Shown: one piece after another, positions 1 through 64,000 of the stretch
How positions within the stretch are numbered: the first letter of the stretch is position 1
How the letters are laid out: each line of letters opens with the position of its first letter
UHGV virus genome: UHGV-1483955
Origin: a virus
Direction: 5' to 3' (one strand)
DNA: 64,000 nucleotides
Translations under genes and position numbers: made by a program
Notes under the pieces: model-generated
Told to the model about the DNA's origin: nothing
What the model saw: only the letters and a program-made list of their open reading frames with translations
Databases searched by the model: none

Positions 1-1355
1 AAACCAAGGTAATCAAGAACGCTCTGAATACTGGTCTTACCAAGAATGGCGCGTCCAACACTTGTCAATGCAGTTAACGCGGCACGATCAACACCTGTGA
101 AATAAGGGAGTTTATCTGCTGCTGTAGCTAGTGCCGCTAGAGCAGTGAGCGTAGCGTCTGCCGCTTGCTTTCCATTAGCCAAATCATATGCAGCCTTGAC
201 AGCTTTCGGTGTGGCGGCCAGCACTTCGGACGTGCTATTGGTAGCACTGCTGAGTTGGACTATCCCTTTTTGAGCCGTGGTTGCATCCTGGGCTGTATAC
301 TTCCCGTTAGCCAAATCATATGCAGCCTTGACAGCTTTCGGTGTGGCGGCCAGCACTTCAGACGTGCTGTTAGTGGCACTACTGAGCTGAGTGATGCCTT
401 TCGCTGTCAATGAAGCTGTTGGCACACCAGTGATCTGATTCCAGGGATGTGTATGACTGGATGGTGCCTTTCCGGCTGCTAGATCGTATGCAGCTTTAAC
501 CGCTTTTGGAGTTGCAGCTAATGTTTCAGAAGTGCTGTTGGTGTCGCTACTGAGCTGAACTATCCCTTTTTGTGTCGTGGTTGCATCCTGGGCTGTATAC
601 TTCCCGTTAGCCAAATCATATGCAGCCTTGACAGCTTTCGGTGTGGCGGCCAGCACTTCAGACGTGCTGTTAGTGGCACTACTGAGCTGAACTAATCCCT
701 TTTGCGTTGTGCTTGCATCCTGCGCCGTATACTTGCTTTTCGCCAGATCGTAGGCTTTTTTAACTGCCAGCGAACTCGCAGCAACATCACTTCTGGTACT
801 GGTTACAGAGTCTGAAATATCAATGCCGATCGTGCGGTTGATACGCTCGGATGTATCAATCATCTCTTGAGTAATGGTAGATACGCCAGCAGGGATATTC
901 ACCGTACAAACCAGCAGTTCCCCATCACCTAACTGATATGAATCGGTATAGGTTCTGGCAACAAATTCAGCTGCATGAATATGTGACGCGGTATTCACCT
1001 GATAGGTATCTTCTCCAAGAAGGTATCTTCCCTTCAGCACAATTGCATATTTCTTGCCTGCGTTAAGTGCAAGAGAGATATCCTTACGATGCTGAATAGT
1101 TACCTGGTAGAATTCACCAATATCCACTGACGCCGCGCCAGCGGTTTTATCTCCATCCACTGAGGTGATTAACAGGTTCATCCCACCGCCAGGCTTAGGC
1201 AAGAAACCAGCATAAAATCCCGGGTCAACAATTCCCCTGAATTTTCGGTTTAGAGCGGCTGACAGATATGGTTCGTGGTATTGCACATCAGCCACCAGAG
1301 CCAACGACTCGGGTGATGGGTAAGTAACCGATGTAACAACTGTAACGTCATTCAT
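1..1355 (-). CDS. tail fibre protein, N-terminal part (gene continues beyond window start)
   Basis: Minus-strand ORF with ATG at ~1355 (MNDVTVVTSVTYPSPESLALV...), no stop before position 1; carries repeated lambda Stf / P1 S-type motifs (KGIVQLSSATNSTSE, AATPKAVKAAYDLA, KLPYF). Confidence 0.8.
   Translation of the reverse strand, partial: MNDVTVVTSVTYPSPESLALVADVQYHEPYLSAALNRKFRGIVDPGFYAGFLPKPGGGMNLLITSVDGDKTAGAASVDIGEFYQVTIQHRKDISLALNAGKKYAIVLKGRYLLGEDTYQVNTASHIHAAEFVARTYTDSYQLGDGELLVCTVNIPAGVSTITQEMIDTSERINRTIGIDISDSVTSTRSDVAASSLAVKKAYDLAKSKYTAQDASTTQKGLVQLSSATNSTSEVLAATPKAVKAAYDLANGKYTAQDATTTQKGIVQLSSDTNSTSETLAATPKAVKAAYDLAAGKAPSSHTHPWNQITGVPTASLTAKGITQLSSATNSTSEVLAATPKAVKAAYDLANGKYTAQDATTAQKGIVQLSSATNSTSEVLAATPKAVKAAYDLANGKQAADATLTALAALATAADKLPYFTGVDRAALTALTSVGRAILGKTSIQSVLDYLG
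165..790. repeat. intragenic direct repeats inside tail fibre gene
   Basis: Lines 301-360 and 601-660 are identical; near-identical ~130-bp units at ~262-390 and ~562-690, shorter diverged copies at ~181-260 and ~700-790. Confidence 0.75.
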
Positions 1356-1366
1356 CAAGCATATCC

Positions 1367-1801
1367 TTATGCTGTAGTCGAGTTTATGGCCATAACTGCG
1401 GTATATGTTTTGCCCACATACAGCGAGTCTTCCTGGACACAAATAATGGCGATTGGCTTATTCTCGTTATCCAGAACAACCAGAGTGTTGAATGGGTAGT
1501 TTTTCCCTTCCTGCAACTGACTTTGATCAAGGTCCATTCGGACAGTAATTATCCCGCCTGAGTAGGTTGGGACGAGGTTGATGGTGCAAAATTGACTGGT
1601 CAGTTCTGCCAGATCGAAAGCCTTAGGCAGTTCTCCAATCTCATAAGTGCCATCTCCTTTCTTAGTAACCAGTGAACTGGTACCAAAAACGGCCTTGCTG
1701 ATTAAAAATCGAGAGCCTTTGTTAATGGACGATTCAGCGCGCCGCTGATAGTAATAGTCCAACAACTGACTCTTATAGAGGTTTGTTGAGACGTCAGACA
1801 T
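1367..1801 (-). CDS. tail fibre-associated protein candidate (144 aa)
   Basis: ORF with ATG at 1801 immediately upstream of the tail fibre gene, same strand; position only. Confidence 0.35.
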   Translation of the reverse strand: MSDVSTNLYKSQLLDYYYQRRAESSINKGSRFLISKAVFGTSSLVTKKGDGTYEIGELPKAFDLAELTSQFCTINLVPTYSGGIITVRMDLDQSQLQEGKNYPFNTLVVLDNENKPIAIICVQEDSLYVGKTYTAVMAINSTTA

Positions 1802-1879
1802 GATTTTCCCTAATCAATGTTGTGAAGCCTCATTGTAAGATAAGTAACTTGTCACCCCGCCCTGCGGACGGGGTGATTG

Positions 1880-2719
1880 TCACGCATCGCTATCCAACAG
1901 CAAATCATCTGCGCGGGTGCGATCAAACGTAGGCGTTGCTTTCACAATAGTGCCGCCCGGCGTTGCAGTGATCGGGGCGTTAATCGACGTAACTTCAGTA
2001 AGCGAAGTTGTATCCGAAGTTTCAAACCAGCAGAATGCTTTTTCGGTATCAGAAATCTCATTCAAAGTAATCATGTCGGCCTGTTCATTTACAACAACCG
2101 ACAAATAGAGCGTAAGCCCATCAAACACTATATGCAGTGGCAGTAGAGGCTTTACGAACTGATTAAACTTTCTGAGAATTTCTTCTGTAATTGCGGACTG
2201 ATCTATCGTTCCAGTAATACCCATTGTCCGGGCCAGGTCGTTTATGGGAATACTGATCATTCCTCTGGAAGTCAGAAACATCTCGCCGAATGTGCCGCCG
2301 GTGGTTTCCAGTGTGCTTTCTGGAATCAGGACCGTGCCATAGGGATGACGTTCAAAGTCCACCGGAGCATATATGGGATCCCATAAAACCGATATACCGT
2401 TAAATTCGCGATAAATTGTCTGGTTTATAGGGCGTTCAGTACCCTTAAAATGGATCTCATCAAACCGCTGTTGTAACAACATCGGAACGGAAGATGAATT
2501 CGACGTCCTGATAGTAAAAAACTGGCCAAGTTCATTTGTCCTAGTCTCCAGATCCTCCTTGCTCATGGAGAAAATAGACTTCCGGTTGGTAATTCGCTCC
2601 AACCATGGGTCAACAAAGGTGTCCATCATTGACTGAACCAAATCAGCCAATGATTTATAAAGTAATGACTTTTGCTTAGCTGATGTAAGCCGGTTATTAA
2701 ACCAGGAACGCTGCATCAC
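1880..2719 (-). CDS. baseplate or tail structural protein (279 aa)
   Basis: Long ORF in the late structural operon, stop overlaps next gene start; no recognisable catalytic motif. Confidence 0.4.
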   Translation of the reverse strand: MMQRSWFNNRLTSAKQKSLLYKSLADLVQSMMDTFVDPWLERITNRKSIFSMSKEDLETRTNELGQFFTIRTSNSSSVPMLLQQRFDEIHFKGTERPINQTIYREFNGISVLWDPIYAPVDFERHPYGTVLIPESTLETTGGTFGEMFLTSRGMISIPINDLARTMGITGTIDQSAITEEILRKFNQFVKPLLPLHIVFDGLTLYLSVVVNEQADMITLNEISDTEKAFCWFETSDTTSLTEVTSINAPITATPGGTIVKATPTFDRTRADDLLLDSDA

Positions 2720-4149
2720 TCCTCCTCATACGAAATATTAAAGGTGGAGTTTTCTGTATCCAGATAAACGAAATCGTAAAAGCCGTTGGACTCATTCCAC
2801 TCGACAAATTCCAGATAAAAGTCGCGGAAATAACCCAGCGTTTCGATAAATGCCCAAACGTCTTTTTTCTTGATTAGGATGTACTTGCCGACACGGTTCG
2901 GATCAAAGAAAGTTGAGTCACGCCCAAATTTTGTTTCCAGTGCCGACTTCAGCTCATCAGTCACGTTCTCAATGGTCAGGCTTGCCGATATCCGCCCAGT
3001 GATGGTGATCTTAAAGGGGAGTTTTCTGACCTCTTTATACGAGAATTTCTTGTTCAACTCATTCGGCACCTTCTTAAAGGCAGCCAGGATCATTTCTTCA
3101 AGCTCTGACTGGCTTTTGTTTGGATGCCATCCTGAAATAAATATCTTATTGATATTCCGAACATTATAAGCACCATCTAATTTCTCTTGCTGGCCTTCGC
3201 CCCATGCCTTTACCCAGGACAGTCCCGGGATGTTACGCACCAGAAAATACGTATAGTCCCCGCCCCATACGACCTGATCATCATAGGCAAGGTAATATTG
3301 TGCACGATTACGTGTGATCTCCGTTGTTTCGGCATCGGTACCTGCGGTTATGGGTGTCGTTGTCTTAACTGAAATCAAATTAGCTAAATTAGCCGCAGAA
3401 TCGACAGGAGTCAGGTTTTGGCCAGCAACCAGGGTTATATCTCCGTTGGTGCACCATACCTTAAGTGTAATGGTCGAGCCTTCTGGCGGTATTTGCCCAA
3501 TTAGCCCATCACCGAATCGAACCCCCAACTGCTCGGATGGCTTATAAAACTCAACGTAGACCTGGCTTTTACTACCGGCTAACCGGAACATAGTGCTGGA
3601 AGACCACTGCGTGGTCTTACCATCGGTCGTCACGAATACTTCCAGCTTACAGCAGACAGCAGTGAGAGCCTTTGATAACACGACTTCCAGAAATTCTTTG
3701 GCTGCCGTAACGGTATATGTCACCTCCTGGATTTCCAACTGTGCCACTTCTACCGTACCGGTGCCGTCAACCAACCTGCATACATCCATAGTCATGTAAG
3801 GGTACTGGTCGTCAGATATTAAAGGCATGTTTTTGGGGATTACCGCTGGGGCATCTTCACTTGTGGCGGTGATCTCAATCATCCCCGATGACGGTGTTGG
3901 CTTGGTACCAACGTAACTATTCGTTTCTGCCGCTGCCAGGATAGAGGAACGCCGCGTCGCGGTCGATATAAAGCCTTCAGCCAGCGCCGCATCGGCATAC
4001 TGAAAGCACCTGTAGACAATCTGGGTAATAAACAATGTCAGCATCGAGACAAATTGAGAGCCGACAAACTTCGACCAGAATGAATCTTTCTCGACAAGCT
4101 CTTCAAACTCTGCACGAATACTGTCTTTAGTCGGTGTTGTTTTACTCAT
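2716..4149 (-). CDS. baseplate wedge-like structural protein (477 aa)
   Basis: Size and position between a small gpW/gp25-size protein and tail fibre genes; overlapping start/stop codons indicate an operon. Confidence 0.45.
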   Translation of the reverse strand: MSKTTPTKDSIRAEFEELVEKDSFWSKFVGSQFVSMLTLFITQIVYRCFQYADAALAEGFISTATRRSSILAAAETNSYVGTKPTPSSGMIEITATSEDAPAVIPKNMPLISDDQYPYMTMDVCRLVDGTGTVEVAQLEIQEVTYTVTAAKEFLEVVLSKALTAVCCKLEVFVTTDGKTTQWSSSTMFRLAGSKSQVYVEFYKPSEQLGVRFGDGLIGQIPPEGSTITLKVWCTNGDITLVAGQNLTPVDSAANLANLISVKTTTPITAGTDAETTEITRNRAQYYLAYDDQVVWGGDYTYFLVRNIPGLSWVKAWGEGQQEKLDGAYNVRNINKIFISGWHPNKSQSELEEMILAAFKKVPNELNKKFSYKEVRKLPFKITITGRISASLTIENVTDELKSALETKFGRDSTFFDPNRVGKYILIKKKDVWAFIETLGYFRDFYLEFVEWNESNGFYDFVYLDTENSTFNISYEEE

Positions 4150-4505
4150 AGCACCACGTCCTGTGTGATAGTTATATCCCTGATACGAATGGATATTTTC
4201 AACTTATCAAAAGCATCTCCCTCGGCTACTGACAAGCCAGAAATCGGTATGTCAGGTAAATCTACCGTCAGTTTTTGCAACAGCATTGCCTCAACCGCAA
4301 TTTGAACATGCGACAAGTTGGTCGGTTCGTGTTTAAACTGCGGTAAAACATTGCCCCATGACGGATCTCCGTATACCTCACCCTGATAAGTGTTTAGCCA
4401 CTCATATAAACGAGCGCCCCAGGCCTCCTCCTGGGACTCATACGTTTTTACGCCGGATAACTCCAGCGTCAGTAAAGGATCAATTTCATTATTGTTGGCC
4501 ATCAA
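4146..4505 (-). CDS. small baseplate protein (119 aa, gpW/gp25 size class)
   Basis: Size and position directly downstream of the Sit-like gene with overlapping stop/start. Confidence 0.35.
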   Translation of the reverse strand: MMANNNEIDPLLTLELSGVKTYESQEEAWGARLYEWLNTYQGEVYGDPSWGNVLPQFKHEPTNLSHVQIAVEAMLLQKLTVDLPDIPISGLSVAEGDAFDKLKISIRIRDITITQDVVL

Positions 4506-7500
4506 TCAACTCTCGCGTAGTCATTCATCAACGGATCATCAATTGACAGTGGCACCGTGCGCATAACGCCCGGTTGAGGCGTGCTGACCTTTACGACAGT
4601 TCCCTGGCCTTTCGCCGAGTCTTTAGTGTGCTCTTCAATCCTGGCAAGCAATGAGGTCATCTGCGCAAACAGCCGCTTCGTTTCACCATCAAGTGAAACG
4701 GTATTATCAGCCAACTGCATTGTCGGCTTGGCACCGGAGCCGCCAAGGTCACTAATAACCTGTCCGTCTATCTGCATACGACCGGTTGGTTGCTGCAAAT
4801 CGTTGGCGGCAGTCGTCACCTGGGACGTGGAGGCTGGTTCAGGCGCATTATTTTTCCGCATCCCCGGCGAGTTGCGGAGTTTATCAAATAGCCCATCAAT
4901 CCCCATTTGTGCGCCGAGTTGGTCAAAGTAACTTGAGTTGCTGGCCACCGGACGCGCCTCTTCAACTGGCATCGGAGTATCAACATACACATTGCCAGCT
5001 GCTGTTGCGGTCCCCTTCCCTCGTGCACGTTCTTCGAGCGTTCCCTGAACGACTTCCCGACGCATACCCCGGCCATTCATGAATTTGTTGACCAGATCGT
5101 TAACGCCAACAGCATTGCCAATTTTGTCTACCAGACCGCCTTTCTCAAACGGGCTATCACCAGGGGTAAACGCCAGGCCAGTAGACTGATCGATAACAGC
5201 GTTATCAGGCAGTGGTCCCCTCACTCCATATTGCGCCCCACCCTGTGCTCCTGCTCCAGGTGTATAGATTTCACCACCTAAATAGCGAGCACGATGAGTA
5301 TTGACCTTGATCGCGTACTCACGGTTTTCTTTCGATAAGTCACCTGTGCCTTTTTTCCACTTATTGATAGTGCCAAACCCAGCATTATATGCAGTGATGG
5401 CCTCGTTTAAGTCTCCATTGGCTTGCTTCAGATATTTGCTCATGAGAAGAGCCGCAGCTTCTGCCGATTTCACAGGATCAAACGATTCACCTTCAGCTAA
5501 GCCAGTCTCTTCACGAGCAATCCCCGTGAACTGAAACATCCCCAGAGCACCGGTTTGGGATTTTGCATACGGATTACCACCAGATTCAGTTGCAGCAATC
5601 GCGTAAAGAGTGCCTTCTGGAAGACCGTATTTATTCTCTAGTTCGGCAAAATACGGAGCCAACTTATCGAGATTTGCCTTACCTTCAGCGCCAAGACTTC
5701 CGACTTTTACATCCAAGTTGCCATTGTTGTAGGTATCCGCAGCTTTCTGAATGTCATTCCTGGTGCCAGTGGTATTAAGCGACGATGATGACGAGCTATT
5801 TTGACCAATAGCTTTATCAATTTTCTGCAACGCGCTATTGCCCGTTTCTACGGCATTTGCATTGATAATCTGATTAGCAGTTTCTTTAACTGTTTTATTG
5901 CTATCTTTCGCCGTGTCCAGTGCCGCATTTATCACGCGGGTAACAATATTAGTCTGTTTGGCATCGGATTCAGTTTTAGAATCAGATGTCTCCTGGTGGC
6001 TATTAACCGGAGCTTTTAACTCTGGAGTGATTTCTTTCGCATTAGCCTCGCCGATCGGATTGGGTATTTTTGATACAATCATTGCCGCAGGGGTATTTTT
6101 AACGGCATCAACCGCTGCATCTAATGCTTTACCTGGTAAATTTTTAACCCCATCCCAAATATTACCAGCCGCCTCTTTAATGTGTTTCCCTGGGTTCTTA
6201 ATGAAATCAATTGCACTATCAATTGCATCACTGAAAACCTGTTTCAGGTTATCGACAGTAAAGAAGTCTTTGATGGCATCCAGCTTTTCAAGCAGCTTAT
6301 TAGATGTATCGCTAAACCATGCTGAAACAGCATCACCAATCTTTGCTGTGTAATCATCGAACTTGGTAGAAATGGTGTCGCCAAGGTTAGAAATATATGT
6401 TTCTAAGTTGGTAATCCCACTATCAATGGCATGGGCAATACTTTCCGTCGAAAATGATTGCAACATATTGCCGATATCCTCAAATCCAAGTGATTTGAGA
6501 ACCTCACCAATGGCGCTGCTAATACCAGATACCAGTCCCCCCATATCAAGAATATTAGCTAACGTATAAGCGGCTTTTTGCTGGAATGATGGATCTTGTC
6601 CTGATTTAAGCCCAAACGCTCGACGTTGCGCTTCTGTATCATTCCAACCGGTTACCGCATCATAAATACCTCCAACCACTGTGCCGACTAGGGGAATTGC
6701 GCGTAACGCCCCTTTACCAACTGCCTTTAATCCAAGTTTACCTGCTGCCCGGGCAGCCAAATCTCCGCCTTCATGGGCGAGAGTCTTCTTACCACCACCG
6801 CGTAGCATTCCTACAAGTTTCTTTGCCCCCAGAGCGCCAAAAGCGAGTGCTCCAGCTTTTTTCAGCATGCCACGCCCCATTAACAACGACGCGACGCCAC
6901 CGGCCCCCTTCCCTAACAGGCTAAATAGTTTGGACAGCAAGCCGCCCTTCTTTTTCCCGGTGTTTTTGGCTATCTGATCAAGGGCGCTGAGAATCTTGTC
7001 ATTGCCCTCTTTAATTTCGCTGGTCTGCTCCTGAAGTTCCTGAACCGTCCGTTTTTGGGTGTTAACCTGAACGACATCGGCACTATTTTGCGATTTACGC
7101 CTAAAAAAACCTTTTCTACGGCTGTTATCGTCATTGCCACGAATCACATCGGCAATAGACTTTCTGGCACCATTAAGCGATCCGCCAACTTCTTTTGATA
7201 TCCCGCCAAGCTCCTTCCCTGCTGCCCACAATGGACCTGCAACGGCATAACCTAACGCATCGACAGCACGAGTCTCTGAAGGGTTACCTATGCCTTCAGC
7301 TACTTTTGACAGTTTTTTTAATAAACCTGATTCAGCATTTAGACGCTCATCATCCTCTTTTCGCCTGGCCTTTTCTGCTCGTTCAGCACGGGCATCTTCC
7401 GCTGCGGCCTTACTCCCTGACTTTCCAATAAAACGACCACGCGCATCGCGTTGGTTTTGGCTTTTTTGCGCACCGCCTTTTTGACCGAACATTTCGCGAG

Positions 7501-7894
7501 CGTGTTCGGCTGCTTCGGTCCGTTGTGCCTTTACATCCTCTGGTATAGCCTTCCTGCGTCGTTTTTTACCCTTTGGTGTGGTTGATTTGGCCCGCTGTTC
7601 CTGTTGAGCAACATCTTCCTGAACTACACGAGAAACGTCCCCTAAATTAAGCCGTTTCATTGCCTCAACAATAGGGTCCACTGATGGCGCATTGGCCACA
7701 AAGTCTGGCCGGGAATTTTCGATTGTGCGATTTAATGCCGACACACTGCGAGAGACAGGATCAACAGTTGCAACGCGTCCCCCTTTCAAATCTTCAACAG
7801 CTTCCCGGATACCTGCAAGCTCTTCCAGCTCTTTTGCACTGGCGGTTTCAACTGTCCTTATAACATCGTCAATGTTGGCGTTTTTTCTTTCCAT
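4502..7894 (-). CDS. sit: tail injection / tape-measure-like protein with lytic transglycosylase domain (P1 Sit-like)
   Basis: 1130 aa; SLT-domain motif block LPEGTLYAIAATESGGNPYAKSQTGALGMFQFT in the C-terminal third; Gly/Ala/Lys-rich low-complexity central region typical of tape-measure proteins. Confidence 0.8.
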   Translation of the reverse strand: MERKNANIDDVIRTVETASAKELEELAGIREAVEDLKGGRVATVDPVSRSVSALNRTIENSRPDFVANAPSVDPIVEAMKRLNLGDVSRVVQEDVAQQEQRAKSTTPKGKKRRRKAIPEDVKAQRTEAAEHAREMFGQKGGAQKSQNQRDARGRFIGKSGSKAAAEDARAERAEKARRKEDDERLNAESGLLKKLSKVAEGIGNPSETRAVDALGYAVAGPLWAAGKELGGISKEVGGSLNGARKSIADVIRGNDDNSRRKGFFRRKSQNSADVVQVNTQKRTVQELQEQTSEIKEGNDKILSALDQIAKNTGKKKGGLLSKLFSLLGKGAGGVASLLMGRGMLKKAGALAFGALGAKKLVGMLRGGGKKTLAHEGGDLAARAAGKLGLKAVGKGALRAIPLVGTVVGGIYDAVTGWNDTEAQRRAFGLKSGQDPSFQQKAAYTLANILDMGGLVSGISSAIGEVLKSLGFEDIGNMLQSFSTESIAHAIDSGITNLETYISNLGDTISTKFDDYTAKIGDAVSAWFSDTSNKLLEKLDAIKDFFTVDNLKQVFSDAIDSAIDFIKNPGKHIKEAAGNIWDGVKNLPGKALDAAVDAVKNTPAAMIVSKIPNPIGEANAKEITPELKAPVNSHQETSDSKTESDAKQTNIVTRVINAALDTAKDSNKTVKETANQIINANAVETGNSALQKIDKAIGQNSSSSSSLNTTGTRNDIQKAADTYNNGNLDVKVGSLGAEGKANLDKLAPYFAELENKYGLPEGTLYAIAATESGGNPYAKSQTGALGMFQFTGIAREETGLAEGESFDPVKSAEAAALLMSKYLKQANGDLNEAITAYNAGFGTINKWKKGTGDLSKENREYAIKVNTHRARYLGGEIYTPGAGAQGGAQYGVRGPLPDNAVIDQSTGLAFTPGDSPFEKGGLVDKIGNAVGVNDLVNKFMNGRGMRREVVQGTLEERARGKGTATAAGNVYVDTPMPVEEARPVASNSSYFDQLGAQMGIDGLFDKLRNSPGMRKNNAPEPASTSQVTTAANDLQQPTGRMQIDGQVISDLGGSGAKPTMQLADNTVSLDGETKRLFAQMTSLLARIEEHTKDSAKGQGTVVKVSTPQPGVMRTVPLSIDDPLMNDYARVD

Positions 7895-7975
7895 GATCTT
7901 ATCGCCTACCGTTTCGGTTTAAGTTTTTCTTCCAGTTTCTCCAACAGGAAAAACGCATAGGATTCAGTAAGCCTT

Positions 7976-8857
7976 TCAGCGTCCTGAATCGGTATACCCC
8001 CATACAAAACCAGGTTGGACACTAAGGTCTGATAGCTTTTCAATCCCCACCTGTGGAATGAAGTCGGTAGCCCGAAAGGGCACCCACAGACGGGTATACG
8101 CACCCTCTGTGGACTCCTTTTTATCCTGATTTGGGCATTTATGCGGCGGGAGACGAAGACGCATTTCACCTTTATCGATGTAGCACGGTAAACCATGTTC
8201 GAGCTTTTCATGAGCCAGTCGGATGTGTGCCGCCAGCTTCATAAATTCAGTATCAATGGCCATCCGTTTAATCGTTTCATAACGACGCTCAGCCTGATCT
8301 TCACGAGTACCGCTAACATCGTTATAAAGCTCACACTGATAAGCGAATTCCCAAAAACGCAAATCAACGATCGCTTCTTTGAATTCCGCGTCGTCTTCAG
8401 GTGGCAATGCTGCACGGCGCATCTCCAGCATTTCCATTGCCCAACCATCAAGCGGCACGATACGCCATTGATAAGGTACTCCCTCTACAGACACCTCAAT
8501 ATCGTCAATGAAAGGTTCCACTTCCAGGACCTGGATATCTTCAGCCAGAGCATTCATATCGCAATCGTAATAATGCTCTTTACCGCAATGTTTACAGGTG
8601 TAAGTGAATGTCTCGACCGGTGTTTCACGGGAGCCGGTAAATATCCACCATAACGCGGTAATCCGGTCCTGCGCCGTCCATGTCAGGGGATCATGTTTCG
8701 CGGGTTCAGCCAGCAAGGCTTTTAAATACGCCGTTGTCTGTTGTTCTTGTTCCTCCGGTGTTATCGAGTTGAAACGCATCGCATCAGCAATATTTGGCTG
8801 ACGGAACTGGATCAATTCAGTTGGCCGCGATGGTAGCGGGAAAAGGGGTAAAAGCAT
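7976..8857 (-). CDS. tail-associated protein with CxxC zinc-ribbon motif (293 aa)
   Basis: ORF upstream of sit on the same strand; contains CKHCGKEH; otherwise unassigned. Confidence 0.35.
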   Translation of the reverse strand: MLLPLFPLPSRPTELIQFRQPNIADAMRFNSITPEEQEQQTTAYLKALLAEPAKHDPLTWTAQDRITALWWIFTGSRETPVETFTYTCKHCGKEHYYDCDMNALAEDIQVLEVEPFIDDIEVSVEGVPYQWRIVPLDGWAMEMLEMRRAALPPEDDAEFKEAIVDLRFWEFAYQCELYNDVSGTREDQAERRYETIKRMAIDTEFMKLAAHIRLAHEKLEHGLPCYIDKGEMRLRLPPHKCPNQDKKESTEGAYTRLWVPFRATDFIPQVGIEKLSDLSVQPGFVWGYTDSGR

Positions 8858-8871
8858 CCTTGCTCCTTAAT

Positions 8872-9483
8872 TCAAAGAGAAAAACTAAAGCCCAGAAGGG
8901 AAGCCAAAGAACTTGAGGATTGGTTAAACGTGCTGTGCAATGCGAAGGTCATTGGGAATGACTTAAATTCCGTAACCTGATCCCGCGCATAGGTGACATC
9001 GCCGGTAGTGACCGGGAATACAGTCATCTCATTTTCCAGTTTGGTTAAGCCGGAAGACAGCAACCGATAAATACGCACATTGAGCAAATATTTAGACGGT
9101 ATATTCCCGGTACCGTCTGGATTAATCACCCGACTTTTTGCCGTCTTAAACCAGTCCAAAACGAGGCCATCAACGGTATCCCTGACCATCATTGTTATCT
9201 GCCCTGGCGAACGCTCCGTTGGTTGAAGGATATTCCCTCCGCCGATTTTAATCGTTTCATATTCGATGCTGTAATCGTGGTAGGTAATATCTTTGGCAAA
9301 GAAGTCTGCTCCCTCCAGTCCATCAACTTCGACAGAGAACTGCCATCCTTGCGCGAACAGCATTTTGTTCATGATGATTGACGTCAGCTTACCAACTTCC
9401 CGCTCACCAACGCCGGAGCCAAATAATGTCGTCGTTAATGCCGAAGATACATAAGACTTTACTGAAGCAACATTAAGCCCCAT
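8872..9483 (-). CDS. virion structural protein (203 aa)
   Basis: ORF in late operon; position only. Confidence 0.35.
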   Translation of the reverse strand: MGLNVASVKSYVSSALTTTLFGSGVGEREVGKLTSIIMNKMLFAQGWQFSVEVDGLEGADFFAKDITYHDYSIEYETIKIGGGNILQPTERSPGQITMMVRDTVDGLVLDWFKTAKSRVINPDGTGNIPSKYLLNVRIYRLLSSGLTKLENEMTVFPVTTGDVTYARDQVTEFKSFPMTFALHSTFNQSSSSLASLLGFSFSL

Positions 9484-9493
9484 ATCAGCCCCC

Positions 9494-10101
<608 letters not shown>

Positions 10102-10214
10102 TAGTCATTTGTTCATTGAGTAGGAATATTGTTGTCTGGGGGGTAATCAGTGTAGGTGGAATGAGGGATATGATATGGTTATCACATAATCAGGTTGTTT
10201 TGAGTAAAACAATA

Positions 10215-10240
10215 AAACGCCCTTTAATGGGCGTTTTTTT
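10215..10240 (-). terminator. rho-independent terminator (bidirectional-looking)
   Basis: AAACGCCCTTTAATGGGCGTTTTTTT: GC stem with T/A runs on both sides, just downstream of the stop at 10270. Confidence 0.5.
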
Positions 10241-10269
10241 AAAACTTAAATTGACTATCCTTTCAAATA

Positions 10270-11082
10270 CTATTTTAATTCTATGTAATTTTTAAATTCT
10301 CCCTCATATTTATACATGATGCTATCAAATCCTTCCATTACATCAACGAATTGTTGTGAACATTCCGGCTTCCAAGGCGTACACTTACGAACCATATCCA
10401 TTTTTTTCTTATCCTTCGTTGTATCGACTAAGGATAGGTACCCTATAAAATTCATCATCTGAACAGGATCTTGATTTGTGAATATATATTTGACGTTTTG
10501 CTTAGTAGGCGAAAAAGAATCAAAAGCAGGGAACATATATTCACCAGAAAAAGAGAGTGCAGCATCAATGACGTCTGTTGCAGGAGTGCAGTTGCTCAGA
10601 ATTGGCACTAAGCTAAAATTAGCACCTGAGCACACTGCATATATATCATCCCCTTTTTTTAGTTTTAACAGAGAGTCTTGCTTTGAATCCAATATTTTCA
10701 ATTTGATATAATTTAGTGGCGTTGCATTTTCCCCTGGAGTAAATAACTCTACAATTGGTTTATTATTCACCATTCTTATGGATTTTATTTCACCATACAC
10801 AATTGGAATTGTGTTCCATTTTTCCTGAGCAGCAAATTCATTATCTTTAAAATCATTAACCAACTCAGATGGCAAATGATAACCAAATTGATTGTTCATT
10901 GCTTTCGAAGCAAATCCAGACAAATAGAATGCCCTTACTAAATCATAATCTTTCTTTGAGGTAGAAAGCCAATCTGGCAATTTATTATCAGCTATCGCGC
11001 TTCCAGCAAAAATAGCACAACAAAATGTTATTACATTAAATAATTTCATTTTCCATTCACTCATTAATCGGTTTAAACTCAC
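10270..11082 (-). CDS. secreted protein with N-terminal signal peptide (possible Sim-like superinfection-exclusion protein)
   Basis: 270-aa ORF, hydrophobic leader MKLFNVITFCCAIFAGSAIA; strongly AT-rich relative to flanks. Confidence 0.45.
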   Translation of the reverse strand: MSLNRLMSEWKMKLFNVITFCCAIFAGSAIADNKLPDWLSTSKKDYDLVRAFYLSGFASKAMNNQFGYHLPSELVNDFKDNEFAAQEKWNTIPIVYGEIKSIRMVNNKPIVELFTPGENATPLNYIKLKILDSKQDSLLKLKKGDDIYAVCSGANFSLVPILSNCTPATDVIDAALSFSGEYMFPAFDSFSPTKQNVKYIFTNQDPVQMMNFIGYLSLVDTTKDKKKMDMVRKCTPWKPECSQQFVDVMEGFDSIMYKYEGEFKNYIELK

Positions 11083-11392
11083 TAATTAATTCACCAAGAC
11101 TATTTGGGTATGCTTTATAAATAACATACTCCGAAGAGCCATCTGAATATTGGTAAGCCCCATAACAGATCAGTTTATTTATTCCTTTCTGAATAGTTTT
11201 TTGATTATAAGAATCAACCACTGTTATTCCATATGACGATAATATTTCGTTATATTCTTCAATAAGAGCTTTTCTTGTTTCCACTGAATTACAATCTACC
11301 TTCGAAAAGTCAACTTCATCAGCAAAAACATTAAATGTTAAAAAGGAAAGCACTAAAAACAAACGAATCAGCATAAATCCACTCCTACGCAT
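11057..11392 (-). CDS. small secreted protein (111 aa)
   Basis: Signal-peptide-like N-terminus (LIRLFLVLSFLTFNVFA); AT-rich; overlaps next gene start. Confidence 0.4.
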   Translation of the reverse strand: MRRSGFMLIRLFLVLSFLTFNVFADEVDFSKVDCNSVETRKALIEEYNEILSSYGITVVDSYNQKTIQKGINKLICYGAYQYSDGSSEYVIYKAYPNSLGELISEFKPINE

Positions 11393-11395
11393 GGA

Positions 11396-11527
11396 TTAAT
11401 AGTCATTGATCGCAAAGGCGTAAACTTGCCAAAGGTATTTCGTATAATCGGTACAAATCTCCTTTACGCTTGATGCTGCATTAACAGTCCCAGCCATAAA
11501 TAATAACGATAGTAATAGTTTTCTCAT
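11396..11527 (-). CDS. 43-aa signal-peptide-like small ORF
   Basis: MRKLLLSLLFMAGTVNAASSVKEICTDYTKYLWQVYAFAINDY, ATG at 11527 preceded by AGGTGAGG; not in the ORF track (below length cut-off). Confidence 0.3.
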   Translation of the reverse strand: MRKLLLSLLFMAGTVNAASSVKEICTDYTKYLWQVYAFAINDY

Positions 11528-11622
11528 TATAACCTCACCTGCCTTATAACCCATTTAGGGTACATATTTTCGCCTTTAAAAAAAAGAGGTTATTAGATCC
11601 AATTGTGTATTTATTAAGCAGA

Positions 11623-11639
11623 TAATGCTCTAATAAATT
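11623..11639. promoter_or_regulatory. C1 operator-like site
   Basis: AATGCTCTAATAAATTT, one mismatch from the P1 C1 operator consensus ATTGCTCTAATAAATTT. Confidence 0.6.
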
Positions 11640-11779
11640 TGTATTTTTAAGTCACGAATGCTATCTTTTCGCATCATATTGACCTTTTAATCGTTCAGGC
11701 TTATAGTTCCGCCGTCGTAGCAAATTCTGCGACCGGGTTTAGCAGCCTGAATGATTGTGCGGACAGCCGCAGATATCCG

Positions 11780-11940
11780 ATATTGCGGTATTTTTGTGTC
11801 CGTAAAACCGCGTTACGCCCAAATTATGGTGGGGCGTGATGGGGAGGCTTCGGCCTGCTGGTTTCACAATCGCCAGTCTGCTAACCCCGTCACGTCCTGC
11901 CACCTGTTTAGCAGCGGGTAGCAGGTTGTTAAACCTGATT
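11780..11940 (+). ncRNA. candidate c4-type antisense RNA region upstream of icd
   Basis: Non-coding stretch between the operator and icd with complementary segments (CTGCTAA ... TTAGCAG); exact RNA ends cannot be set from sequence alone. Confidence 0.3.
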
Positions 11941-11954
11941 GTGAGGCCGTAACT

Positions 11955-12176
11955 ATGGTTAATGCCAATCCTTGCGCACGCCCAGAATTCATCTGGCGTT
12001 TCTATTCCTGTAAAAAACACCACTATCACTTCGTTATCGCAGCAACTGAAGACGAAGCACGCTCTCAATTGCCTGATGGCCCCTGCATTTTTACTGCCCG
12101 TTTTTCAACTAACTCGCGCAATTCACTTAGTTACTGGAGCCTCCCCTTCTCTGCCGACGTTCAGGGGGGTTTATGA
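11955..12176 (+). CDS. icd: Icd-like small protein (73 aa)
   Basis: 73-aa ORF whose TGA overlaps the ant1 ATG (ATGA), matching the P1 icd-ant arrangement. Confidence 0.5.
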   Translation: MVNANPCARPEFIWRFYSCKKHHYHFVIAATEDEARSQLPDGPCIFTARFSTNSRNSLSYWSLPFSADVQGGL

Positions 12177-13216
12177 AAAAACCTCTCGTCACCCGTAATG
12201 ACATAGCCGAAGCGATCGCCCTGCATACTGCCTGTATACCGACACGGGAGATCCCCGGCGCAATTGCCAACTATTTCATGATAACCAGGCGTTTTTATAC
12301 CCGAACAGATAAGGCTGTGATCAACAGGCTACTGATAGCCGAGATCAGGGATTATTTGATTGAACAAGGACGTCTACGTTACGCAACGGTGGCAGCAGAA
12401 ATGAGAAAGGAGGCACATAGAATGACCAGTAATAATTTGAATGTTAAAAAACCAGCACCTGTTGCTTCAGCAACGCCAGCACCAGCCGTGAATGTCATCC
12501 CCACCACCGGAGACACAATCGACAGCCTGACACTGTTAAAGATGGTCAATGAAGCGCGTAAGTTATGTGGGGAACCAGAGGTTCGGAACAACAAATTCAT
12601 CGAAAAAATACTCGACGAATTAGAAGGTGAGGACGGTTACACAAAAAGTGCAACCGTGCCGCCAGGTGGCGGTACGCCTATGGTTGTCATAACCATGACC
12701 TACAAACAAGCCCTGCGAGTCGCCGCGCGCGAATCGAAAGCGGTCCGCCGTTCGCTGATCGACAAACTGGAAGAATTGCAGCAGGCAAACTCCCCTACCC
12801 CATCGATCCCCCAAACATTACCAGAAGCCCTACGCCTGGCTGCCGAGTTGGCAGAACAGAAATTGCAGCTGGAACAACAGCTGGTGGCCGCAGCCCCTAA
12901 AGTCGATTTTGCCGACCGGGTATCAGTGGCTAATGGAATCCTGATCGGGAACTTTGCAAAGGTCGTTGGACTTAAGCAAAACGCCCTTTTCTCATGGTTG
13001 CGCCAGAACGGCATTCTCATGGCTTTTGGTGCGCGCAAAAACGTACCGCGCCAGCAGTACATTAACGCCGGGTATTTCACGGTGAAAGAAGTGGTGCTGG
13101 ATGATGAAAATGGCTACCAGATACGGCTGACGCCCCAATTAACGGGTAAAGGCCAGCAGTGGTTAACTCGCAAGCTACTTGATGCTGGTTTGTTAAAACC
13201 AGTAGCAATAGGTTAA
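12173..13216 (+). CDS. ant1: antirepressor with C-terminal KilA-C/AntA-type domain
   Basis: 347 aa; C-terminal block PEALRLAAELAEQK...VANGILIGNFAKVVGL...GKGQQWL shared with the KilA ORF downstream. Confidence 0.7.
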   Translation: MKKPLVTRNDIAEAIALHTACIPTREIPGAIANYFMITRRFYTRTDKAVINRLLIAEIRDYLIEQGRLRYATVAAEMRKEAHRMTSNNLNVKKPAPVASATPAPAVNVIPTTGDTIDSLTLLKMVNEARKLCGEPEVRNNKFIEKILDELEGEDGYTKSATVPPGGGTPMVVITMTYKQALRVAARESKAVRRSLIDKLEELQQANSPTPSIPQTLPEALRLAAELAEQKLQLEQQLVAAAPKVDFADRVSVANGILIGNFAKVVGLKQNALFSWLRQNGILMAFGARKNVPRQQYINAGYFTVKEVVLDDENGYQIRLTPQLTGKGQQWLTRKLLDAGLLKPVAIG

Positions 13217-13228
13217 CAAAAGAAAAAA

Positions 13229-13253
13229 CCTGCCAGCAAACTGGCAGGTTTCT
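13229..13253 (+). terminator. rho-independent terminator after ant1
   Basis: CCTGCCAGCAAACTGGCAGG followed by TTTCT. Confidence 0.55.
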
Positions 13254-13293
13254 GAGCAGATCGACCAACCCGATCTGGATCGAGTCAGAAAAA

Positions 13294-13310
13294 TTTGCTC
13301 TAATAAATTT
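13294..13310. promoter_or_regulatory. C1 operator-like site upstream of kilA
   Basis: TTTGCTCTAATAAATTT. Confidence 0.7.
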
Positions 13311-13379
13311 CGTTTTCTAAGTGCAAAGAATCACCATTTCGAGCTGGTGATTGAAGGTTGATGCAAATTTGGAGAAAAA

Positions 13380-14180
13380 ATGCAACAAACATTCAATGCG
13401 GATATGAATATATCAAACCTTCATCAAAATGTCGATCCTTCAACCACTCTGCCCGTTATTTGTGGTGTTGAAATTACGACCGACCGCGCTGGCCGTTACA
13501 ACCTTAATGCTCTACACAGAGCGAGCGGACTCGGTGCCCATAAAGCGCCAGCTCAATGGCTAAGAACGCTGTCAGCCAAACAGCTCATCGAAGAGCTTGA
13601 AAAAGAAACTATGCAGAATTGCATAGTTTCGTTCGAAGGCCGTGGCGGCGGCACTTTTGCCCATGAATTGCTCGCAGTGGAGTACGCAGGCTGGATTTCT
13701 CCCGCGTTTCGGCTGAAGGTAAACCAGACATTTATCGACTATCGAGCCGGAAGATTACAACCTGCTATTCCGAAGAGCCTCCCAGAAGCTCTCCGTTTGG
13801 CTGCTGACCTGGCAGAGCAAAAGCAACGGCTGGAGCAAAAAATGCTGATGGATGCACCTAAAGTCGAATTCGCCGAACGCGTTGCTACCGCCAGCGGGGT
13901 TCTAATCGGCAACTATGCCAAAGTGCTCGGCCTGGGCCAAAACTATCTCTTCACCTGGTTGCGTGATAACGGAATTCTGATCGCAACCGGTGAACGCAGG
14001 AACGTCCCCAAACAAGAATACATATCCCGTGGGTATTTCACCCTTAAAGAAACCGTGATCGATACAAGCAATGGAAGCAGGATTTCTTTCACGACTCGTA
14101 TAACCGGCAAAGGTCAGCAGTGGCTGATGAAGCGATTGCTTGATGCTGGTGTGCTGGTACCTGTCGCGGCAACGCGCTAA
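13380..14180 (+). CDS. kilA: KilA (KilA-N plus KilA-C domains)
   Basis: 266 aa; C-terminal domain paralogous to ant1 C-terminus (PEALRLAADLAEQK, GVLIGNYAKVLGL, GKGQQWL). Confidence 0.7.
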   Translation: MQQTFNADMNISNLHQNVDPSTTLPVICGVEITTDRAGRYNLNALHRASGLGAHKAPAQWLRTLSAKQLIEELEKETMQNCIVSFEGRGGGTFAHELLAVEYAGWISPAFRLKVNQTFIDYRAGRLQPAIPKSLPEALRLAADLAEQKQRLEQKMLMDAPKVEFAERVATASGVLIGNYAKVLGLGQNYLFTWLRDNGILIATGERRNVPKQEYISRGYFTLKETVIDTSNGSRISFTTRITGKGQQWLMKRLLDAGVLVPVAATR

Positions 14181-14209
14181 CAGACGTAGTAAGAACCACC
14201 AGCATTGTA

Positions 14210-15055
14210 ATGCTGGCTAAAGTCACTTTCCTGAGCTGTATAACGATGAGCGATTTTACTTTTTCTGGCTATGAATTGGCCTGCTTTGTAACACACTCCG
14301 GTCTATCCCGTAGCGCCGGGCATATCCTGTCGCAATGTGCAAATCTAGCGGCAACAACCAGTGAATACTTCATTCACAAGCCTCACCGCCTGATCGCGGC
14401 AGAAACTGGTTATAGCCAATCAACCGTCGTTCGTGCATTCCGTGAAGCTGTAAACAAAGGAATTCTGTCTGTAGAGATTGTTATCGGCGATCACCGTGAA
14501 CGTCGCGCTAACCTGTACCGGTTTACACCATCCTTTTTGGCCTTCGCACAACAAGCCAAAAATGCGCTGATTGAAAGCAAATTAAAGATCTCTTCAGCGG
14601 CAACCAAGGTTAAAGCTGTTCTCGCTAAGACATTGGCTTTATTTAATTTTTTATCCACACCCCCATGTCAAAATGATACCCCCTCCCCCTGTCAGGATGA
14701 CGTGGCAATAAAGAATAAGAAGTCACAAGTTAAAAAAACAAAAAGATCAGTTTCCGGCGGTGCCGGAACGACCAGACTCAAAAAATTGACTTCATGGATC
14801 GCTGAGGCAAAAACAAAGGCTGACAATCTGCGGTTATCCAAAAAACGCGCTCAAAAACATGAGTTCAAGCAGAAAGTAGAGGCGGCAGCGCGGAAATATG
14901 CTTACCTGAAGAACAAGCGTTCTCCTGATATTGGCGGTGTATCAAACTTCGATAATCTGCCGCATTGCATGACGGTAAACGAAGCTCTTAATGCGGTTTT
15001 AGCCAAAAATAAAGATAACGAACAATGGGGTATACCGGCAGGATTCAGAGGGTGA
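14210..15055 (+). CDS. repL: RepL-like lytic replication protein
   Basis: 281-aa ORF directly downstream of kilA, basic C-terminal half; size and position match P1 repL. Confidence 0.65.
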   Translation: MLAKVTFLSCITMSDFTFSGYELACFVTHSGLSRSAGHILSQCANLAATTSEYFIHKPHRLIAAETGYSQSTVVRAFREAVNKGILSVEIVIGDHRERRANLYRFTPSFLAFAQQAKNALIESKLKISSAATKVKAVLAKTLALFNFLSTPPCQNDTPSPCQDDVAIKNKKSQVKKTKRSVSGGAGTTRLKKLTSWIAEAKTKADNLRLSKKRAQKHEFKQKVEAAARKYAYLKNKRSPDIGGVSNFDNLPHCMTVNEALNAVLAKNKDNEQWGIPAGFRG

Positions 15056-15351
15056 TAGATTGCTCTAATCTGGAGTCACCTGGCGTTTTCAGTTTGAGGT
15101 CGGAGAGGCAATCTGATTTTTTACAGTTAGCGATCGCTTTTGCAGGATATGTTTGTATTGGCTTCTGTGTATACATGATCAGCCGAAAAATGCTTGTCGA
15201 TATCGACCGCAAAGAACAAGCAGAGGAGATCTTAGTATGGATTTTCTTTGGCGCGGTCTGGCCATTAGGGATCATGTTTGCTGCAACATTTCTTCTGATG
15301 TGGATATTCACCCTTCCTGGTGATTTCTATAGAAAAAAAGCCAGACATTGA
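15025..15351 (+). CDS. small membrane protein (start uncertain)
   Basis: ORF with two hydrophobic segments; start codon ambiguous. Confidence 0.3.
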   Translation: MGYTGRIQRVIDCSNLESPGVFSLRSERQSDFLQLAIAFAGYVCIGFCVYMISRKMLVDIDRKEQAEEILVWIFFGAVWPLGIMFAATFLLMWIFTLPGDFYRKKARH

Positions 15352-15474
15352 TACAATCGTTGCGGGTGCTTGAGGCTATCTGCTTCAGGCATTACCCGAA
15401 AAGCAGATAGAAGAAAGCCCCAGATAACATCACGCGTCCTGCAAGACGCTTAACATTAATCTGAGGCCATATCT

Positions 15475-15681
15475 ATGCTTAGCATACGTAGATTAGCCTC
15501 TTACCGACCAAAAGGTCAAGGAGAAGCAGGCTATGAAGCAGCAAAAAGCGATGTTAATCGCTCTGATCGTCATCTGTTTAACCGTCATTGTGACGGCACT
15601 GGTAACGAGGAAAGACCTCTGCGAGGTACGAATCCGAACCGGCCAGACGGAGGTCACTGTCTTCACAGCCTACGAATCTGA
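15475..15681 (+). CDS. mok: mok-like overlapping reading frame
   Basis: ORF starting 58 nt upstream of hok and overlapping it in another frame, as in hok/mok/sok loci. Confidence 0.4.
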   Translation: MLSIRRLASYRPKGQGEAGYEAAKSDVNRSDRHLFNRHCDGTGNEERPLRGTNPNRPDGGHCLHSLRI

Positions 15682-15688
15682 AAGGTAA
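15533..15688 (+). CDS. hok: Hok/Gef-family type I toxin (51 aa)
   Basis: MKQQKAMLIALIVICLTVIVTALVTRKDLCEVRIRTGQTEVTVFTAYESER; family signature LxTRKxLCExR ... EVxxFxAYES; AAGGAG upstream of ATG. Confidence 0.8.
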   Translation: MKQQKAMLIALIVICLTVIVTALVTRKDLCEVRIRTGQTEVTVFTAYESER

Positions 15689-15767
15689 GAGACCTGGCGG
15701 GGAGAGATCTCCGCCACTCTTCGTGTGTCAGGTATCCTCAATGCACCCTTTCCTCTCCAAATAAAAA

Positions 15768-15785
15768 AGCTCCCGAAGGAGCTTT
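15768..15785. terminator. bidirectional terminator hairpin
   Basis: GCTCCCGAAGGAGC flanked by A-run upstream and T-rich downstream, between hok (+) and the convergent minus-strand gene. Confidence 0.5.
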
Positions 15786-15804
15786 AAAATACAAGGGATG
15801 ACTC

Positions 15805-16314
15805 TTAATCCCACTCAATCCAGTTGTAGACGATACGAAGTGACGGGCGCACAGCGGCAGTCACATCTTCGGTACTAAAGTCGATTGCATCACTGTAGAT
15901 TTTGCAGTCCAACATTTCAATTGTTGTAGCAGCTTTTGTCACAGCGTTAACCCCGGAAGATTTGGATTCAGGGGTCGCAGCCATCGTGATATCAACATAG
16001 TCCTTCGCCGCAATGCGATCCTTGATGAACTGAAGAATATCGCCTTCGATAGTCTCCACGCACTGGACCTGGATTTCCCCAGAGTTTCGAATTGGTCCGT
16101 GCTGGTTGAACTTCACACCATTCGGACCATAGTCCTCCACATCCTCGCGGGTCATTTCAGGAATTTGCGACGTGCGAACCAGTACGCTGATATCTTCATG
16201 GCCTGCAAAAGTGAGCTGGAATTCAGAAGATACCAGTCGTTCGCCTTTGGCCGCGTTGGCAGTATAGCGGCCCTTAATAAATTTACGGTTTCCCTTAGTG
16301 TTATTGTGCCCCAT
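15805..16314 (-). CDS. virion structural protein (tail tube candidate)
   Basis: 169-aa ORF at end of the head/sheath operon. Confidence 0.35.
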   Translation of the reverse strand: MGHNNTKGNRKFIKGRYTANAAKGERLVSSEFQLTFAGHEDISVLVRTSQIPEMTREDVEDYGPNGVKFNQHGPIRNSGEIQVQCVETIEGDILQFIKDRIAAKDYVDITMAATPESKSSGVNAVTKAATTIEMLDCKIYSDAIDFSTEDVTAAVRPSLRIVYNWIEWD

Positions 16315-16325
16315 ATAAAATCCTT

Positions 16326-16907
16326 TTACTGGAACGCCCGAACAATATCGGAGCTGTTATATATCGAAGAACCGGTCAACTGGAGGTTGACGGTGTTTTT
16401 CAGGAAATGCCCATTGCTGTCCCTGGGCGCATCGAGATCGAAACTTATGTCCTGGATAGCGACATCAATGATGTTGATCCGGCGACCAATGTTTAGCGTC
16501 ACACGCTCCGGGATTCGACCACCAATACTGGCATCTTTAAGTTCCGGGCTAATCATCGCTGACAATGCGGCGATAGCTCCTGAAACCTCCGTGAATGGGT
16601 CAAACAAAGCGATGAAAGTTACTGGCAGCGTGAAAGTCGGCGGTGTTCCCCCCTCCCAAACCATTAAGCTGTTCCAACGGGCCACCGACGTTGTTTCAGT
16701 ACCAACCTGCGCAAAACCACTGAAAGCACCAGCAACAGATCCCATGGACATACCGGTAAACGGCGCTTCCCAATTCTGGGCCATGTTCATTGCCGCCCCC
16801 TGGCTGATATATCCGGTAACCTGGTACTGAGAGTTCGTTAAAGTAACTTTCAGAAATGGCGATACACCGTCAGCCTGGCTGTAAACCCCATAAGGTATAG
16901 GTGCCAT
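16326..16907 (-). CDS. virion structural protein (193 aa)
   Basis: ORF in structural operon; position only. Confidence 0.35.
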   Translation of the reverse strand: MAPIPYGVYSQADGVSPFLKVTLTNSQYQVTGYISQGAAMNMAQNWEAPFTGMSMGSVAGAFSGFAQVGTETTSVARWNSLMVWEGGTPPTFTLPVTFIALFDPFTEVSGAIAALSAMISPELKDASIGGRIPERVTLNIGRRINIIDVAIQDISFDLDAPRDSNGHFLKNTVNLQLTGSSIYNSSDIVRAFQ

Positions 16908-16942
16908 TCAAGTTAAAGGCCGGAGTTCTCCGGCCTCCTCCT

Positions 16943-17758
16943 TTAGCCAAGGCGCTTACGGCGCAGTTTCATTGACTTTTTGCGGGCAAGTTTTGCCGCG
17001 CCGGTCTGGGCTTTTCGACGCGCTTTTTTCAGCGCCGATTTTTGAGCCGCAGTCAGACGTTTTTTACGCAGGCGTTTACGGATGAGTTTGATCTCACCGT
17101 TACGAACAACCTTCTTAAATGCTTCAGTCAGCATTTCATCAGAAGTGCCAGCAACAACAAACGCCGCTTCCAGTTCGTCACGGTCGTCGCTATCTAAACC
17201 AGCGATAGAGGCACCAACATCAGCAGCTGCGTCGTCGTCTTCATCATCAGCCAGTGCTTCGATCAGGTCATCATCTACACCGCATGCTGCGAGGAAGTCA
17301 GCAACATTTGCCCATGCTTCGTTATAGGCATCGTCCTGTTCTTCTGTAACTTCGGAGTCGTCGTCATCAGAGATACCAGCGATAGCCTGAACGAAACCAT
17401 CAAGGGAGTCGAAAGTCAGATCACCGCTATCAGCCCAGGCGAAAACGGCGTCGGCCGCATCACTCAACGCATTCTGCATAGCACTTCGATTTGCAGCTTC
17501 CAGAATCATCTGGTGCGCCTGTTCGACGGTCCATTCTTTACCGTCTTTCCCTTCCAGGATTTGCTCAGGAGCCGTGGCAGATGGAACGTTATCGTTAGTC
17601 TGTGCCGCCGGTTTCGGATTATTATTAATAACCGGATCTGTTGTCGGTTCGGCGCTTGCTCGGGCAGACTCCATCAACTGCACAGGATCAGAGTTCAAAG
17701 CGAAACGAGACAGTCCATTCCCCAAAAATGCCCCGGATTGAAAAAAGTTTTTGCTCAT
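16943..17758 (-). CDS. highly acidic protein with lysine/arginine-rich C-terminal tail
   Basis: 271 aa; D/E-rich centre and C-terminal KLIRKRLRKKRLTAAQKSALKKARRKAQTGAAKLARKKSMKLRRKRLG. Confidence 0.45.
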   Translation of the reverse strand: MSKNFFQSGAFLGNGLSRFALNSDPVQLMESARASAEPTTDPVINNNPKPAAQTNDNVPSATAPEQILEGKDGKEWTVEQAHQMILEAANRSAMQNALSDAADAVFAWADSGDLTFDSLDGFVQAIAGISDDDDSEVTEEQDDAYNEAWANVADFLAACGVDDDLIEALADDEDDDAAADVGASIAGLDSDDRDELEAAFVVAGTSDEMLTEAFKKVVRNGEIKLIRKRLRKKRLTAAQKSALKKARRKAQTGAAKLARKKSMKLRRKRLG

Positions 17759-17767
17759 TGTATTTCC

Positions 17768-19357
17768 TTACTTAATAAGCAGCGGTACGCCCTGGATACG
17801 ACGGGCTACGCCAGTCGGGCAGCAGGCCCAGACTACTTCCCATTTATCGAATTCCGCCTGCGTAACTTTCAGCACATACGGTTCTGTACCGTCAGCATCA
17901 GGATCACGAGGAGCCACCAGAGCGCCGGAGGCGACAAAGCGATCCAAAAGTTTGGTCATCCCTTTAGTCAGGCCAGACTCAGTAATGCCGTCCGGGTTAT
18001 GCTTCATCTGTCGGGCTAACTGGACAAAGAAACGGCTGATTGCGTTCATCAGGGATGGGACGTGCTGGAAATGCAGATAGTTGTCCTGCGTGCAGCAAGT
18101 TAAAGCATCATCGATGATCATCTGGCCCGAAGTACCTACAGATACTTTATTGAGTCGGCCCTTGACCATAGCTTCTTCGTCCGGGGTGTCTTCAGGATAC
18201 AGCGGCTGAAGTGATGCACGAGCTATGACGGCACGTTCTTCACCAGCCGGTGAGTAATGCCAACCGCCGACATCGGAGTTTTTCTTGACGCCACGAGCTT
18301 TCGCCGCATACGCCGCGCCAGACAGACCGAAGACCACGCGGGATTGGGTCCATTTGTCTTTGCAGGAGAACGGGAAATGATAGACAGCACAGCTTACATA
18401 ATCGGTACCAAGTAAACCGGTATCTTCAACAGCAGAGATCGCTTCCGTGTACGTCAATGTCGGTTTGACATCAAAGAAGCCATCAATCAGGCGATCAGAA
18501 CAGATATTACCTAACGCAGTGATCGCCGCATTGTCATAGCACCCCAGGCCGAGAACAACGGTGTACATGTACGGCGCATTGTTCAGCACTTTCACCGCAC
18601 GCAGGTACGCAGCGGTTGAGATTTTCGACTGATCGCCGTTGGTACCGCCAGTGAACGCCAACGATTTTTTGTTTGTTACTTTCGCTGTCGAAATCAGCTC
18701 TTCATTAACAACCGCGCGCAGATATTTAGAACGGGCTTCCAGAGCCGTAGGCAGATAACACAAGCGGCCCATGTCATCTTTCGCTTCTTCCGCCAAAGAC
18801 ACAGTGTGTGTCTCCAGGGTCGTTACCACGCCGAGCGAAGTCGTCTGGGTCAGTTTTAAGAGGAAGCGTTCATTACCCGCGCTGTCCGCTGTTGCCGTTT
18901 CGATGGTTAACTCACGGGTAGGTGAAATACACGGATCACCATCATCAACGTAGATAGCAAAGGCTTCGCCACTATCAAGTTCAATTTCAGAACCGTATGG
19001 CAACGCACTGTAAGCCGGTTCGCCTGATTCATCGAACATAATAATCGGGAACTTCGCATCATCCGGAACAGCGCGAACAACATAACCAGATGTTTGCTGA
19101 ATAGCTTCGTATACATGGCGAATTGGTTCGAACTGTGAGCCGGAAGACGGCTTCAGCGGTTCGCCGAGAACATCTTCGTAATTGGACTCAGTAACCGCAA
19201 GAACAGTAAACGGCTTGCCACGCGCAAATACGCCAATACCAGCCCACAAGCTGCTATTTAATGCAACACCGGTAGATAACGTCGCATCGGCATTGATCGG
19301 GCTAACCGCGACGCCGGATGCATTACCTAATGACTGTTGAATTGAATATTGAGACAT
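17768..19357 (-). CDS. tail sheath protein candidate (529 aa)
   Basis: Size (~57 kDa) and position next to capsid candidate, matching the P1 gene 22/23 arrangement as recalled. Confidence 0.5.
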   Translation of the reverse strand: MSQYSIQQSLGNASGVAVSPINADATLSTGVALNSSLWAGIGVFARGKPFTVLAVTESNYEDVLGEPLKPSSGSQFEPIRHVYEAIQQTSGYVVRAVPDDAKFPIIMFDESGEPAYSALPYGSEIELDSGEAFAIYVDDGDPCISPTRELTIETATADSAGNERFLLKLTQTTSLGVVTTLETHTVSLAEEAKDDMGRLCYLPTALEARSKYLRAVVNEELISTAKVTNKKSLAFTGGTNGDQSKISTAAYLRAVKVLNNAPYMYTVVLGLGCYDNAAITALGNICSDRLIDGFFDVKPTLTYTEAISAVEDTGLLGTDYVSCAVYHFPFSCKDKWTQSRVVFGLSGAAYAAKARGVKKNSDVGGWHYSPAGEERAVIARASLQPLYPEDTPDEEAMVKGRLNKVSVGTSGQMIIDDALTCCTQDNYLHFQHVPSLMNAISRFFVQLARQMKHNPDGITESGLTKGMTKLLDRFVASGALVAPRDPDADGTEPYVLKVTQAEFDKWEVVWACCPTGVARRIQGVPLLIK

Positions 19358-19417
19358 AACTTTCCCTGTTATGCGCCCCGCACGGGGGCGCTATGTTAAA
19401 CGGAGAACTTCCCCTGA

Positions 19418-49729: not shown

Positions 49730-49961
49730 ACAGAACGAAAAAGCTATCGCTCAAATTGCTGATTATATCCCGCGTGCGTGCCGGGGTATGCAGTTGCAGG
49801 AAGCCAAAGCGCGCCTGGAGAAAAAAATTGCGCTCTATATTGATGACGGCTGTGATTCCGCCGTTCTTAACGCGGCGTTCGCACCAGCTCTTAACTGTCA
49901 CACTCGGGAGTCTTTTTTTTCGTGCATCGCAGCGCAACTCCGCCAAGGAGGCAACCAGTGA
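49722..49961 (+). CDS. small protein ending in AAQLRQGGNQ (79 aa)
   Basis: C-terminal motif and junction shared with ORF 51749..52483. Confidence 0.3.
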   Translation: MFKQNEKAIAQIADYIPRACRGMQLQEAKARLEKKIALYIDDGCDSAVLNAAFAPALNCHTRESFFSCIAAQLRQGGNQ

Positions 49962-50602
49962 GTAACCGTTTTTACATGATGTGCTTGCGTGAAACTGTGG
50001 GTAATAACGCCTCATTCCATTGCCATAACGGCAATGGTTACAGTTCTGATATCGATCGCGCTCATATTTACACGCTGGAAGAAGCCCAAAAAGCCTGGAA
50101 TTGTGGGCGAGATATCGATCAGCCTGTTTGTGCCGATAGTGTGGATGCAATGGCTGTGTGGCACGTTGATTGCCAGTACATCCCTACAGAAAGCCTGATT
50201 GAGTCAGATTGCACTGAGTATGTGGCCTACAAAAAAGGTAGCTGGAACGGCAACGATGTTTACTGGCTTCAACACGGTGGATTGCCAACAGATGACTTCA
50301 GTAAAGCGACCATCTTTAGCGTCGTCAACAAAAACGAACCAGGAATAGTTTGGTTGCCATTTTCCATTGCTGATGCAGCAAAGCGCCGGACGTTCAATAT
50401 CAATAACTTTAACCGCAGAACAATGGTTCAGGGCGCAGGGTTGGTCATGCCTGACTGGTTGAAAGAGCAGAACAGAAGAAAGAAGTCGCGAAGCGGGAAG
50501 GTGCGTTGGAATTGTCCGCATTGCGGAAAAATAACCTGGCAGTACAGCCCATATGATTTTGAAGGCTGTAGTGATTACAACTGTGAAGGATGGCGAGAAT
50601 GA
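49922..50602 (+). CDS. Cys-rich hypothetical protein (likely GTG start at 49958)
   Basis: Several Cys/His pairs incl. C-terminal CPHCGKITW...CSDYNCEGW. Confidence 0.35.
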   Translation: MHRSATPPRRQPVSNRFYMMCLRETVGNNASFHCHNGNGYSSDIDRAHIYTLEEAQKAWNCGRDIDQPVCADSVDAMAVWHVDCQYIPTESLIESDCTEYVAYKKGSWNGNDVYWLQHGGLPTDDFSKATIFSVVNKNEPGIVWLPFSIADAAKRRTFNINNFNRRTMVQGAGLVMPDWLKEQNRRKKSRSGKVRWNCPHCGKITWQYSPYDFEGCSDYNCEGWRE

Positions 50603-51465
50603 CAATTGACTATCAGGTACTGCGTGAGGCGGCAGAAAAGGCAACACCAGACGAATGGGTCGCATTTATTTCGACGGATACTGGTACTTATGCGGTGCAC
50701 ACGCCCGGTGATGAACGATGTGAAGACGTTATCAAATGGACCGGCTTTGATGGACAGAAAAATGCAGAGAACAACGCTCGTTATGTTGCCGCGTTCAACC
50801 CAAAGGTTGCACTGGAGCTGCTTGGTGAAATTAAGCGCCTGGAGGACACAAATATTGATGCTATGTGTCGAATTGCAGAGCTTGAGACTAATCTCGCGGC
50901 GCTGGCAGCGGAGAATGCGGCGCTGAAGGCCGGGGCTATGTATTTCTCATATGGCTCTGAATTTAGTTTCGAGTGTCACAAAACTGCTGAGGAGGCTATC
51001 GCTGCTGCTGAGGCTGCAATTGACGACTATAGAGGCGATGCTTGCGATGGATGGAGCGAAGAGGTCGAAAGCATTTGCTGGGGGGTAATTATTCAGCAGG
51101 CAACCAAGGTCGGTGAACGCAAGAAGAGGAAATGCGACAGAGTATCACCATGGATTGAAAGAGTTTGTGATTATGAGCTTCGACCTAATGTCGAAATCCC
51201 AGCCACCGATGCTTTCCTGTCTGAAATTCGTGCGGAAGCACGCAACGAGGGGATTAACTATACCGCCAGCCGTCTTGCTGCTGCGTTCAATCACGGATTT
51301 ATCAATAAGTCTTTGCGTGAAGTTTTCGACGTTACACGCATGATTTTGTCAGCGAAAGAAGAGTTGGCTAATGAAGCGCATCCGATTGATGGCCTGTCTG
51401 GTGAATATGCGGAGAAATCCCTTGAAGAATGGGCGGAACAAATTCGCAAAGGAAGCAGCCAGTGA
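50590..51465 (+). CDS. Ea22/Ead-like family protein
   Basis: N-terminus MTIDYQVLREAAEKATPDEWVA ... FNPKVALELLGEI then coiled coil. Confidence 0.5.
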   Translation: MARMTIDYQVLREAAEKATPDEWVAFISTDTGTYAVHTPGDERCEDVIKWTGFDGQKNAENNARYVAAFNPKVALELLGEIKRLEDTNIDAMCRIAELETNLAALAAENAALKAGAMYFSYGSEFSFECHKTAEEAIAAAEAAIDDYRGDACDGWSEEVESICWGVIIQQATKVGERKKRKCDRVSPWIERVCDYELRPNVEIPATDAFLSEIRAEARNEGINYTASRLAAAFNHGFINKSLREVFDVTRMILSAKEELANEAHPIDGLSGEYAEKSLEEWAEQIRKGSSQ

Positions 51466-51752
51466 ATATCGACACGACAATAACGATCGATACGCTCCTA
51501 AATACCGGTCTGGCACTTCTCGGTTGGCTTTACATCATGTCCCGCACATGGCGATGGCTGGGTTCCATTTTCCTAAAACAGTGGAAAAAACGGCGCAAAC
51601 AGGAACTACGCCAGAAGGCATTAGAAGCGTTCTATGACGCATTTGAGCTTAGCCGCATTGAACCAGGTACAACAGCCAGGATAGCGACAAAAGGCGACCT
51701 GATGATAGTGATGTTCCGACAGGAGAGAGCAGAGAAAGGGGAATCAGCATGA
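51429..51752 (+). CDS. small membrane protein (likely GTG start at 51462)
   Basis: Hydrophobic segment LALLGWLYIM; start overlaps upstream stop. Confidence 0.3.
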   Translation: MGGTNSQRKQPVNIDTTITIDTLLNTGLALLGWLYIMSRTWRWLGSIFLKQWKKRRKQELRQKALEAFYDAFELSRIEPGTTARIATKGDLMIVMFRQERAEKGESA

Positions 51753-52483
51753 AATTTTCCAAATTTTCTGAGTTGGTGAATCGTATTTTGTCCAACAACC
51801 ACAGCCATCGTCGCGATATGGATGTAACAATCGTTGTTCATTCGCCTGGCAGCATTGGTTCAACACCTTCAGTTGAGGTTCAGTCAATTCACGCTGGTTT
51901 TGATTGGGATTCCGGGAAAGTGCTTATTTTCCCATCACAGCCACTGACCACGCTAACACCAGAACAGATTACTGATATCACTGATAGTGTGCGCAAAGGT
52001 CAGTCTTGGCACGCATATCAGGAATACAAGAAGCATCAAGAGCAGTTGGAAAAATTGTCGATTGAACTGGATGCCGCAAAACAGCGCATTGCAGAGCTGG
52101 AGGGTAATCGCACGGCGCTGGCAGTGGAGAATGAGCTGGCTCGTAAGGCAGTTCAGGCATTCTGCGATGTTGTTGGCGACAACACCGAGGTTATCGCTGA
52201 GGTGGTTGGGCGAGATGGCGTTCTGGTTATTTTGGAGGCCATGAAGGCAACAGGAAATATGCCAGCCACCGATGCTTTCCTGGCTGAAGTGCGGGCGCAG
52301 GGCGTGGATGCTGCTATAGAAGCTGCAAAAAATCTGGTGGCCCAAGAATATGAGTATAAGGATTTCAAAGCGGCGCAGAGTGATTGCTGTATGCACCCTG
52401 GTTCAGACCTGGTAGGGAAGGTTGAAATGACTGAGTGGTTAGTTGACTTTGCTGCCCAGCTTCGCAAAGGAGGCAACCAGTGA
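51749..52483 (+). CDS. Ea22-region paralogue
   Basis: Shares PATDAFLAEVRA block with 50590..51465 and C-terminal AAQLRKGGNQ with 49722..49961. Confidence 0.4.
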   Translation: MKFSKFSELVNRILSNNHSHRRDMDVTIVVHSPGSIGSTPSVEVQSIHAGFDWDSGKVLIFPSQPLTTLTPEQITDITDSVRKGQSWHAYQEYKKHQEQLEKLSIELDAAKQRIAELEGNRTALAVENELARKAVQAFCDVVGDNTEVIAEVVGRDGVLVILEAMKATGNMPATDAFLAEVRAQGVDAAIEAAKNLVAQEYEYKDFKAAQSDCCMHPGSDLVGKVEMTEWLVDFAAQLRKGGNQ

Positions 52484-53070
52484 GCAAGATTGATTATCAA
52501 AAGCTTCGTGAAATCGCTGAAAAAACAAAAATTGCTGGTGAAGCACCTGTAATGCCCTTCGATCAGCGAATTAATGCGCTTAACGATTTTATGAAGCACT
52601 TTTCGCCAGATATCGCGCTGGCACTGCTGGATGAACTGGAAAGAAACCAGCAATACATCAAACGCCGCGACCAGGAGAACGAGGAAATTGCTCTTACGGT
52701 TGGGAAGCTGCTAATCGAAAACGGCCGGCTTGTTGCCGATACGCTACGCCACTTAGCTGATAACGAAATCGACTCTGATTATTTTGCTATCACCTCAACG
52801 AATGAGAACGGTACTGAAATTGATCATGAGATGGCTATTACCGATTACGCACTGCAAGCTGCCGGAACTGTAGACGAATTGGTTGCGGCGCTGGAATCCG
52901 CAGAGAAGCGCATAGCAGAACTGGAAGCACGGGAAATATCGCTCCCAGAACGTAGCAGCATGCTTCATCGAACAGATTTTCACGAGGATTACCAAACGGT
53001 AATGGCATACAAAGTTTCTGAGGTCATCGCTGCAATCCGCGCCGCTGGCATTCGCATCAAAGGAGAGTGA
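52480..53070 (+). CDS. Ea22/Ead-like family protein
   Basis: N-terminus SKIDYQKLREIAEK ... IALALLDELE; GTG start overlapping upstream stop. Confidence 0.45.
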   Translation: MSKIDYQKLREIAEKTKIAGEAPVMPFDQRINALNDFMKHFSPDIALALLDELERNQQYIKRRDQENEEIALTVGKLLIENGRLVADTLRHLADNEIDSDYFAITSTNENGTEIDHEMAITDYALQAAGTVDELVAALESAEKRIAELEAREISLPERSSMLHRTDFHEDYQTVMAYKVSEVIAAIRAAGIRIKGE

Positions 53071-53071
53071 T

Positions 53072-54034
53072 ATGAGCGCTATAACCAAAGAACGTATCAA
53101 ATTATTCATTAAAAATCCGCTTGATAACGGACTTACTCGTGGCGAACAAATGGAACTGGCACGAATTGCGCTGGCATCGCTGGAAGCAGAACCGGTGGCA
53201 TGGACTGATGAAGAGGAACTGCGCGATGTCAGGAAGTATGGTTTCGGTGAGATATTTCAGTGTCCGCCAGATAAATATGCGGACCCGCGTCGTGTAATCT
53301 CGCTGTATCGCGAGCTGCCAGCACCGGTAGTGCCAGATGATTGGCAACTCGTACCTAAGAAAATAACACTGGAAATGGAATGTGCTCTATCAAAAGCTGA
53401 TAGCTATGAAATTGGTTGGCTATGGGCATTGGCAGCCGCACCTAAATACGAAGTACAGAACGCTAAACGCGTGCAAAACGCGCTTAACGCCTGCCGCGCC
53501 GCCATGCTTCAGTCCGGAAACTTTCGGGAAAACAAGAATTCGTCAACCAATAATTTTCGGGAAATCGCGGAAACGTCAACCAACTATCCGGCAATTCCTA
53601 GTGAGGTGTTGTCCGCAATCCTGAAGGTTGCCAGGATTCGTGCCGATTTCGATGATTTTGACGGTGACAGGCGAGGTATCGGTGATTGTCTGGATGAGGC
53701 TGAGCAAGAGCTTATCGTTACCATTAACAAATATGCCAGTCAGTTGGCAGCAGAACCGATAGCGACTAATGACGTTCGAGAGCAGCAGACAGCCATTCCG
53801 CAAGTTCCGGTAACTCCGGATGGTTGGATAAGCTGTAGTGAGCGAATGCCGAATACCAAAACGGCCGTTCTTGTTGCCGTGGAGTTTGACAGGAAAGGTG
53901 ACTGGCGAATGAAATGGGCTACTTACATCCCGGGGCATCCTGACGCTAATGATGGGTGGATAATTCCTGGTGCGTCGTGGAAACCGTCACACTGGATGCC
54001 GCTACCAGAACCGCCGCAGGAGGTGAATCAATGA
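53072..54034 (+). CDS. DUF551-containing protein
   Basis: C-terminal WISCSERMPN...PSHWMPLPEPP, the DUF551 hallmark ending. Confidence 0.55.
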   Translation: MSAITKERIKLFIKNPLDNGLTRGEQMELARIALASLEAEPVAWTDEEELRDVRKYGFGEIFQCPPDKYADPRRVISLYRELPAPVVPDDWQLVPKKITLEMECALSKADSYEIGWLWALAAAPKYEVQNAKRVQNALNACRAAMLQSGNFRENKNSSTNNFREIAETSTNYPAIPSEVLSAILKVARIRADFDDFDGDRRGIGDCLDEAEQELIVTINKYASQLAAEPIATNDVREQQTAIPQVPVTPDGWISCSERMPNTKTAVLVAVEFDRKGDWRMKWATYIPGHPDANDGWIIPGASWKPSHWMPLPEPPQEVNQ

Positions 54035-54116
54035 GCTGGCCTGAAGCATTCGCAACGGTAGGAATTGTGATGGCGGCAGCACTGGGTTTGTATTCAATTT
54101 GTCGCTGGTGGTAACG

Positions 54117-54350
54117 ATGGGGAAATTAACTTTTGTAGTCGAATTTGAGGATGGTAAAGAGCCACCTGTTAGCGCCAATCTTGATGTTGCTGGTGGCAGG
54201 CTTGTTTCGGTTCTATTTGGTGACTACCGAGATGACTTCTTCCAACCAGAAGAAGTTGATGTAGTGCGAGAGGCATTAAACGAGTTAAGTGTTGATAACG
54301 ATGATGCTCATGCGGAAATCATCCAAAAAATGGAACTGCTAACTCACTAA
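54117..54350 (+). CDS. small acidic protein (77 aa from ATG 54117)
   Basis: Net strongly negative (many D/E); ORF track gives 54099 as upstream alternative start. Confidence 0.35.
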   Translation: MGKLTFVVEFEDGKEPPVSANLDVAGGRLVSVLFGDYRDDFFQPEEVDVVREALNELSVDNDDAHAEIIQKMELLTH

Positions 54351-54398
54351 ATTATCAATTATGGTGCTATCACCTACGACACCGAGAGAGAATTTATA

Positions 54399-54521
54399 AT
54401 GTCAAAAGTAAATGTTTTGATTTTTTCAGCAATTGTTGGCTTTGGTTTTACTGCCGGAGTGCAGATTTATATTACGTGGGAAAAAATCATCAACTACGCA
54501 TGGAGTTGTTTTATTAAGTGA
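54399..54521 (+). CDS. 40-aa hydrophobic peptide
   Basis: MSKVNVLIFSAIVGFGFTAGVQIYITWEKIINYAWSCFIK; not in ORF track. Confidence 0.3.
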   Translation: MSKVNVLIFSAIVGFGFTAGVQIYITWEKIINYAWSCFIK

Positions 54522-54528
54522 GGTAAGT

Positions 54529-54822
54529 ATGTGGAGAGGTAATAGTCATGGCAAAAGCCAGATGATACTTACCGAATATCAGTTTGACCATAAAACCAAT
54601 AAATCACGTTCAGTATATTTGCTTCGGCACAATAGCCGCGTAAGGAATACCGTGCTGGAGCAAAATCTGACTGTTGAAATGGATAATTACGGGGGCTTCA
54701 AGCCAACAATTTCGCTTGATGATTTTCCTCGTGGTTTAAGCGAAAGAGAAGCAATGCTGAAATTAGCAGAATGGCTACAAAGATTAAGCATTGCTATTGA
54801 AGATAACTGGTCTGAACCTTAA
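54529..54822 (+). CDS. hypothetical protein (97 aa)
   Basis: Internal ATG of ORF 54433..54822, preceded by GAGGTAA. Confidence 0.35.
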   Translation: MWRGNSHGKSQMILTEYQFDHKTNKSRSVYLLRHNSRVRNTVLEQNLTVEMDNYGGFKPTISLDDFPRGLSEREAMLKLAEWLQRLSIAIEDNWSEP

Positions 54823-54828
54823 ATTTAT

Positions 54829-55203
54829 ATGATGACACTAAAACATTTTCTTGACCGCCCATTATGGGCGGCAGCCGCAGGCTATGACTTTAATTATATG
54901 GATTGCATGTCTTATACCGCCAATGCATACGACCATTCCTTCAGTCTGCTGTTTAATTCTTTAAGAATATTGCCGCAAACAGAAGTTGGAGAGCTTCATT
55001 TATGGCTATTGGGCTTTATCGCGGCTGTCGTTGGTATTGCTGTATGGCCTTTTATTTTCTGGCTGGTGGCTGTTGTAGTGTGGGTTAAGTGCAAGACATA
55101 CCGGAAAAAGTATTTCTTAGGTGATGGAATGACTGATATTGCCAAAATGAACATTGAAGAATGGACTAAGGAATGTGAAAAGAAATGGCGCAAAAAGAAA
55201 TGA
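54829..55203 (+). CDS. membrane protein (124 aa)
   Basis: Hydrophobic stretch LWLLGFIAAVVGIAVWPFIFWLVAVVVWV. Confidence 0.4.
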   Translation: MMTLKHFLDRPLWAAAAGYDFNYMDCMSYTANAYDHSFSLLFNSLRILPQTEVGELHLWLLGFIAAVVGIAVWPFIFWLVAVVVWVKCKTYRKKYFLGDGMTDIAKMNIEEWTKECEKKWRKKK

Positions 55204-55835
55204 CCAGAATCACTGAAGAGCGCATATCAGAGATTATTTCCCGTATCGAAATGTATGGTCACGGTGCTGGATATACGGCAGATGAAGTATTGGAAATAGC
55301 CCAGCAGATGCTGGCCTTGAGACAAAAAGAGCAACATGAAAGTAATACGTGTAGATTGAATTTTGAGCATTGGCTGGAACAGCAACGCGGGAAAATCGAT
55401 GTGGACTGTGGTTGTGTGTCCACTGAAACATTCATGCACTGGCTGCGGGTAGCTTACGAGGCTGGCAACTATCCGGATATTCCGGATAGTTCGGTGCCAG
55501 CACCAGGAAAGGGCGTCACCGGTGAACGTATCCGAATTAAGCCGCATGTTTATCGCGAACTGGTTAACCGTCTCCACGATACAGCGATCAAGTGTGCTGG
55601 CACCCAGCAATTACGAGAAAGAATTAGCCGTGTTTTGGGCGACGTTATTACACCAGATCATCATAAACAAGCCGAGAAAAGTGGCCTGGAAAGGTGTCGC
55701 CTTGAGGCGGCATTAAACATTAAGCCGGGGCATACGCTTGGCATTATTGATGCACTATTGGTTCATAAGATGGCCAGGGCTTTATTGCCGCTGGTGGCTG
55801 AAAAGCATGAGGTGGACCATGCCAACGAAAGCTGA
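55185..55835 (+). CDS. hypothetical protein (216 aa)
   Basis: Overlapping stop/start with neighbours. Confidence 0.4.
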   Translation: MAQKEMTRITEERISEIISRIEMYGHGAGYTADEVLEIAQQMLALRQKEQHESNTCRLNFEHWLEQQRGKIDVDCGCVSTETFMHWLRVAYEAGNYPDIPDSSVPAPGKGVTGERIRIKPHVYRELVNRLHDTAIKCAGTQQLRERISRVLGDVITPDHHKQAEKSGLERCRLEAALNIKPGHTLGIIDALLVHKMARALLPLVAEKHEVDHANES

Positions 55836-56103
55836 ATTACAGGTGCGCGTAGATGAGCTTGAAAAAGAGAACGCGAGCCTCAAAAAAATGCTGTCGCGGG
55901 CGGAAAGGGAATTATCAGGCAAATTATTGCCAGAAGAACTGCCACCAGCAGATATACCTGATCGAGTGTCCTGGTGGATGAAGTATTTCCGTGCACCGTG
56001 GGAGGCGTTTTGGTGCTACGACCATCGCAGATGGTGTGATGAACTTGATAGCAATTTTCCCTACTTTGCGGAAGGGAACACCTGCCCTCAATGCAGGGGA
56101 TAG
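55738..56103 (+). CDS. small protein with coiled-coil N-terminus and C-terminal Cys pair
   Basis: ELQVRVDELEKENASLKKML ... CPQCRG. Confidence 0.35.
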   Translation: MALLMHYWFIRWPGLYCRWWLKSMRWTMPTKAELQVRVDELEKENASLKKMLSRAERELSGKLLPEELPPADIPDRVSWWMKYFRAPWEAFWCYDHRRWCDELDSNFPYFAEGNTCPQCRG

Positions 56104-56438
56104 CATTTGACGAAATCGATCACCCTATCCTGAACTTCAGAAAGAAGGTCTTTTTCACGCGCCAGGACGTCAGGATATTGACGTTCTGGCCTTACCAGAT
56201 GCCGGAGCTTCCCATTAAGCAGAATGGCCTCAGAAAACACTTTTACGCTGTGCTTTATCCCCTCTGTTTCACTTTTCAGCGTCAAAATAAAGCGCAATTG
56301 CTTATTAGCCTGATTCGGATTCAATACACGAATTTGCAGTTCGTCTATGCTGTTTCGCAATGGGATTGATGCCACCACACTGGTGCAGTCTCTGATTGTC
56401 TGAATTGAACGGCTAACATTGAGAACGTTATTGTGCAT
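56088..56438 (-). CDS. hypothetical protein on opposite strand (116 aa)
   Basis: ATG at 56438; convergent with upstream plus-strand genes. Confidence 0.3.
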   Translation of the reverse strand: MHNNVLNVSRSIQTIRDCTSVVASIPLRNSIDELQIRVLNPNQANKQLRFILTLKSETEGIKHSVKVFSEAILLNGKLRHLVRPERQYPDVLAREKDLLSEVQDRVIDFVKCYPLH

Positions 56439-56470
56439 GTGCCTGATCCACTAACTCCTGGAGGTTTCTT

Positions 56471-56722
56471 GTGTCAGATCGAAATATAGCAGCTAAAAGC
56501 CAGGAAGAGCGAGACAAGGTGAACGTAGACCTTGCCGCCAGCGGCGTTGCTTACAAAGAACGGCTGAATATACCTGTGATTGCAGAGCAGGTGGCCCGTG
56601 AGCAACCGGAAAACCTGCGCGCCTATTTCATGGAACGGCTACGGCACTACCGGCAGTTAAGCCTCCAGTTGCCAAAAGGGAGCGATCCGGTGTATCAGAA
56701 CGAGGATGCACCAAAAAAATAA
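56471..56722 (+). CDS. hot: DNA polymerase III theta-subunit homologue (Hot)
   Basis: [43 protein letters not shown] resembles HolE/theta. Confidence 0.7.
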
Positions 56723-56807
56723 CGGCAAGATGGGGGAGAAATGTGATTAGCCCCCAGCGTGGCGCGCCTACAAACCCCGCTTTCACAAACTATGCCTTTT
56801 CAATGTA

Positions 56808-56827
56808 TACTGTATGAATAAACAGTA
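56808..56827. promoter_or_regulatory. LexA box (SOS operator)
   Basis: TACTGTATGAATAAACAGTA (CTGT-N8-ACAG) ~20 nt upstream of humD. Confidence 0.7.
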
Positions 56828-56845
56828 TCATTGAGGTAAAACGCT

Positions 56846-57235
56846 ATGGGCTTCCCTTCTCCTGCGGCGGATTATGTTGAAAGCCGAATTTCTCTTGATC
56901 AGCAGATAATTAGACATCCTTCAGCGACCTACTTCATGCGGGCAGCTGATAGCCATCACCGTGAGGGAATATTGCAGGGTGCTTTGCTGGTGGTTGATTC
57001 CTCGCTTACTCCGGTTGATGGTTCTCTGCTTGTGTGCGCTATGGAGGGTGAATATCGCATAAAGAGATACAGGAAGTATCCGCGCCAGCACCTGGAGGAC
57101 TTAAGCACCGGGAAGAAAGAGGCGTTACCAGTAGATGACGATGGATACACGGGCAGTAATGCTGTTTTTGGTGTGATCACTCATGTCATCAATGATGCCC
57201 GAAGTGGGGAATTTGATGATTGTCCGGTTATTTAA
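56846..57235 (+). CDS. humD: UmuD-like protein (HumD)
   Basis: 129 aa, S24 peptidase-like / UmuD' fold pattern (RISLDQQI...ATYFMRA...GALLVVDSS...). Confidence 0.85.
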   Translation: MGFPSPAADYVESRISLDQQIIRHPSATYFMRAADSHHREGILQGALLVVDSSLTPVDGSLLVCAMEGEYRIKRYRKYPRQHLEDLSTGKKEALPVDDDGYTGSNAVFGVITHVINDARSGEFDDCPVI

Positions 57236-57307
57236 GCTGCAAAGTGCTGGTGCTTTATGCCTGTGAAGTTTATAATTGTGTACACATAACGAGTACACGA
57301 GGTGTTT

Positions 57308-57529
57308 ATGCAATCCATTAACTTCCGTACCGCGCGCGGCAACCTTTCTGAAGTGCTCAACAATGTTGAAGCCGGGGAAGAGGTTGAAATCACCCGCAGA
57401 GGCCGTGAGCCAGCAGTAATTGTCAGCAAGGCTACTTTCGAAGCCTACAAAAAAGCGGCGCTGGATGCTGAATTTGCATCCCTGTTTGACACCCTGGACT
57501 CCACCAACAAGGAACTGGTTAACCGATAA
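57308..57529 (+). CDS. phd: Phd antitoxin
   Basis: [73 protein letters not shown] (73 aa) matches P1 Phd as recalled. Confidence 0.9.
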
Positions 57530-57909
57530 TGAGGCATATATCACCGGAAGAACTTATTGCGCTTCATGATGCGAATATAAACCGCTACGGCGGCCTGCCG
57601 GGAATGTCTGATCCGGGTAGGGCAGAGGCCATTATCGGGAGAGTTCAGGCCAGAGTTGCCTACGAAGAGATCACCGACCTTTTCGAAGTCTCCGCCACCT
57701 ACCTGGTGGCTACAGCGAGAGGGCATATATTCAATGATGCCAATAAGCGTACCGCGCTAAACAGTGCGCTGCTATTTCTACGCCGTAACGGGGTGCAGGT
57801 ATTTGATTCACCTGAACTGGCAGACCTTACCGTAGGGACTGCGACAGGCGAGATATCTGTATCTACTGTCGCCGCCACGTTACGTAGATTGTATGGTTCT
57901 GCGGAGTAG
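57529..57909 (+). CDS. doc: Doc toxin (Fic-fold kinase)
   Basis: 126 aa; ATG overlaps phd stop (TAATG); motif [12 protein letters not shown]. Confidence 0.9.
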
Positions 57910-58093
57910 ATTAATGGCACGCAAATGCAACAAATTGTCCCATAAAGCGTTAAAGATGCTTCTTGATGGTGTGAGTCGCCGCGAGGTAAAGCAATACCTG
58001 GTTGGTAAGCAAATTGGTGCCAGGACCGCTATTGCTGTGTTATGCCGTCAGGAAATGGTTGTGCTTAAACAGAGAATGCCGGGCAGCAGATAA
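57893..58093 (+). CDS. small basic protein (start uncertain)
   Basis: Short ORF overlapping doc end. Confidence 0.25.
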
Positions 58094-58120
58094 AGCCCAA
58101 TCAGTGATGAAAGGTGTGAT

Positions 58121-59164
58121 GTGAAAGCCATTATTACTCCCTTTGTACAAAAAGAGCTTGGCGTCGCCACATTCAAAGTGGATCAGGAAGTCAGAAAGCT
58201 GGTGGAGGCTGGCCGTAAATTTATTATGGAGCCGGTGCCGCGTGAGTTAATCGAGCACATGGAAGACGGCCTCGTTGTTTCCGAGCAAACCATGGCAACA
58301 AATGAGGTGTTGCAGCCGTTTTTTAACAGCGATGAGCTGTTTCGTCGTATTGGTGGAATTGACGCGCTGGTGGCGTGGTTGCGCAGGAAAGAGGGGCGAT
58401 GCCAGGCCGCAGATCGTAGCTGGTGTGACAACCATATTGTCCACGCTGAACGAGACAATAGCGCGGTGTTGTTGTGCTGGCATCACGATAACCATTACCG
58501 GATGCGTGGTTTTAATGAGCTGAAAGAAACGCTGCATAATAATCGCGTTAACTGGATACTGGATGTCGCCCGTCAGGAAATGGGGCTTTCAGATGGCCAT
58601 GATTTAAGTATTCAGGAACTGTGCTGGTGGGCTTTCATGCGCAACATGATGCACCTGATGCCGGAAGAAGTTTGCCGTATATCAATAAATAAGATGAAAG
58701 CCGCAACGCAGGATAGCGGACCTCTGAAAGAGGCGGATATTCGCCCGTATGACGATCGCGCTACAGCATATGTTCAGATGATGGAAGAACGCGCCGCGCC
58801 GATGCGTGCAAAAGTATGCTCTGTGGATGTTGACTCCGACCCTGGCATGGCGCATTTCAAAATACCAAAACTGCAATCGCTAAAATTACCTGAGTACATG
58901 GACTTTGTTGCTTCCCGTCCATGCTGTGGGTGTGGAGCGGCGGGAGCTGGCGCTCACATTACGCCTTATATCGTTCGTCATAGTCGATTATGCGCGCATG
59001 ACATTTACGCAATTCCTCTATGCCAGTCATGCCAGCGTGATATTGAGCGTGACCGCGATAATTGGGAGAAGACGCACGGTAGGCTGGCGATGCATCAACG
59101 ATTGTTCTTTGATTACGCGCTTGGAGTCGGCGCTATCACAAGTCACTCGTCGAGCGTTAGATAA
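58121..59164 (+). CDS. Cys/His-rich hypothetical protein (347 aa)
   Basis: C-terminal [12 protein letters not shown] ... CAHD ... CQSCQ cluster. Confidence 0.45.
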
Positions 59165-59180
59165 AATTGCTCTAATGTAT
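59164..59180. promoter_or_regulatory. C1 operator-like site (weaker)
   Basis: ATTGCTCTAATGTATTG. Confidence 0.4.
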
Positions 59181-59252
59181 TGCTATTTCTTTAATCGAGG
59201 GTATTATATTCCACGTTGATTAGTTGACATGGGCTAATCAGTAGGTGACAGG

Positions 59253-59705
59253 ATGTTACTTAACTGGCAGGGACGCCACTTCATGGAAATAAATCACTCA
59301 CGAATAACATCGTACGAGATTGCGGATTACATGATCCGCACTAAATCTCTTCTATCAGCGAAAGAACTCGCAGCAATTCTTGAAAAGGAATACCCGCATC
59401 TGGATGTCGATAAGCGCGATGTTTATCTGCGCTTAAAGGCTATCGCTGTGTCTAAGTATTCGTCTGTTTTGATTGATGACAGTACACGCCCACGTAGATT
59501 TCAGATCCACTCTCTGAATCCTGAATTCTTTCGCCGCAGCCGCGCTCCGCGCCGGTTTGATGAAAAACTCCAGAACGAACTCTATATGACGCAGGACGAA
59601 AAGGAACGCCGGGAGCACCAGCCTTGGGTGGTGGCGCGTCAACTTTTCAATAAGGTGGTCCGTCAGCACCGTCATTACGGTAATGCCACATCCGCACGTA
59701 TCTGA
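59253..59705 (+). CDS. lpa: late promoter activator candidate (150 aa)
   Basis: Size and position immediately upstream of pacA as in P1; no independent motif evidence. Confidence 0.4.
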   Translation: MLLNWQGRHFMEINHSRITSYEIADYMIRTKSLLSAKELAAILEKEYPHLDVDKRDVYLRLKAIAVSKYSSVLIDDSTRPRRFQIHSLNPEFFRRSRAPRRFDEKLQNELYMTQDEKERREHQPWVVARQLFNKVVRQHRHYGNATSARI

Positions 59706-59791
59706 TTGATTGCTTGCCCGTTCCGGGCCTTTTGACATGTGACTTTCGTTACCCTCGCGTCAAAAAGAGTTTTATACGAAAGGAAGCATAA

Positions 59792-60985
59792 GTGACCTGG
59801 GACGATCACAAGAAGAATTTTGCTCGCCTGGCGCGAGATGGTGGTTACACCATCGCACAATATGCCGCCGAGTTTAATCTCAACCCAAACACCGCACGTC
59901 GTTATCTCCGTGCATTCAAAGAAGACACCGGAACAGCGGACAGCCGTAAGCCAAATAAGCCTGTCAGAAAACCACTAAAAAGCATGATCATTGATCACGC
60001 TAATGATCAACGTGCAGGTGATCACGTTGTGGCTGAAATGGCTGAAAAACAAAGAGTTAATGCTGTTGTCAGTGCCGCAGTCGAGAACGCGAAGCGCCAG
60101 AATAAGCGCATAAATGATCGTTCTGATGATCATGACGTGATCACCCGCGCCCACCGGACCTTACGTGATCGCCTGGAACGCGACACCCTGGATGATGATG
60201 GTGAACGCTTTGAATTCGAAGCTGGCGATTACCTGATAGATAACGTTGAAGCGCGGAAGGCCGCGCGCGCTATGTTGCGTCGGTCCGGGGCTGATGTTCT
60301 GGAAACCACTCTTCTGGAAAAGTCTCTCTCTCATCTCCTTATGCTGGAGAACGCCAGGGATACGTGTATTCGCCTGGTGCAGGAAATGCGCGATCAGCAA
60401 AAAGACGATGATGAAGGTACTCCGCCTGAATACCGTATCGCGAGCATGCTAAACAGCTGTTCCGCGCAGATAAGCAGCCTGATCAACACCATTTACAGCA
60501 TCCGGAATAACTATCGAAAAGAAAGCCGGGAGGCGGAAAAGCACGCTTTGTCTATGGGGCAAGCTGGCATTGTTAAGCTGGCATACGAACGAAAGCGTGA
60601 AAATAACTGGTCAGTGCTGGAAGCAGCTGAATTCATTGAGGCGCATGGCGGGAAAGTGCCGCCCCTGATGCTGGAGCAAATCAAAGCCGATCTGCGTGCT
60701 CCTAAGACCAATACCGATGATGAGGAAAGGCAAACAGCCGTCGGTGGCCCTTCTCTTGAAGATCTGGACAAAGTTGCGCGAGAACGGGCCGCCAACCGCC
60801 GCGCCGATGCCGCATTGTGGATTGAGCAGCGTAGGGAAGAAATCGCCGATATCGTTGATACAGGCGGTTATGGAGATGTTGATACTGAAGGTGTATCAAA
60901 CGACCCATGGCTGGAACAAGACCTGGACGAAGACGAGGAGGAAGACGAAGAAGTTACCCGCAAGCTATACGGGGATGATGATTAA
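59792..60985 (+). CDS. pacA: PacA pacase subunit
   Basis: 397 aa, GTG start, acidic C-terminus; contains the TGATCA hexamer pac cluster. Confidence 0.8.
59985..60170. promoter_or_regulatory. pac site: two clusters of TGATCA/TGATCG hexamers inside pacA
   Basis: TGATCA at ~59985, 59992, 60004, 60019 and TGATCG/TGATCA at ~60114, 60126, 60138, 60165. Confidence 0.7.
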
Positions 60986-62469
60986 TGGCCAGAAGTTGCG
61001 TAACGGATCCACGTTGGCGCGAGCTGGTGGCGCTATATCGTTATGACTGGATTGCTGCCGCTGATGTTTTGTTCGGCAAAACACCTACCTGGCAGCAGGA
61101 TCTGATTATTGAGTCTGTGCAGGAACAGGGTAGCAAGACATCTGTTTCGTCTGGTCACGGTACCGGGAAATCAGATATGACTTCTATCATGATCATGTTG
61201 TTCATAATCATGTATCCCGGTGCCCGCGCCATTATCGTTGCGAACAAAATTCAGCAGGTAATGACCGGTATATTCAAGTACATCAAGATAAACTGGGCTA
61301 CTGCCACCAGCCGTTTTCCATGGCTTGCTGATTATTTTGTTCTGACAGAAACCGCTTTCTATGAGGTTACTGGTAAAGGTGTATGGACTGTAGTACCGAA
61401 GGGCTTTCGTCTGGGAAGTGAAGAAGCTCTCGCCGGTGAACACGCAGATCATCTTCTGTATATTATCGATGAAGCCTCCGGTGTCAGTGATAGAGCTTTC
61501 GGTATCATCACCGGTGCTCTTACCGGACAGGATAACCGCATCTTATTACTGTCACAGCCTACACGCCCAAGCGGCTATTTCTACGATACACACCATAAAC
61601 TGGCCAAGCGTCCTGGTAACCCTGATGGCGTTTATACGGCGATCACGCTTAACAGTGAGGAATCACCGCTGGTAACGCCAGCATTTATCAAAATGAAGCT
61701 GGCGGAGTACGGCGGGCGTGATAACCCTATGTACATGATTAAGGTACGCGGCCTATTCCCTAAATCACAGGATGGCTTCCTTCTTGGACGTGATGAGGTT
61801 GAACGTGCAACGCGGCGGAAAGTCAAGATTGCCAAAGGATGGGGCTGGCTTGCATGTGTGGACGTTGCTGGTGGTACGGGACGGGATAAGTCCGTTATCA
61901 ATATCATGATGGTGTCCGGCCAGCGAAATAAACGCCGTGTAATCAACTATCGAATGCTGGAATACACAGACGTTACAGAAACGCAGCTTGCCGCCAAAAT
62001 TTTCGCAGAATGCAATCCTGAGCGATTCCCAAATATCACCATAGCGATAGACGGCGATGGCCTGGGTAAAGCAACGGCGGATCTGATGTACGAGTATTAT
62101 GGTATTACCGTACAGCGTATACGCTGGGGTAAAAAGATGCATAGCCGTGAAGATAAGAGCCTGTACTTTGATAAACGTGCTTATGCCAACGTTCAAGCCG
62201 CAGAGGCCGTAAAATCTGGTCGTATGAGACTGGATAAGGGTAATGAAACTATTGAGGAAGCGTCGAAAATCCCTGTAGGGATTAACTCCGCAGGTCAATG
62301 GAAAGTGATGAGTAAGGAGGATATGAAGAAAAAACTCAACCTGCACTCACCAGACCATTGGGATACATATTGTTTCGCTATGCTGGCTGATTATGTTCCC
62401 CAGGATGAAGTGCTTAGCGTCGAAGACGAAGCGCAGGTTGATGAAGCTCTGGCATGGCTTAATGAATAA
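60985..62469 (+). CDS. pacB: PacB terminase large-subunit-like ATPase
   Basis: 494 aa; Walker [10 protein letters not shown], Walker [11 protein letters not shown]; ATG overlaps pacA stop. Confidence 0.85.
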
Positions 62470-62493
62470 CTCATTGACCATGCCGGATAGAAA

Positions 62494-63345
62494 CTATTGC
62501 GCGCTTTCGGGGTTGTCGTTTACTGGCTGCCCCTTCTTAGTTTTACGGCTGCGCGTAACTGATGCGGCTGATTTGACCTTTTTCTCTTCGCGAGTGATGG
62601 CAATTTGTTTTTTTACATTTTCAATATCTGCCAGGCGATATATTTTTGCCTGCGGCCAGCGGTCGCAGATGATCGGTTCTATAGAGTCATAAAGGCTAAA
62701 TTTTGCTTTCTCGAATTCACCGTTGATGATGATTCCATCACGGAGAGTTTCATCGCAGATAAACACACCACACAGCGGCACATGGTAACTAACTGATTTA
62801 CCATCATTGTAGTTAGGGCTACTGGAAATGTAATGGACGCGCAGCATTGTTTCGCTAAAGCCGTGTACACGCATACGGAATTTTTCATCCTCCGGGTACT
62901 GCTTCATTAGCTCTTTTGTTGCTTCCAGGTTCTCTATGTATTTCGCACTGTGCTCATTGATCCCCGCGCTTTTCTGGATGCGAATGTCCTTATCAATCAG
63001 ATGAATAATGCGGCCAGCGGTCATGTTGACGCTGTTCACAGCTTCTGTCTGATAAGTTGTAACCTTACGCACACCGCGAAGGATGTTAGGCACTGGATAT
63101 AAAATAGTCTTTGGGATATTGAGGTCTGGGTACTGTTCCAGTTCCCGCGCCATTAAAGTCCATTTATCAATTTCAGCCTGAATGCTGTCCGTTTCTTTGA
63201 ACGGCAGAACGACAACCGGGCGAACAGGACGACCGTCGCTGGCGGCATCAACGTGTTGGGCGCGTGCAACAGCTTTTTTTAGAAAGAGATCCCTGAAGCT
63301 GACGAACTCCTGGTACAGTTGTTCGCCGTAGACATAATTTATCAT
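62494..63345 (-). CDS. c1: C1 primary repressor
   Basis: 283 aa beginning MINYVYGEQLYQEFVSFRDLFLKK, matching P1 C1 as recalled; many cognate operator 17-mers in window. Confidence 0.9.
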   Translation of the reverse strand: MINYVYGEQLYQEFVSFRDLFLKKAVARAQHVDAASDGRPVRPVVVLPFKETDSIQAEIDKWTLMARELEQYPDLNIPKTILYPVPNILRGVRKVTTYQTEAVNSVNMTAGRIIHLIDKDIRIQKSAGINEHSAKYIENLEATKELMKQYPEDEKFRMRVHGFSETMLRVHYISSSPNYNDGKSVSYHVPLCGVFICDETLRDGIIINGEFEKAKFSLYDSIEPIICDRWPQAKIYRLADIENVKKQIAITREEKKVKSAASVTRSRKTKKGQPVNDNPESAQ

Positions 63346-63440
63346 TGATCCTCCTCCAGAATTGACATGGCCAACAACTCACAGCGGATTACACTGGGAG
63401 TTGTTGGCCACCATTATAGAAGGATCCAACGAAAATAATA

Positions 63441-63457
63441 GATTTATTAGTGCATTT
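63441..63457. promoter_or_regulatory. C1 operator-like site
   Basis: GATTTATTAGTGCATTT, reverse complement near consensus. Confidence 0.5.
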
Positions 63458-63665
63458 ATTGTGAGTCTGGCTGGTTAGTGGCCATGAGATATTCGATTGT
63501 GTCAGTGAGATCATCCAGGTCGTCTTGGGTGATGCGGTACTCCTGATTGGATATCTTTGAGTAGTGTTCAGCAATGGCGCGGGCAGCGTCGGTTTCGGCG
63601 GGGTCTACAGATAAAGCGTTAGAGCAATGTCTAACGTCGTCGATGGTTGGTGGAATGAAAGCCAT
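63456..63665 (-). CDS. coi: Coi (C1 inactivator)
   Basis: 69-aa acidic ORF directly upstream of c1 on same strand; GAGG ribosome-binding site. Confidence 0.75.
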   Translation of the reverse strand: MAFIPPTIDDVRHCSNALSVDPAETDAARAIAEHYSKISNQEYRITQDDLDDLTDTIEYLMATNQPDSQ

Positions 63666-63904
63666 AATTATGCCTCACTGTATTGACAACACAGAGCCTG
63701 AAGCTCTGACCTACTGTTTCACCCATGATCCATGCTGGGGTAATCTAACAACATTGCGCTGTGTGTAAGATGAGCAATGCATAGCTGTAATGCCGTTGTA
63801 TAAGGTTTCCCTGTTTGCTCATTTCCTTCTGAGCCGCTCTACAACGCTGAAGACACATTAAATAGTGAATCCAAAGTCGTATTACGAAACGGCGGCAAAA
63901 CTAT

Positions 63905-63920
63905 AATTTATTAGAGCAAT
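63905..63920. promoter_or_regulatory. C1 operator (reverse), with another copy truncated at window end (~63987-64000)
   Basis: AATTTATTAGAGCAAT = reverse complement of ATTGCTCTAATAAATT; ATTGCTCTAATAAT at the last 14 nt. Confidence 0.6.
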
Positions 63921-64000
63921 TGTCAAACAACTATGAAAAACAATCCAGTTTTTGGCTGGTGGAGTGGGATTTTTCTCTCAAAATTTATTGCTCTAATAAT

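Follow-up and report, generated by a model that had tools for sequence, protein, structure and literature searches.

A hok/mok/sok-type toxin-antitoxin cassette between repL and bplB of a P1-like phage-plasmid

The closest described relative of the locus considered here is hokW-mokW-sokW, found in Stx phage 933W and in the integrated lambdoid prophage Sp5 (Sakai prophage 5). HokW is a toxic inner-membrane protein, and sokW, which has a promoter of its own, acts as its antitoxin with a partial dependence on RNase III and Hfq (Takada et al. 2021, PMC8621323). Mutations in the sokW promoter abolished the antitoxin activity; moreover, after treatment with mitomycin C the sokW RNA of Sp5 vanishes and HokW is made about 1 h ahead of the endolysin, while deletion of hokW-sokW delays lysis and halves the phage yield (PMC8621323). 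The founding member of the family is hok/sok (parB) of plasmid R1, which has relatives on IncFII plasmids and whose toxin shares 44% identity with HokW (PMC8621323). In addition, hokD (relF) of the Qin prophage of E. coli K-12 encodes a toxin nearly identical to the one described below, and has lent its name to the latter in PGAP annotation. As regards the element that carries the present locus, P1-like phage-plasmids are known to possess eight hypervariable accessory regions, one of which, variable region 5, holds rlfA, rlfB and pmgF (PMC9603915).

The DNA analysed, a stretch of 64,000 nucleotides referred to here as the window, is that of a P1-like phage-plasmid, as evidenced by its C4 antisense RNA and the targets of the latter, its C1 operators and its kilA-repL and bplB-pmgG backbone. 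Rfam gave matches for both C4 and c4-a1b1 in the window, and the C1 operator consensus was matched 13 times, as against 0.3 expected. The genes kilA, repL, bplB and pmgG and the flanks of the cassette are 96-99% identical to the reference P1 genome (NC_005856); this homology stops at 15069 and restarts at 15763, and the interval is filled by the cassette (Table 1). The slot is identical to that of the reference, between repL and bplB, and is the one described as variable region 5 in P1-like phage-plasmids (PMC9603915), whereas the content is unrelated: in P1 about 1.8 kb of rlfA, rlfB and pmgF, encoding a DUF3800 protein, RlfB and PmgF, and in the window 0.69 kb of ORF81 and hok/sok. The rlfA-rlfB-pmgF insert of P1 and the window cassette share no sequence similarity. 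Our main conclusion is that this cassette is very probably an intact hok/mok/sok type I system that a P1-like plasmid prophage carries in its variable region 5 and that would work in the canonical way described for R1.

The initial annotation had named phd-doc as the only addiction module of canonical P1. In agreement with this, a laboratory P1 genome (OP279344), with rlfA-rlfB-pmgF at the site of the cassette, gave neither an Rfam sok match nor a Hok-like tblastn match anywhere along its length. The phd-doc module, which had also been located in the window, was confirmed with NCBIfam and Pfam models (phd: TIGR01552, 48 bits, and PF02604 PhdYeFM; doc: TIGR01550, 128 bits, and PF02661 Fic/DOC). 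The proposal that the element carries two addiction systems of different types, hok/sok of type I and phd-doc of type II, is thus borne out by the content of the window.

The left junction of the cassette (15069/15070, within 15059-15075) lies directly after ATTGCTCTAAT, the conserved 11-nt core of the C1 operator Op55/Orlf, and the recombination breakpoint of the cassette falls inside this operator. The Op55 of P1 itself fits the operator consensus in the 11-nt core only and, since that core is kept in the window, a C1 site may persist between repL and the cassette.

Besides the hok/sok locus, the cassette includes ORF81, which is annotated by PGAP in p779-3. The start codon of ORF81 (15106-15108) reads AGG in the window and ATG in all 20 of the other loci compared that have this sequence, so that the change is private to the window and reflects a mutation or an error of sequencing; the frame remains open from an ATG at 15025 within repL. 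No Pfam match was obtained for ORF81, for Mok or for the 198-aa protein of the alternative allele described below, and a sequence search of the PDB gave no match.

Table 1. Features of the cassette, its flanks and the phd-doc module (positions in the window; RNA features and promoters are predicted)
Feature	Position	Strand	Remarks
kilA	13380-14180		P1 backbone
repL	14210-15055		directly upstream of the cassette
Cassette	15070-15762 (693 bp)	+	ORF81 and hok/mok/sok; replaces rlfA-rlfB-pmgF of reference P1
ORF81	15106-15351	+	small two-TM protein, second gene of the cassette; full-length match to PHROG 3772, E 9e-54
hok promoter-like site	15330-15357	+	TAGAAA, 16-nt spacer, TACAAT; TG (extended -10) at 15349-15350; promoter scan
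hok mRNA	15364-15748	+	inferred 5' end to end of fbi; Rfam position 1 = 15364
tac	15364-15375	+	5' end GGGUGCUUGAGG; pairs with fbi (MFE structure); invariant in 64 distinct loci
Sok RNA gene	15413-15483 (about 71 nt)	minus	5' tail, long hairpin 15468-15416, U-rich tail; mapped from 933W sokW
mok frame	15475-15681	+	68 codons, +1 relative to hok, overlapping; SD GAGG 15463-15466
Sok promoter	15490-15519	minus	-35 TTGACC (15519-15514), 18-nt spacer, -10 TAATCT (15495-15490); read from sequence
hok toxin gene	15533-15688	+	51 aa; SD AAGGAG 15518-15523; Pfam HOK_GEF
3' UTR stem-loop	15695-15716	+	in both predicted folds; compensatory changes (helix 17)
fbi	15736-15748	+	CCUCAAUGCACCC; pairs with tac (MFE structure)
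Hairpin terminator of bplB	15766-15785	minus	conserved P1 backbone; terminator scan, minus strand only
bplB	15805-16314	minus	directly downstream of the cassette
pmgG	with bplB, from 15805	minus	P1 backbone
phd-doc, type II module	57308-57909	+	phd 57308-57529, doc 57529-57909; overlap at 57529

The presence of a hok/mok-type locus beside repL, with a 51-aa ORF of Hok/Gef signature, had been proposed from the bare sequence, and the profile searches confirm it. The Hok ORF matched Pfam PF01848 (HOK_GEF) over residues 6-47 with 78.7 bits (E 2.4e-22, cut-off 22) and PHROG 251, 'MokW-like host killing', with E 4.9e-32. The NCBIfam Hok models stayed under their own cut-offs for this protein (49.5 vs 73), so that the PGAP name HokD rests on other evidence and does not call for a reading of orthology. 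The commonest Hok sequence among 64 relatives, which we take to be that of K-12 HokD, differs from the window Hok at 3 residues. The K-12 hokD is said to lack the mok/sok regulatory part, whereas the window possesses the complete regulatory set, and 'HokD' is therefore a label of similarity and not of orthology.

The mok-like frame proposed to overlap hok was found as a 68-codon ORF, whose product matches PHROG 37205 (E 8e-21); its SD and its ATG (15475) fall within the Sok-complementary region, and the frame is open in 11 of 11 P1-type sequences. All 11 also have in common an extra T at 15513-15514 (GGTCAAGG) with respect to the lambdoid hokW-type loci, 933W having GG-CAAGG at this place. This single base has two consequences: mok is shifted from the hok frame, in which it would be a Hok extended to 70 aa, to the +1 frame of 68 codons, and the spacer of the Sok promoter becomes 18 nt instead of 17 nt. 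In 49 lambdoid relatives, on the contrary, mok extends Hok in frame, as mokW does (70 aa), and the upstream ATG of the IncFII copy examined is likewise in frame with hok. The mok of R1, on the other hand, is reportedly out of frame too, with about 70 codons, so that both layouts exist in the family.

By sequence, the window locus is closest to the hokW-sokW lineage. Gene order and element spacing are identical to those of hokW-mokW-sokW in 933W and Sp5, the DNA identity with 933W reaches 86.5-87.6% over about 390-400 nt, from the -10 box to fbi (15352-15748), 47 of 51 residues (92%) are identical between HokW and the window Hok, and the tac and fbi sequences and the positions of the Sok gene and its promoter are the same. 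The two loci differ, apart from the mok frame, in the Sok promoter, which in the window has a better -35 (TTGACC vs TTGCCT) and a better -10 (TAATCT vs TAACCT), as well as the longer spacer, and in the host replicon, a plasmid prophage in the window and an integrated lambdoid prophage for hokW-sokW. Cross-neutralisation between the window and 933W systems is doubtful, as the two also diverge in the 5' tail of Sok and in the sequence it targets. R1 hok/sok and its IncFII relatives have the same architecture as the window, with moderate DNA identity in which the matches are limited to conserved blocks, namely tac GG(C/G)GCTTGAGGCT, the SD-mok GAGGC, AGCCTCTTACCG, CAAGGAGAAG..ATGAA, TACGAATC and fbi. 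Furthermore, the R1-type locus has a strong hairpin of its own downstream of fbi, whereas the next hairpin in the window is that of bplB.

The initial annotation had also suggested a comparison with the Rfam hok/sok models, and this gave a full-model match far beyond chance. The leader (15364-15538, plus strand) scored 112.2 bits against RF01794 (gathering score 59, E 1.1e-24, model positions 1-157 of 157), above the 87 bits of an R1-type control locus. The match ends at the hok AUG and lies on the plus strand because the model describes the leader of the hok mRNA; the R1-type control is matched on the hok mRNA strand likewise. The -10 box of the promoter-like site ends 6 nt ahead of the inferred mRNA start at 15364 and is the first conserved block common to the window and the lambdoid hok loci. 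The true 3' end of the hok mRNA probably lies a few nt beyond 15748.

The RNA from 15364 to 15752 is predicted to fold with a dG of -153.2 kcal/mol (z -7.66), its 5' end being paired with fbi. When the last 30 nt or so are left out (15364-15721), the 5' end is predicted to refold on itself, and the segment 15483-15497, which covers mok codons 3-7 and the Sok -10 region, passes in these thermodynamic predictions from paired in the full-length fold to unpaired in the trimmed one. The stem-loop of the 3' UTR occupies the place that the GGCGGGC...GCCCGCC hairpin has in the R1-type locus, a hairpin at which the processed R1 mRNA ends; by analogy, processing of the window transcript to its active form would stop at this stem-loop. 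The predicted folds are those to be expected under the canonical model, in which the full-length mRNA is inert and the processed one active.

On the complementary strand, a Sok-like antisense promoter, for which a search had been recommended in the initial annotation, was found at the position equivalent to that of sokW: TTGACC and TAATCT align with the promoter region of 933W sokW (TTGCCT/17/TAACCT). A consensus promoter scan missed this site because just 3 of the 6 positions of its -10 box agree with the consensus; this poor fit, combined with the 18-nt spacer, counts against our main conclusion, and the promoter is accepted on the grounds of positional homology to sokW. The RNA downstream of it is predicted to fold with a dG of -32 kcal/mol (z -4.39). 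A Sok gene with its own promoter, 5' tail, hairpin and U tail can therefore be recognised in the window, and it is predicted to be transcribed.

The conservation of the locus was assessed with an IMG/VR search using the Hok protein, which gave 80 loci; 64 distinct sequences were aligned. In most contexts the homology with the window at the DNA level spans 15352-15748, from the -10 box to the final base of fbi, and the block common to more than 60 independent hok loci stops at 15748; this span delimits the functional unit. The tac-fbi helix (helix 1) is paired at 100% in the 64 distinct loci, all changes being from GC to GU. In shifted-register controls the paired share drops to about 40%. The percentage of pairing is inflated because the 64 sequences are close relatives and the structure tested is the predicted fold of the window itself. 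Double changes of the compensatory kind were observed in the 5' hairpin (AU to GC in 8 sequences, CG to UA in 11) and, in the same alignment, also in helix 7 and the 3' hairpin. In all 64 distinct loci the Hok ORF is intact and nearly invariant (0.06 bits per column).

By far the most variable segment among the 64 loci is the one that combines the Sok 5' tail and the mok start (15467-15488, alignment columns ~106-127), with 0.75 bits per column and 21 alleles, vs the 0.06 bits of the hok ORF. This variability suggests a diversification of the specificity with which Sok and hok mRNA would pair.

The initial annotation further described a terminator following hok. A hairpin does exist at this place; however, it was scored as a terminator for the minus strand, that is for bplB, and on the plus strand it is followed by AAAA and not by a U run. 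In P1 the same hairpin also follows pmgF and bplB, and it lies outside the cassette, since the P1 homology resumes at 15763. The terminator was consequently rejected as an element of the cassette and is regarded as the bplB terminator within the conserved backbone. The terminator scan detected no good plus-strand terminator after fbi, a point against our main conclusion, and no dedicated terminator of the cassette thus sets where the hok mRNA ends, although the bplB hairpin may also stop or stabilise hok transcripts. Upstream, the interval between repL and hok contains only a weak terminator-like hairpin (15308-15323).

Regarding its distribution, the full arrangement, from junction to junction, is present in 263 plasmids of PLSDB, vs 507 with repL (~52%), and in these 263 the conservation of the cassette is 98% or more. 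Among 5,426 complete E. coli genomes 235 have the arrangement, as do six phage records, namely phi456, vB_EcoM-Ro157c2YLVW (two records) and three 'P1' isolates. In the E. coli genomes that match, the query, of which about 300 bp are flanks from the P1 backbone, finds 2 places at the median and 10 at most. Thus, with about 52% in PLSDB, the hok/sok cassette is the commonest allele among natural P1-like plasmids. RefSeq labels the gene 'type I toxin-antitoxin system toxin HokD' and GenBank MH422554 labels it MokW. In the limited collection of literature searched, no discussion of hok/sok on P1-like elements was found. The locus is therefore an already known one, belonging to a known family, with a characterised close homologue, a known variable site and hundreds of annotated records, which in P1-like elements appears to have been annotated but not studied.

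The hok part of the cassette occurs as well in larger hybrid plasmids, such as NZ_CP029688.1 (IncFIB/IncHI1B, 152 kb), where it is flanked by IS21 and IS3 elements and still has the bplB of P1 downstream. These hybrids are P1-derived cointegrates and not independent acquisitions. The occurrence of the segment 15236-15709 on plasmids unrelated to P1 was considered and rejected, since the example, pLKJULY7989, is itself a P1-derived hybrid with IS insertions and bplB downstream.

A third allele of the slot is represented by RCS47 (locus 3324-3583), SJ46 (2764-3016) and p19-7P1 (2501-2963), corresponding to 15236-15501 of the window. It keeps ORF81, the hok promoter, tac, the complete Sok-coding stretch and the Sok -10 box, diverges at about 15501, and has in place of hok an unrelated gene of 198 aa on the opposite strand, without Pfam or PADLOC match. 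This allele is an orphan sok remnant.

If the window locus operates in the canonical way, the following sequence of events is to be expected. A weak constitutive promoter would direct the synthesis of a stable hok mRNA of about 390 nt, which in its full-length form, with tac paired to fbi, would be neither translated nor bound by Sok. Slow 3' trimming to the stem-loop of the 3' UTR would remove fbi, allowing the molecule to refold and to expose the mok start region. In plasmid-bearing cells, the short-lived Sok RNA (~71 nt), made from the stronger promoter of the opposite strand, would pair with the mok start region (15467-15483) and block mok and, via translational coupling, hok, the duplex being cleaved by RNase III. 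Once Sok synthesis stops, as a result of plasmid loss or of a transcription block, Sok would decay first, the processed mRNA would be translated, and the 51-aa Hok would insert in the inner membrane and cause cell death. What the data show are the sequence elements, the predicted structures and the homology to a tested system; that the window locus is expressed and processed, encodes an active toxin and stabilises the plasmid is inferred. On a unit-copy plasmid prophage, a working hok/sok would make post-segregational killing automatic, on top of phd-doc, and this is the role that we would assign to it by preference.

The same machine could, however, have lysis and phage release after prophage induction as its main role, as in Sp5, rather than the punishment of plasmid loss, a reading that we regard as possible but rather doubtful. 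Induction would then deplete Sok, or swamp it by read-through from the C1-controlled kilA-repL genes directly upstream. The loss of sokW, the early HokW and the halved yield in Sp5 (PMC8621323) speak for such a role, as do the closeness of the window locus to the hokW-sokW lineage, the co-orientation of hok with kilA-repL across nothing but a weak hairpin, and the 11-nt core of Op55 kept at the cassette junction. P1 nevertheless has its own set of holin, antiholin and endolysin, the read-through transcription has to be assumed, and Sp5 is an integrated prophage, so that a plasmid-loss scenario, which applies here, has no place there. With hok co-oriented behind the C1-repressed kilA-repL, the Op55 core conserved and no strong terminator in between, induction could send read-through into hok; the broader idea that hok/sok in P1-like phage-plasmids is wired to the lysis-lysogeny switch, and is not only a module that punishes loss, is nonetheless unlikely in our estimation. 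Post-segregational killing and a possible contribution to lysis after induction would in any case be compatible, not exclusive. A different trigger would be a lytic phage that halts host transcription, whereupon Sok synthesis would stop and the Hok so freed would bring about early cell death, which amounts to abortive infection or phage exclusion. The R1 hok/sok system is reported to reduce the propagation of T4, although this effect is said to be modest. The site, moreover, is one of the eight hypervariable accessory regions (PMC9603915). In the window, no neighbouring defence genes were seen, and since PADLOC defence models matched neither Hok, ORF81 nor the 198-aa protein of the alternative allele, this role is unsupported here and is considered improbable.

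Finally, the locus could be a decaying, non-functional relic, passively carried in the variable region like several chromosomal hok loci. Many of those of E. coli K-12 reportedly are inactive despite a similar appearance, which counts against function; moreover, the neighbouring ORF81 has no ATG in the window, and the region does decay, as RCS47, SJ46 and p19-7P1 keep only a truncated hok leader. Against this, the promoter, tac, the SD and ATG of mok, the Sok promoter and hairpin, the SD and ORF of hok, the 3' hairpin and fbi are all intact, the Hok ORF is strongly conserved in every one of the distinct relatives, tac and fbi are always paired, and the Rfam score exceeds that of the R1-type locus. 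With every element intact and conserved, decay is very improbable and was rejected.

No new mechanism is implied by these results, whose value lies mainly in annotation and context. If the cassette were wired to the lysis-lysogeny switch, through read-through or through a depletion of Sok as in Sp5, Hok would act early, by damaging the membrane, in support of lysis or of the abortion of superinfection. The sok of the third allele, if still transcribed, could counteract the hok of a rival P1-like plasmid. The genome of laboratory P1 is unrepresentative at the repL-bplB site, where about half of the natural P1-like elements add a type I killer to phd-doc, and the hok/sok cassette is relevant to the use of P1 as a model of plasmid maintenance.

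Follow-up and report, generated by a model that had tools for sequence, protein, structure and literature searches.

DNA mimics of phages and plasmids are recognized by a high content of aspartate and glutamate and a low pI. T7 Ocr, T7 gp5.9, T4 Arn, PBS2 Ugi, phi29 p56, lambda Gam, and the plasmid protein ArdA are small proteins with a pI of about 4 that consist to more than 20% of these two residues; they possess no enzymatic motifs, are expressed early, and are found among the host-takeover genes. What decides membership is a surface on which carboxylates are spaced like the phosphates of DNA, and the occupation of the DNA-binding site of a target protein in competition with DNA. In lambda, the early-left slots house genes for host takeover and anti-restriction, such as ral, gam, and kil. 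Small size and acidity also characterize type II antitoxins of the MazE type, in which an N-terminal beta dimerization module is combined with an acidic C-terminal binding region. A further set of small proteins, non-essential and mosaic, is encoded in the lambda exo-xis region (Ea8.5, Orf63, Orf61, Orf60a, Orf73, and Ea22); ea22, ea8.5, and orf60a/61/63 act on the lysis-lysogeny decision, on lysogenization, and on induction (PMC3824215, PMC7093339), and Orf73 is a homolog of TraR, the type of zinc-finger protein that reprograms the host RNA polymerase (PMC9239242). Membership in the mimic class does not require homology or a shared fold, as the sequences and structures of its known representatives are “extremely divergent” (PMC3902945).

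Here we describe a gene whose product resembles members of each of these groups. It was studied in a window of 64,000 nucleotides (UHGV virus genome UHGV-1483955), by which we mean the whole stretch of DNA that was analyzed, and it occupies positions 54117..54350 of its + strand, stop codon included. The encoded protein of 77 amino acids (MGKLTFVVEFEDGKEPPVSANLDVAGGRLVSVLFGDYRDDFFQPEEVDVVREALNELSVDNDDAHAEIIQKMELLTH) is that of accession WP_000517421.1. With the phage DNA mimics it has in common its small size, a pI of about 4, an aspartate and glutamate content above 20%, the lack of enzymatic motifs, a predicted early expression, and a position among host-takeover genes; unlike mimic genes, which come first in virulent phages or belong to the leading region of plasmids, it resides in the accessory regions of temperate phages and phage-plasmids. 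It shares its genomic slot and its small, non-essential, and mosaic character with the lambda exo-xis proteins, but it has no zinc-binding motif, is much more acidic, and is also present on P1-like plasmids. A length of about 80 amino acids, acidity, and a beta module at the N-terminus ahead of an acidic C-terminus are reminiscent of MazE/AbrB antitoxins, from which it differs by the absence of a profile match and of a conserved toxin, and by a predicted topology without a neighbor in the PDB. Our tentative reading, to which we give well under an even chance, is that the protein is an early-made stoichiometric inhibitor, a decoy that would act on the nucleic-acid-binding surface of a host or defense protein.

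The window represents a P1-like phage-plasmid. The 3-kb neighborhood of the gene matches the Punavirus genomes SJ46, vB_EcoM-813R1, RCS47, P1, P7, and D6, as well as 584 plasmids in PLSDB, most of which are 90-100 kb in size and non-mobilizable. Rfam matches to immI RNAs, the sok antitoxin RNA, and three tRNAs (11701-11907, 15364-15538, 32210-32360, and 34364-34436) confirm the P1-like backbone; the P1 immI C4 antisense RNA is found at 11701-11907, and the immI matches include its a1/b1 targets. The acidic gene is part of a run of genes, all in the same orientation on the + strand and closely spaced or overlapping, that extends from about 47.9 to 56.1 kb. This run starts with genes for a phrog_874 protein, a PAPS-reductase-like protein, two Ea22-like proteins, a DUF4752 protein, and a 320-amino-acid DUF551 fusion; the acidic gene then follows, together with a 40-amino-acid membrane peptide and proteins of phrog_1258, phrog_2638, phrog_21459/60, and phrog_3797, and after these come hot, humD, and phd/doc, just downstream. 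An earlier note, made from the letters of this DNA, had assigned the gene to an accessory block, and this placement holds: the block upstream of hot-humD-phd-doc is a mosaic of Ea22, DUF4752, and DUF551 genes. The window copy sits in a transplanted block of early-left-type genes on a P1-like plasmid. In P1-like phage-plasmids, the equivalent of this block has been described as “highly variable region 8” (PMC9603915), and about 30% of the genes of P1-like elements are known to be exchanged with other elements (PMC10879196). The PAPS-reductase-like gene (48651-49529, + strand), at the head of the block, encodes a protein of 292 amino acids (PAPS_reduct, E 3e-9; phrog_424, E 4e-93); phage proteins with a PAPS-reductase domain are candidates for DNA-modification or anti-defense roles.

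A mechanically called open reading frame for the acidic protein spans 54099..54350 (+ strand) and comprises 83 amino acids from a TTG start at 54099. Since its homologs all open with MGK/MSK-x-TF, the true start is the ATG at 54117, which leaves 77 residues, the size that the earlier note had estimated when it described a protein with many acidic and few basic residues; counted from this ATG, there are indeed 9 D, 9 E, 3 K, 3 R, and 2 H. A Shine-Dalgarno-like GGTGG, read from the sequence, is located at 54107..54111 (+ strand), 5 nucleotides upstream of the ATG. Because this motif falls within the final codons of an upstream open reading frame of 27 codons (stop codon TAA at 54112-54114), translation of the acidic gene may be coupled to that of its small neighbor. 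A scan of positions 47000-57000 for sigma-70 promoters and terminators returned fewer promoter-like sites than shuffled sequence did and none close upstream of the acidic gene; nor was there an Rfam match near it. In the plasmid pC5104, which is 100% identical here, the RefSeq label of WP_000517421.1 is “hypothetical protein.”

Both neighbors of the gene are small hydrophobic reading frames. The 27-codon frame at 54031-54114 (+ strand; MSWPEAFATVGIVMAAALGLYSICRWW) is unannotated; its ATG overlaps the stop codon of the DUF551 gene (ATGA), and its own stop lies 2 nucleotides before the ATG of the acidic gene. Several hundred E. coli chromosomes contain the segment 54000-54114 at 88-90% identity, in every case at the 3' terminus of a DUF551 gene; as this similarity ends exactly at 54114/54115, we take the gene boundary to be a recombination junction. 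On the other side, the 40-codon frame at 54399-54521 (+ strand; MSKVNVLIFSAIVGFGFTAGVQIYITWEKIINYAWSCFIK) is preceded by the purine-rich GAGAGAGAA and matches phrog_5525 over its full length (E 1e-24). It has been left unannotated in RefSeq plasmids, which show a gap between the acidic gene and the next gene. It probably encodes a genuine small membrane protein, and among P1-like plasmids it always accompanies the acidic gene.

The protein matches phrog_3876, a family of unknown function, over its entire length (all 77 residues aligned to all 77 profile positions; E 6e-53, 178 bits), and both length and sequence of the family are kept across Enterobacterales down to about 41-45% identity. A word-indexed search returned 106 relatives and about 457 when a profile was used as the query; an HMM search run exhaustively over 1.84 billion representatives returned 153, and a scan of one genome per species 17 loci. 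The genera of these 17 loci include Escherichia, Citrobacter, Enterobacter, Erwinia, Pantoea, Proteus, Providencia, Serratia, Rouxiella, Yersinia, and Buttiauxella. Relatives were confined to Enterobacterales with the exception of one contig labeled Acinetobacter idrijaensis (JQCU01000559.1); since this contig is only 369 bp long and its copy is 99% identical to the E. coli protein, it probably reflects assembly contamination and not an extension of the host range. None of the relatives recovered by the word-based, profile, or exhaustive searches bears a name other than “hypothetical” or “uncharacterized,” and searches of a literature library by accession, peptide motif, and topic turned up no paper on the family. 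The acidic gene is an orphan among accessory genes, but its kind is well known, that of the small acidic early proteins of temperate phages.

The family is common, on plasmids and in Enterobacterales prophages alike. The exact protein sequence is present on at least 1000 contigs, and the gene is carried by 223 PLSDB plasmids and by about 191 of 5426 complete E. coli genomes (about 3.5%), where nearly all copies are plasmid-borne. It is optional on P1-like elements: it is absent from P1, P7, and RCS47, the last of which carries eaa and an ASCH gene at this place. Such dispensability would fit a passenger reading frame that drifts, devoid of a selectable function, in a recombination-prone accessory block. 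We regard this explanation as highly improbable, because the comparison with the near-identical P1-like plasmid copy in locus L009 revealed 11 synonymous codon differences versus 1 non-synonymous one, the conservation of the gene extends over several Enterobacterales families, and its N-terminal part is conserved as protein even though synonymous sites are saturated. A second near-identical plasmid copy, in locus L008, differs by 3 synonymous and 1 non-synonymous codons. Judged by these codon comparisons, the gene is real and under purifying selection.

Acidity is the most conspicuous property of the protein. Eighteen of its 77 residues are aspartate or glutamate, the net charge is about -12, and the pI is 4.16, values that agree with the high D/E content and low pI by which the DNA-mimic class is recognized. 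When a crude set of 86 non-overlapping open reading frames was taken from the window, the protein ranked first in negative charge per residue, and it also ranked first in charge density among the 29 frames of at most 120 amino acids. Among about 40 aligned members of the family, the net charge ranges from -3 to -16 with a mean of -11, and the C-terminal half contributes -7 on average. Acidity thus persists across the family although the C-terminal sequence diverges, and it is found in the homologs from distant genera as well (Erwinia, Pantoea, Proteus, Providencia, and Serratia; net charge -6 to -15). Some members are only mildly acidic, with -5 or -6 in a subgroup from Enterobacter; the value of -3 belongs to a single sequence (P0089) whose C-terminal third aligns poorly and which may be aberrant. 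At nine acidic positions, conservation reaches at least 75% (E9, E11, D12, E15, D36, D39, D40, E45, and D48). Acidity alone is weak evidence for a decoy; it is not unique to this protein in the window, as the product of 39550-40278, with a net charge of -34, matches a PHROG annotated as tail protein.

Alignments and AlphaFold2 models divide the protein into two parts. The N-terminal module (residues 1-40; 54117..54236, + strand) contains predicted beta strands at residues 5-9 and 28-33 and a set of near-invariant positions (T5, V7, E9, D12, G13, E15, P16, G26, G27, D36, Y37, and R38). It is followed by an acidic helical hairpin (residues 41-77; 54237..54347, + strand) with predicted helices at 44-56 and 62-74, which is variable in sequence and constant in acidity and ends in a conserved K-x-(E/D)-L-L-T. 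At least three subtypes of this C-terminal part can be distinguished: ...ELLT[YH], ...FEVWCDEF..NLMG, and ...C(E/K)DFEV.YDEVVAKL. Helical-wheel angles indicate that helix 44-56 is amphipathic, with E45, D48, E52, and E56 on its solvent side. The model built from 76 sequences reached a mean pLDDT of 90 and a pTM of 0.60; it is compact, adds a short helix at 37-40 to the elements named above, and displays nothing that would suggest an enzyme, a transmembrane segment, or a signal sequence. In a model made earlier from 39 sequences (pLDDT 80), residues 18-36 formed a hairpin; the two models differ in the conserved segment 10-27, which is a hairpin strand with 39 sequences and a loop with 76, and the predicted fold of the N-terminal module is accordingly provisional. 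Given that hot and humD are located nearby, we also considered a beta-clamp-binding motif at the C-terminus; this was rejected by inspection, as K-x-E-L-L-T has neither the glutamine nor the spacing of QL[SD]LF.

The N-terminal module is not restricted to this family. Profile searches often returned matches to positions 1-36 or 1-40 only, and residues 1-36 head many proteins of 60-220 amino acids with unrelated C-termini, among them DUF551-like (with a W...HW.P.P motif), coiled-coil, and Ea22-like ones; the match to phrog_6925 is likewise limited to residues 3-39. We rejected the idea that the conservation of this segment reflects a DNA or RNA element, since about half of the codons for identical residues differ and Rfam returned no match nearby; with synonymous sites saturated in this manner, the conservation of the module is at the protein level. 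Residues 1-36 being the best-conserved part, and the same module heading proteins of 90-220 amino acids with different C-termini, the protein could be an adaptor or regulatory short form whose module co-assembles or competes with longer module-bearing proteins (DUF551-type or coiled-coil fusions), the acidic tail then being secondary. A module HMM run over the window and 12 other loci (L001, L003-L013) detected one module-bearing gene per locus, which led us to dismiss a co-encoded paralog and makes the adaptor explanation improbable.

An exchange of heads is also seen elsewhere in the window. The products of 53072-54034 and 55185-55835 (both + strand) share an N-terminal module, as both match phrog_60 from residue 1, and differ in their C-termini, which are DUF551 in the former and phrog_21459 in the latter. 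Taken together with the module of the acidic protein, this pair shows “head-swapping” to be common throughout the pool from which these genes come.

Searches against known families and structures gave no relative of defined function. Scans of the protein against Pfam, NCBIfam, and PADLOC returned only noise, and the Pfam scan of 76 aligned members found no recurrent family; in particular, it contained no Ead_Ea22 or zf-dskA_traR match, as was also the case for the protein itself. Weak matches to DUF1877 in 5 of the 76 members (best E 0.005) lose their significance once the 76 queries are allowed for. Neither phmmer nor a profile hmmsearch against all PDB chains yielded anything below E 0.25, and no mimic was among the weak matches; alignments to acetolactate synthase and Lin1889 (E of 0.25 or higher) were set aside as chance matches. 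With Foldseek, the best hits of the two AlphaFold models in the PDB had E values of 1.0 and 4.4, and that of the first model in BFVD had 0.55, so that no structural neighbor emerged. The PDB set contains all solved DNA mimics as well as the solved exo-xis proteins (Ea8.5, Orf63, and the C-terminal domain of Ea22), and given that none of them was matched, we conclude that the acidic protein has no detectable relationship to any of these. By sequence and by fold, there was no similarity in the PDB to Ocr, ArdA, Ugi, p56, Arn, Gam, or gp5.9, nor to AcrIIA4, DMP12/19, SAUGI, DinI, and other mimics. As known mimics share no common sequence or fold, these missing matches do not refute mimicry and would be expected of a new mimic.

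The same searches bear on an antitoxin-like function, in which the protein would neutralize, in the manner of MazE, a basic toxin, which would be either a neighboring small membrane peptide or a toxin-antitoxin or abortive-infection effector of the host. Its size, its charge, and the modeled succession of beta module and helices resemble type II antitoxins, and it is flanked by two small hydrophobic reading frames, 54031-54114 (27 codons) and 54399-54521 (40 codons, phrog_5525). However, no match to SpoVT/AbrB, RHH, Phd, or any other antitoxin family of Pfam was found in the 76 members at E of 1 or below, and neither a conserved adjacent toxin nor an antitoxin DNA-binding domain is present in the family; the neighbors vary from locus to locus (xis, int, NinX, DUF7694, and TraR-like genes), and the 27-codon frame goes along with the DUF551 gene instead of the acidic one. 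We therefore consider an antitoxin unlikely to be the answer, by a wide margin.

The setting of the homologs in prophages was surveyed in 22 loci. In 11 of them, a co-oriented gene for a cI-type repressor precedes the homolog by 2.3-5.8 kb; in 7, an integrase gene follows 0.3-2.7 kb downstream, and in 4, xis is directly downstream. The genes gam, recT, erf, ssb, and that for a Dam methylase stand between repressor and homolog. This arrangement indicates that the usual prophage position corresponds to the slot of lambda ea22/ea8.5 in the exo-xis region; the chromosomal homologs occupy this early-left, pL-distal position in the same orientation as xis and int. Departures exist: the homologs of Proteus and Providencia lie earlier, between an N-like gene and erf/ssb, and a distant relative in an epsilon15-like Salmonella phage is found just before the terminase genes. 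No neighbor is universal across the 22 loci. A TraR/DksA-type zinc-finger gene is present in five, and in four loci its stop codon overlaps the start of the homolog (L010, 5786-6001; L012, 5786-6001; L013, 1873-2088; L025, 5768-6001), which suggests translational coupling and possibly a link to the control of RNA polymerase.

This setting speaks for a developmental modulator of the exo-xis type, which would tune lysis-lysogeny, induction, or the physiology of the host through protein-protein contacts and would play no part in mimicry or defense. Its candidate target is possibly the transcription machinery, engaged together with the adjacent TraR/Orf73-like factor. In addition to the position of the homologs between the TraR/Orf73-like gene and xis/int and to the documented effects of characterized exo-xis genes on lysogenization and induction, the window gene itself resides among Ea22-like, DUF4752, and DUF551 genes typical of an exo-xis-type region. 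Set against this are the PDB searches, which revealed no homology in sequence or fold to characterized exo-xis proteins (Ea8.5, Orf63, Ea22, and Orf73); the presence of the TraR-like neighbor in only 5 of the 22 loci, and its absence from the window block, which has no C4 zinc-finger reading frame; and the retention of the gene on plasmids of the P1 type, in which lysis or lysogeny is decided by a circuit (C1/immI, C4 RNA) that is unrelated to that of lambda. We rate the modulator as nearly as likely as the decoy, likewise well short of an even chance.

The decoy that we tentatively prefer would work as follows. A temperate phage would make, early on, a small, soluble, acidic protein of two parts; in integrated lambdoid prophages, it would be expressed from the early-left (pL-type) operon. 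The N-terminal beta module (residues 1-40) would probably be a unit of folding, oligomerization, or docking, and the acidic helical hairpin (residues 41-77) would provide the working surface. This hairpin may bind, in a stoichiometric manner, to a positively charged surface by which a host or defense protein contacts nucleic acids, with a restriction or other defense nuclease or a nucleoid, replication, or transcription factor as candidate targets, and the surface of the target would then be blocked by an electrostatic, DNA-mimic-like decoy. A stoichiometric binder is suggested because the protein is small and soluble, possesses no catalytic motif, is encoded in an early operon, and has kept its charge despite drift. 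The conserved acidity, the modular architecture, and the early-operon location are observations; from them we infer the binding of a protein, the identity of that protein, and the imitation of DNA.

Two further observations speak for the decoy: the acidic stripe on the amphipathic first helix, in a C-terminal part that retains its acidity while its sequence diverges, and the proximity of prophage homologs to gam and orphan Dam methylase genes in the early-left operon. Against it stand the lack of resemblance, in sequence or fold, to any solved mimic or other characterized protein in the PDB and BFVD, and the location of those acidic residues whose conservation is strictest: they belong to the N-terminal module, which also occurs in proteins that do not look like mimics, such as DUF551 fusions. 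Moreover, the characterized lambda genes of the corresponding region (ea22, ea8.5, and orf60a/61/63) act on the choice between lysis and lysogeny and not on defense (PMC3824215, PMC7093339). In its strict form, which had been the proposal of the earlier note, the protein is a DNA mimic that blocks restriction or BREX; this is a subset of the decoy reading, and we hold it to be doubtful. The same low confidence applies to a more far-reaching version, according to which a DNA-mimicking hairpin, mounted on a portable module of 36 residues that temperate enterobacterial phages would also fuse to DUF551-type and coiled-coil domains, and spread by P1-like phage-plasmids through about 3.5% of complete E. 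coli genomes, would constitute a new decoy family for anti-defense or host takeover.

Should inhibition of restriction or of another defense be confirmed, the family would be a new and structurally unprecedented anti-defense family, and it would provide the first functional handle on the widely shuffled N-terminal module of the exo-xis/DUF551/Ea22 gene pool. The vehicles of the gene, P1-like phage-plasmids, also move antibiotic-resistance genes. A defense or host target would raise the importance of the protein because its predicted fold has no known neighbor and its gene is common on these phage-plasmids; as a developmental modulator, or with a weak phenotype, it would be one of many orphan accessory genes. 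A reading frame elsewhere in the window poses the same question as the acidic protein: located at 63456-63665 on the - strand, it encodes 69 amino acids with a net charge of -10, matches phrog_2079 (unknown function), and is the second most acidic per residue.
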